From Malacoraja senta (Eukaryota): 64,000 nt of DNA. This document shows positions 1-64,000 of this stretch, piece after piece (positions within the stretch are counted from its first letter, which is position 1; the number at the start of each line of letters is the position of its first letter). A program made the position numbers and the translations under genes. The notes under the pieces are model-generated. The model did no database searches. It worked only from the letters and a program-made list of their open reading frames with translations, and was not told the DNA's origin. The stretch spans positions 22,322,001-22,386,000 of the forward strand of contig CM075987.1 of NCBI GenBank assembly GCA_038087875.1, read 5' to 3'.

Positions 1-306
1 TTTGTTATTGCTCCTGAACTGAGCAGATAGTTATGAGTCGACCACACTGGTGGGTCTGGACTCACAGTTAGTCCAGACTGGATAAGGACAGCAGGTTTCT
101 TTCCCTGAGGGATGTTCATGAACCAGATGGGTTTATACAACAATACGGTGGTTTCACCGCCACCATTATTGAGGCAAGCGTTTTGTTTGGATTTCAGATG
201 TATTTAATTATTTAACTTGAAACACCCAGCTGCCAAGATGGGATTTGAACTTATGTCCAGAGGTTTAACTGCTAGTCTAGTGACTTGACCATGCACCACT
301 GTGCCC
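1..306 (-). mobile_element. Old tRNA-derived SINE remnant (unclassified)
   Basis: Minus strand starts GGGCACAGTGGTGCATGG (A-box-like) and has GTTCAAATCCC (B-box-like); the body AACCCATCTGGTTCA...CAGGGAAAGAAACCTGC resembles elasmobranch SINE bodies. Confidence 0.5.
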
Positions 307-307
307 A

Positions 308-640
308 CTTGCATTTATGTGGTGCCATTCACAACTTCCAGATATCACAAAACATTAAAGATGACAATTTTCCATTGTAGATGTTTACACAGCAAGATCC
401 CAGGAGCAACCCCAAATAATCTGGTTGAGTGATTGAAAAAAGAAGCCAAATTAATTAGAAGGAATTCTACTCCTCTTACAATCATAATTCCATATCCCAA
501 CCAACAGGACTTCAGTTTGACCAGTGCAGCACTCCCTTAGTACTGCACTCTGGGTTTTGCACCAAGTCACCAGAATGGGATGAGCTCACAACCTTCTAAC
601 TCAAAGGGAAGAGCAGTACTAACTGAGTAATAACAATCTC
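308..640 (-). mobile_element. DeuSINE (SacSINE1/AmnSINE1-like) relic
   Basis: CAGTGCAGCACTCCCTTAGTACTGCAC (reverse of Deu-domain GTGCAGTACTGAGGGAGTGCTGCACTG) and TTGCATTTAT 3' end. Confidence 0.55.
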
Positions 641-1664
641 ATAACTTTAAAGGGTTCAGAATTAAATCTTTTCAGAAGTGACTCTGTAAACTGATGAAGT
701 ACACGTGATTCCAGTTATTTTATTATAGGTAAAAGCAGAGAGGTGTATTGCTAAAGATGTACAAATCACCAGTTGAACTATGAATCCAGCCTTGGGTACT
801 CTGAAAAGGGAGGAGTGGTCCCATTTACAGGCTACCTTTCCGGACATTCCAATGTGCTGCCAGCCAATTACTTTGTGAAGTAAAATCGCTGTGGTGCCTT
901 ACATCCAGAACCTCCAGGTACAGGAGGCAAGTGTGTAACTGACTGTGTCATAGTTGAAAATGTAATAGGAAGGATGTCAAGACCATAGAGAGAGTGGGAG
1001 AAAAAAGAGGTCTGAAATGCGAGGCTTTAATTATGAGCAGAAACTGTGACGCTTTTCATTAGTGCGGAGCGAGTTGAGAAAAGATTTGTCAGATGCTCAG
1101 ATTCAGGAGCAGTTTGAATAAGGTAAGTAAGAACTGTCTAATGTAATCCCACATCCCAGCTTCTTCCCATTAACCCTGCAAATTACTCCTCTTCAAATAC
1201 ATCTCCAATTTGTTTTAAAAGTTCCTATGGGCTCTGATTTGACTATTCTTTCAAATCATGCACATCATAGCAACTCTTTGTGCTAAAAAATATTTTGCCT
1301 ATAATTGTTTTATCAATTATTTTATCATTATCTCCTATAGTTACCAATGGAGTCACCTATAGAAACAGTCTCTCTGATTGCTCTAGCAAAATACTTCCTC
1401 ATTTTGAATACCCCAATTAAATTTTCCTTTAACCTTCTTTGCTCTAAGGAGAGCAATCACCGTTTATCCAGACTCTCCTTATCCTTGCTATCAACCAGGT
1501 AAACACTTCTGGGCCATTTCAAGTTCTTGACAGTGCGTCTAAAATATAACACCCCAGAATTGAACATTAAGTTCCTAACACTTCTAATAAATTATAATAA
1601 ATTTAAGTAAGTAAAAACAAAAACATGCACAATTTATTTTGAAGCTACTGTGATATTCTTCTGT

Positions 1665-2622
1665 TCAAGATTCAAGATTCAAGAGAGTTTATTGTCACGT
1701 GTCCCTGATAGGACAATGAAATTCTTGCTTTGCTTCAGCACAACAGAACATAGTAGGCATTGACTACAAAACAGATCAGTGTGTCCATATACATAGATAC
1801 ATAGAAAATAGGTGCAGGAGTAGGCCATACGGCCCTTCGAGCCTGCACCGCCATTCAATATGATCATGGCTGATCATCCAACTCAGTATCCCGTACCTGC
1901 CTTCTCTCCATACCCCCTGACCCCTTTAGCCACAAGGGCCACATCTAACTCCCTCTTAAATATAGCCAATGAACTGGCCTCAACTACCCTCTGTGGCAGA
2001 GAGTTCCAGAGATTCACCACTCTCTGTATGAAAAAGTTTTTTCTCATCTCGGTCTTAAAGGATATCCCCCTTATCCTTAAGCTGTGACCCCTTGTCCTGG
2101 ACTTCCCCAACATCGGGAACAATCTTCCTGCATCTAGCCTGTCCAACCCCATAAGAATTTTGTAAGTTTCTATAAGATCCCTTCTCAATCTCCTAAATTC
2201 TAGCGAGTATAAGCCGAGTCTATCCAGTCTTTCTTCATATGAAAGTCCTGACATCCCAGGAATCAGTCTGGTGAACCTTCTCTGCACTCCCTCTATGACT
2301 ATAATGTCCTTCCTCAGATTTGGAGACCAAAACTGTACGCAATAATAAGGTAATATACCATTATATACGTATGTACACACATGAATAAATAAACTGATAA
2401 AGTGCAAATAACAGATAATGGGCTATTAATGTTCAGAGTTTTGTCCGAGCCAAGTTTAATAGCCTGATGGCTGTGGGGAAGTAGCTATTCCTGAACCTGG
2501 TCATTGCAGTCTTCAGGCTCCTGTACCTTCTACCTGAAGGTAGCAGGGAGATGAGTGTGTGGTCAGGATGGTGTGGGTCCTTGATGATACTGCCAGCCTT
2601 TTTGAGGCAGCGACTGCGATAG
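1665..2622 (-). mobile_element. Rex1/Babar-type LINE 3' fragment, interrupted by a CR1
   Basis: C-terminal peptide SRCLKKAGSIIKDPHHP..LLPSGRRYRSLKT..TRFRNSYFPTAIRLLN; (TTCAAGA)n tail at 1665-1684. Confidence 0.75.
1790..2343 (-). mobile_element. Young CR1 LINE, 5'-truncated
   Basis: ORF2 C-terminus YCVQFWSPNLRKDI..EGVQRRFTRLIPG..RRLRRDLIETYKI..TRGHSLRI..FFIQRVVNLWNSLP; short TATG-containing tail. Confidence 0.95.
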
Positions 2623-2836
2623 ATTGCTTGAAACAGTGTCCCAGTGATCAGGGTGATCTTGGAATGGTGCCACACTAGGGCCTTATGTTGCTCCCTCTGC
2701 AACAAGGTAAGTGAATACAATGCTTGAATCACAATAACAAGAAAAGACTCCTCGTTTCTTGTAAGATGCCTGTATCCAGAAATGGAAAAAAGTCATAAAT
2801 AATTCTTACTGGCTTTGTAAAACAGGTTTTTACCCT

Positions 2837-4000
2837 AGACACAAGGAACAGTAGATGCTGGTGTGCAAAAAAAAAGACACAAAGTGCTGGAGTAACTCAG
2901 TGGGTCAGGCAGCATCTCTGGAGAGACATGGATAGATGACGTTTCGGATCGGGACCTTTCTTCAAATTGATTGTAGTAGGGGAGAGAAAGCTGGAAGAGA
3001 AATGAGGACAGGACAAAGCCAGGCAAATAATAGGTGAGGGGGATTTGAATGGCAGATAGGCAGACAAAAGTTAGACAATAGGTGCAGGAGTAGACCATTC
3101 GGCCCTTCGAGCCAGCACTGCCATTCAATGTGATCATGGTTGATCTTCCACAATCAGTACCCCGTTCCTGCCTTCTCCCCATATCCCCTGACTCTGCTAT
3201 CTTTAAGAGCCCTATCTAGCTCTCTCTTGAAAGTATCCAGAGAACCTGCCTCCACCGCCCTCTGAGGCAGAGAATTCCACAGACTCACAACTCTCTGTGT
3301 GAAAAAGTGTTTCCTCATCTCCGTTCTAAATGGCTTACCCTTATTCTTAAACTGTGGCCCTTGGTTCTGGACTCCCCCAACATCGGGAACATATTTCCCG
3401 CCTCTAGCATGTCCAAACCCTTAATAATCTTATAAAAGTTAGAGATAAAAAGAAGACAAAAGGATGCAAGATAGGGAGAGGAGGGGTGGAAAGTGAAACC
3501 AGAGGAAAGGATATAGGTGCAAGGGGACCCTGGGAAGGGGAAAGGTAAAGGGTGCCACGATAGTGGGAGAAATGGGTATGCTTCAAGGGGGGGGGGGCAT
3601 AGAAGAGAGATGGGGGTGGGGGGGGGAAGGGATTTGTTGGTTAGTTACCTAAAATTGGAGAATTCAATGTCCATACCGTTAGGTTGTAGGCTACCCAAAC
3701 GGAATATGAAGGGCTGTTCCTCCAGTCTATGTGGCGTCTTTCAGGCAATGGAGGAGGCCCAAGACAGAAGATGCTTCTTTTCACACTTCTCCTCTTTTTC
3801 ACATTCCACCCTTCTCTCTCCTTACCTCACATCCTTTTGTTTTCTTTTCATCTCCAGCCTTTGTCAACCGATCACCCAATCAAACCCCCTCACCTATATC
3901 TTCAGTCTAAAGAAAGGCCCCTACCTGAAATGTCACCTATCCATGTTCTCCAGAGATGCTGCCTAATCTGCCGAGTTACTCCAACACTTTGTGTCAGATA
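2837..4000. mobile_element. Penelope-like element remnant with inverted end copies, interrupted by a CR1
   Basis: PLE end repeat at 2837-2965 with an inverted copy at 3900-3995; 3645-3765 on minus encodes a degraded GIY-YIG C-terminus (LEEQPFIFRLGSLQPNGMDIEFSNF). Confidence 0.7.
3076..3433 (-). mobile_element. CR1 LINE 3' fragment (second subfamily) with 10-bp TSD
   Basis: CR1 3' end; AAAAGTTAGA at 3066-3075 and 3434-3443. Confidence 0.9.
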
Positions 4001-4279
4001 TTTATCCTGCTCGTTTTTCCTTTGCCAAGGAAGTTCAGCGATATCTTCATGATTCACAGTTTAGGCCCCAATTGGAGTGCTTTTGCTGGGCACTGCACTT
4101 CATGGAGGGTGTCAAGGGATGAGAAGGGAAGAGATCTACAAGCTTAAATCCTTTCAATTACTTGGAGGTGATACACCTTACAAAGTTTTAGGCTTTCCTT
4201 TCAACCTTCGGCTGTAAATTCTGTGATTGCCATGGCATGCATAACCCACAGAGTGAAATACACTTGTTAACGTCAAACG

Positions 4280-4720
4280 TGGAACAGAACTGCACAGGAA
4301 TAGGCCCTATGGCCTACCATGTCTGTGCTGATCATGATGCCAATTTAAACTGCACATGATCTCTTTACTTGCATTCCCTGCCTGTTCATGTGTTTGTCTA
4401 ATTACCGCTTAAACATTGCTATCGTTTCTGCTTCTACCACTCCCCCCGGCAGCACATTCCAGCCACTTACCACTCTGTACAAAAATACTTGCCTCATAAA
4501 TCTTCTTTAAACAATCCCCTTCTCACCTTCTTGCCGCACCTACCCTGTGAAAATGACTCTGACTCTCTACCCTATCTATGTCTATTTACTGCCATCAGGT
4601 TGCCCCTTAGTCTCTGGTGCTCCAGAGACAATAATCCAAATTTGTCCAACTCTCCTTATAGTTAATAGACTCTAATCCAAGCAACATCCCAGTGAACCCT
4701 TTCTACATCCTCCCCAAAGC
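4280..4720 (-). mobile_element. Old CR1 3' fragment
   Basis: Diverged similarity to CR1 ORF2 end and 3' UTR. Confidence 0.65.
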
Positions 4721-4904
4721 CTCCTTCTTCTAGTTTAGGATTTGGCCATTGACAACGGTTTCTCAGTAATAGAGGTTGTTGAGCAATTTCAATGTTCACT
4801 GTGGACAAATATATAAAAATTAGTCTCCTTGTTTGAATTGGTGTCGCCAATACGAATTAAGAGAATACTTAGAAGTTGAATCTCAGAATCTCTCACTTCC
4901 AACC

Positions 4905-5040
4905 TCCCAGGGGTTTCAGGGTTTATAGGGAGGAGAATGGGGTTAGGAGGGAGAGATAAATCAGCCATGATTGAATGGCGGAGTAGACCTGATGGGCCGA
5001 ATGGCCTAATTCTTCTCCTATCACTTATGACCTTATGACT
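4905..5040 (+). mobile_element. CR1 3' end
   Basis: GATAAATCAGCCATGATTGAATGGCGGAGTAGAC...GGGCCGAATGGCCTAATTCT; (TTATGAC)n tail. Confidence 0.8.
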
Positions 5041-6159
5041 CACACAAGTCGTCTATCCATGATTACCAATATGTTGAGGATATTTGTTTCACGCTTCACA
5101 TCTTTATCATTGGCTCATAGCCGAGATTAATCCTTAATCCCTGCAGACTCCGGGGATTACTGCAGAAATTTTCAAAGAGTAAAGGAAATGAAGGGGTGAA
5201 ATTAATAGGGAAATTGAGAAAGTGTAAAGAGAATTGAAAAATATTTTTAAGTAAAATAAACCCCCCAAAATGATTTAAACATTCTAGCCCTTTGTGTTAG
5301 AAGATAACTAAGTTATCTGAGCAGAGGATGTGCCTAAACATCTTGAAGAGTACTTTGTGGTCAATTTCACATCAGAGGTTTGATGCTGTTGTAACTACAG
5401 AGGACGGGTGTGAAATATTAAATGGCTTGGTAAGGAACTTTAATTAATTAGTCATCTTCGAAGTGGGTGAATGCCGAAGCCCAGGTGAAATATGTACCAC
5501 GATGTTAAAGAAGCAACAGCAAAATTGTAGGGAACCAGGTTCCTTTCTGTTTCCACCTATCACCCATCCTCCTTTGTATCCAAACCCCAGCTGTCTCCTC
5601 CCCGCCTTGCTCTGCCCTACCAATCCTCCCTCAGTCCTCCTCTGTCCACCTATCACTGACTGCCCCCTCTTTCATCCCTCCTCTTATTCTCATTTTACTA
5701 GCTATATTCCCTCTCCACTCACAGTCCTGCTGCAGGGAACCAGAATGTTATTAATTCCTTCCCAAAGGAGTAAGAGGTTGGGTAGTGCTTTTCTAAGTGG
5801 TGCAGACTCAAAGCAATAAATAACCTTCATCCACTGTAAAATGTTTGCAATCTTAGAGAATTGGTGACCAAGTATTAATATGGATATGGATATTAGTATG
5901 AATCACAACATTCATTACTGCCCTTCATTCAACTTTCAACTGTATCTAAATGTTCAAAATGCCAGTCTGATATCAAGTAGTGGTTGAGTTGGGTATGATG
6001 GCCTAAATCCTGAATTTCAGTCCCTCAGTTTTGCAATCACAATCTCTATCCTTCTCTCATTAATTGTCTTGAGACCGAACCTGACTTATTTACTATAGTA
6101 TCTAACCCTAGGTTGAGCTATGAGCACATAGTTGTGCACCAATGAAACCACATACTTAC

Positions 6160-6303
6160 ACCTCTATTAATCAGTTCTGGTGTAGTCCCAACTCTTTGTT
6201 GCTGAAACTCTTCCATGTCCTTTGTGCCTCTTGATGACAATTCCAAAGCATTCTTGATTGGCACCAATCCTCCATCTTTCGCAAATTTGACTTCATCCAA
6301 CAT
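6160..6303 (-). CDS. Candidate first coding exon of an unidentified gene (48 codons; exon 6160-6408 including 5' UTR)
   Basis: Non-repetitive; acceptor GTGTTTCAG| before 6408, ATG in AGGATGT at 6303, open frame MLDEVKFAKDGG...TPELINRG ending at a consensus phase-0 donor |GTAAGT; lies downstream of the CpG island. Confidence 0.45.
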
Positions 6304-6828
6304 CCTGATGTTTACCTATGCACCTATTTCCTCTGAGTTCACGGACCCACATTGCCATCGATTGAGCAACACTCCCATTTTGACTTTGTAACCCCCTCTT
6401 GCCCGCCACTGAAACACCTTAGGATGTTTTCCCACATTTATGATTCCAGAGAAATGTAAGATATCTTAAAGCTGTGTGCATGAGAGTGTAAGTGAAAATA
6501 GAACAGGAAGCCATTTAGCTCTTAGAACCCCTTCCAACATTCCATGAGTTCGAGGCTAATCTGTGATCTCACTCCATAATCTTAAAGACTTTGGCTACCA
6601 AAAATCTAACACTCTCAAATTTTGAGTACATATAAATTAACATAGCATCAACTGCAATTTATGGAAGAGAGTTGCAAATTTATACCATCCGTGTGAAAAA
6701 ATGTTGCCTAACCTTTCCTCAACGTTCTGGCTCTGGTCTTTAGGTTTTGGCATCCATCCTGGGCTTTCAAAGCAGTCGGGATCAATTCAAAAGAAAAACT
6801 CACTATACATCAAAGATATCATCTGATA

Positions 6829-7060
6829 GAGTCATCGGGTCACAGAGTGATACAGTGTGGAAACAGGCACTTCGGACCAACTTGCCCACACCAGCCAACA
6901 TGTCCCAGCTACACTAGTCCCACCTGCCTGCGCTTGGTCCATATCCCTCCAAACCTGTCCTATCCATGTACCTGTCTAACTGTTTCTTAAATGTTGGGAT
7001 AGTCCCTGCCTTAACGACCTCCTCTGGCAGCTTGTTCCATTCACCCGCCACCCTTTGTAT
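6829..7060 (-). mobile_element. CR1 3' fragment
   Basis: WNKLPEEVVKAGTIPTFKKQLDRYMDRTGLEGYGPSAGRWD. Confidence 0.85.
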
Positions 7061-7496
7061 CTGTTCTTTAAAATAACCCAGTTGGTGAGGCTTCACTTGC
7101 GGTATTATGTCGTTTTGGACACCCTGATATAGGAAAGATGCCATTAAGCTGGAAAGGGTGCAGAGATTTCCAAATATGTTGCCATGGCTCAAACACCTAA
7201 GCTATAGAAAGAGATTGTATAGGCTAGGACTTTATCCCTTGGTGCGCTGGAGACGTAAGGGTGATTTTAGAGAGGTGCTTAAAATAATGAGGGGAATAGA
7301 CAGGGTGAATGCATAGTATTTTTGTCATAGAATGGGGAAATTAAGAACTAGAGGACATAGGCATACGGTGAGAGAGGAAAGATTTAATAGAAACCGCAGG
7401 GCCATTTTTTTTCCAGTGGTGGATGTATGGAGCGAGCTGCCAGAGGAAGTAATTGATACGGATACAATAACAACATTTAAAAGACATTTGGACAAG

Positions 7497-7717
7497 TGAG
7501 TTTGTGCATTCTCCCCGTGACTGCGTGGGTTTTCTCCGGGTGCTCCGGTTTCCTCCCACACTCCAAAGACATACAGGTTTGTAGGTTAATTGGCTTTGGT
7601 AACATTTGTAAATTATCCTTAGTGTGTAGGATAGTGCTAGTGTTCAGGAATCGCTGGTTGGCATGGGCTCGGTGGGCCAAAGAGCCTGTTTCCGTGCTGT
7701 ATTTCTAAACTAAACTA
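7497..7717 (+). mobile_element. HE1-like (V-SINE) SINE, 5'-truncated
   Basis: TTCTCCCCGTGACTGCGTGGGTTTTCTCCGGGTGCTCCGGTTTCCTCCCACACTCCAAAGAC core; (CTAAA)n tail. Confidence 0.8.
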
Positions 7718-7772
7718 ACCTACATGGATTGGAAAGATTTAGAGGGATAAGGGCCAAACAAAGTAAATAGGA

Positions 7773-7865
7773 GGTAGACACAAAATACTGGAGAAACTCA
7801 GCGGGTGAGGCAGCATCTATGGAGAGAAGGAATGGGTGATGTTTCGGGTCGAGACCCTTCTTCAG
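7773..7865 (-). mobile_element. Short Penelope-like end unit with 13-bp TSD
   Basis: AAAGTAAATAGGA at 7760-7772 and 7866-7878; contains a hammerhead-like motif. Confidence 0.75.
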
Positions 7866-7958
7866 AAAGTAAATAGGATTTGTTTAGATGTGGCATGTCA
7901 GTCAAGTTGGGCTGTAAAGCCTCTTTCTATGCTGTATGAGACCGGATCTCAGTAATGT

Positions 7959-8083
7959 TTAAGAAGGAACTGCAGATGCTGGAAAATCGAAGGTAGACAA
8001 AAATGCTGGAGAAACTCAGCGGGTGAGGCAGCATCTATGGAGCGAAGGAAATTGGCGAAGTTTCGGGTCGAGACCCTTCTTCA
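7959..8083 (-). mobile_element. Short Penelope-like end unit with 14-bp TSD
   Basis: GATCTCAGTAATGT at 7945-7958 and 8084-8097. Confidence 0.8.
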
Positions 8084-8236
8084 GATCTCAGTAATGTGTA
8101 TTTTTTTTCCAAAAAAATCTAAATTCTCAGCCAATGGTGACTTAAATGTTTATAGGATTCAGCTCAGCAGCAAATCACTATTGTAATAAAACAAAAATGC
8201 TAGAAACTCTCAGACCAGGCAGCATCTGTGACCAGG

Positions 8237-8309
8237 GAACCAGTTAGGTGGTTGATGGTGAAATTTAGTTTCAATTAAAGTCAATTTATACTTTAACCCT
8301 GTTCCTTTC
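8237..8309 (+). repeat. 73-bp inverted duplication, left copy
   Basis: Reverse complement of 11894-11966 with 3 mismatches. Confidence 0.9.
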
Positions 8310-8849
8310 TACAATTAAGAATTTCATTGTTCTATCTGGGACATGTTAAAATAAAACATATTTGACAGTCGTTTCCAGCGTTGCGTTTTTATTTGGGACT
8401 CTCAACATCCAAAGCACTAGGCTTTCGCGCTTCCAACTTGTGCCAAATCTACAAACCCCAGCACATTACAGCAACACATTCAAACGCGTTTATTCCCCAG
8501 AGATAGGCTCAACATGCCGGAGTCACTCAACTACTCCAGCAATTTGTGTCTATCCTCGGTGTAAACCAGCATCTGCAGATCCTTCCTACACGTGTTTTTT
8601 TTTACACACCAGATGAGAAACAATTGCACAAGTGTGTATGAAGGAACTGCAGATGCTGATTTACACTACACTGCAGATGCCGATTTGCCCTGATTTGCAC
8701 ACACACAAAAAAAATGCTGGAGTAACTCAGCGGGACAGGCAGCATCTCCGGAGAGAAGGAATGGGCCGAGACCCTTCTTCTGAAGAAGCACCCATCCCTT
8801 CTCTCCAGAGATGCTGCCTGCCCCCTGGCCTGTGTGTCTTATCTAATTG

Positions 8850-9290
8850 CACAAGCATCTGACAGTGGAGCGGGTCCGTCTTCTCCTTCTCCTTCTCCTT
8901 CTCCTTCTCCTTCTCCGGTTCACGGTGGAAGCTTGCAGCCGCTCGATGCCCGGGTTAGCTGCAAAAATCCATCCGTTTTTTGGGGTGTTTTTTTTTTTTT
9001 TTGCAAAGCGGGTGGAAGGAGTTAAAGCGGGGCGAGGGGCTGCTCTTGCAGCCGGCAGGCAGGCAGCAGCTTCAGCGTCAGCAGCTTCTCCTCTCCTCCT
9101 CCCTCCCTCCTCCCCCGGGGAATAAAGGTCAGCGCGCGAATGATTAGTCAGAGCTCCGTTGCCCGGGCAACGCGCGTCACGTGCGCGGAGCGGGCACCCA
9201 TCCAACACAACAAAGAGCATGATTAGTCATGAGAGATGGAGGCCCAGGGCCTGGCGCGGCCCGGCCCGGCCGGCTGCGCTCACATATTAC
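8850..9290 (-). promoter_or_regulatory. CpG-island promoter / probable non-coding first exon
   Basis: Locally GC- and CpG-rich unique sequence; palindromic RFX X-box GTTGCCCGGGCAAC 9158-9171; E-box GTCACGTG 9176-9183; ATGATTAGTCA twice (9140-9150, 9219-9229); orientation is inferred. Confidence 0.6.
8880..8916. repeat. (CTTCTC)n microsatellite
   Basis: About 6 tandem hexamers. Confidence 0.95.
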
Positions 9291-11059
9291 TAAAAAAAAA
9301 AGGTAGAAGAATCGCTCCTACAACCCAGAATGTGCGCAGATATTTCAATGCACACTCTCCCATTATTATGTTGCAGAGTAACATCTAACCGCCCCCCCTG
9401 GGGGCTGCAGATAGGCACAAACAACTTTACTCCAGCGTTTTTGGTGGCTACCCCTCGGTGTAAAACTGGCACCTGCAGTTCCTTCCTACACCCTTGAGGG
9501 TGGCAGCAGATTTTGAGGCCGCGCGCATCAAGTTAGCGAGGATTTGCAGCCGAAATGCGTTGGAAGGAACTGGTTTACATCGAAGATAAAACACAAAAAT
9601 GCTGGAGTACCTCAGCGGGACAGGCGGTATCTCTTGGGAGGAGGGAGGAGGGAGGAGGGGGGGGGGGGGGGGGATGTGCGACGTTTTGGGTCGAGACCCT
9701 TCAGAAGAAGAAGGATCTTGACCCGCAAACGTCACCCATTCCTTCTCCCCCGAGATGCTGCCAGTCCTGCTGAATTACTCCAGCATTTTGTGTCTAGCAA
9801 GAATTTGCAGTACTGTCCTTAGTGCTGGAGACTGCCTTCCTTTATTTACTGCACTAGAGAGCATGGGACAGCTCATAGTCAGCCCATGGGTCTGCACATC
9901 TCTTGCAGGTTCGAGGATCTCTAGAAATTATCTGCAGAGTCTCCTCTCCCTATAACTCAGCCCCTCAAATCCTGGCAACATCCTCAAATATGTTGCCAAT
10001 ATTCAAATTATTTTAGTGAGCTTCTAATGATTTAGTACATTTTCATTGGTTTTCTTGTTTATTTTCCCTAATAGTTTAAGTAATGAATGAGTTTATTGGC
10101 CAAGTATGTACACATACAAGGAATTTGCCTTGGTGCTCCGCTCGCAAGTAACAACATGACATACAGTAAACAATTAAGAATAAAACATTATAGTTTTCAG
10201 ATGTCAGATGCTTTGGTGATTCTGTTAATTTGGTGAGTTCTGATGGTTTGTGTTATACCAGATGTAATGGTTAAGAATGTTTTCATCTACACTAATTTGA
10301 GTCTTTTGGATTGAGACAACCTTTTACCATTGCTTTGAGTGCTTTGACTTGCAGTGTTCTCACTTTAAAAAAATCTTTTGCGGCTTTGATGTGTTGTGGT
10401 TTAAATGGGTTGGTGTGATCTAAATGGTTTAGACGGTTTGTAGATTGAGTATTTTAAGGCTTCCCATATCCTAACACGCCTATTACTGTTTACCTTTATG
10501 CTTCAATTCTCATCTTTGTTTTCAACCTTTTGTGACTCTACATCTTTTGGTTCTCCAAGATAGCTGTGCTGCTCCAATTCTGTTCACTTTGCATCCTGGA
10601 ATTCAGTTATTCAGTTGTTGCCTTTAACTGCCTGGAACCCGAAAGACATTGCACCTCCTTATTGCAAACCCCAAAACCCCAGATCAGTCAGAAGAAGGAT
10701 CTCGACCCGAAACGTCACCTATTCCTTTGCTCCACAGATGCTGCCTCTCCCGCTGAGTTTCTCCAGCATTTTTGTCTACCTTCGATTTTTCTAGCATCTG
10801 TAGTTCTTTCTTAAGCACCTCCTTTATCCCTCCCCCCCCTTCTCCTTCTCTCCTCTCTGCCCTAACATCTTCTTGCTGACTTTGCATCAAATGGTATTGG
10901 TCACCATCCTGGAAAGTGCATTTGGACACAAAATACTGGAGTAACTCAGCAGGACGGGCAGCATCTCGGGATAGAAAGAATGGGTAACGTTTCAGGGTTG
11001 AGACCCTTCTGATGTTTAATATATTTTTTTGCATATTCATTTTCTGTACATCTCTGACA

Positions 11060-11345
11060 AACCCAGCAATTATTGCCCATCCCTCATTTTAAAGATGTGA
11101 GAAATGGTGGTAAGCCACCTTCTTGAGCCCCTTCTAATGGTAGTCCTAATATTGCTGAAGAACAGACAATATATTTGCAAATCAGGAAGGGAACCTACAG
11201 CTGATGTGCTCATATGTGGCGGCTGCCATTATCCTCCACGGTGATAGCGTTTGCAGGTTAGAGATGCATTTTTGAAGTAGCCTAGACAAGTAATTGAAGG
11301 GCATTTTATAAATAGCGCAGACTGCATCCACTACCAAAGATGCTA
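11060..11345 (-). mobile_element. Old CR1/L2-class LINE 3' end
   Basis: CAGCAATTATTGCCCATCCCT...GGTGGTAAGCCACCTTCTTGAGCC; same family at about 28795-28890, 29190-29400, 40600-40970, 44300-44850. Confidence 0.55.
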
Positions 11346-11893
11346 GTTGTTAGTATTTGGAATGGATTGGTCAGTTTGGAATTGTTCGCTTCTTTCCACA
11401 AACTGGACAATTTAACCGTTCAGGGTGTGTAATATTTATTTGTTTCTTGCGTGATATCTGCCTTTGCAACCTTGGAAAATGTGTTTTTTCCCCTAATTTG
11501 GTCTCTAGGGTGTTTGACAACCTTGTGTGCTTTAGTTAATCGGGATCTTCAGATATTTTGGTTGCCCTATAAGCTTGGATGGTTTAGGTAGCTCCGTTCT
11601 TCACAATCATTCTGCGATGTTATAGATGATTTAGGGGTTTGAATGGTTGAGGTAATTATGACAATGATTCCTTTAAAATAACTTCATTAATTTCAAAGGT
11701 AGACAATGTACAGGACGAAACCATGCAAAATCTTCTTTTCTCATTCTCTAAATGTACATTTATACCTAATGACCATGAAACAAAGCTGGATCTATGGATC
11801 TAGACTGCACATGCACAGCATTTAATTAATAGGTCATTGGAAATGACTTGTATTGTTAATATTTAAATTACCTAACTATTGTACATAGTCAGT

Positions 11894-11966
11894 GAAAGAA
11901 ACAGGGTTAAAGTATAAATTGACTTTAATTGAAACTAAATTTCATCATCAACCATCTAACTGGTTC
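11894..11966 (-). repeat. 73-bp inverted duplication, right copy
   Basis: Reverse complement of 8237-8309. Confidence 0.9.
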
Positions 11967-12207
11967 ATGACTACATCTGATTGAAATTAGCTATGCCTGG
12001 AACTGGGAGGTGTGGAGAAAGGAAATACCTTGATTACAAACCTCTTTTGACAATCTCGGGATGCACAAAAGTATTTGTCACTGTCGCAATATGAAAAAAT
12101 ACTGTAACCAATTTTCACACAAGATGGTTGAGTTTCTGATGAATGGTAACTATGATGAGAGCACTGGGGAAGATTTTCTTGCGCTTCTTTGAACTGGTCG
12201 CATTGTT

Positions 12208-12522
12208 GGGGCAGCACAGTGGCACAGCTGGTAGAGCTGCTGTCTCCCAGCGCAAGAGATACAGGTTCAATCCTGATCTTGGGTACTGTCTGTGTGGAGT
12301 TTGCATGTTCTCACCGACCTCGTGAGTTTCCTCCAGGTACTCTGGTTTCCAACCACATCCCAAAGACGTGCAGGCTTGTGGGTTAATTGGTCTCTGTATA
12401 ATTTCCCCAAGTGTGTATAGGGAATGGGTGCAACAGTGGGGTAACACACAACCAGTGAGAACTGTGATCGATGATGGCATGGGCTGAAGGACCTGTTTTC
12501 ATGCTGCATCTTTCAATCAATC
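12208..12522 (+). mobile_element. HE1-like SINE
   Basis: tRNA-like head GTGGCACAGCTGGTAGAG..GGTTCAATCCT, V-domain core, CR1-like tail. Confidence 0.85.
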
Positions 12523-15500
12523 ATTGCATCCTTGACACCTGCCTTGGTTTAACATCCGCTCCAAAGTCTAGCATCGCTGAGATCGTTCATTGTCGTGTCT
12601 GTCTGAATTGTGTGTATCAGAAATAAAAGCTGTAGTAGTCCACTTGTTCCTGTCACACCTACTCCACCATTCAGTAAAATCATGGCTTATATTTTACATA
12701 AGCTCCGCTTTCCTGCACTAATCCCAGAGAACACAGCACAGGAAAAGATCTCCCACCCACCATGTCTGTGCCAACCATGATGACGAATTAAACTAATCCC
12801 GTCTGTCCGCACATGATCCATATCCCACCATTCCCTGCATGTACATAGGTCTATCTAAATGCCTCTTAAATGTCACCATTATAAACTGTTTCCACCTCAC
12901 CCCCAGCAACAAGTTTCAGGTACCTACCATTGTCTTTGGAGAGAGAGTGAGAAGTAAATTATTGAAAATAAAAAGTTTTTTTTAAATTCTGATGCCTATC
13001 TTTATAACCAAAAAAATTCAGATGTCCTTATGCTTAGAAATCCAAGGCACCACCAACTGTGTCACACAGGATGCACAACCCAACAGAATGTCACTTTAGG
13101 TCAAACTGACGTTATTTGCAAACCACAAAAGTGTTTCTCTTTAGTTTGGCAGCATGGTACAAAGTAGACAGTACTGTGAGGAATCGAGGTAGTGCTGCTG
13201 AGTTTGTCTCTGTCTGCTTGGATCTGTCAGCCTCCTTCCAGAGTCTGCCTGTAATGAGGGTAGGTGGCCTTTTCCTCTTTTGTTGCTAAAGAGCAGAATA
13301 TCATCAGTGCAGTTGACTCCAGTAAGTGCAGAGAGATAATAACCAGCTGCACTTCCGACACACTAGGTCTCCAGGCTGCGCTGATGGACGGGAATGTAGT
13401 CCTAATGGCAAGCGCAGTTTTTTCCAACCCCCCCAAGCGCCACACCATCATCTTCAGCTGCCTCGATATAGCCCTAAATCTCTTCCTCGCTAACTCCATC
13501 TCCTCCTTTGAGATCCTTCTTTGTGCAAGCCCATGATCAACTGTGCAATAATCTGTCTTTGACTCCCAAGTTCATTTTTTTTTGTCCTTATTCTTTGGCA
13601 CTACAATGCTTAAGTTAATACAACAGTTTAAATGAAACATGGAAGCTTATGTTATATTATAATCGAAGTGTTTATATAAATTTAAAAAAATTGGAGACAC
13701 AAGAAACTGCATATGCTGGAATCGTGAGTGAAATACAACTGCTGGAGTAACTCAGCAGGCCAGGCAGCATCTGGGGCGGGAATGGACGGGTGATGTTTCG
13801 GGTCGGGACCCTTCCCCAATAAAAATAAATGGCCAGGTGGAGCCAGGTTTGTGGAATGTGGTGGGGGAGAACGTGGAGATTGAGGCTGAAAGGTAACGAG
13901 CAAAACCAGATAAGGGAGGAATAATGGGCTGATGGGGGAGGCGATGGGAAAGTAGACTTGAGGAGAAGAAGCCAAGTTGGATAGGTGTGTGGCTGAGGGG
14001 CAGGTTCAACCAGTGGAAGCGGTTAATGAATCTAAAGTGGGTTGTGGGATTTTGAAAAGGTGAACAAAGGAAGAGAGAACTGAGGTGGACTGGTTGGAAT
14101 GGAAAAGGAGCACATGAGGAGTGGGTGCAGTCAGAAAACAATCCTTCATCTAAAGGATGATGCCAACCCAGAACTCTCTTCAAAATGCAGTTTTGTACCT
14201 TTATTTATCATTCTGACATAGCTTCCAACTCTACGATCCCTGAGCACTAAACCTCTCTCTAATTCCACCCCCCTCCCCACTGCCTCCGTCTCTTTCTTTT
14301 TTAACAATGTTTCATAAAACCACCTCTTTTGCTAAGCCTTTCTTTGTGCCTATCATTAATATTTATGTAAACATGGGACAATTTAAAGCACTAAAGTTGT
14401 TGTGATTGACAACATTGTATTAGCTTGGTGTTATGAAATCAAGATGTTGACTGACCAGCTAGTATCTAACTGAATGGCCGAATGGACAAAAGGGGTTGAA
14501 GAGTCTAATGCTGTCACCGTGAACGACTTTGGGCCATTTTTGTACATTAAAACCAAGTTGCTACGCTGTCTCTCCTGTCTGTTGCTAAAAGTATACGTAA
14601 TGATCACCATCAATGGATATCACAAATTTTCCAGCTTGAGAGGAAATAGAGCTGAACCATGTTTAAGTTATTTCTAAACCCAATTTACTGTGGTAATTTC
14701 AACCTCCTGTGAACTTGATTTCACTCAACTCTGTTGCCTGATTCCTCACTGATGCTTGGTCCCTGAAGACAATGCGCTCAATGGGTTCTCAACCTCCTTT
14801 GCAGAATCCACAGGGATATGGGGGTGCTGAGGGGGCTTAAGCAGAGTGCATGTGGTTTATTTGAGTGCTCATCGTAGACTGACTGTCTCTAGAACTTTTT
14901 TGTGAGCATTGTTTGCAGCCCAGAGAGCAGTTAGTCACATGACACAATCCTTAAAGGGTGAAAGCCTTTAAGATAGTAATCACTGAGCACAATCAATATT
15001 ACATAGACTACGCTCTTTAAAACAAAACAAAACATTGATTTGGCATATTTACAAATTTTACAAACGTAGCCAAGTCAGCAGTTCCACACTCTGATGTTCA
15101 CAGTGGTGCTGCTGTTACGTGTTGAAGACATAGATTCATTAGATGTTGGTGCAGGCACTCCCATTCCAGACTTAGTGATGTCGATTCACCTTGACTCTTG
15201 CTAGAAACATCACATGTGTACTTCTCTTGATCAATAGTTGGACGTTTCAGAAACATCTTCGATCCTACAGTCCTATGCTATTTTCCCAGATATCATTCAC
15301 AAGGATTAAGTGGTCAATGTGGACTTCACCAAATTTCTCTCCAGTTTTTGCAGGATAATTTCTCAATCTGCATGCGCGGCTATTTCCTAATGTCTCGTGT
15401 GCACCTTGTCCAAGATCTCAGGACGCAACCTCTGTGGTTCAGATTGAATTCTCTTTGCAGCTTGTGTTGAATGATTCCCTGTCTTAGTCATCTATTTACT

Positions 15501-15819
15501 CTTGCAAATTACTGAGCTGAGGCACAACAGCATTCTAAGTCTAATATTCATGAACATTTCATTAGGAATAATCCTATTGTGGAATTTCCTTCATCATGAA
15601 GATGCAGAAACAAAGAACTGCAGATGCCGATTAATACACAAAATGACCTAATGTGCTGGAGCAACTCAGCAGGTTGGGCAGCATCTCTGGAGAACATGGA
15701 TAGGCTACTTTTCGAGTCGAGAGCTACAGGCTGAAGAAGGGTATCAACCCAAAACGTCACCTATCTATGTTCTCCAGAGATGGTGCCTGACCTGCTGAGT
15801 CACCCCAGCACTTCATGTC

Positions 15820-16150
15820 CTATTGTGCATCAAGAAGATTCTGTGGTATGCTCTCCTCAAATTTGATTCCCCATAAAAATTCATCCTGATCTTGTGTTTG
15901 TTTCATGATGGCATGCAAGGTATTTTCCCAGTCAACAGAGCCAATCTAAGTAAGAACCATCCTCGAACAAGCTTCATCACTGTCCTGACATTTTCTGCAA
16001 TCATTATCTCTGCGATGCTGCACTTCGTCTGCAATGAACTTCCTGGGGGACTGGAGTTAATCTCCAGAGTTAGTGAAAAACTCTTCAACTGTGGCAACTA
16101 CATTCCCCAACCAAGGTCACCCAAACCTTGGGAATTGAGCTGCGTTATGC
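15820..16150 (+). mobile_element. Degenerate RTE (Expander-like) LINE, RT region
   Basis: LWYALLKFDSP*KFILILCLFHDGMQG and FSAIIISAMLH...LPGGLELISRVSEKLFN match typical RTE RT blocks. Confidence 0.7.
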
Positions 16151-16225
16151 AGAGCACACTTGTGTTTGCTTGCTCCAAGCCATTGGCTCATCTTCTGAAG
16201 CAGAAGAGAGGTTGTGCCTTGAATA

Positions 16226-16522
16226 TGTTTAAGAAGGAACTGCAGATGCTGGAATTAATCGAAGGTAGACAAAAATGCTGGAGAAACTCAGCGGGTGAGG
16301 CAGCATCTATGGAGCAAAGGAAATAGGCGACGTTTAGGGTCGAGACCCTTCAGACAATGTGGGGATGGAGGGGACGGGAAGAAGAAAGGAAGAGGCGGAG
16401 GCTGTGGGAGAGCTGGGAAGGGGAGGGGAAAGAAGGAGAAAGCAGGGACTACCTAAAATTGGAGGTCAATGTTCATACCGTTGGGGTGTAAACTACCCAA
16501 GCGAAATATGAGATGCTGCTTG
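16226..16522 (-). mobile_element. Penelope-like 3' fragment
   Basis: KQHLIFRLGSLHPNGMNID followed by a PLE end unit. Confidence 0.8.
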
Positions 16523-16559
16523 AATACATCATCTGCAAGACAAAGGTGCTCCATCAACC

Positions 16560-18230
16560 TGTTTTTTAAAATTTCAAAATAAACTTTATTTGTAAAAAAT
16601 ATAGAATTACCAAAAATATAGTGCATGGGCCTCTTTCCATTGGTGGTGTTGTGCAGTCCATACATTCAGTGTAATCAGCTCTATACATTGGAAGTGTAAT
16701 GCGCACAGGATCTTGTACTAGATATGCTCATGGCATGGTCACCCTTGGTTGGCAGGTCGAGGGGGAGGTTCCTGACAAATTACAGTCCAAGAAGACCTCA
16801 ACAGTGAAACAGGTGGAGGATAGTGACATAAAGAACTGTAGATACTGATTTGAGCAAAACACCACATGCTTTTCACTACAATTCAGTGGGTCAGGCAGCA
16901 TATGTGGATGGAATGGATAGGCAATATTACAGGTAGGGACCCTTAAATAGATCGTGGTTGACTAGCAGATGATAAATCACAATGGCTGAGAAGACAGAAG
17001 AAGGCGGCAGAAGAGATACAACAGAAGTATCCATGCGGAGTCCATGACATTGGACCCGGGATTGTCTCTGTCAAGGACATGTGTTAGCGGTCTGTGCACC
17101 AGTCTCCCCATGTTAAAAGATGTCACACAGAGGTGTCCAACTGGAGAACCCCACTGGGAGGATCATTATACTCGACTCCGAGTGATCACAGATGATGAGT
17201 GTAACATATTTATGCATCATTGGCATTCATGGGCTCCTGGGACAATACAGACTTCAAGTGTTTAAGAGGCTTCCATACTACACCAAGCCATCAATGTCCA
17301 GTGGCAGAAGAACCTATACTCCAGTCCTTCCCCACAAAACTTTTGCAGGCTGTCCGTCAGCATGCACTCCTGCAGTCTGCAATGTGTTGGTTGGCAGCAT
17401 TCCCTAATGGACATCTTGTTGCACCAGAACACCAACAAGCTGGGGTGGGAGATTGCAACCTTCACGTGGTCCGCCTTGTTTCAACGAATGCAATCAACCT
17501 AGCGTGCACAATCAAATATGATCAAATAGAACAAGTTGTCCTACAACTTTAGGCTGTGCACACCATACGCAAGAAGAAGAAGACCAACAAGCTCCGGGCA
17601 GAACAAAGTGTCTCTTTCACCGAGTTGATGACCTTCCTGCAGTACTAGGAACAGAGTCTTCTGTTGTTCACTTGCTCGAGGTGAACTGCAACGAGGCTCC
17701 CTGCATCCTTCTTCATACCTTCTTTGCAAATGCACGGTCCACAGAGAAGTGAGCAACTGTCCCATTCTCATCCCAGCCACCATGAGAGCAGGGTGCATTG
17801 TGACTGAGATTCCAACTTTACAGGAGGGATCTGACAAGGAAGGCCCCCTCAATACCAGCCAAGCAAGGTCTTAGTGCTTGTTGGTGAGTTCCGATCATGA
17901 AGAATTCTGACAGATGTTTTGGGTAATCTGCTCAGGGAAACGCCCCTCAATATCCATTCGTGTCTTTGACCCACAAGATCTGCAGGATGTTCCGTGCTGA
18001 CCACTGCCTCATGGACTTGCTGTCAAAGATGTTTTTCTGAAATAAATCTTCCATGAAGAATAGGTAACATGGCATTGACCAGCTGAATGGGACATTGGAT
18101 GGCAATGAGGCCAAGTCTATCCTCCACAATTCTGTGCAATGCCGCCCTCTGATGACAAAGCTCATGGCTGGAAAACCTGAACCACCTCCCACATTTTAAG
18201 AGCCACCTTTTGGCAAAGGCACCCAGTCCA
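16560..18230 (-). mobile_element. Degenerate Tx1/L1-type LINE 3' part, with nested insert about 16700-17197
   Basis: QWSARNILQIL, ELTNKH*DLAWLVLRG, degraded Cys/His-type motif (PCSHGGWDENGTVAHFSVDRAFAKKV); AATAAA and A-rich tail at 16560-16595; nested insert flanked by AGTGTAA with a GATGATGA tail. Confidence 0.65.
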
Positions 18231-18231
18231 T

Positions 18232-18680
18232 CAGAGACCAGACTCCCCACCACTGACCCCATCTACACTTCATGCCACCTCAGAAAAGCCAGCCAACATA
18301 ATCAAAGACTTGTCCCACCCCAGTCATTCCTTCTACTCCCCATTCCCATTGGGCAAAAGATACAGAAGCATGAAAGCGCACACTACTAGACTCAGAAACC
18401 ATTTTCCCCTTTGTTATCATGCTTCTGATCAGCCCTTACATAAACTAGGCACTGTCCAAATTCTCCTCTACCTCGTTGTGGATATTGATTTTGTCTATGG
18501 AACTGATGCGCTACAATGCTGAGAACTATATTCTGCACACTGTATCTGCCCTTTCGCTCTACCTATTGCGGCTTCATTGTATTTATGTATAATATTACAT
18601 ATTAATGATTGGATAGCATGCAAAACAAAGCTCTTCACTGTAAGTCATTACATGTGCCAATAATAAACCCAAACCTAATC
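18232..18680 (+). mobile_element. Rex1/Babar-type LINE 3' fragment
   Basis: LRKASQHNQRL/SHPSHSFYSPFPLGKRYRSMKAHTTRLRNHF; AATAAA plus repeat tail. Confidence 0.75.
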
Positions 18681-18684
18681 TAAG

Positions 18685-19220
18685 CATGATGACATTTACC
18701 ATAACCCTCAATGTCCAAGCTCAGCTTTAATGTGATTGAGGAAAAGGGTATATGAAGATTAAGACCCAAGATCTGGTGTAAAACTCATGGTCTACAAGGC
18801 AGCCTTAAGCCCTGCCTCGTTATACTTCTGGGACCTGCAGCAGGCACTCCAAAGGTGTCTCCTCAAACTCTTCCAAACTCGCTGGAAGGAGAAGCAAATC
18901 ATTGTTAGGATCCTCTCCCAGGACAATATCCCCTAGACTGGTTTGATTCAGTCGGACCAGTGAGCAGCTCACATCATTTGCATGCCTGACACCAGGCTAC
19001 AGAAACAGACGCTCTATTTCAAGCTCGGCCATGTGAAGAAATTAGTTGGTGAACAGAGGAAAGGATTCAAGAATATGTTCAAAGCCAACTTGGGGAAAGA
19101 CAGCAACGTTCCCGCTGACTCTTGGGAATGTCTGGCCCTTGACCATAGGAAGTGGAGAAGGAACAATCAAGATGATATTGAGAACACTGGCAGTACAAAA
19201 AATTGGCGGAGTCATGGATA
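18685..19220 (+). mobile_element. Degenerate RTE LINE, C-terminal region (continuation of 15820-16150)
   Basis: KLMVYKAA, MPDTRLQKQTLYFKL...QRKGFKNMFKANL...DSWECLALDHRKWR. Confidence 0.8.
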
Positions 19221-19229
19221 GCTAAGAAC

Positions 19230-19635
19230 ATTATGAAAGTATACAGAGGGTTGTACATCAGTTATAAAGTTGGGCAAAGTGGTAGCAGATGCAATTCAAT
19301 CAAGGCATGTATCAGGTAATACGTCGTCAGTCTTTTACCTAGGGTAGGATAATCTAAAACTAGACAACATGGGTTTAAGATGAGAGGGGAAAATTTTCAA
19401 GGAGAGCTGAGGAGAATGAGGGTAGTGGGTATATGGAACACGCTGCCACAAGAAATGCTGGAGGCAGATACAATTGTGGCATTTAAAATGCATTTGACAG
19501 ATATATGAATAGGCAGGGATTAGAGGGATACATGCTGAATGTGGGGAGATAGGATTAGTGTGGATGGGCATCACAGTTAACATGGACATGTGGGACCAGA
19601 GGACCCATTTCTATGCTGTACAACTCTATGACTCT
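19230..19635 (+). mobile_element. Old CR1 3' fragment
   Basis: Degraded SKTRQHGFKMRGE...WNTLPQEMLEADTIVAFKMHLD. Confidence 0.7.
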
Positions 19636-20263
19636 AACCTCAATTTCTTCTGTTTGGGTAGTAGGAAAAGGAAATTTGTGTGTTATTCCATTGAATTCAT
19701 GAATGTTTTTAATTGAGAAAATCTAAACCATGGACTTTAACTGATCGGACTGCTTCAGGACATCTGTGTGGAGCAAAGATGGACCCCTATCTGAACCCCT
19801 ATCGTGCTTTCAGCGGTGGTACATCATCCTGCATCCTGCACTTTTAACCGTTTATATAGTTGTCAGTAACTAATGAGAGGTTGTCCACTCTTTTATTTGC
19901 AATAATCCATATGGAACTACTAGAATGGTCTTACTTGGAGTTAAAACAGAAAAAGGCTGCAAATATTCACAGGTGTGTGGAATGAGAAACAGGATTAATG
20001 TTTCAGGTACATTGCCCTTTGCCCGAATTTACAAAATAATTTAGAAAACAAGTTAGTTCTCAGTAACAGAGAACATGGAGGAAGGATGGATAAAAAGAAA
20101 GGGAATATTTCTGCTCGGGGTAAGGTAGCTGTGAGATTCAGATAACGATTCTTTGTCCCCTGTCTTCTCCTTGAAGGGATTGCTTCCTTGGTAACTCACT
20201 GATCGACTCTTCCACCCAACGTCATGGCATGCAACCACAAAAGATCCAACTGTGGGTAACTTA

Positions 20264-20581
20264 TAGCCCTGTCCCACGGTGCGAGTTCATTCCAAGAGCT
20301 CTCCCGAGTTTTAAAAAAATCAAACTCGTGGTAAGCACGGAGAATGAACGTAGCGGTACGTCGGAGCTCGGGGACGTCTCTTAGCGCTAACGGCAGGTAC
20401 TCGGGAAGACTCGCTAACGGCAGGTAAATACGGGAAGACTCGTGAAGATTTTTCAACATGATGAAAAATGTCCACGAGAGCCCCGGGTACCGACGAGTGG
20501 CCATTACCGTAAATCTCCGAGTTCGAATCAGGGCAAACTCGGGAGAGCTCTTGGAATGAACTCGTACCGTGGGACAGGGGT
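20264..20581. mobile_element. PIF/Harbinger-like MITE
   Basis: About 45-bp near-perfect TIRs (CCCTGTCCCACGGT[G/A]CGAGTTCATTCCAAGAGCTCTCCCGAGTTT); TTA at 20261-20263 and 20582-20584. Confidence 0.85.
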
Positions 20582-22370
20582 TTAACTCTCTCTTTCTTTC
20601 TGTATCGGAGCTGGCAATTTCTACCTGTCAAAAAAGCTCCGTTTTTCTCTCTCTCTATTAGTACAGTCTGTCCTGATCTACACATTCCTCAGGCTTGCTA
20701 TTAACAACACGTAACACCGATGAGGAAGCATCACCTGATTCTAATTGTTCCATCAAATCAACTGGTGTGTAGGAAGGAACTGCAGATGCTATTTTAAACC
20801 GAAGATAGACACAAAAAGCTGGAGTAACTCAGCGGGTCAGACAGCATCTCTGGAGAAAAGGAATAGGTGACGTTTGAGTTCGAGACCCTTCTTCAGACTG
20901 GTCTCTGGTCTCTGGTCTCAGCCTACCAGAGATATTCGACTTGTTCTCCCATCATGCCACCTTCTTCACTGAAACTATAAATGAACTAATTTTCTCTTTC
21001 CCAATCTCAGACCCAGCATGTTAACTTTGTTTCACTTTCCAAAGATGCTCCTTGATTTCAGATTAGCAGTGACAGCAATTTTTGTTTTAAATTTTCATAT
21101 TTGGAGCGATGCTTTCAGAGTCAGTGTTCTGCGATCCTGGCACACTGCACACCTTCTGGATCCCTAATTAGTGGACAATTCATAGTGTCTTCATTGAAAT
21201 AACATGTCTTTGTTCAAACTCAAACCTGCCCAACCGCTAAATGTGTATTAATACGCACTTCAAAACAGGTTCTTCTGTGCAGCTCAAACAATTTCTACTT
21301 CTGTGATTGGGAAATAGTCTTCCAATACGTGGAGGGTATCGTGGGCTCATCACTGAGTGGCCTCAAAAGAGGCGTTTAAATTGGAAGCTCTGCATTTATT
21401 ATCATAGTCATATTGGGAAATCTGACACCTTTTTTTTCTCCTTTGTCACTCACTGCACCCATCAGCCAATCAATTCCCTCTCCTCTGTATCCACTTGCCA
21501 GGCTTTGTCCTGCCCCCACCTCTCTTTTCCAGCTTTCTGCCACCCTTTCCAATCAGTCTGGAGAATGGTCCCGACTCAAACCGTCAGCGATCCATTCCCT
21601 CCACAGCTGCTGTCTGACCCATTGAGTTCCTCCAGCACTTTGCGTTTTGCAAAAGAAAGGATCATCTTTCTACAAAAATTGTGGTGAAATGGTATTATCT
21701 CTTTGGCAACGTCTGATTTCTAATTTAATATTGGACACTGCTGGTGCACAGTCACTTTGTTAGGTTTTCAGGTGATTCCCTTAACTCCTTGTTCAAGAAG
21801 GAACTGCAGATGCTGGAAAATCAAAGGTAGACAAAAGTGCTGGAGAAACTCAGCGGGTGCGGCAGCATCTATGGATTCTCCAGCACTTTTGTCTACCCTT
21901 AACTCCTTAACTGGCTGCAGCCTTTTGTCAACTGCTCTCAATTCTAACATTAGTCTGTGTTGTGTAAACCTCCCTTCTGAAGTTACACTGTAATCGTTTT
22001 CCATCGAAGGGAGACATTGCTTGAATGAGCTTGGTGTACCATGTGGGTTCCAAAACTGCGACACTTTACTGCTCTGAACTAACACACTTTTGCTAACTAA
22101 CTCGCATTTCCATGGAAGAGAAACTCCCAGTAGACCCGTTTTCACACCACTTATGCTCACGTGACTCAGACCCATTAACCCATACAGTGCATGTACACTA
22201 GTGGTCTGCATGGGTTGCGATTCCCTCACATTTCCAGAGGTCAATTTTCCTAAGACATCTTGCATGCCCAATCACTAGGTCTTGGCTAGTTTGTATGCCT
22301 CATTGTCACCTTCCCCTCAGCCAACAATGAACATTGCATTTATCATCGTCTGCTTTTACCTGTGTTTTTT

Positions 22371-23145
22371 ACATAGAACATAGATACATAGAAAATAGGT
22401 GCAGGAGTAGGCCATTCGGCCCTTCGAGCCTGCACCGCCATTCAATATGATCATGGCTGATCATCCAACTCAGTATCCCATACCTGCCTTCTCTCCATAC
22501 CCCCTGATCCCCTTAGCCACAAGGGCCACATCTAACTCCCTCTTAAATATAGCCAATGAACTGGCCTCAACTACCCTCTGTGGCAGAGAGTTCCAGAGAT
22601 TCACCACTCTCTGTGTGAAAAAGTTTTTCCTCATCTCGGTCTTAAAGGATTTCCCCCTTATCCTTAAGCTGTGACCCCTTGTCCTGGACTTCCCCAACAT
22701 CGGGAACAATCTTCCTGCATCTAGCCTGTCCAACCCCAATAAGAATTTGGTACGTTTCTATAAGATCCCCTCTCAATCTCCTAAATTCTAGCGAGTATAA
22801 GCCAAGTCTATCCAGTCTTTCTTCATATGAAAGTCCTGACATCCCAGGAATCAGTCTGGTGAACCTTCTCTGCACTCCCTCTATGGCTATAATGTCCTTC
22901 CTCAGATTTGGAGACCAAAACTGTACGCAATACTCCAGGTGTGGTCTCACCAAGACCCTGTACAACTGCAGTAGAACCTCCCTGCTCCTATACTCAAATC
23001 CTCTTGCTATGAAGGCCAACATACCATTCGCTTTCTTCACTGCCTGCTGCACCTGCATGCCTACTTTCAATGACTGGTGTACCATGACACCCAGGTCTCG
23101 CTGCATCTCCCCATTTCCTAATCGGCCACCATTTAGATAATAGTC
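22371..23145 (-). mobile_element. Young CR1, 5'-truncated, one frameshift near 22735
   Basis: ORFs 22642-23106 and 22470-22739 are consecutive CR1 ORF2 parts in different frames. Confidence 0.95.
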
Positions 23146-23679
23146 TTACATTCTTACACCTTACATTCTCTTTGAATCCCTTCCATAGCTCTAGTTTCCC
23201 TCTCCCCTGACTCTCAGTCTGAAGAAGGGTTTCAACCCAAAATATCACCCATTCATTCCCTCCAGAGATGCTGCCTGTCCCGCTGAGTAACTCCAGCATT
23301 TTGTGTCTATACTAGATCTTGGTAACTAAGACTGAACATGCTTATCCATGAGTCCACACACAAACCTGTCTCTCAGTGCACAATCCAGAAACACCCCAGA
23401 GCTGCAATGCTGCGACAGGTCTCTAAGAACTACTTTGTCTTTCCTGACTTCTGGTTATGGGTTAATCCATTGATCCATAGTGACTCCCAGAACATTCAAC
23501 ACTAATTTCCCCAGCTCCCTGTTGTCCCCATACTCTCATGGTCAATAAATAGGGCAAATCACAGTCCTATGTAGATGTTGCAAATGGTGTTCCCCAGAAT
23601 TTCATGTTGATCTTTATCTATTATGTAATTGATGAATATAACAAACACCAAGTTAGAAAGGACGATGAGACATGAAGTA

Positions 23680-24010
23680 GGGTATTGGCATTGGTTTATG
23701 TACACACGTGTACAGAGATACAACAATAAGCTTTTGTTTGTGTGCTATCCAATCAAATCAATTAATACCATTTATGAATACAAACAAGTCATACACAAAT
23801 TCAACAGGTAGAGCAAAGAAAAAAAATAGCAGAGTGCAGAATATAAGTTTTTAGCATTGTAGCATGACAGTTCCAGATAAACCACCCAATATCTGCAATG
23901 TGGTAGATGGGAAGATTGGAACTAGACCCTCACTTATGGAAGGACAATTGAGAAATCTGAGGGGAAGAAGGTGTTCCTGAGTCTGGTGGTGTGTGCATTC
24001 AAGCTTTTGA
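23680..24010 (-). mobile_element. Rex1/Babar-type LINE 3' remnant
   Basis: Similar to reverse complement of 18370-18670. Confidence 0.6.
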
Positions 24011-24589
24011 AAGCAGCCACAGTGCAATGTGGGTGATGTACAACGGTTAAACTTTTAACCAGTGCAGAAGCTCACAGACTTCTTTGGCATTAACATTGAG
24101 ATTATCCATTCAGCAACCTCTGCTGTTTCCCTTCCCTACCTCCATTAATCCTTGCCCACTACAAGAAACATCTCCACAGGCCCACTGCCCCGGCCCTGAA
24201 CTCCATTTTTTTTTTCTTGTCTTCCAAATTGAAAATTTGGCACTCTCAGCTTAACAGCTTTGTGAGATCACCTTTATCTTCTCAGTGAAATAAATCCTGG
24301 CCCTACCACTGATGGCCATATCCCAAGAAAAGTTTTTCTTTAATTTAATGTTTGCAGGATCTGCAATTGTTGCATTGTTAGCCTTAGTAATAATTGTGAT
24401 TTTACTGGAAGCTGCTCTATGGTGTTGCACAAAATGCATTTGTTTTCCTTAATAACCCACATTTTTTGTATCTGTACAGTGGCTGTACCATTGCCCAATG
24501 TTTGAGATGCCTTTAATCATGCATGTGGTGAGTGTGAGCCAGGTACTTCATTGCCGTTGTCATCACAACCAAGCTCAATACCATCCAGT

Positions 24590-24990
24590 AGAAAAAAGGA
24601 ACTGCAAGTGCTGGTTTACACCAAATGACACAAAGTACTGGCATAACTCAGCGGGTCAGGCAACATCTCTAGAGAACATGGATAGGTGACGTTTTGTGTT
24701 GGGACCCTTCTTCAGATTGATTGTGGGGGGGGGTGAAGAAAGCTGGAGGAGAGAGGAGGCAGGATAAAGCATGGCAGGTGGACATAGATGAGGAGGGGGG
24801 GGTTGATAGGCAGATCTTTTGCACAAAGATCAGAGATAAAAGCAGGTGATATGAGTCTCAGATGGAGTAAAGAGTTAGCTGTGAAGCCAAAGGATGTAAT
24901 GTAGGTGGGGGAGGGGAGGAGAGAAGTGGGTGCGAGTCCAGCTGGGGCACAATAGAGGGGCGGAGAAGGGGTGGCGTGGGGAAGAGGTTT
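24590..24990 (-). mobile_element. Penelope-like 3' region
   Basis: PLE end unit plus purine-rich flank, like 2837-3600. Confidence 0.65.
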
Positions 24991-25274
24991 ATAAAATCAT
25001 ATATAGGTAGACGGTAACAATCTTTTTTTTCCAGTGTAGGGGTATGTAAAATTAAAGGTCATAGGCTTACGGTTAGGAGGAGGAAGTTTAAAGGGGATCT
25101 GTGGTAAATTTCTCACACGAAGAGATGATAGAGGAGATGGTGGAGTTACGATCAGGAACAAGATTGGGGGAGACTTCCGGATCGGTACTTGAATGAGGGG
25201 AGCATTGAGGGACATGGAATTAATGCAGGCAAGTGGGATTAGTATAGAGAGGCATGGTTGTGTAAACCAGGGGT

Positions 25275-25806
25275 CGTGAGACCTAATTTGAGGAAGGACA
25301 TTCTTGCTATTGAGGGAGTGCAGCGTAGGTTTACAAGGTTAATTCCCGGGATGGTGGGACTGTCATATGCTGAGAGAATGGAGCAGCTGGGCTTGTACAC
25401 TCTGGAGTTTAGAAGGATGAGAGGGCATCTCATTGAAGCATATAAGATTGTTAAGGGTTTCGACACGCTAGAGGCAGGAAACATGTTCCCGATGTTGGGG
25501 TAGTCCAGAACCAGGGGCCACTGTTTAAGAATAAGGAGTGTCATTTAGAACGGAGACGAGGAAACACTTTTTCTCACAGAGAGTGGTGAGTCTGTGGAAT
25601 TCTCTGCCTCAGAGGGCGGTGGAGGCAGGTTCTCTGGATGCTTTCAAGAGAGAGCTAGATAGGGCTCTTAAAAATAGCGGAGTCAGGGGATATGGGGAGA
25701 AGGCAGGAACGGGGTACTAATTGGGGATGATCAGCCATGATCACATTGAATGGGCGGTGCTGGCACGAAGGGCAGAATGGCCTACTCCTGCACCTATTGT
25801 CTATTG
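25275..25806 (+). mobile_element. CR1 3' fragment (inside an older CR1 remnant, about 24995-25860)
   Basis: PNLRKDILAIEGVQRRFTRLIPG...FFSQRVVSLWNSLPQRAVEAG; one in-frame stop; CTATTGTCTATTG tail. Confidence 0.92.
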
Positions 25807-25859
25807 GTCAGCATAGAGCGGGCTGAAGGGCATATTTTGATGCAATACAACTCCATGAC

Positions 25860-26680
25860 ATCTGCAGTGCACTACTGACAAGAGGCCTCCACGGTGGAGT
25901 TGCTATCTTCTGATTAGATGCCCCGTTAAACTGAAGCCTTGTCTGACATCTCAGGTGGGTGCAAAGGACCGTATGGCTGAAAATCAAAAGGAAATTACGG
26001 AAGTTCTTCCCAGTGCAAAGCAAAGTAACTGCAGGTGCTGGAAATCTAAAATAAAAATACAATTGGTGGAAATACTCAGTAGGTAAGGCAGGATCTGTGG
26101 AGAGAGAGCTGCTGGGGCTAAGGATCATCTGTGGAAGCAAAAGGATGGTTGATATTCTGTCATGACCCTTGTGGAGAGAAAATTGAGTTTGCATTTCAGG
26201 TTGGTGACCATTCATCGGAACAGGGAACAGAGAAAAGGGGGAAGGGAATTAGTGAACCCATGAAAATCTGTGATAGGTGAAAGGCAGAAAAATTAAAATG
26301 ATAAAGAACTATCTCAAAGTCCCTGGAACTTGTATTGGTAACTAAGAAAGATCTTGTGATCATTACCACATTGTTTGTGGGATCATGATGAAAGCACAAA
26401 GTGCCGGAGGAGCTCAGCGGGCCAGGCAGCATCTGTGGAGGGAAGGACAGGCAATGTTTTGGGTCGGGGCCCTTCTGTTGACAGATTGTAGCCGGGGGAG
26501 AAAACGGAAAAAGAGGTGGGAGCAGAACAATGCTGTGGGATCATGCTGTGTATAACTTGGATGCTGTGCTTCCTACATTAAAATAAGAGACCACATTTCA
26601 GCAGCGTCTCGTTGGCTGTCATGTATTATGCGACTTTCTGGGGTGGTGTCGGGTGCATTATAAATGCACATTCTTTCATT
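25860..26680 (+). mobile_element. DeuSINE relic split by Penelope-like insertions
   Basis: CGTTAAACTGAAGCCTTGTCTGACATCTCAGGTGG; TGTGGGATCATGCTGTG...TTCCTACATTA...TATAAATGCA. Confidence 0.55.
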
Positions 26681-28509
26681 TCTTATTTATCCTGAGTTTT
26701 TCACTTTGAGATTTCAGTCACCATCAGAAGCGGGAGCTTTTGGCTGGCAGGCTCTCAACGTGCAAGTTGTTGAGATGCAGGGAGCAGGGTGGGTGGGGGA
26801 ACTGCAGCATCGTGAAGTTTGGCTGGTAGCATAAGGCAAGCTGCAGCAGTGATGCTGTGTGAAAGAGAGAGAGAGAGAGAGGGCTCTCCAGAGAAATCAA
26901 TTCATCAACTCCAGCTCCATAAGCCCAATAAAGAACTTTGTTCTCAGAAATTCTGTGAAAACCAGCTTCTGATATCCATTAGTCTCAGAGAGAGAAAAAA
27001 GGTGGATGTTAATTCTTTTACACATTTCTTTTTATTACATAAATTTTATAATTTTTTTGTTTTTATTTCCCTGGGTCTTTGTTTCTTCATACGTTTTTCA
27101 TTTTCCCCCCCTCTCTTCCTGACGAGAGTCTGTGAGCTGTTGGCGCCACTCGTCTGGAACAGGCCTGACAGGGGTTTGAATTATGGAAGAGAAGGCGGGG
27201 ATGAAAGGCGAGGGTGGTGACTGAAGCCGTGCAGGCGGGGGAGGGGAGGGAGAAGGCGTGGGTTTGAGAGAAAGACTGGAGAGAGAGTGAGAGAGAGAAC
27301 TGGGGAGAGGATTAGAGGGAGTGAGACAGTCTGGGGGGAAAAAAGACCGTGGGAGGGATAAACCTGGAGGGAGGATTGGAAAGAGTGAGGAATCTGAAAT
27401 GAAAAAATGAATGTAAAACATATTGCGGGAGAGAGGAAAAGAAAAAAACAAAGGGTGAGAGGATTTGAAATGAAGGGAGAGGCTGAGTGCAACTAAAAGC
27501 AGTGGAGAGGTAGAGAGATTGCATAAAAGAGAAACAGAAAGGATTTTTAAAACGGAGTGTGAAGAGAGACTAAAAGAGGAAAGGAATGAGAGAGAGCGAA
27601 AGAGAAAATGGAAGTGGCATTGAAAATGCAAGCAGGGGTTTATGAAGAGAAAATTCTCCCTTCACATGTCCTGACCCATTTTATTTTCCACAATGTATTT
27701 GCTTGACGGGGATAGGGACTGAGAGAGTCAGAGAGGGTGGATAGAAAGACAAAAGGATGATAAAGATACAGCGGGCGAGAGAATGTGAGCAAGATAGAGA
27801 AAGAGGAAAAAAAGTAAGCTGCACCAATGTTCTGCAGTACATTAAAATGCTTACAATTCCTGTGTTCTGGGATAGTCTGCAACCACAAGATACTCAGACA
27901 CAAACGTACAGCATACCATGTATTGAATTCTGAGTTCTACCACACTCAGTGCGTGTACCCTGTGTAATTCTGGTGCAGTTGTTACTCCTCAGTGAAAACA
28001 ATTTCTTTATGAAGCAAAGAAAGACACAGAAAGCTGGAGTAACACAGCAGGACAGGCAGCATCTCTGGAGAAAAGGAATGGGTGACGTTTCGGGTCAAGA
28101 CCCATCCTTATGAAGCATCCTGTTTCTTAAATCTGCAGTGGCACCAACACAGAAGTGGATTCCACTCTAGTTTTCAAAAATGAATTGTAAATATTGTCGA
28201 GATTAATTGGAAAGCCCTTTCAAATAGCTGGTACACACACACCCAAATGATTGAATGGACTTACCATGCTATAGGATTCTATGATTCACCACCTCTCGAC
28301 AATCTACCAAAGACTTGCCCAAACAAATACTGCATTTGTGGTCTGACGAAGGGTCCCGACCCAAAACGCCGCCTATCTCATCCTCCAGTGATGTGCTGAG
28401 TTACTTCAGCACTTTGTGTTCTATGCAACATTCCAGCATCTGCAATTCCTTGTGTGTTTGAATATGGAAGTATTTGGAACCAGACTTTTCGAGTTCGCCA
28501 GCAAATGGC

Positions 28510-28790
28510 TTGCATTTATATAGCCCCTTTGCATCCCTTTCAGCGCACCCCCAAGCACTTCTGACAGATAAGAATCTTTAAGATGGTCTCCCTGATGTGA
28601 TGAAATGGAGGTCAGTTTTCAATGCGGCAGGTTTTTGAATGCAACAGTGAGATTATGACCATGTTGATTAGAAGATAACTATTGACCAGAACTTTCAAAC
28701 CAGTGCCACAGGATCATTTATATCCAATTGTAAGTGTAGGCAATCTACACACATCCTTTGAAAGACCACATTTCTAGCAGCGTAATGCAC
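28510..28790 (-). mobile_element. DeuSINE relic
   Basis: CTTGCATTTATATAGC start; CAGTGCCACAGGATCATTTATATCC. Confidence 0.45.
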
Positions 28791-29501
28791 TCCTGGTTCA
28801 GGAGGCAGCTCACCTCCACTGTCTGAAGGACAATTAAGGATGGGCAATGGTGGTCTTGCCAGCAATGTCCACAAACCATGAATGATTCCAACTATTAAAC
28901 CAGAACAGGTAGAGTAAAGGTTAAAACCTGATTACAGTTCTGGGGTTCAAGTCCTACTGTAGAAACTTGACCAAACAATCCAGGCGATGCTGCAGGAAAT
29001 GGTGAATATATGGAACTTGTTACGAAAGAGGGTTGGTAATGAATAGAGCAGATGTATTTAAGGTGAGGATAAGTAAGCAAATGAGGGAGAATTCTGCTGA
29101 GCGAGTTAGATGTAAGAGATGGAAAGGGTTTTGAGTGGAACATGACGTGGGCATAGAATTACATGTAACATGTTACTTTTAAGAATCATAAACATTTACT
29201 GTTGCCCTTCCCCAAGTACCCTGGAGAAGGTGCTAGTGAGCCACCTGTACAGACCTGTAGTCTTTGTCATGAAGAGTACCTCCATGGTGCCTTTAGGTGT
29301 CCTGGATGTTCTCGTATTTTGGCCCAGCAATGATGAAGAATTACGATACATTTCAAGCTAAGAATGGAATATGATTGAGATGGACAATTTTAGATGGCAC
29401 CATATACATCCTTGGATCGTTTGATGGGACATTTTGGAGAGAACTCTGTCTTGTTTTCTAACCTGCGATGGAACCACTCATGCAGTGCTTGAGTTTTTGG
29501 A

Positions 29502-30246
29502 GAAACATAGAAACATAGAAAATAGGTGCAGGAGTAGGCCATTCGGCCCTTCGAGCCTGCACCGCCATTCGATATGATCATGGCTGATCATCCAACTCAG
29601 TATCCCATCCCTGCCTTCTCTCCATACCCCCTGATCCCTTTAGCCACAAGGGCCACATCTAACTCCCTCTTAAATATAGCCAATGAACTGGCCTCAACTA
29701 CCTTCTGTGGCAGAGAATTCCACAGATTCACCACTCTCTGTGTAAAAAATGATTTTCTCATCTCGGTCCTAAAAGACTTCCCTCTTATCCTTGAACTGTG
29801 ACCCCTAGTTCTGGACTTCCCCAACATCGGGAATAATCTTCCTGCATCTAGCCTGTCCAACCCCTTAAGAATTTTGTAAGTTTCTATAAGATCCCCCCTC
29901 AATCTTCTAAATTCTAGCATGTACAAGCCGAGCCTATCCAGTCTTTCTTCATATGAAAGTCCTGCCATCCCAGGAATCAGTCTGGCGAACCTTCTCTGTA
30001 CTCCCTCTATGGCAAGAATGTCTTTCCTCAGATTAGGAGACCAAAACTGTACGCAATACTCCAGGTGTGGTCTCACCAAGACCCTGTACAACTGCAGTAG
30101 AACCTCCCTGCTCTTATACTCAAATCCTTTTGCTATGAATGCTAACATACCATTCGCTTTCTTCACTGCCTGCTGTACCTGCATGCCTACTTTCAATGAC
30201 TGGTGTACCATGACACCCAGGTCTCGTTGCATCTCCCCTTTTCCTA
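29502..30246 (-). mobile_element. Young CR1, 5'-truncated, open ORF2 C-terminus
   Basis: About 215 aa uninterrupted CR1 ORF2 end; (GAAACATA)n tail. Confidence 0.95.
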
Positions 30247-31607
30247 TCTGTATTCTATAAGCTTGCCCGGGCAATGCCTTCCTTGAAATGTTTCCTGATG
30301 AGGGGATATTTCCTTTCATGGGGAAATTTAGAACTGGGACACTGTTTCAGAATATAGAACTTACCTATTCAAGAATCTTTTGAATTCTCTGCCCCATAGG
30401 CTGTCATTGGTTATATCCGAGGCTCAGATAGATTTTTGAGCTGCCTGAGGATCAGGCAGAAATTGAGGCCATGATATATTGAATAGCAGAGAGCGGATTC
30501 AAGGGCTAAGAGTGAATTTTTGATCCATAGATGCTGCCTGGCCTCCTGAGTATTTCCAACATATCCCCCTTATTTCAGATTTCAGGCAACTCTAGTGTTT
30601 ATCTCACCGGTCTAGTATTGTTTGTTTTTCTGCTTGTTCATCTCCTTTTGTTTGCAACACCTGCACCTATTTCTTATATTCTCATTGGATAGCACAGAGG
30701 AAACTGCACCCTTACTCACTCCCAGACTTATTAGCCTTCAGTGTGTTGAAAGATAGACATTAAAGGTGTTGATATCCAAACATTAAAAAATTCTGATTAA
30801 AGTGATGGAAAATGATAACTCTGTTTCCGGCTGCCGATACTTCCAGGGTTTTTCCAGGATTCCAGCAGTCTGCAGTGTTTCCAGGTCACTTTAAATGTTC
30901 TATTACAATAATGTAATTCAAGAGGCTTTCAGATTGGCATATCGATATGCAGGGAATGGAGGGATATGGATCACATCCAGGCACAGGAGGTTAGTTAACT
31001 TGGCAATATGTTCGCATGTACATTGTGGGCCGAAGGGCCTGTCCTTATGCTGTACTGTTCTCTGTTGTACTAATTCTCCCTCCCACTCTGACCTTCGTGT
31101 TTGTGGCCTATTGTATCAATTCAATGAAGCCTAACGTAAGCTCAAACAATAGCATTTCATCGTCTAGCTTGGCATATTATCTATATAAACAAAAGTCTCA
31201 TCTTGACCACTTCCTGTCTGCGCTGTATATTGATTATAGTAAGAAACGCTACCATATATCGCTATGATTTTTGGCCATCTAACTCCCAGCCCTCCTCCGC
31301 AGAGGAGGATTTTTCCGATCGATGAAAAATAAAAAGGTTATGAGTGTTTAAGAAATCTTGAGATCAGCTGATTGGTCCTCTTGCCTGTCAATCACCACGA
31401 TGAGGGTAACGCCCCTTCCGGGGGTGGGGGGGGGGGCAGGACAATAAAACCCCGGATGTCTGGACGTGAGTCTGTCACTCTGGAAGATAGCGAGGGAGAG
31501 TCCACAACTGTGATTCTAAGCTGTGAATCAACTGAACTGTGAGTCTGCAATGTACTTCCAATTAATGATTTGTTAACGCTTAATGACAATGCAATGAGTT
31601 GTTTGGC

Positions 31608-31720
31608 AATTTGGTGGCCTGCACTCTGCTTGAAATACGATGAAATTGAATTTGGTGGCCTGCACTCTGCTTGAAATGCTATGAAATTGAATTTGGTGGC
31701 CTGCACTCTGCTTGAAATGG
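31608..31720. repeat. 39-bp minisatellite x3 inside Helitron
   Basis: AATTTGGTGGCCTGCACTCTGCTTGAAAT...ATGAAATTG. Confidence 0.9.
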
Positions 31721-31736
31721 AATTTCAAGGCATAGC

Positions 31737-31938
31737 CGTGAGTGAACTGCCAGCCCACCAGCCCTGAGTGACTGAGCTGCCAGCCAACCAGCCCTTGGTG
31801 ACTGAGCTGCCAGCCCACCAGGCCTGAGTGACTGAGCTGCCAGGCCAACAGGCCTGAGTGACTGAGCTGCCAACCTACCAGGCCTGAGTGACTGAGCTGC
31901 CAGCCAACCAGGCCTGAGTGACTGAGCTGCCAGCCCAA
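31737..31938. repeat. 30-bp minisatellite, about 7 copies, inside Helitron
   Basis: CTGAGTGACTGAGCTGCCAGCCAACCAGGC units. Confidence 0.92.
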
Positions 31939-32784
31939 GAATCTATTCGGCCACAATGTCCATACTAGCCCTCTGGAAACCAGTCCCTTCGCCCCACAAC
32001 ACCCACACTAGCGCTCCAGAAAGCCCCCCCCACTGGCCACCAATATTGGAATTGGTGGAGAGGTGGCATATTGCGTTGGGAGATAAGCCCTCCCATGTGA
32101 ACATGGGACCCAACAGGTCCCATTTGGTCTAGTAGCCTTTAGTATCCAACATTCAATTCAACAATTTAAGATATACTGTTTTTCCCAGTTTTTATCAGAA
32201 CTAGTCATTTCTGATGAAAAATGATCAAGATGTAGCCTTAGCTCCATTTTTCTCTCAACCTAGATGCTGCCTTATCTGCTGAGTATTTCCAGCATTCCCA
32301 CTTCATTTCAGATTTCAGGGAACTTTATGTGTGTTATGGTGTTTACCGTGTTTACATATCTGTTGTGCTCAGTGATGGAAATTGGGGGGGGGGGGGGGTA
32401 CGCAGGGGGGGGGGGTTCCCCTAGTTTTCAGTTTCCAGTTTCCATCCTGTGCGTGAAGTCGCAGCTTTATCCTGCGCTACTTAATCCAAGGGCGAGCGAA
32501 GGAGCGGACAGACGGACGATGGCAACGATCATAGAGTGGAATAGATGACATTTCGGGTCGAGACCCTTCTTGAGACTGAGTCGGGGAAAGAGCAACAAGA
32601 GATATAGACGGTACTAAGGACAAATTAATGCCTATACCTCCCGTTTCTCTTTCCCTTGACTGTCAGTCTGAAAAAGGGTCTCGACCCGAAATGTCTCCTA
32701 TTACGCTCTATGATCGTTGCTTTCGTCCGTCTGTCCGCGCATTTGCTCGCTCTTGGTGCCGGCGCTTCTCCCCTCAGACTCCGA

Positions 32785-32817
<33 letters not shown>

Positions 32818-33339
32818 ACGTGAAGGATTACATCAAACGGGTCATGGCAGCTATTGAAAAAGTACCGAAATGGTAAGGGGGAAATTAAAAAAAAAAAAAC
32901 GAAGAAAATAGATGTTTAACAAAAAAAAGGGGGCCGTCGATCGTTCCGTGTCGGGGGGTGGGGGGCAGGGCCGGCCTTAAGCCGATTGGACCAATTGCTT
33001 ACAACTGGGGCCAGAGTTATCTATTCTTGGCTCAGGTAGATCTACCCCGGGTGGAGGGGGGAAAAAGGGGTGGAGAGAGAGTAGAGGGGTGGAGGGGGAA
33101 TGGAGAAGGGGAAGGTGGGTCGTTCCCTCACGGTCCCGGGGCTGCGCTCCCACCCCTCCAGTCGCTGTGCTTCACGCACACAGCCCCGGCTCCACCTCTC
33201 TCTCTCCCCGGGGAGACGCGGTGAACAATACAGGGAGAGCCGGGCCGGGCCGGGGGATGGAGCAACGTTTACAAACCTCGGCCTCAGCTTACACCCGTCC
33301 GCTCGCACCCCGGCATCTGCTCCCGCCGCCGGCCCGCTC

Positions 33340-33680
33340 CCTCCCTTCTCTCCTTCCCTTCCCTCCCTCCCTTCCCTTCTTCCCTCCCTCCCTTCTCTCC
33401 TTCCCTCCTTCCTTCCTCTCTCTCTTTTCCCTTCTCTCCTTCCCTCCCTCCCTTCTCTCCTTCCCTCCTTCCTTCCTCTCTCTCTTTTCCCTTCTCTCCT
33501 TTCCTCCCTCCCTTCTTTCTCTCCTTCCTCTATCTCTTTTCCCTTCTCTCCTTCCCTCCCTCCCTTCTTTCTCTCCTTCCCTCCCTCCCTTCCCTTCTTC
33601 CCTCCCTCCCTTCTCTCCTTCCCTTCTTTCTCTCCTTCCCTCCCTCCCTTCTCTTCCTCCCTCCTCTCCTTCCCTCCCAC
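33340..33680. repeat. Polypyrimidine (CT-rich) tract with about 60-bp periodicity
   Basis: Essentially only C/T for about 340 bp; TCTCTTTTCCCTTCTCTCCTT recurs at 33421, 33481 and about 33533. Confidence 0.9.
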
Positions 33681-33699
33681 ACATAAGGCACAGACAACT

Positions 33700-33700
33700 A

Positions 33701-33732
<32 letters not shown>

Positions 33733-33840
33733 ACACACACAGACACACACACACACCAACACACACTCACACAGACACACACACGCGCGCGCACACACAC
33801 ACTCACACCCACACCCCTACACCCCCACACCCACACACCC
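33700..33840. repeat. (CA)n-rich microsatellite
   Basis: Imperfect CA repeats. Confidence 0.9.
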
Positions 33841-34424
33841 AAAGTTAGGATGGGGCTGAAGCCCAAAATGTTATGCCTGCACTGGTTTTTCGCCAATAGT
33901 TATTGGTTTTCCAGGATCTAGTTAATTTTTATTTATTTTTTCATTTCACAATCACTTAAACAAGTGGTATTGTAACTATCTACTTTTCAGAGGTGATGTA
34001 CACATTTTGTTTGTTACTTGTAGGCTTACATGTATGCAATTTTATATTAAAATGTAACTTAGATCTGTTTGGTCTATTAACTCGCAGGCTCTTTTTAAGC
34101 GCACATTTTGATTACTTTCCATTCAACCATAGAGATATAAGGTCTATAATAGACTTTATTTGTATTTCTATGATTCTACAGACCTTGGCTGGGAACCTGG
34201 GGCTCACCAAAATTGTTCCCAATTGGGCCCCGCACCTCCTAAGGCCGGCCCTGGGGGCGGGGGGGGGATGGCTTGAGTGGGTGCAAGATTTTCTGGAGCT
34301 CCTTCCAAATGGCAATATTTTGTATGTTCAAAGTAAAAAATGAGGACTAAGCAAGGATATCAGAATGATCGCCTGCAGCTGAGAAAAAAAAGATGATTTG
34401 TGCATGAAGAAGCCATGATCAAAG

Positions 34425-34540
34425 CAAAGATACTAGAGCGGAGACGGAAGCCGGTTACGGAAATGGGGCTGAAGATTACCCATGACCCTACTACGGCTTT
34501 TTCGTCGAGTGGACTATCTTGCTCCGCTATAGGATCTTTG
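34425..34540. mobile_element. 116-bp TIR element (CAAAGAT family), no TSD
   Basis: CAAAGATACTAGAGCGGAG ... CTCCGCTATAGGATCTTTG (17/19 inverted match). Confidence 0.75.
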
Positions 34541-34930
34541 GTTTCCAGTCTCCATGAGATGGAGAGTGTGGAGGAAAGTGGCGCTGTAAGGGCAGTCCAC
34601 GTCTTACACCAGCTCATTGGAACTTTTCCCAATTCCATAATGACTGTCTAAGAACTTGGCCCTCATCAGACCTGGCGTCTCCCCGCTGTAAATGGAGTTC
34701 ACCCCCTGGATGCTCAACTCGTAGACCACCTGCTCCTTCCTGAAGCGGATATCAAACAGCTGTAAACCGCTGGCGGGACTGCGGCGGAACGCGAACTCCC
34801 AGTCAAAGTAGCGAACGTGGTTGTTTACAACGTGGTATCTTGGTCCACGTGGCTCGAACTGGAGGGGGCCGTAGGTTTGAAACTTCTGGCGAGGTCTCAG
34901 CGAGGCGTAGTTGGGATCCGAATCCGACCT
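34541..34930 (-). pseudogene. Copper-containing amine oxidase (AOC2/AOC3-like) gene fragment, 130 codons, one internal stop
   Basis: RSDSDPNYASLRPRQKFQTYGPLQFEPRGPRYHVVNNHVRYFDWEFAFRRSPASGLQLFDIRFRKEQVVYELSIQGVNSIYSGETPGLMRAKFLDSHYGIGKSSNELV*DVDCPYSATFLHTLHLMETGN; matches the vertebrate AOC catalytic-domain start (PLQF.P.GPR, FD.RF..E...YE.S.Q, DCPY.AT); TAA at 34604-34606. Confidence 0.9.
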
Positions 34931-35476
34931 TTAGATCTCTCTCACTCTCTCACCCTCTCTCTCACCCTCTCGCCTCGGCATTCCCGGAATCATTTGCCGT
35001 TTTGCGGGGACGGCTGCATCTGCGGTTCCTTCCTGTTGGGGTGGGGGTGGGGGGAACCCTGGCCCGTGGCGGCTCCTGGTCCGTTCCCTCTGGGGGTGCC
35101 GCCTGACCCGCTGAGTTCCTCCAGCACTCTGTGTTTTTTGTTTGGCTCCAGAGTTGAAGGTGGACATGGGGTGGCTAAGCGGGATGGGCAGCGGCTCTGG
35201 GGAGTGGGTGGCGTTTCAGGTGAGACCCTTCTGCAGACAATCACAAGTACTCTCACCGACGAGAGTTCAGTTCAGTCTAAAGAAGGGTCTTCTCTCCAGA
35301 GTCGCTGCCTGTCCCGCTGAGTTACTCCAGCTTTATGTCTAACTTCAATTTCAAGAGTTAAATAAAAACACACAGAGTGCTGGAGGAACTCAGCGGGCTA
35401 GGCGGCATCTGTGGAGGAAATGGATTAGGAATTGTTTCGGGCCAGGGTTCTTCTTCAATAGGAAGGAACTGCAGAT

Positions 35477-35508
35477 CAAAGATAGTAGAGCGGATACTAG
35501 TATCTTTG
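35477..35508. mobile_element. 32-bp minimal TIR element (CAAAGAT family) with perfect 8-bp TSD
   Basis: CAAAGATAGTAGAGCGGATACTAGTATCTTTG flanked by CTGCAGAT (35469-35476, 35509-35516). Confidence 0.85.
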
Positions 35509-35781
35509 CTGCAGATCAGGCATGATATTCTTCCGATTTAAATCGTAATTCCGATTTTATTGTTTTCCTATTTTCAATTATTTGTGCCCGATTATTTGGC
35601 GACGTATCAACCGCTGTCTCTAAGAGAGTTGCGTCCAATCACCGACCAGCTTCTCTTAAAATTGTGTCCAATCACATAAAGCGCTGGTCACTCGGCGGCC
35701 ACTCAGACACAGTCTCTAGGGGCCTTTTGATCAATCACCGACCTGCTTCCCTCACCGAAGCAGATGATGGCTGCAGCCAAC

Positions 35782-35812
<31 letters not shown>

Positions 35813-36319
35813 TGCAAGAAAGCAGCTATGACATAATACACAATATACTATATTATAAATACACAATAAACAAGTTATGCATTCTTGTACTCTTACATGG
35901 GTATGACCGCACATAAAAAATCCCCCCCCCCTTCCTTCCCAACCTCAGCCTCACGGACCTTAGAGTACCCCTAGTTCCTAAAACCCATTTCCATCACTGG
36001 TTGTGCTGCTGCAAGTAAGAGTATAATTGTTCAGTGTCAGGACATATAACAAAACACTCTTGACTCTATCCCACAAGTCTAGTATTGCTGGTTTTTCTGC
36101 TTGTTCATCTTTATTGTTTGTTTTCCAGCCTTTCACTAGTCTTGTTATTTTCTTCAATGGTAATGTCTGAAGCAGATGGTCATAGCAGAGAAAGTCAGAT
36201 AACATTAGATAACATTAAAATCCAAAGATAACGTAGAGATTTCACTTCTGCAGATGTGTTTCCCACTCTGTGTCTGCTTGGGAGCAGGATCCTATGGAAC
36301 TACACAATCCCAAGTAATA

Positions 36320-36620
36320 CACAGTGGCACAATAGACAAGAGACATCTACACAGAGCTTGGATCCTGGTTCGATCCTGACCTCTCGTGCTGCCTGTGTGG
36401 AATTTGCAGATTCTTGCTGTGACTGTTAAGGTTTCCACTCACATCCCGACTTGTGTTAATTGGCTGTAAATTTGCTCTGAACTGTTGGCAAGAAAATTAA
36501 TGGGGAGTTGATGAAAATATAAAAGAACTAAATTCACCGGGAAAATAACTGGGGAATGGGACTAGTTTGAACGCTCTGGGACCTGGCATTGACTCGATGG
36601 GCTGAAAGGCTTCCCTTTAA
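36320..36620 (+). mobile_element. Degraded HE1-like SINE
   Basis: GGTTCGATCCTGACCTC...TGTGTGGAATTTGCA. Confidence 0.6.
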
Positions 36621-37110
36621 GTTGTTAAAAAATGAGAACCCTAGTCCATGCTGTTAGCCATGTAATTCTTATTTTGGGAGAGATTTGGAGTCCAATAGTT
36701 GGACTTGTGCCACTGGTTAAGAGCTCCTGCCGCTAACAGCTATGTAATAACATTCCCTCGACAATAATGGTTATGCAGGGCTCATCGATTGATAGAATAG
36801 ATTGATAGATATCAGTATGATATCTCATATGGTCAAGTAATCTGTTCTTCACACCTAGGATTCTACCTGAAGAATGGTCACTATTCCAGGGCACTGGAAC
36901 ATGGTGTAAGTCCATGTTTTCAGGAGAGGATGCCCCGTTAGAGTTATTGCTTTCAAGACGAGAGGTGACTCGTGCCTCATTGAGAATGAATAACTTTATA
37001 AGCTGAGGCAACCTGTATCCTTCTACCAAAATGCAACGGACTAGGGCCCCTTTGAGTCTCAGTACCTTCAGGAAAGGAGAGAACCTATGAATCCGTGCGC
37101 TATCAGGTTT

Positions 37111-37493
37111 TGTAGAAACTTACAAAATTCTTAAGGGGTTGGACAGGCTAGATGCAGGAAGATTGTTCCCGATGTTGGGGAAGTCCAGAACAAGGGGTCA
37201 CAGTTTAAGGATAAAGGGGAAATCTTTTAGGACTGAGATGAGAAAAACATTTTTTACACAGAGAGTGGTGAATCTCTGGAACTCTCTGCCACATAATGTA
37301 GTTGAGGCCAGTTCATTGGCTATATTTAAGAGGGAGTTAGATGTGGCCCTTGTGGCTAAAGGGATCAGGGGGTATGGAGAGAAAGCAGGTACAGGATACT
37401 GAGTTGGATGATCAGCCATGATCATATTGAATGGCGGTGCAGGCTCGAAGGGCCGAATGGCCTACTCCTGCACCTATTTTCTATGTTTCTATG
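37111..37493 (+). mobile_element. Young CR1 3' fragment
   Basis: ETYKILKGLDRLDAGRLFPMLGKSRTRGH...GYGEKAGTGY. Confidence 0.95.
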
Positions 37494-37599
37494 AAAGGAA
37501 GAGGAAGAAAAACATGGCACTGTATCAAACTGTAATAAGATAACCTTGGTTGATTTTGTGCACAGTTCTCTTTCTTCAGTTCTCCTTCCTTTTCTTTCA

Positions 37600-38300
37600 A
37601 ATCTACCGCCATCTTAACACTCATCAAATGAGAACACCTTTGAGCTCCGCTTCCTTGTAAACTATCACTAAATTTGGACTTTACTCTCCAAATCATTGAC
37701 TGTGGTTTGATTTCCCCCTATCCCAGAATTTCACGTTTGAATTGCTCTGCCCTGGTCTCAGAAACAACAAAGTCCTACCCTCCATCCAATCCTGTCAATC
37801 TTTCATCAGCCTTTGCATGGCTGACGACATCAAACTCCACCGTGTGGATATCTGTAGCAACATTCTCACCCGCTTCAATCTATCCGACCCGTTGTGGTGA
37901 GATATTAACCGGCAATTGCAACTCTAGCAAGTGCCACAGCTTTACCTTCAGTGTTATCCAAGGATTGATCTTTGACCAGCTCCTTCCCTTACCTCAATGT
38001 TACCTCTGAGAGACCGATAAAAAATACAGTGAACTTTCCACAGCTCCTGCTCCATTGCCTAATGCCTCTCTGGACCCCACCGCCGTGGACAGCTTGTCCA
38101 GCATTCACTACTGTACTGGCGGAGATTTCCTCCTAAAACAACTGGGAGACTGGTTTACAATCATCTCTACCTCCTTCTAGTTCCTTGCCTCAGCTCGTCT
38201 TTTGTTGAAACCTTTGTTACTTGATCTAGCTCACTCCCTGAATCCACTCTCTGTAAACTTGAAGCCAAGCAAGCTCTGCTCTGCCTGTCCTAATTCCATT
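37600..38300 (+). mobile_element. Possible ancient L2-like LINE remnant (more pieces at about 39220-39430 and 56140-56390)
   Basis: Pyrimidine-rich, very weak echoes of RT blocks (NLSSAF, SVIQGLIF). Confidence 0.35.
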
Positions 38301-38521
38301 TTCCTACAATACTACTGGCCGGACAGTCTGAAGAATGGTCTCGACCCGAAACGTCACCCATTCCTTCTCTCCAGAGATTCTGCCTGTCCCGCTGAGTTAC
38401 TTCAGCTTTTTGTGTCTATCTTCGGTTTAAACCAGCATCTGCAGTTCCTTCCTACACTGGACAGTGTTTGGGACTGACCAGAGAGGTCACAGAGCGAACT
38501 GTGGATTCTGTCATTAAGTGC

Positions 38522-39045
38522 ACATAGAACATAGAATAGGATAGCACAGGTCCTTCGGCCCACAATGTCCATGCCAAACATAATGCCCGGTTAATCTAAT
38601 CTCCTCCATTCCCCACTTATTCACGTGTCCAACTAAAAGCCTCTTAAATACCACTATCTGCACTTGATCCAATTCCATCCATTCCCTGCTTATCTAAAAG
38701 CCTCGTAAATGCCACAGTCGTATCTGCCTCCACCACCATCCAAGCAGTGAATTCCAGGCACCCACCACCCTCTGTGTAAGTGAAAAACTTGCCCGCACAT
38801 CTTTAAACCGTGTCCCTTGCGCCTTAAAGGTAAACTCTCTAGTCTTTGACATTTCCACTCCGAGAAACAAGTTCTGACTGCCCTGTCGATGCCTCTCATA
38901 GTTTTTTATACTTCTATCAGGACTTCCCTCAACCTCCAGCACTCCAGAGAAAACAATCCAAGTTTGTCCAACCTCTCCTTATAGTTAATACCCTCTAATC
39001 CAAGCTGTTTTCCGATAAACCTCTTCTGCCCCCTCTCCATATACT
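38522..39045 (-). mobile_element. Older CR1 3' fragment(s)
   Basis: LEGINYKERLDKLGLFSLE, TQRVVGAWNSL; (ATAGAAC)n tail. Confidence 0.85.
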
Positions 39046-39434
39046 TCTCTCTGGAGAATTTTGGATTACAGGTGATGCGAGATTTATGAAAACCATGCAG
39101 CAAATGGAGCGGATGCCAAAGATCAGACCAACCCCAATCTTATTGAATGGTTGACCAGGGGCAGCATGGCCCATCCCTGTTCCTAGAACTGATGTTCTTA
39201 TAAATATATCTTTATTTTAGCACGCACTGTCTTTGCTGACCTCACTGGGTTGCGGTTAAGGAGTGGCTTGATTTTCGAAATCCCATCCTTGTTATTCAAA
39301 TCCTCTCCCTATTTTTGTAATTTCCCCCAATTCTGCAGCCCTCCAACATACCCATGCCTCTCCATTTCTGGCTTCCTGATCATCCCAGATTGCTCCAACA
39401 TTGACAACCGTGCCTTCAGCTGTAGGGTGCTGGG

Positions 39435-39711
39435 TTCACGAGAGTCAAGAGCATTTAATTGTCATACGTACCAAAAACAGAACAATGAAATTCTTATTTG
39501 CAGTAGCATAACATGCCTGTAAACACAGTACTCAGAGATAATTTATAGATTTTTTTTGTTTATTATGTGAAAAAACCCAATGTTAGTGCAAAAAGGCTGA
39601 AGTGCTTGGTGCAATCAAAACAGTTCGCAGTTCATAACCTAGTTGCTGTTTGCAGTGTTCGAGAGCCTGATGGTTGTTGGGAAGAAGCTGTTCTTGAACC
39701 TGGAGGTCACA
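39435..39711 (-). mobile_element. Rex1/Babar-type 3' end
   Basis: GAGAGCCTGATGGTTGTTGGGAAGAAGCTGTTCTTGAACCTGGAGG; GAACAATGAAATTCTT. Confidence 0.7.
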
Positions 39712-40016
39712 GTTTAGTTTAATTTAGAGATACAGGGCGGAAACAGGCCCTTCAGCCCACCGAGTCCGCGCCGACCAGCGATCACCGCACACTACCACTA
39801 TCCTACACACACTAGAGACAATTTACAATTTTACCAAGTCATTTAACCTACAAACCTGTTCGTCTTTGGAGTGTGAGTCTTTGGAGGAAACCGGAGCTCC
39901 CGGAGAAAACCGAGCAGACGTACAAACTCCATACAGACAGCACATGTAGTCAGGATTGAACCTGGGTCATTGGCGCTGTAAGGCATCAACTCTACCTCTG
40001 TGCCACTGTGCTGCCA
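39712..40016 (-). mobile_element. HE1-like SINE
   Basis: Head, core and (TTTAG)n tail. Confidence 0.85.
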
Positions 40017-41394
40017 TGTTCTTGAATTAACCCTCAAACTCTCTCTGAATCTGCTCTCCTTCCTCCATTAGAGCAGCTTCAACCTATTCCATTTATGAGG
40101 ATATTGATATGTGATCCAATTGTCCAATCTGTGTTTGATAATGCAGTTGGGAAGTGCCACGGGATACTTTACTAAGTTACTATATAAATGTAAGTGGGCA
40201 GCACTGTTGCGGAGGGGAGAGGGTTAAAAGCACCAGCCTCTGTGAAATGGTGTTTTTTCAGAAAAGGAGGCTGCTTATTTAACAGATGCTGCAATGGTCA
40301 AGGAGATAGGTTTTGGTAGGAGAGATGGGTGAAGCTATGGAATAAATGCTCCTGTGAGCTGGGAACATTGGAGGAGCGAGAGTGAAGGCTTGAATTCCCC
40401 AGAGTCTGCTGTGCGGCTTGCGAAAGGAAGCCTGGAGCAGTGAAGCAGGGATGGCTGTTTCACAGAAATTTCAGTTATTTTTGTTACTGGGTTTTAAGCC
40501 AACAAAAAAAAAAAATGAAGCTGTGGAGAAAAAAAAAGGGAATAGCAAGGACGGGAGCAAAAAATAGATTTTAAGACGTTAATTTTGTTGAATTTGTTCA
40601 TGCAATGTGGCATCATTAGCAAGGCTGGGGGTTAATGCATATCTTGGAGCAGTCGTTGGAAAGTTACCTTACCCCACAGTGCCCGTATGTGGGGGTTCTG
40701 GTATTTAAACCAAATGATGATAAAGGATCAGCGATTTACTTACACGTTACGGTCGTGTGTGATCAAGATGGGAACGTACAAATAGTGGTGTTCCCATGAA
40801 CTTGTTGCTGTTGGTCCATATGGTTGGTTTGGCAACTGATGGCATGGCAATTTCTTGCATTCCGTCTTGTAGTCGCAGTCTTGTGGTGGTGAAATCAATG
40901 AGTGTTTAGGGTGGCGGAGAAAGTGCTTTCCCAGGGATAGAGTCAAGCACATTCTGTCATCCACGTAATTTGGGCTCCGTACATGGTCTCAGGAGACCAC
41001 CTTTCATCCGATAACCATCCTCTGATCTAGCTTGCAAGCGCAGGATTGAAGTATCTGGTAAATTTCAAGTCAATGGTCAAGTTTCCATACAAGATGTAGA
41101 CTCTAGTAACTGCAGATCCTTGTTTACGAAAAAAGATCTCTGGAGAACATGGTCAGGCGACGTTTTGGGTCGGGACCTCTTTACAGACTCGAAATGTTGC
41201 CTATCCATGTTCTCCAAAGATGCTGCCTGACCAAGTGAGTTACTCCAGCACTTTGTGTCTCCCCTCCGGCGTGTTGGTGGTTAGGACACTTGGCAATGAT
41301 TTTGCCACTGAATGTGAAGGAGAAATGGTTCACCTCTCTCTCGTTGGAGGTGATCATTGCCTGGGATTGTGTGACATGATTGTTATTTTCTCTC

Positions 41395-41690
41395 AGTTGT
41401 TTGTTCAGCCCACTGAGTCCAGTGCCAGTTTTCAGAGAGCCTTTGCACCAGTTCCGTTCCCACACATACTTTCCTACAGCCACGCTTTTCTCACACACAT
41501 GCCTATCAGCACCCCCTCCATCCTGTTGCTGCTCCCTTTACCAGTAGCCAATTAAACTAACAAGCAACATGTCCTTGGGATGTGGCAGGAAATGGGAGTA
41601 CCAGGAGAAACTCATGTGGTCACAGGGAGAACGTGTAAACACCGCACAGACAGCACCAGAGATCAGAATTGAACCCAACTTGCCATTAAG
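41395..41690 (-). mobile_element. Older HE1-like SINE
   Basis: GGTCACAGGGAGAACGTGTAAAC..CACAGACAGCACC..GAATTGAACCC. Confidence 0.7.
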
Positions 41691-41820
41691 TGGCTGTGCT
41701 GAATGTGCCTGGGACTTGTAGTTTTCCAGCAGAGACTTTATCATGATCTGAACAGTTGTGACATGACTTGAATATGGTGCGGTCACCAGAAAGTATTTTC
41801 ACATCTGACATTGTGTTTCA

Positions 41821-42116
41821 TTTAGTTTTGTTTAGATATACAGCACGGAGACAGGCCCTTCGGCCCACTGAGTCCGCACCGACCAGCAAACCCGTATATT
41901 AACACTATCCTACACACACGAGGGACAATTTACAATTTTTATAAATGCCAATTAAATTAAACCTTTACGCCTTTGGAGTGTGGGAGGAAGCGGAGCACCT
42001 GGATAAACCCCACGTGGTCACAGGAAGAATGTACAAGCTCGGTACAGACAGCACCTGTAGTCAGGATGGAACCCGGGTGTCTGGAGCTGGGAGGCAGCGA
42101 CTCTACGGTGCACTGC
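41821..42116 (-). mobile_element. HE1-like SINE
   Basis: Full head/core/tail. Confidence 0.85.
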
Positions 42117-42166
42117 CCTCTCCCTTGTGGTTGAGGAATCAGCAGAAGACGATTGACTCTAAGTTG

Positions 42167-42395
42167 CTTAAGAAGGAACTGCAGATGCTGGAAAATCGAA
42201 AGTAGACAGAAATGCTGGAGAAAGTCAGCGGGTGAGGCAGCATCTATGGAGCGAAGGAAATAGGCAACATTTCGGGTCGAAACCCTTCTTCAGACAGAAG
42301 ATGGGTCTGAGGAAGGGTTTCGACCCAAAACGTTGCCTATTTCCTTCGCTCCATAGATGCTGCCTCACCCGCTGACTTTCTCCAGCATTTTCTAC
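42167..42395. mobile_element. Palindromic (inverted pair) Penelope-like end unit
   Basis: 42208-42295 and 42306-42393 are near-perfect reverse complements. Confidence 0.85.
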
Positions 42396-42859
42396 TCTGA
42401 GAGTTCCCTGATCAAGGACTTGGACCTAAGATAACTAATTTCCAACAACCAATCCCATTGATTCCTGCTGATTTTGGTTTCACTGACGCACGCTCGATCA
42501 GAATTTGCCTTGATGTCCAGGTCAATCATTCTCACTGAAGTTATCTTGTCCATATTTGGGGAAGGACTGTGTGGAGCTGATTAGTTGGAGCTGGCAGAAT
42601 CCAAATGGGGCATCACTGGAGAGGCTATTGGTAGGTGATCTGATTCTTCTTAGATGGTCCCTCAGGGTCCAGGGTGACTTGCTTTCATGCTAGTTCTATG
42701 GGATCTAAGGCAGTTGATGAGGCCATCTGCAGACTCTGGTGGGGCAGGAAGAGCGGGGAGTTAGTCTGAGAGGTGGTGTGCTCCACTTTCACTGAGTTTC
42801 TAGATGTGGAGACTTGAAGATCTGAATGCATGAATTTAATCAAAATACAGCAACATCAA

Positions 42860-43950
42860 TAACAACTGTGTTTTTTGGAGGAGATAACATTGATGAGGGT
42901 AACATGCTGATTGCAGTCTAGAGGGATTTTAGAAAGGCTCGTGACAAAGCCTTGCATGGTAGGCTGTTGAGAAAAGTGAAATAAATCTTTCCAAGGCAAT
43001 TGGAAACTTTCATCCAAAAGTGACCTTGTGGTTAGAAGCACGAAGCAAAGGGTCAACAGCTGTTTGTGTGACCGGATGGTTGCTGGAAGTGGGGTTCCAT
43101 GTATTTTACATTGCTTTATTTGCTGAGCATGCCAGTAATTTAGACGTAAAAGTACAAACCATGATTAAGAAATTTGCAGATAATAATGGAGTCGGCCATG
43201 TAATTGTCAGTGAGAAAGTAAGCTATTGGCTGCATTTAGACTGGTCAGTGGACAGAAAAGAAGGCAATATAATTCAACCCAGCGAAAACTGAACTCATGC
43301 TCTTGGGAACAACTGCAAGTTGTTTAGTTTAGTTTAGAGGGATAGCACAGAAACAGGCCCTTCAGCCCATCGAGTCCTCGCCGACCAGCGATCCTGCACA
43401 TTAACACTCGGGACAATTTATAATCTTACCAAGCCAATTAACCTGTACGCCTTTGGAGTGTGGGAGGAAACTGAAGCTCTCAGTGAAAATCCTCACAGGT
43501 CACGGGAAGAACGTACAAACTCCGTACAGACAGCACCCGTAGTCAGGTTCAAACCCAGGTTCCTGGCGCTGTAAGGCAGCAACACTATCGTTGTGCATCC
43601 GTGCTGTCCCATTGGCATACAGAATAGATGGAGTGATCATGAGGAATGTAAAGGAAAAGAGGGGTGCAGTTCCAAAGATCTCTGAAACTGGGACGGAAAT
43701 AAATTGGTGATGAGGTTATATGGGATCCATTCTTTTATTATCCGTGGCTTAGAATCAAAGATCAGGGAGGACATGCTCAGCTAAATAAAGCACTCGTTAG
43801 ACCACAGCTAGAATACCATGTACATTTCTGGTCACCACATTATATGAAAGCTATGACAGCAGTAAAGAAGGTACAAAGGAGATTTCTGAGAATGTTGTCC
43901 GGGCTGGAGAATTTTAATCATGAGGAAAGATTAACTGTGTTGGTATTGTA
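42860..43950 (+). mobile_element. Old CR1 RT region interrupted by a SINE
   Basis: DFRKARDKALH, IKKFADN, LVRPQLEYHVHFWSPHY. Confidence 0.75.
43321..43610 (-). mobile_element. HE1-like SINE
   Basis: Head/core/(TTTAG)n tail. Confidence 0.85.
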
Positions 43951-44105
43951 GACACAACGAACTGCAGATGCTGGTTTACCAAAAAAAAGACACAAAGTGC
44001 TGGAGTAATGCAGCAGGTCAGGCAGCAAGACGCAAGGAACTGCAGATAGACACAAAATGCTGGAGTAACTCAGCGGGACAGGCAGCAACTCTGGAGAGAA
44101 GGAAT

Positions 44106-44141
44106 GGGTGACATTTCGGGTCGAGACCCTTCTTCAGACCC
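44106..44141 (-). ncRNA. Minimal type-I hammerhead ribozyme motif in a Penelope-like end
   Basis: GGGT-CTGAAGA-A-GGGT-CTCG-ACCC-GAAA-TG-TC-ACCC: stem I, core CUGANGA/GAAA, stem II, GUC cleavage triplet, almost no stem III. Confidence 0.65.
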
Positions 44142-44496
44142 AGAACTCTCGTCGGAGAGAGAAGGGGAACGTCTTCAAAGTAGGTATACCTTGAGGAGAT
44201 TTAACTTCTTCAAATCCTGGTTTAGGCTGGAGTTTTTGTCTTCCTGAGAAATATGAGGCTGAAGGGTGATGTAAGGTTTTTGTCTATCCTTTTCTCCAGG
44301 ACACAGATGTAACTGGCAAGGCCAGTATTAACTGATCTTCTCTGATTTCCCCCGAGAAGGTGATGGTGAGCTGCATTCTTCAGCTACCGCTGTCCTGCTG
44401 GTGAAGCTACTCCACGGTGCTGCCAGAGAGGGAACGCCAGGAGTTCAACCCATCGGCAATATAGTGAGAATGTAGTGAGAATATAGTGAGAATACA

Positions 44497-44772
44497 ATGT
44501 GAGGGGTAGGCCATTTAAGACTGAGATGAGGAAAACCTTTTTCACCCAGAGAGTTGTGAATCTGTGGAATTCTCTGCCACAGAAGGCAGTGGAGGCCAAT
44601 TCACTGGATGTTTTGAAGAGAGAGTTAGATGTAGCTCTTAGGGCTAATAGAATCAAGGGATATGGGGAAAAAGCAGGAACGGGGTACTGATTTTGGATGA
44701 TCAGCCATGATCATATTGAATGGCAGTGCTGGCTCAAAGGGCCAAATGGCCCACACCTAATTTCTATGTTTA
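44497..44772 (+). mobile_element. CR1 3' fragment
   Basis: RGRPFKTEMRKTFFTQRVVNLWNSLPQKAVEA. Confidence 0.9.
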
Positions 44773-45925
44773 TGGAGATAGGAACCTGTAGGTGGTGGCG
44801 TTACTATGCACCTGCTATCTTTGCCCTCAGTGACAGAAGTCACAGTCTGAGCTTCTTACCAGACTGGCCTCCCTTGGAGAATATTTTTGAAAATTGAAGG
44901 GTCTAAGATGCTGATAGGCTTAGAAAGAGTGGAAGATAAGGATTGAAGATAGACACAAAATGCTGGGGTAACTCAGCAGGTCAGGCAGCATCTCTGGAGA
45001 AAAGGAGACAAGATAAGGATTGATTCATCTGTGGGTGATAATTCGTAGAAGATGGGTGGAAAGTTTGCAGATGGGTTGAGATAGAAAGCTGAAACTCATT
45101 GCCAGACAGGATGGAAGAGAAGTAAACCACTAAACACGTTTAACAAGTACTTGACAAGTCGTGGCAGAAACCTGTGAGATTATGGAGTAGGAGCTGGACA
45201 GTGTGAATAGGGAGAGGAAACCATTCTAATCTTGATGGGCAGAGTGGCCCTGTGCGCCACAATTTATTTTGTGTGATTCTAGCAATAAATGCCATTTGGT
45301 AGCAGTGTCGGCAAAGCCATCTGCTGCTTTGATTGAGAAGGGAGGAGAAGGAGAGCTGGTAATTGGGCAGATTGGATTTGTCTTGCTTCTGTTTGATTCC
45401 AATTTGACATCGTCAGATGTTCACCTCCGACTCGTTTCAGTCCGTTTCCGAATTTGAGCCGCAGAGCTGGGCTCCTGCAGTGACTCAGACAAAAGCAAAG
45501 CTGGTCGCCTGGGCCTCAGTTACCCAACTGAGCTGATCTAACTGGACAAGGAGAATGACGTGAGAGTAATCGAGGGGTTGGAACAAAATTGCACCAGGAT
45601 TGCACAGTGAGTGATTCCTGGTGGTAGATATACAAATATATAAATCTGATGGGCTCAGTGAAATAACCAGCTGATCATCCAAGATCACACTCGCATGAAT
45701 TGTCAGAGTGCCCTCAAAGTGTACCCGAGAAAATCTTCAATCTGCAAGCAAAACAATGGCAAATTCACATACACCTCCTCACATTTATACATTTGTAAAA
45801 TTATGTACACGTTGCCAGGGAGTTATGCATATGCCACATTTGTTAAAACACATTCACAAATACACACATACATTATCTACTTAAACGATCATGCACATGC
45901 ATTCACACACGTACATCTATTCATC

Positions 45926-46170
45926 TTCTTTAGTCAGAGGGCGGTGAATCTGGGATTCATTGCCACAGAAGGCTGTGGAGGCCGTCAATGGGTATTTTGA
46001 AGGCAGAGATAGACAGATTATTTTGATTAGTATGGGGGTCAGGGGTTATGGGGAGAAGGCAGGAGAATAGGGTTAGGCAGGAGAAATAGATCAGCCATGA
46101 TTGAATGGCGGAGTTGACTTGATGGGCCAAATGGCCTAATTCTGCTCCTATGACATGAATTTATGAACTT
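45926..46170 (+). mobile_element. CR1 3' fragment
   Basis: FFSQRAVNL; GATCAGCCATGATTGAATGGCGGAG. Confidence 0.85.
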
Positions 46171-47529
46171 ATGGAGATATTCATGTACACACAGGTCCAA
46201 ATTTAGAACATTTATCAGTGAATGGAAAAGAGGGACAGGGTGGAGCAAAGAGCCACAAAATGGAGCAGAGATAGACGAGACGAAAGAAAGGCGAAGCAAC
46301 AAATAAAGAAGAGTGCAGAGAGAAAGAAGAATGGAAATAGAAAGAAAATGAGGGAGAACAGAATGAAGAGAGAGTGAGTAAAAACGAGAAAGAGCAGCAA
46401 CAAGAGCATGATGACAGAGAGTTGAAGGAGAAGATAACGAGGAACAGCACAGAGTCGCCACATTCCAGCGCCATCAGGTGTTGGGGGTCAGACTGCTCGT
46501 CGACCATTGAAAGTGCTGGTGGTGGAGGAGGTGTTGATGGCGACATTACAGAAAGTGAAGGTAAAATCATTTATAGTTCCTAAAATGAAATGACAAAGGA
46601 AAAGCTCTTTCATAAACTGCCTCTACACAACCCGCACACTAGTCTGTTTGACAGGGAATGGGTGTATGGAATAGGGAGAAAATAAAAGAGTAAGAAAGCT
46701 ATATAGAACAGAATGACTTAGTGTGTAATTTACCAGAAGAGATTTAATTAATGCATCAGAAAAGCATTCCATACAGAAAGAGAATTGAACAATCTTGATC
46801 AGGTTGAAATAAACAATGGGCTTTAAGTTGATTCAGTACTGCCCCATACCTCGGTAATATTTTCTGGTTCTGTATCTAATCAATGTGCCGTAGTGTCGTT
46901 AGAATGAACAGTTTACATCATGACCAAAACAGGCTACAAGTTAGGCCGTGGCTGACTCCTGCAACATATGGATTTGTTCAGACCACATCCTGAACCAATT
47001 CTGGTCACAAAGACATGAGAAAATACATTGCTCCCCATTGTTCAAGAGGCACATTGCCAGGTGAGTGTTGAGGGGCTTGTCTCGCAGACTTCGAGTCGTC
47101 TCCGCTGCCCAGCAAGAAAATGAGTGAAAAAGGAACAATGGGCATGATTTTAACTGAGGCTACATTTTGAGGTGAAAGACGAAAACAAGATTTTAGTGTA
47201 AGTGCCAGGGCCATTTTAACTCTAAAGTTAAAAAATTTCAACTCTATCTGCTGTCCCAAGAGTAATGGCAATAAGACTGACCAACAGGAAAGTGAGAAAA
47301 TAGGGCATTTGGAGAACACAAGGGAAGAGTTTTAACCCCAAGAAGGATGTTGGTGAGAATGGTGGTACTGGGAAGGAGAAGTCCTTCCATGGCTGACGCA
47401 AGCCCAGGAGGCACCCCAGTGGGAAGGAGCAGTCCTGCCCCTCATGGCCCACTAGATGTCCGGTCTCATCTCGCCTCTCTGCAGAGATTCCTGCTGCGGT
47501 AGATCTGTAGGGATTGGGTAGAGGGAACG

Positions 47530-47835
47530 GCACTGGGGTGCAGCGGCCTCACCTACAAGAGACCCAACTAACATTGAGTGCTGTTTTTGTGGAGCTTGCA
47601 TGCTCTCCCTGTGACAGCATGGATTTCCCCCACATTCCAAAAACATGGTAGTTCCACTGGCCACTGTAAATTGCCCCTGGAGGTAGAAAGGTGGGGATGG
47701 GGGGGAAGGAATTAATGAGAATGGGAGAACGTGGGAAGAATAAAAAATGGGATTAATGTAGGGTTACTGTAAATGGGTTGTCAATGGTTGGTGTGGATTT
47801 AGTTGGCTTCAGGGCCTGTTTCTCTGCTGTATGAT
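47530..47835 (+). mobile_element. Degraded HE1-like SINE
   Basis: GTGGAGCTTGCATGCTCTCCCTGTGAC...GGGCCTGTTTCTCTGCTGTATG. Confidence 0.65.
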
Positions 47836-48029
47836 TTCGGAATTTGCAAGCTAAAGTGTCATCACCATGTTGACGTCAGGCTGCGGCTCCTCAGTGTGAT
47901 GCGGAAATAAGGAACTGCAGGTGCTGGTTTACAAAAAAAAGATACAAAGTGCTGGAGTAACCCAGCAGGTCAGGCAGCATCTGTGGAGAACATGGGAAAG
48001 TTCATTTGAGGTGGATTACCAAAGAGGCA

Positions 48030-48375
48030 CCACAAAGCCATGGAGAGCTCCTACCAAATCTCTATCTGCAAAGCTCTCTGAATCCAAAGGGCAGATGAGG
48101 AGACATTAGTGGCATTCTCTCGCAGGCCAACATTGTTAGAAAAGAGATTGTAACCAAATATAGCCAGCACCAATGGGCAGGTAAGATTGTTTGCATGCTT
48201 GACACTATACCCCTTGAAACAAACACTCCAGTCCGAACACCATCAGCAGCAAGAAGTTACCAACTGGACAGAGGAAACAGTTCAACGGTGTTTGTCAATG
48301 CTTCCTTGAAAAAAATGTAAAACCTCCCCATTTACTTATTGGGACCTAAAGAAATGGAGACAAAGCATTCAGGTG
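48030..48375 (+). mobile_element. Degenerate RTE C-terminal remnant
   Basis: Similar to 18850-19180 (ILSQANI, QWAGKIVCMLD, GQRKQF, KWRQSIQ). Confidence 0.6.
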
Positions 48376-48560
48376 ACAATGTGATCCTTCAGTCTAATCA
48401 TTGGGAGCATTGAAATACCATTGTAAACAGTGGATGGAGTACGCCATGACGGAATGGATTGATCTCACATTGACTTCACCAGCCCCTTCAGAGCCCACAA
48501 AGCTGGGCTGAAAGCAAGTCGACCTCGACTCGACAGGACTGCCCAGGAATAACATGGGGA

Positions 48561-48909
48561 AATAGAAACATAGAAAATAGGTGCAGGAGGAGGCCATTCG
48601 GCCCTTCGAGTCAGCACCGCCATTCATTGTGATCATGGTTGATCGTCCCCTATCAATAACCCGTGCCTGCCTTCTCCCCATATCCCTTGACTCCACTAGC
48701 CCCTAGAGCTCTATCTAACTCTCTCTTAAATCCATCCAGTGACTTGGCCTCCACTGCCCTCTGTGGCATGGAATTCCATAAATTCACAACTCTCTGGGTG
48801 AAACGTTTTTTCTCACCTCAGTTTTAAATGACCTCCCCTTTATTCTAAGACTGTGGCCCCCTGGTTCTGGACTCGCCCAACATTGGGAACATTTTTCCTG
48901 CATCTAGCA
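48561..48909 (-). mobile_element. CR1 3' fragment
   Basis: LLDAGKMFPMLGESRTRG; (AGAAACAT)n tail. Confidence 0.9.
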
Positions 48910-50959
48910 GGAATAAAGAAATACTTCTCGTGAGTCCAAGTCGGGAGGCAGATGCATTGCATGACATGCACAAATATGTTGAAATGGTAAGGGAGGAATA
49001 ACCCAAAGAAGGGATTATGGTAAAGAACACAACCCTAGAGAGGAATAAAGAAAATTGAACTAAAAACAGAGGATGAAAGGCCGCTGAGAAAGAAAGAATA
49101 AAGGTGTAGAATGAATTAGACAAAATGATATCAAGTGGGAAATTAAGTTAAAGAAATTTATCGTGAAATTGTATTCAAATGGAAAGAAGTTTGGATAGTT
49201 TAATAGTGTTTGATCTCCTGGGAAGGCACATCCCTTTGGGATAATTAAGTGCTCATTTCTTGATAACCTTGTGTCTGTACATTGGTTCAGTGATATTGGA
49301 GCCCTCACAGGATAAGATAGCACATTCACCGATCTAGGCCAGGAGCAGCAGCATGCCTTAGCATTTCTGGATTAGGGAGGTGGATATTAGATATGTCTTT
49401 GGTCTAGATCTCTGGCCTGATTAAGGGACTAGTTCAGTGAAGATGACTTTGGTTGTGAAGTTTCTGTGACCAAGTAGCCTGCAGCTGGTAAGTCATTATC
49501 AGTCTCCCACATTCTTGGCCGTGCTACAAGAGGACTGTGGGGTTGCGTGGAACTGCACCCCCAGCAAAACCAAGTGCAATTAGAAAAGAGAGGGACGGCT
49601 CAACAGAGAAAGAAGGCAAAGTGAGGAATCTGCTCCGATTTATCTCAATTGTGTTTGAACTATCGCTGAATTTGAAAGAGTACATTTGCTCCAAATATGT
49701 TTTGGTTGGATCAAACATTTAAAAAGACTACCAGAAATGTGCAGCCATATATTCCCCTAGCCCCAATGGATCATTGAATCAGCAACTCAACCACATCAAA
49801 CCACGAAGAGCATCGAGCAAACACAGTTTGAGTTTGCAGCTGCCTCCAGCTGAGATGTGGCTCCAGTTAGACTGCTTTACGCTGAGCCTCCATTCCAAGC
49901 CATTGAGAAATATTCCAGTCACGGGGTAGATCCCATGGAATTTACAATCAAATTGCTGCGGATTGTTACTAGGTGTCCATGCAACAAGAGGGAATAGGAA
50001 GAGGTATGGGCGGTTGGGATTTCATACCATGGGAGCAAATGGGAAGATATTAGATCCATTGGGATTCCGAGGCATGGAAGTGAATAGGAAGGAATTTGAC
50101 CATTGGGATTCCATGGAGGGAGAGTGAATTGAACCAAAGCACATCAAAAGGAGAAGCAAAGTTTTAAAAAAAACCTAAGTGCATAGCTCTGTGAAATAAA
50201 CCACTTACGATGATTTAATGTGGAGCTAGAGTTTTAATATACAGCTGAATGAACGGTGGTGAGAGAGGGAGGGGGAGTAAGAAAGAAAAATGAACTGGCT
50301 TCGAAGTTCCTGAGTGGGCCAGCACTGCTCCTTAATTCTTGTTGAGTTTCCCTTCACTTCAAATAGTTGTGCTTGACTGTTTCGTGCTGGCAGTAATTGC
50401 AGGCTGTCTAGACACTGTCTGGAATGAGGTTTAGGGCCTCTTTTCCTTGTTCTCAGCCTCTGGTATTTTCTGCCAGTTCCCGGGATCCAAGGAGCAAAGG
50501 TGAAAGAGTAGGTTTCAAGCTGTGGGAACAGAATTTTTTAAAAACCCTCTCTGCTGCCCGGGTTTACGAAGAATGTTAACCCATAAAGTGCTGGTTTCAT
50601 GACTATTTTCACGCCATGCTCCCACGGACTTCTCAAAAATGATAACTTCCGCTGGAGGTTGGTTCAGTAGATACTGACTGGTCACTCTAACACCTGACAA
50701 AACAGCAACAATTTGCATTTTAATGTAATAAAACATCCCATGGAGATGCAAAAAGAGTATTGTGAAACAAAATCTGGCACCGAGCCACCGATATTAGAAC
50801 ACAAGGTCGAAGTGGTTGGTATTATGGGGCAACTGAGTGAATGGAAGGTTAAAGCAGAGAACGTCAGTGGAGCCAGGAATAGCTGCTCTTGTATGGACAT
50901 GGTGATGACTGTCAGCAGGTTAGGAAGCATTAGTCGGATGTCAACTCCAGCTCAATGGG

Positions 50960-51275
50960 GGCGAGCCACTCCGCCTCACACTCAAAAAGGTTCTGCATTC
51001 AAGTCCCTTGAGCACGTGATCCTGTCCGACTCCCAACACCGAGGGAGTGCTGCACAGTCGAGAGGTCATCTGTTGCATCAGAGGTTAAACTGAGGGTCCC
51101 TCTGCCTGTGTAGGTGGATGTATAACTATTTTCAAGGACCAGAGAGGGTTGTGAGGAGGAGGTGAGTATGGATGCTTCTTCCCAGTACCCTTGCCTACAT
51201 TATCTTCACCCAACATCAGCAAAAACAAATGAATTCCCCAGTTATTTCACATCTGTGTGTTGGTCTTGCTCTGAG
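50960..51275 (+). mobile_element. DeuSINE (SacSINE1/AmnSINE1-like) relic
   Basis: GAGGGAGTGCTGCACAGTCGAGAGG...GTTAAACTGAGGGTCCCTCTGCC...AGGTGGATGTA. Confidence 0.65.
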
Positions 51276-53070
51276 CGGTACGGTGACACAGAGGTAGAGT
51301 TGCCGCCTTACAGCGCTTGTAGCGCCGGAGACCCAGGTTCGATCCCGACTACGGGTGCTGACCGTACGGAGTTGGTACGTTCTCCCCGTGACCTGCGTGG
51401 GTTTTCTTCGAGATCTTCAGTTTCCTCCCACACTCCAAAGATGTACAGGTATGTAGGTAAGCTAGCTTGGTAAATGTAAAAAAAAACTGTCCCTAATACA
51501 TAGATACATAGATACATAGAAAATAGGTGCAGGAGTAGGCCATTCGGCCCTTCGAGCCTGCACCACCATTCAATACGATCATGGCTGATCATCCAACTCA
51601 GTATCCCGTACCTGCCTTCTCTCCATACCCCCTGATCCCTTTAGCCACAAGGGCCACATCTAATTCCTTCTTAAATATAGCCAATGAACTGGCCTCAACT
51701 ACCCTCTGTGGCAGAGAGTTCCAGAGATTCACCACTCTCTGTGTGAAAAAGTTTTTCCTCATCTCGGTCCTAAAGGATTTCCCCCTTATCCTTAAGCTGT
51801 GACCCCTTGTCCTGGACTTCCCCAACATCGGGAACAATCTTCCTGCATCTAGCCTGTCCAACCCCATAAGAATCTTGTACGTTTCTATAAGATCCCCTCT
51901 CAATCTCCTAAATTCTAGCGAGTATAAGCCAAGTCTATCCAGTCTTTCTTCATATGAAAGTCCTGACATCCCAGGAATCAGTCTGGTGAACCTTCTCTGC
52001 ACTCCCTCTATGGCTATAATGTCCTTCCTCAGATTTGGAGACCAAAACTGTACGCAATACTCCAGGTGTGGTCTCACCAAGACCCTGTACAACTGCAGTA
52101 GAACCTCGCTGCTCCTATACTCAAATCCTCTTGCTATGAAGGCCAACATACCGTTCGCTTTCTTCACTGCCTGCTGCACCTGCATGCCTACTTTCAATGA
52201 CTGGTGTACCATGACACCCAGGTCTCGCTGCATCTCCCCATTTCCTAATCGGCCACCATTTAGATAATAGTCTGCCTTCCCGTTTTTGCTACCAAAGTGG
52301 ATAACCTCACATTTATCCACATTATACTGCATCTGCCAAACATTTGCCCACTCACCCAGCCTATCCAAGTCACCTTGCAGTCTCCTAGCATCCTCCTCAC
52401 AGCTAACACTGCCCCCCAGCTTAGTGTCATCCGCAAACTTGGAGATGTTGCTTTCAATTCCCTCGTCCAGATCATTAATATAAATTGTAAATAGCTGGGG
52501 TCCCAGCACTGAGCCTTGCGGTACCCCACTAGTCACTGCCTGCCATTGTGAAAAGGACCCGTTTACTCCTACTCTTTGCTTCCTGTTTGCCAGCCAGTTC
52601 TCTATCCACATCAATACTGAACCCCCAATACCGTGTGATTTAAGTTTGTATCCTAATCTCTTATGTGGTACCTTGTCGAAAGCCTTCTGAAAGTCCAGAT
52701 ACAACACATCCACTGGTTCTCCCCTATCCACTCTACTAGTTACATCCTCGAAAAATTCTATAAGATTCGTCAGACACGATTTACCTTTCGTAAATCCATG
52801 CTGACTTTGTCCAATGATTTCACCACTTTCCAAATGTGCTGCTATCCCATCTTTAATAACTGACTCTAGCAGTTTCCCCACTACCGATGTTAGACTAACT
52901 GGTCTGTAATTCCCCGTTTTCTCTCTCCCTCCCTTCTTAAAAAGTGGGGTTACGTTTGCTACCCTCCAATGTGTGTAGGATAGTGATAATATGCGGGGGT
53001 CACTGGTCGGCACAGATCCGGTGGGTCGAAGGGCCTGTTCCCACGCTGTATCTCTAAACTAAACTAAACT
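51276..53070 (+). mobile_element. HE1-like SINE split by a CR1 (51276-51496 and 52970-53070)
   Basis: Head/core end at TGTCCCTA and resume at GTGTGTAGGATAGTG, contiguous in intact copies. Confidence 0.85.
51497..52969 (-). mobile_element. Young CR1 LINE, 1.47 kb, uninterrupted RT domain (5'-truncated, no endonuclease)
   Basis: WRVANVTPLFKKG, NYRPVSLTS, QHGFTKGKSC, LDFQKAFDKVPH, GVPQGSVLGP, FADD; no stops over about 457 codons. Confidence 0.97.
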
Positions 53071-53584
53071 CTGCATAAATTGGCTTCTATATTGGCCGAC
53101 AGTGATGATACTAAAACAAAATGGATTGTAAGTGCTCTGGGAAATTCTGATAATAAGAAATGGTGAGTACCATATTTCTTCATAGTGGAAATTACTGGTT
53201 GGCAACAAGGAGGGTAAATCACGACTGGTTCCCCCATCCATAAACCATGGCATGGAAGCCCCTGATTAAAGTCAGGACTGAGCAGGGTTGTAGCTGCAAC
53301 CTAGCGGTTTCTACACTCCGCTGGTGCCTCATTGTACGAGGGCTTTCACCACATCAACAGCAAAGTCAATCACCATGCACAACTGTGGATAAACAATGTG
53401 CCAACACTCAAAATAACCGCTAGATTTATTATGCTTGATAACGTAATTACCAATCAATCCTTGAATGGTGCTTCCGGTTATTTTGCCAGGACGGTGAATC
53501 ACGGCAGTAACTTTTCCCTTGGTTCCCGAACTGGTAGAGGCTATTTCAAACATTTGAGGAGAGGGATTTGGGCTCGATTGGATG

Positions 53585-53792
53585 TTTAAGGAACTGCAGA
53601 TGCTGGAAGATCAAAGGTAGACAAAAATGCTGGAGAAACTCAACGAGTGAGGCAGCATCTATGGAGCGGAGGAAATAGGCAACCTTTCGGGTTGAGACCC
53701 TTCTTCAGGGTCTCGACCCGAAACATTGCCTATTTCCTTCGCTCCATAGATGCTGCCTCACCTGCTGATTTTCTCCAGCATTTTTGTCTACC
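53585..53792. mobile_element. Palindromic Penelope-like end unit
   Basis: Inverted arms around 53700; TGGGCT[C/A]GATTGGA flanks. Confidence 0.8.
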
Positions 53793-54622
53793 CTGGGCTA
53801 GATTGGAGCTCACCAACAGGACCACATGGAGAGCAGTACAAATGTGCTTCCTCAGCAGACCCTGGCTCACTCAAATCCTAGGTCCCTCTCCACTCCCAAG
53901 GGGTTGTGGTTGCAGGAAGTCACAGTTTTGAGTATCTCCACTCCCTGACATTCCTTGGATCATCATCAGCTCAACAACGCTTTGGCACAGCAAGATCCCA
54001 CCAACAGCAAGGTGCCAATAACTGGGCAACCTCTGTCCAACGGTGTTTTGGATTGACCCAGGATACGCTAAGGAACTCCTCCGATCTTCAAAATAATGTC
54101 TAAAGAAGGGTCCCGAAGTGAAACATCGCCTGTATAATCCATCCACAGATGCTGCCTGACCCGTTGAGTTCCTCCAGCACTTTGTGTTTTGCTCAAGAAT
54201 CCAACATCTGCAGTTCCTTGTGTCTCTGCCTCAAAGTAATGCTGGGAAATCTTTTGCTTCTTAAGGTCAACACCTCCAACAGTTGGGATTGACAACCCTG
54301 GGTGTAACCTCAAGATTTTATTGCAACCAATGTTACTCAAATTTAATTTAAATATAACTTAATGCATGCTTTAAAGGAGATAAACATTCCTATTTTCCTG
54401 ATTCATGGCAATTGAACGACAGTGAATTTATGCTTCCTGACCCTTGTGTTTTTTATCTTGCAAAAGGGGATCAGGAGCCTGCGGTCAAATAGTTTCTATG
54501 ATTCCCAAAGGTTCAGTTTGGATCCTTGCAATGTTTCCAGAGCCATTCCTGTTTGAGAAAGAAAATTCCCTTTATATTTGGACATTGTACAACAATTACT
54601 GTTTGGGAATGAAACCTTGACC

Positions 54623-54765
54623 AGAGATGTACATGGATAGGTCAAGTTTGGAGGGATACAGGCCAAACGCGGGCAGGTGGGACTGGTGTTGCCGGGACAC
54701 GTTCGCCGGTGTGGGCAAGTTGGGCCGAAGGGCCTGTTTCCACACTGTATCACTCTTATGACTCT
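54623..54765 (+). mobile_element. CR1 3' end
   Basis: Reverse complement of the 6845-6975 family. Confidence 0.8.
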
Positions 54766-55814
54766 ATTCCCAACTTTGTGTGTGTGTGTGTCTGTCTGTG
54801 TGTGGCCCATTTATTACTCCATTAGCCTATATCCTGTCTGGGGACGCAGAGTTGGCTTCAGTGCCCTTGCTCCACCCAAGATGCAAGTTAGAATGTGGAC
54901 TACAGGACAGGATGCCTAGCTCAGGGCAGTCATTGCCGAAGTCACTCTAACTCTGAATGGAGGAGAATGGAGAGCAAGCAAAGCCCACATGGGAGAATAC
55001 CCAAGGGAAACAAAACAAAATGGGCTCCACGAGAGTCCAGAATCACATGTCCTGAGAGTGGCTGGACGTAGAGAAGGTTAAGGGAGAAGAAAGAAAACAT
55101 GAGCTCATCCCAACATCTGTACAACTAACCTAAATCACATCAACTGGCTTTCGCCACTGTTGAAGGTGCTTTACAAATACAGTGACTGAGAAGTTAAGAT
55201 GCAGTGCAGAGTGAAACTTGCAGCCTGATCCATGGTGAGCATGGAGCTATCAGTTCCCAGGGGTGACAGACCCAAGCACACCTGGCGTTGCCCAGTGCAA
55301 CTGCCCAAGCATGCCATGTGTATTGGAGTGGACAAAGTCTGTTACCAAGTACGCCAGCTCTGATTAAAAATCCCCCAACATGCTGCTAAAACAAACACGA
55401 TAGATCAGCCAGAGTCGTCAAGAGTCACACAGTCAGCTTCAAGCTGAACCAAAGGGAGTGTTGGGAAGTTTGCCAGGACACTCCCTGGAGTGCAGTCAGT
55501 GTGACTGACGCAGGGGTGGGTAACCATATCAATGGGATATCACAGAATTCACTCACCAGCTAACTGGAGATGAGTTTCTCTCTGCGTTTAACTGAGACGT
55601 AAAACAAAGCAACCTGCCAGCTTGCAATTAACATCAGCGTGATTATCCCTCCGACTACAGTCTCTCTTTGTTTCCATCCCTGCGTTCTTTCTTGCTGCTG
55701 CTGATCCATTTTGGTTCAGTGTCTCCTTCCTGACACACTGACTGGCTGTAACAACAGCAAGCCTGAGTGTTTAATTCCACGTTCATTTCCGAAATGCAGC
55801 CAGGGTTCAAGTGA

Positions 55815-56122
55815 TGTTTAGGTTAGTTTGGAGAAATAGCAGGGAAACAGGCCCTTCTGCCCACCGGGTTCATTCTGACCTGTTACACTAGTTCCATGTT
55901 ATCCCACATTCTCATCCACTCCACTCCCTACAAACCATGGGGAATTTACAGAGGCCGATACACCTGCAAACCCGCGTGTCTTTGGAGTGTGGGGGGAAAC
56001 CGGAGCACCCGGAGGAAACCCACACGGTCACAGGGAGAACGTACAAACTCCAAATAGACTGCACCCAAGGTGAGGATTGAACCTGGATCTTTGGCACTGC
56101 GCCACAGTGCTACTGTGCCACC
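55815..56122 (-). mobile_element. HE1-like SINE
   Basis: GGAAACCGGAGCACCCGGAGGAAACCCACACGGTCACAGGGAGAACGTACAAACTCC. Confidence 0.8.
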
Positions 56123-56526
56123 ATGTAATGTGTACCGTTACCTTCAGATGCTCCTATTCCGCTGCTTTCCCAGTCACTTTCCCTCCCTCAGCTCATCCTA
56201 AACTTGCAACAAGTCCCCTTTCACTCGTGCTAACCGACATCTGGTCCCACTGCAAGGATGGGTCACATTTTAAAATACTCGTTCTATTCTCCAAACTCTT
56301 TCATGGGCTCCAACTGTGCTATGTCTGCCACCTCTTCCAGTCCCGCCACCTTCTGAGAATTCTGCGCTCTGAGAATGGTTGTCTGTTGGGATTGTGTACA
56401 ATGATCACAGATCACAGGTCCCAGATGAGTTTGTTGCCATATTCACCAGGGCATAAAGATACTAACGTACAATAATGGAATACCCAAATGAGTTATTGTC
56501 AAGAATAAGAGTACTTGGCAGAACTG

Positions 56527-57422
56527 GTGTGAAGAGGATGCTAGGAGACTGCAAGGTGACTTGGATAGGCTGGGTGAGTGGGCAAATGTTTGGCAGATGC
56601 AGTATAATGTGGATAAATGTGAGGTTATCCACTTTGGTGGCAAAAACAGGAAAGCAGACTATTATCTAAATGGTGGCCGATTAGGAAAAGGGGAGATGCA
56701 ACGAGACCTGGGTGTCATGGTACACCAGTCATTGAAAGTAGGCATGCAGGTGCAGCAGGCAGTGAAAAAAGCGAATGGTATGTTAGCTTTCATAGCAAAA
56801 GGATTTGAGTATAGGAGCAGGGAGGTTCTACTGCAGTTGTACAGGGTCTTGGTGAGACCACACCTGGAGTATTGCGTACAGTTTTGGTCTCCAAATCTGA
56901 GGAAGGACATTATAGCCATAGAGGGAGTGCAGAGAAGGTTCACCAGACTGATTCCTGGGATGTCAGGACTTTCATATGAAGAAAGACTGGATAGACTCGG
57001 CTTATACTCGCTAGAATTTAGGAGATTGAGAGGGGATCTTATAGAAACTTACAAAATTCTTATGGGGTTGGACAGGCTAGATGCAGGAAGATTGTTCACG
57101 ATGTTGGGGAAGTCCAGGACAAGGGGTCACAGCTTAAGGATAAGGGGGAAATCCTTTAAGACCGAGATGAGAACAAACTTTTTCACACAGAGAGTGGTGA
57201 ATCTCTGGAACTCTCTGCCACAGAGGGTAGTTGAGGCCAGTTCATTGGCTATATTTAAGAGGGAGTTAGATGTGGCCCTTGTGGCTAAAGGGATCAGGGG
57301 GTATGGAGAGAAGGCAGGTACGGGATACTGAGTTGGATGATCAGCCATGATCATATTGAATGGCGGTGCAGGCTCGAAGGGCCGAATGGCCTACTCCTGC
57401 ACCTATTTTCTATGTATCTATG
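56527..57422 (+). mobile_element. Young CR1, 5'-truncated, open ORF2 C-terminus
   Basis: 256-aa ORF 56561-57331 nearly identical to the 51497-52969 copy. Confidence 0.96.
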
Positions 57423-57424
57423 AA

Positions 57425-57760
57425 AGGTGATTGATTCAGGAGGCTGATGGTAGTGGGGAAGATGCTGTTCTTATGTCTGGACGTCTGAGGTTTCAAGCTC
57501 CTGAAGCCTTTCCAAGAAGGTAGAAAAAAGAGAAAGGGAATGGCCTGGGTGACAAGTATCGTTGTTGATACTTTGTGTCTTCCTGATGCAACGTATCATG
57601 AAGGTGGACTGGATGGAAGGAAGTGATGAGCCTGATAATGAATGGGCTGTGTTCATCACTGTTTATGGGTTCAGGTGCACAGGAGCAGAGTAGTTGCCCT
57701 ACCAGGCTGAGATGCATCCTCAGGATGCTTTCCATAGTGCCTCTGTAGAATGGAGATGGT
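57425..57760 (-). mobile_element. Old Rex1/Babar-type fragment
   Basis: RCIRKTQSINNDTCHPGHSL; GGCTGATGGTAGTGGGGAAGATGCTGTTCTT. Confidence 0.6.
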
Positions 57761-57774
57761 TAACTTGATACCTC

Positions 57775-58433
57775 CTCCCTCGACTCTGTCCAGGGACACC
57801 GATGGTCCTTTCAGATTAGGCAGAGGTTCACTTGCACCTCCCCCAACCTCATCTACTGTATCCGTTGTTCAAGATGTGGACTCTTATACATCGGCGAGAC
57901 CAAACGCAGACTGGGCGATTGTTTCGCGGAACACCTTCGCTCAGCCCATCTGAACCTACCTGATCTCCCGGTTGCTGGACACTTTAAACCTCCTTCCCAT
58001 TCCTACACAGACTTTTCTGTCCTCGGTCTCCTCCATTGTCAGAGTGAGGCTAAACGCAAATTGGAGGAACAGCATCTCATATTTCGCTTGGGCAACTTCC
58101 AGCCCAGTGGTATGAATATTGATTTCCCGGCATTCCCTCTCTCTCTATCCCTCCCCCACCCAAGTCGCACTAGCTTCTCATTTTCACCCTACAAACACCT
58201 GTTTCCTTTATGATCGTTACATTTTTGCATATCTTTCATTCATTGCTTTTCATCTCTCCACATCACCGTCTATATCTCTCATTTCCTTTATCCCTAACCA
58301 GTCTGAAGAAGGGTCTCGACCCGAAACGTCACCCATTCCTTCTCTCCAGAGATGCTGCCTGGCCCGCTGAGTTACTCGAGCTTTTTGTGTCTATCTTCGG
58401 TTTAAACCAACATCTGCAGCTGCTTCTCACACA
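57775..58433 (+). mobile_element. Penelope-like element 3' part with open GIY-YIG endonuclease domain
   Basis: 57782-58126: FTCTSPNLIYCIRCSRCGLLYIGETKRRLGDCFAEHLRS...PVAGHF...KRKLEEQHLIFRLGNFQPSGMNIDF, then the PLE end unit. Confidence 0.92.
58299..58335 (+). ncRNA. Minimal hammerhead ribozyme motif
   Basis: CTGAAGA-A-GGGTCTCGACCC-GAAACGTC (58303-58330) downstream of the GIY-YIG frame. Confidence 0.65.
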
Positions 58434-59484
58434 GGTTAAAGTGATTGACTGATATGGGGTCCTGAATCTAAAATGTGAACTATTTCTCTCTCTACAGATA
58501 TTGCCTGACCTGCTGAATATTTACAGGATTTTCTATTTTTATTTCAGAATTCCTAAATCTGCATTAAACAAAAAAGAAATCTGAAATTGATAGGATTGGA
58601 TAAAATGGGAGTGAATGGGAAAAAAGTTTAGATCCATTGGGATCCTATGCAAAGAGAGTGAACGGTTAGGGGTTTGGATTTGTGCACAATAAAAGGAATA
58701 AATACATTTAATTGTGCACAATAAAAGGGAATGAAATGAGGTCTGGAGTGTTGGGATGAAGAGCCACTTATACGAAGACTGGAAAATCTGGGATTGTTTT
58801 TTCTGGAGAAAATAGATAGGCAAATAGATAGTGTGTGAAGAAAGGTCCCGACCCGAAACGTTCCCTATCCATATTCTCAAGAGGTGGTGCCTGACCCGCT
58901 GAGTTACTCCAGCATATTGTGTCTTTAAAAGGTATTAGACAATGTGTACCTGATCCTTGGGGATTGGTGGAGAAGGAGTAACCTGGAGACACGAAGAACA
59001 GCAGATGCTGGAATCCTGAGTACAACTCAAAATGCTGGGTCAGGCAGCATCTGTGGAGGAAATGGCAAGGTGACATTTTGGGTCGGGACCCTTCTTCAGA
59101 CCGTTGTAGCAGAGGGGAATATATGCAGGGTAAATGAGTGAAAGATCACTGAGGTAAGTTGGATGAGGCCTCAGAACAAATTGAAAATAAAGGTCATAAA
59201 GACGATGAAGCATGTGTGATGTCCTTACAGTTGAATAGCCATCACTCACTTTGTAGGAAGGAACTGCAGATGCTGGTTTTCACCGAAGATAGACACAAAA
59301 TGCTGGAGTAACTCAGCGGGACAGGCAGCATCTCAGGAGAGAAGGAATGGGTGACGTTTCAGTTGAGACCCTTCATCAAACTGAGAGTCAGGGGATCTTG
59401 AGTGACAATTGTCCCCTGCTGTCCCAGATTCTGTAGCTCTGTAACACGATAGCATATTGTGAGAGTAAAGAGGATTGAAATTTT

Positions 59485-59822
59485 AGTCTGTTTTGTTTAG
59501 TTTAGCGATACAGCGCGGAAACAGGTACTTTGGCCCATCTAGTGCGTGCCGACCAGCGATCCCCGCACACTAACATTATCTTAAAAACACACTAGGGACA
59601 CTTTATAATTTTACCAAGCCAATTAACCTACAAACCTCTACGTCTTTAGAATGTGTGAGGAATCCGGAGCACCCGGAGAAAACCCAGGCAGGTCACGGGG
59701 AGAATGTACAAATTCCGTGCAGTCAGGATCGAACCGTTGGATCGAACTATGGATCTACACCCATAGTCAGGATCTAACCCAGATTTGGCGCTGTAAGGCA
59801 GCAACTCTGCCATTGTGCCACA
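59485..59822 (-). mobile_element. HE1-like SINE with internal duplications
   Basis: Standard body; GGATCGAAC repeated at 59726-59748. Confidence 0.8.
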
Positions 59823-60372
59823 CTTAGAGAGAGAAATGTTTCTCTCCAGCCACATAAAAGCAGAACATTTTAAAAAACATAATCTGCCAATGTTATTTTT
59901 GGATGCAGCAATTTTAGCGGGAGATAAAACGGAAAGGAGATTGCACTGAGCTGGGGTTATGCTGACCCAGGCCTCTATAACCACACTCCCCCGCTCAGCA
60001 CAAGGCAGTTCATTTGGAATGTTGGCGTTGTCCATTAATTTAAATGGAGAATAAAATCTGGCCTTTTTCTGCGCAGGGCAATAGGAAAAGAGCTGATGAA
60101 GTGGGACTCTATGGATTTTGTTTTTGAAAGGGCTAGCATATATGTGATGGGCCGAACAATGCCTTCCTGTGCTGTATCAGTGAAAACCTGCCTGCGCATT
60201 TCAAGCTCGCTCTAATACAAAGTAAGGCTTCGGCTTTTGCAGAGAGATGTTGCATTTGTTTTCCTTCAAGCAGAGAAGGTCACGAAAACAAGAAAGATGT
60301 AATAGGTATTCAAAATGATGAGAGGTTTTAATAGAATATATGGAGAGAATTCCATTGGGAGGAAGGCCAGTA

Positions 60373-60670
60373 ACAGTGGCGCAGCGATAGAGTTGCTGCC
60401 TTACAGCGCCAGAGACCTGGGTTCGATCCTGACTACGGGTGTTAATTGTATGGAATTTGTACGTTCTCCCCGCGACATCGTGGGTTTTCTCCAGATGGTC
60501 TGGTTTCCTCCCACGTTCCAAATACGTGCATGTTTGTAGATTAATTGTCTTCTGTAAATTGTCCCTAGTGTGTGTAGGATAGAACTAGTGTACCGGGTGA
60601 TATGGGTCGGCGTGGAATCGATGGGTCGAATGACTCATTTCCACGCTGTACCTTTAAAATTAAAACTAAA
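60373..60670 (+). mobile_element. HE1-like SINE
   Basis: GTGGCGCAGCGATAGAGTTGCTGCC..GGTTCGATCCT. Confidence 0.88.
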
Positions 60671-60857
60671 ACATTTTTGGAGATTTTGCTCTAAACTGCA
60701 GGCTGTTCTGATCTACACTGCTTTAAAGGTTGAAGCAATTTCAACTGTTAACTTGCAGAAGGGAATTGGATTGTTTTTTAAAGGAAAAGTTTGCTGGCCA
60801 AGGAGTAAGGAATGGAGGGTAGGACTGAATGGAGAGATCTCGCAAAGAGCCATGGAG

Positions 60858-61173
60858 GTTTAGTTTAGTTTTTATTAGTTTAGAGATACAGTGCGGAAAC
60901 AGGCCCTTCGGCCCACCGAGTCCGCACCGACCAGCGATCCCCGCACATAAACACTATCCTACACACATTAGGGACAATTTACACATACACCGAGCCAATT
61001 AACCTACATATCTGTACGTCTTTGGAGCGTGGGAGGAAACCGAAGATCTCGGAGAAAACCCACGCAGGTCACGGGGAGAAAGTACAAACTCAGTACAGAC
61101 GGCACCCGTAGTCGGGATCGAACCCCGGGACTCCGGCGCTGAAAGGCAGCAACTCTACCGCTGCGTCACCGTG
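60858..61173 (-). mobile_element. HE1-like SINE
   Basis: Full-length head/core/tail. Confidence 0.88.
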
Positions 61174-61654
61174 GCTGGTGTCAGGCACAATTCTAACACA
61201 ATGGGCTTAAAGAAAGCTGTAGATCTCCTTCGCTCACTGAATGCGTGGCCTGGTGGGACCGGTGCTGAATCATGTGGACAGATAAGTCTCAGCGTTGTGC
61301 CTGAGCCATCAGGAGATGCCGCTGTGCTTGCCTGGCCTGGTGGTGTGTTCATTGCGAGAGAGAAATGCGAGCAGGAGCACAAACACCCCTTGGGTCCTTG
61401 CTTTAATCACTATCAGTTCAGTTTAGTTTATTGCCACGCGTACCGAGGTACAGTGAAAAGCTTTCGCTGCGTGCTATCCAGTCAGCTGAAAGACAATACA
61501 TGATTACAATTGAGCCATCCAGTGTACAGTGTATTACAGTTAATTTACAGTGCAGGTCAAGGGAATCCTGCAGACACTACCGAGTGACATCTATGGGTTG
61601 ATATCAGCAGGCCTGTTATCCCACTGGAATCAAATATCCTAGCAGTGTATCGAG

Positions 61655-62285
61655 TCTTGGAGTCATAGAGTTACACAGCACAGATTTAGGCCCTACATCC
61701 ATACTGACCTTTCTGCCCATCTACACCAATTCCATTTCAACACATTAGGTCCATAACCTTCCATGCCTTGTCTGTTTAAGTGCCTGGCTAAGTATCTAAC
61801 TCCAACTCCTCTGGCAACAAGTTCCAGATATCTAAAACTTTCCCTTTAAATCCCCTTCGAACCTCCTCTCCCTCACCTTAAACCTATGCCAAACTCAAAT
61901 TGATACCCCTACCATGGGAAACTATTCTGACTGCCTACCCTACCTATGCATCTTACAACCTTATAAACCTCTATCAAGTCACCCCTGAAGGAAAACTGTC
62001 CCAGCCTGTCCAATCTCCCCATAACTAACCCCTTCCAGTTCTGGAAATATTATGTTGAATCTCCTCGTCACTGTCTAGATTCTAGAACAACCACATCCTT
62101 CCTATAGTGTGGTGACAAGAAATCCACATAATGCTCCAAATGCAGTTTAGCCAGTGTTTTATAGAATTGCGACATTATGTCTCAATTTCTATACTCTGTA
62201 CCCTGACATACGAAAGCAAGCCTGCCATATGTATCCATCCTCTTAACCAGTGTTGCCACTTTCAGGGAACTGGGAACTTGAATCC
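61655..62285 (-). mobile_element. Old CR1 fragment
   Basis: Degraded LAKLHLEHYVDFLSPHYRKDV and CR1 3' UTR. Confidence 0.7.
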
Positions 62286-62288
62286 AAG

Positions 62289-62615
62289 GTCGGCACAGTG
62301 GCGCAGCGGTAGAGTTGCTGCCTTACAGCTAATGCAGCGCCGGAGACCCGGGTTCAATCCCGACCACGGGTGCCATCTGTAAGGAGTTTGTACGTTCTCC
62401 CCGTGGGGTTTCCTCCGAGATCTTCGGTTTCCTCCCACGCTCCAAAGACGTGCAGGTTTGAAGGTCATTTGGCTTGTTTATAAGTGTTAATTGTCCCTAG
62501 TGTGTGTAGGATAGTGTTAATGTGTGGGGATCGCTGGTCGGCGCGGACTCGGTGGGACGAAGGGTCTGTTTCCGCGCTAAACTAAACTAACCTATCTTCA
62601 AGCTAAACTAAACTA
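62289..62615 (+). mobile_element. HE1-like SINE
   Basis: Full head/core/(CTAAA)n tail. Confidence 0.88.
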
Positions 62616-63135
62616 AAAATCTCTAGGAGAGGGAGAAACCCTGTAAGAGGGCGCACCTTCAGGGGAAGAGGAATAAAACCAGAAAGTAAAAGATGGTGTT
62701 TTGCTGAATGAGGGGAAAAAAGGAACAATTCAGTCAACCAGTCAAAGACATCTTTTACTGCCAGTACCCGGGTTTCTCACGAGAGGGACTAGCTGCTTAA
62801 TCACACGCAGATGGTCTGAGTTGTCACATTAGTTTCACTCGACCACTGGGCAATATTAAATGTTATTTTTTTATTCTAATCTTTAAAGTGTAGGTTAGGG
62901 GAGATGTTCTGTAATGTTCCATTCCCTGATCAAAAGGAAGCAGCTTTCAGAGGTTTGACAAAGGCCTGAGACAGAAGGGATGGAGGCAGAGCGGAGCCTG
63001 TAATCAGACGCTGTAACTCGATATACTGCTGCACACATCCCACCCCAGAGGGGATTTTCCATTACACAGACACAGCAGAATGTGAACACTCTCTCACTGC
63101 TTCCTGCTCCTCCCCTCCCCCTCCAACTCACAGAG

Positions 63136-63335
63136 NNNNNNNNNNNNNNNNNNNNNNNNNNNNNNNNNNNNNNNNNNNNNNNNNNNNNNNNNNNNNNNNN
63201 NNNNNNNNNNNNNNNNNNNNNNNNNNNNNNNNNNNNNNNNNNNNNNNNNNNNNNNNNNNNNNNNNNNNNNNNNNNNNNNNNNNNNNNNNNNNNNNNNNNN
63301 NNNNNNNNNNNNNNNNNNNNNNNNNNNNNNNNNNN
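63136..63335. other. Assembly gap (200 N)
   Basis: Run of N. Confidence 1.
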
Positions 63336-63625
63336 GGTCCAATTGTCACTCTATATTGTAATAGACTCCAACTTCCTGTATTCAACACTGCAAACTAGAA
63401 ACTGCCAGATCCCGCTACTCCCTTGGTGGCTGTGAACTAAAGCAATGGGCCCCTAGTCATCGGCTTGCTGGATACCACAGCATGGAATCCAAGTTATAGC
63501 TCTGATTCTTTTCTCCCTGGCGTCCTGACCATAGTTCAGGTTATGCACATCCAAATAGTCATTAAGTGGCTGTTAGCATAGGCAAAAGTAACATGTTATT
63601 TGACTGCAGTCAGATTTTAACAAAG

Positions 63626-63930
63626 GCACAGTGGCACAGCAAGTGGAGCTCTGCCTCAAAGTTTCAGTGACTAGGGTTCAATCCTGACCTCAGGTGCTAT
63701 CTATGTAGAGTTTTCACATTCTCTTGTGGGTGTGGGTTTCGTCCGGGTGGTCTGGTTTCATTCCATATCCCAAAGAAATGCAGGTTAATTGGCCACCACA
63801 AATTGTCTCGAGTGTGCAGGGCAGTTGATGGAAATGTGGGAAGATGTACAAAGGGATTAGTGTAGGATTAGTGTGAATGGGTGCTTGATGGTTGGTATGG
63901 ACATGTGGGCTGAAGGATCTGCTCTACAAA
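63626..63930 (+). mobile_element. Older HE1-like SINE
   Basis: GGCACAGTGGCACAGC..GGGTTCAATCCTGACCTCAGGTGCT. Confidence 0.75.
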
Positions 63931-64000
63931 TCTAATTATGCACTAAAAAGGTACCTCCTTTGTGCAGGTTCCTGATTTATTCAACTCCCCTCAATTCTTT

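Follow-up and report, generated by a model that had tools for sequence, protein, structure and literature searches.

Positions 32370-35999 of the window (the whole 64-kb stretch of DNA that was analyzed) very probably hold an old copy, seemingly fixed, from a multi-copy family of non-autonomous cut-and-paste transposons, which most probably belongs to the hAT superfamily, acquired two host gene fragments before its main burst, and was mobilized in trans. The core of the preliminary description, which read this locus as a non-autonomous element with terminal inverted repeats (TIRs), target site duplications (TSDs) of 8 bp, and a piece of a host gene for copper amine oxidase (AOC) in a cartilaginous fish, is supported by the analyses reported here.

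Structure and borders of the element

As read from the sequence, the element has TIRs, is 3.6 kb long, and is flanked by 8-bp TSDs. The following features were identified (strand given where assigned):

32362-32369: left TSD, GTTGTGCT, read directly and identical to 36000-36007
32370-32485, plus strand: left TIR and subterminal region, the TIR perfect over 13 bp at 32370-32382
32486-32756: palindromic module whose arms, each 94 nt, are 87% complementary
32719-32965, plus strand: BCL7A-derived cargo (5'UTR, coding exon 1, start of intron 1), from Pfam BCL_N and homology to C4:21751974-21752270
32966-34253: nested TIR element of 1288 bp with a 14-bp repeat, CAGGGCCGGCCTTA, its ends read
34254-34550: backbone segment, in 11/11 aligned copies, median 4.7% from the consensus
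34551-34938, minus strand: AOC cargo of 388 bp; its 128 codons include 2 in-frame stops in the window copy
35054-35450: second inverted-repeat module, whose arms, each 86 nt, are 79% complementary
35629-35642 and 35662-35675, plus strand: two 14-nt direct repeats, each with CCAAT, read from the sequence
35830-35999, plus strand: right subterminal region and TIR, the TIR at 35987-35999
36000-36007: right TSD, GTTGTGCT, read directly and identical to 32362-32369

The end repeat CAGTGATGGAAAT lies at 32370-32382 and its reverse complement at 35987-35999, and the exact 13-mer occurs nowhere else in the 64-kb window. The perfect 13-bp TIRs, the perfect 8-bp TSD, and the CCAAT-containing segment of the preliminary description were all found again. 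TIRs were read in 20 loci; the family TIR is 16 bp long, CAGTGATGGAAATGGG, and the left end of the window copy has one mismatch to it, at base 14. Searches of the genome with the left end (at least 383 candidate matches, 40 scored) gave 33/40 scored matches beginning at query base 8-10, the first TIR base. With the right end (at least 1144 candidate matches genome-wide, 40 scored), 38/40 stopped at query base 120-126, at or just past the last TIR base, and 16/40 stopped exactly on that base.

An empty site restoring a Rex1-type tail had also been proposed. We searched the window for a paralogue spanning the junction, and the only in-window paralogue, at 30528-30602, aligns to the left flank alone and stops before the junction, so that this claim was not confirmed. 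An Rfam scan returned no tRNA and five miRNA-hairpin matches, all far under gathering scores and taken as chance.

Copy number and spread

Around AOC matches elsewhere in the genome we fetched 18 independent loci, 13 of which had both TIRs. Perfect 8-bp TSDs, all different, flank 10 of these 13, while two have TSDs matching at 7/8 positions and one is unmatched. Two short derivatives (L054 and L055) also have perfect 8-bp TSDs, which brings the copies with perfect, mutually different TSDs to 13 (the window, 10 full copies, and the two short derivatives). One short derivative still contains the final 72 bp of the AOC fragment and is therefore a deletion derivative.

Genome-wide, the AOC cargo was found at no fewer than 144 candidate loci by DNA search (40/40 scored were 94-100% identical over at least 373/376 bases) and at no fewer than 148 by Pfam search, these copy numbers, like the others given below, being counts of search candidates that include some assembly duplicates. 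Among the 102 Pfam candidates scored, 99 span only profile positions 2-115; the remaining three are a gene on C4404 and two matches at its paralogue on C10.

A single copy alone could not decide whether the AOC fragment had entered a resident element as a one-off event, or had come in once the element was already inserted, so that the locus would not be a mobile gene carrier. In the other independent loci that hold the cargo, an identical 388-bp stretch lies within the same backbone, and in all of those examined the edges agree within 6 bases, which marks a single capture boundary. Ten full copies combine the same TIRs and the AOC cargo with perfect, different TSDs, among at least 144-148 candidates genome-wide. 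Copy number, shared edges, and distinct TSDs together refute the one-off reading, and its remaining probability is negligible. The distribution of copies identifies the AOC cargo as part of the family, having moved with the element.

Segmental duplication or assembly redundancy, rather than transposition, could also produce many copies. Such a duplicate exists at C11:22440128-22443777, with the same TSD and with flanks that, once inverted, are 99.85% identical across 10 kb, and three pairs of AOC Pfam matches on different contigs have identical scores. The inverted duplicate measures 35 kb, is bounded by a 200-N gap within C11:22.35-22.45 Mb, and may be either genuine or a misplaced haplotig. 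For the family as a whole this explanation is highly improbable: the homology of all other copies ends at the TIR bases, and 12 further copies each have their own perfect 8-bp TSD.

Origin and decay of the amine oxidase cargo

The identification of a copper amine oxidase fragment was borne out by a match of the 128-codon cargo to Pfam Cu_amine_oxid (PF01179; E = 5.3e-19, profile positions 3-88). Compared with C4404:315-702, the window copy is identical at 371/388 bases without gaps. The family consensus differs from C4404 at 7/388 bases with no gaps and from the C10 paralogue at 12/385 bases plus 5 gap columns, and it agrees with C4404 at every site where C4404 and C10 differ. The AOC gene on C4404 is a real one, in which a signal anchor and N-terminal domains accompany a catalytic domain spanning positions 3-191; it shares only bases 315-702 with the element, and no other element sequence was present in the 3.8 kb read (L031). 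These comparisons identify an exon-internal part of this AOC2/3-type gene as the parent-type source of the cargo. Identity of the parental protein is 93% with a protein of Leucoraja erinacea and 72-76% with proteins from other rays, and the host is, on this evidence, a batoid. The weakest AOC-cargo match among the element loci, at L013, is 87%. Among 61 candidate public proteins, none resembled the element-borne AOC frame (108-347 aa) at E<=1e-5.

Substitutions in the AOC cargo fall almost evenly on the three codon positions (80/75/65). Of the 220, 61 are synonymous, 156 are non-synonymous, and 3 give stops, and 91 (41%) are CpG transitions. The cargo lies 0.8-3.6% from the consensus and the medians of the other segments are 2.6-4.7%. 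Selection was considered as a reading of this lower divergence and rejected, because the ranges of the segments overlap and the codon positions are flat. The AOC cargo behaves as a passenger in neutral decay.

BCL7A cargo and internal modules

In full, the BCL7A cargo consists of about 290 bp comprising 5'UTR, ATG, 31 codons, a splice donor, and about 105 bp of intron 1. Intact copies of the element match BCL7A residues 1-30 at 30/30 positions. The window copy has lost the ATG and the first 14 codons through (CA)n expansion and retains the remnant KDYIKRVMAAIEKVPKW over 32823-32873; its GT donor occupies 32873-32874, with the splice point at 32872/32873. The Pfam BCL_N match is 8e-4 in this copy and 1.2e-6 in L030. 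On C4, a BCL7A gene has exon 1 at C4:21752075 and exons 2-6 at C4:21758240-21771137, and it matches the element copies at 81-92% identity across UTR, exon, and intron, versus only 101 coding bases at 73-76% for the C6 paralogue. This comparison shows that the cargo was copied from the six-exon gene on C4. A search of the genome for BCL_N gave at least 367 candidates, and 150/150 scored were above cut-off. This second host fragment, BCL7A exon 1, was absent from the preliminary description.

Three nested TIR elements had been described inside the element. There are three inverted-repeat modules, of which only that at 32966-34253 could be recognized as a later insertion. It sits in a G-run of the part derived from the BCL7A intron, contains CT-rich and (CA)n low-complexity DNA, and is carried by a subfamily (L028, L040, L041, L043, L044, L045); short-form copies L030, L033, L034, L035, and L039 lack it at exactly that point, which makes it a later insertion. 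In the palindromic module at 32486-32756, each arm matches, over its outer 24-38 bp, the beginning of the captured BCL7A 5'UTR, one of the two arms being inverted, and BCL7A gene positions 195-218/232 match element copies on the minus strand too. Part of this module duplicates the edge of the BCL7A cargo in inverted form. The third module, at 35054-35450, is family backbone and was present in all members examined, including the short derivatives L054 and L055. Within the backbone segment 34254-34550, the first ~20 bp extend the BCL7A intron homology, with gene homology continuing to L056 position ~491.

Superfamily assignment

End sequence, 8-bp TSD, and target bias make hAT the most likely superfamily. 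The 5' ends of hAT elements are of the YARNG motif type, and the family TIR, 13-16 bp long, begins CAGTG. Short TIRs of 10-25 bp and 8-bp TSDs are listed as hAT features, and nTnnnnAn as the target pattern of the Ac family (PMC8961557). The TIR length and 5' end of the skate family agree with these features, as do its TSDs, which are perfect in 13 copies and 7/8 in two more. Position 7 of the TSD is A in 11/13 copies (single-position p=3e-5) and position 6 is a purine in 13/13; the target pattern is half matched, because T stands at position 2 in 5/13 copies only.

No transposase had been recognized in the element, and none of its 33 open frames of at least 50 aa has a transposase match, Cu_amine_oxid and a sub-cut-off BCL_N being the only matches. 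A search for the hAT dimerization domain (PF05699; 1648 candidates, 150 scored) placed 0/150 scored matches near any of 80 listed family ends, by coordinate reading. In longer family copies the extra DNA consists of nested LTR/LINE insertions only. Four loci (L011, L012, L014, L015) were considered as autonomous relatives and rejected: they share the right end over no more than its final 150-210 bp, and have no interior sequence in common with one another. L029 contains a nested 909-bp fold-back with THAP-like frames; these were likewise set aside, since they fall short of the Pfam cut-off (E 0.0038) and have no relation to L058, an intact P-like copy. The earlier assignment to hAT keeps the TIR start, the 8-bp TSD, and the A at target position 7 in its favor, and with no matching hAT transposase found, a P-type partner is a live rival.

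Under that rival, the family would be a non-autonomous P-superfamily element mobilized by the THAP9/P-like transposase of this genome, with capture, amplification, and decay unchanged. P elements make 8-bp TSDs, and the genome has at least 241 candidate P-transposase loci, with 124/150 scored at E<=0.001. Many P-like loci have open frames of 600-790 aa, for which reason this transposase family looks young, and there are matching THAP matches ~1 kb upstream. One intact P-like copy lies around C1818:5337-8200. P elements have GC-rich targets, and the TSDs of the skate family, which lean to AT (38% GC, the window having 45%) and favor A at position 7, fit hAT better. By coordinate reading, no listed P-like locus is near any listed family end. 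The 851 bp upstream of the L058 THAP exon contain no TIR match at <=3 mismatches; this counts only weakly, because the P-like homology already covers the first bases of these 851 bp and continues outside them, where the element end must lie. Zebrafish Pdre2, a P-type element, is described as having 13-bp TIRs and an 8-bp TSD, as here, and a TIR start of CATAC (bioRxiv 10.1101/2024.03.22.586318), as against CAGTG in the skate family. On balance, we regard a P-type origin as unlikely and retain hAT.

Proposed origin

Ahead of the main burst of this probable hAT family, two unrelated host pieces would have been acquired by the element, one from BCL7A on its plus strand (~290 bp, including ~105 bp of intron 1) and one from the AOC2/3-type gene on its minus strand (388 bp, exon-internal). 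The structure suggests capture by template switching while the element was being repaired or replicated; for Pack-TIRs, an origin by gap filling or by switching of replication forks has been proposed (PMC8277862). The composite element would then have transposed many times, with a new 8-bp TSD per site and with transposase presumably supplied in trans from elsewhere in the genome. One sublineage would have gained the nested TIR element, and internally deleted derivatives would have arisen.

Comparison with known systems

Both the AOC and BCL7A pieces lie between the TIRs with parents elsewhere that are unlinked to the transposon, as in a Pack-TIR, and the same chimera recurs with distinct TSDs, as in a multicopy one. 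Host-gene capture by cut-and-paste transposons is textbook in plants. Animal cases had looked rare and low-copy: a survey of 100 animal genomes reports 370 Pack-TIR cases, 208 of them hAT and 4 multicopy, with 0 in elephant shark (calMil1), the sole cartilaginous fish that it covers (Tan et al. 2021, Nat Commun 12:4280, PMC8277862). The skate family resembles these elements, including the multicopy Pack-hAT-N8_XT of Xenopus tropicalis, which spread to three chromosomes, in being a non-autonomous TIR element with a short host-gene piece, an unlinked parent, and distinct TSDs (PMC8277862). Unlike the surveyed animal Pack-TIRs as described there, it has at least 144 candidate copies of one cargo and at least 367 of the other, and it holds two unrelated genes and has a sublineage with a nested element (PMC8277862). 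By the account given in that survey, the family is a Pack-TIR, a known kind, with a copy number far above the vertebrate cases among the 100 animal genomes (PMC8277862). A vertebrate TIR element can hold two unrelated host fragments and amplify hundred-fold or more.

Pack-MULEs have long repeats and 9-11-bp TSDs, and Helitrons, which are rolling-circle elements, have neither TIRs nor target duplications. Identity with Pack-MULEs was rejected, since TIRs of 13-16 bp and 8-bp TSDs depart from the Mutator type. Plant Pack-MULEs and Pack-TYPE elements are described as non-autonomous and amplified, with one or several host fragments that are mostly non-coding passengers, all of which the skate family shares, and Pack-MULEs belong to the Mutator superfamily (PMC5861414, PMC8903248), from which it differs in TIRs, TSDs, and vertebrate host. 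Captured host coding DNA was also amplified in the hAT transduplication of histone H3-like genes reported in Pyrenophora and relatives, a fungal case with a near-complete gene, versus an exon-internal piece and a first exon with its donor in the skate (PMC6710886, PMC3538342). Fragments of vertebrate host exons and promoters reach high copy number in the Helitrons of vespertilionid bats as well (PMC4224331), and the skate family is unlike these in having TIRs and TSDs.

Possible effects on host transcripts

Hundreds of copies are dispersed in the genome, and intact ones hold the BCL7A 5'UTR, ATG, 31 codons, and a consensus donor, because of which some copies may start or join host transcripts. 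If so, the family might act as a mobile first exon that gives chimeric N-termini, and read-through from the BCL7A-derived end would yield RNA antisense to the AOC cargo. In this way the family could conceivably contribute to control of its two parent genes by small or antisense RNAs, a role proposed for plant Pack-MULEs. We consider these effects speculative and improbable.

The hundreds of dispersed exons with a start codon and splice donor are material for tests of exon shuffling. The parents, the composite, the nested-insertion sublineage, the deletion derivatives, and the fold-back cargo edge form a natural series for the study of capture. For annotation, about a hundred "amine oxidase" and several hundred "BCL7" matches in this genome are transposon cargo and not genes.

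Structure and genomic family of the element

The gene-carrying element occupies window positions 32370-35999. Its ends, target site duplication and copper amine oxidase (AOC) fragment had been reported in a preliminary description and were borne out by reading the window sequence, a structure that rests on the assembly and its near-identical inverted duplicate.

Features of the element in the window
32362-32369 and 36000-36007: 8-bp target site duplication GTTGTGCT (sequence read directly)
32370-32382, with its reverse complement at 35987-35999: 13-bp terminal inverted repeat CAGTGATGGAAAT (sequence read directly)
32823-32874: BCL7A remnant KDYIKRVMAAIEKVPKW plus donor, window copy
34551-34938, minus strand: AOC fragment, 128 codons, two in-frame stops

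The exact 13-mer of the element ends did not occur again in the 64-kb window. The AOC frame belonged to the copper amine oxidase catalytic domain (Pfam PF01179, E 5.3e-19, profile positions 3-88), and no transposase match was observed among the 33 open frames of at least 50 aa scanned within the element.

Searches of the window's own genome (1.94 Gb; window at C11:22322001-22386000) recovered at least 383 candidates for the left-end query (119 nt) and at least 1144 for the right-end query (128 nt); these copy numbers, like those given below, are candidate counts, of which only the best were scored, and include some assembly duplicates. Among scored matches, 33/40 on the left start at query base 8-10, where the repeat begins, and 38/40 on the right stop at base 120-126, 16 of the 40 exactly at the last repeat base. 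The element is a member of a family whose limits are the repeats.

AOC cargo is mobile and decaying

A query spanning 34560-34935 returned 144 genome candidates, and all 40 that were scored were 94-100% identical over at least 373 of 376 bases. A Pfam search of the genome for AOC gave 148 candidates and 102 matches, 99 of which were restricted to profile positions 2-115. We fetched 10 kb around 20 AOC matches; removal of the parental gene and the window duplicate left 18 independent transposon loci, 13 of which had both repeats. Perfect, mutually distinct 8-bp duplications were present in 10 copies (GAGCCAAC, AAGAAAAT, TTCTCGAC, AGACCAAA, CCTACAAT, CTCTGGAT, GAAGCAAC, CTTTGATG, AATATAAT, CACATGAC), while in the remaining two-ended copies the duplication matched at 7/8 bases (two copies) or was unmatched (one). 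The cargo edges agreed within 6 bases on either side in the other cargo-bearing loci in hand, and these common boundaries point to a single capture, after which the element transposed many times. The preliminary description had allowed for a one-off insertion, with the cargo in no other copy; many copies carry it, so that the cargo is part of a mobile element.

Copies diverged from the consensus by 0.8-3.6% in the AOC cargo, and medians for the segments of the element were 2.6-4.7%. Substitutions were flat across codon positions (80/75/65) and comprised 61 synonymous changes, 156 non-synonymous changes and 3 stops (synonymous expected, 21.6%), and CpG transitions accounted for 91 of the 220. 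In these patterns the cargo decays neutrally, as methylated DNA, and nothing suggests selection on a protein.

Parental genes of the two cargoes

Contig C4404 begins within a real AOC gene, in which a first open frame has a signal-anchor-like N-terminus and continues through the N-terminal domains, and a second (264 aa) covers catalytic-domain positions 3-191. Transposon similarity on this contig is confined to 315-702, where 371/388 bases match the window copy in a gap-free alignment that begins and ends abruptly within the exon. C10:18126565-18127232 contains a paralogue or second copy, which is 97% identical to C4404 over the adjacent 280 bp. The transposon consensus (majority of 22 copies) differs from C4404 at 7/388 bases and from C10 at 12/385 bases plus 5 gap columns, and sides with C4404 at every site that distinguishes them. 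At the protein level, C4404 shares 93% identity with a Leucoraja erinacea 'retina-specific copper amine oxidase', 72-76% with counterparts in other batoids and 64-72% with those in sharks, identities that indicate an AOC2/3-type parent and a skate-like batoid host. A frame break separates the N-terminal (736-1611) and catalytic (35-826) frames at C4404 (locus L031, C4404:1-3823), and the C10 copy (locus L053, C10:18126480-18126960) is interrupted by stops and several 1-2-bp indels. The two may both be decaying duplicates; otherwise, indel errors in the assembly would account for these defects.

Among 34 frames of at least 40 aa scanned in the short copy L030, BCL_N was detected over cut-off (E 1.2e-6) besides AOC. 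This second piece, which in intact copies runs from an ATG through 31 codons to GTAAGG, encodes a peptide with 30/30 identity to BCL7A residues 1-30 in solved BAF-complex structures (E 4.6e-13). It had 367 genome candidates (150/150 scored over cut-off) and was present in 15 of 17 AOC-bearing loci tested, as well as in the window, where the ATG and first 14 codons have been lost to (CA)n expansion. Using residues 32-210 of skate BCL7A (P0091) as the query, we located exons 2-6 of the real gene at C4:21758240-21771137 and, 6 kb upstream of them in the same orientation, an exon-1 match (C4:21752075). Of the 551 bp fetched at this exon (L056), positions 195 to about 480-491 align with transposon copies at 81-92% identity. 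The aligned span comprises the coding exon and its donor, preceded by ~92 bp of 5'UTR and followed by ~105 bp of intron 1; the paralogue on C6 matches over 101 coding bases only (73-76%). The UTR-exon-intron match, as opposed to a coding-only one, identifies BCL7A on C4 as the parent.

The start of the captured BCL7A 5'UTR forms the outer 24-38 bp of each arm of a palindrome at 32486-32756 and is inverted in the left arm. The palindrome is possibly a fold-back formed at capture, such as strand or fork switching at the BCL7A edge would be expected to leave. Its inner motif (GGGTCGAGACCCTTCT...) also appears elsewhere in the element (35222-35238 and 35272-35290).

Nested insertions and derivatives

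Short forms of 2.2-2.5 kb (L030, L035, L039) consist of element positions 1-596 and 1884-3630; in the window copy and in a sublineage, a nested element of 1288 bp bounded by 14-bp repeats (32966-34253) is also present, and longer copies contain nested LTR-retrotransposon or LINE DNA. Two 1.3-1.4-kb derivatives with perfect duplications (GTTACAAG, GAATAGAA) consist of the left 240-260 bp fused to the right part. One still has the final 72 bp of the AOC cargo, which marks it as an internal deletion of the composite element. Three other copies have a repeat at element position 1955 (L038:4753-4990, L003:1722-1960, L004:672-914) that is 88-91% like the left flank of the element in the window (31900-32134, 235 bp), a common interspersed repeat adjoining 30-bp tandem repeats at 31750-31900. 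A further copy has a nested 909-bp fold-back (L029:4138-5045) with two frames weakly resembling THAP, one on each strand (Pfam THAP E 0.0038, below cut-off).

Superfamily assignment and comparison with known Pack-TIRs

The family has 8-bp duplications and a 13-16 bp repeat beginning CAGTG. hAT elements are described (PMC8961557) as having 8-bp duplications and 10-25-bp repeats, with nTnnnnAn as the Ac family target; here, 11/13 copies have A at position 7 and all 13 have a purine at position 6, with only 5/13 having T at position 2. No transposase with the family's ends was found among the loci compared and long copies examined. P-type elements are a serious rival: zebrafish Pdre2 has 13-bp repeats (CATACCTGTCAAC) and 8-bp duplications, and at least 241 candidate P-transposase loci occur in this genome, many with open frames of 600-790 aa. 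In one intact P-like copy, the 851 bp preceding the THAP exon contained no match to the family repeat, but this stretch stops short of that element's end. We consider a P-type origin unlikely and the family probably hAT.

The family fits the same kind as the Pack-TIRs of Tan et al. (2021, PMC8277862), a survey of 100 animal genomes that counted 370 cases, 208 being hAT, with only four multicopy (three frog, one alligator; a frog example on three chromosomes) and zero in elephant shark. It differs from those described there in its hundred-fold or greater scale, two carried genes and host lineage. That study proposed that single-copy cases arose by gap filling, and multicopy ones by fork switching with subsequent transposition. 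The literature searched reported no such family in cartilaginous fishes and no AOC or BCL7 cargo, although the backbone may already be named in Repbase-type libraries.

Genomic surroundings

The P-element/THAP9-like transposase family (PF12017) is large and looks young, many members having near-identical scores and lying mostly on small contigs (e.g., C1818:5337-6523, C2:174700483, C1:237361267; THAP matches ~1 kb upstream).

At least 35 kb of the window (28042-63135) recurs inverted at C11:22413014-22448099, ~28 kb onward, at 99.85-100% identity; a 200-N scaffold gap (63136-63335) marks the precise end of the arm. The arrangement resembles a haplotig placed in error or a fold-back of the assembly, though it may be a real palindrome. 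The element copy in the duplicate has the same target site duplication, with 5 mismatches and 8 gap positions over 3652 columns. No host-gene-like frame was observed among the 20 largest frames scanned in the window outside the element; a 486-aa frame on the minus strand (51598-53058) has a reverse transcriptase domain (RVT_1, E 1.9e-32). Six copies of a ~381-bp repeat, ~95% identical, occur in the window (1792-2172, 22379-22760, 29506-29886, 37113-37493, 51507-51887, 57039-57427). Twenty sequencing runs labelled as nine different organisms contained 5-47% of sampled 31-mers of window 32200-36200, a hint that parts of the element family may occur in several related species.
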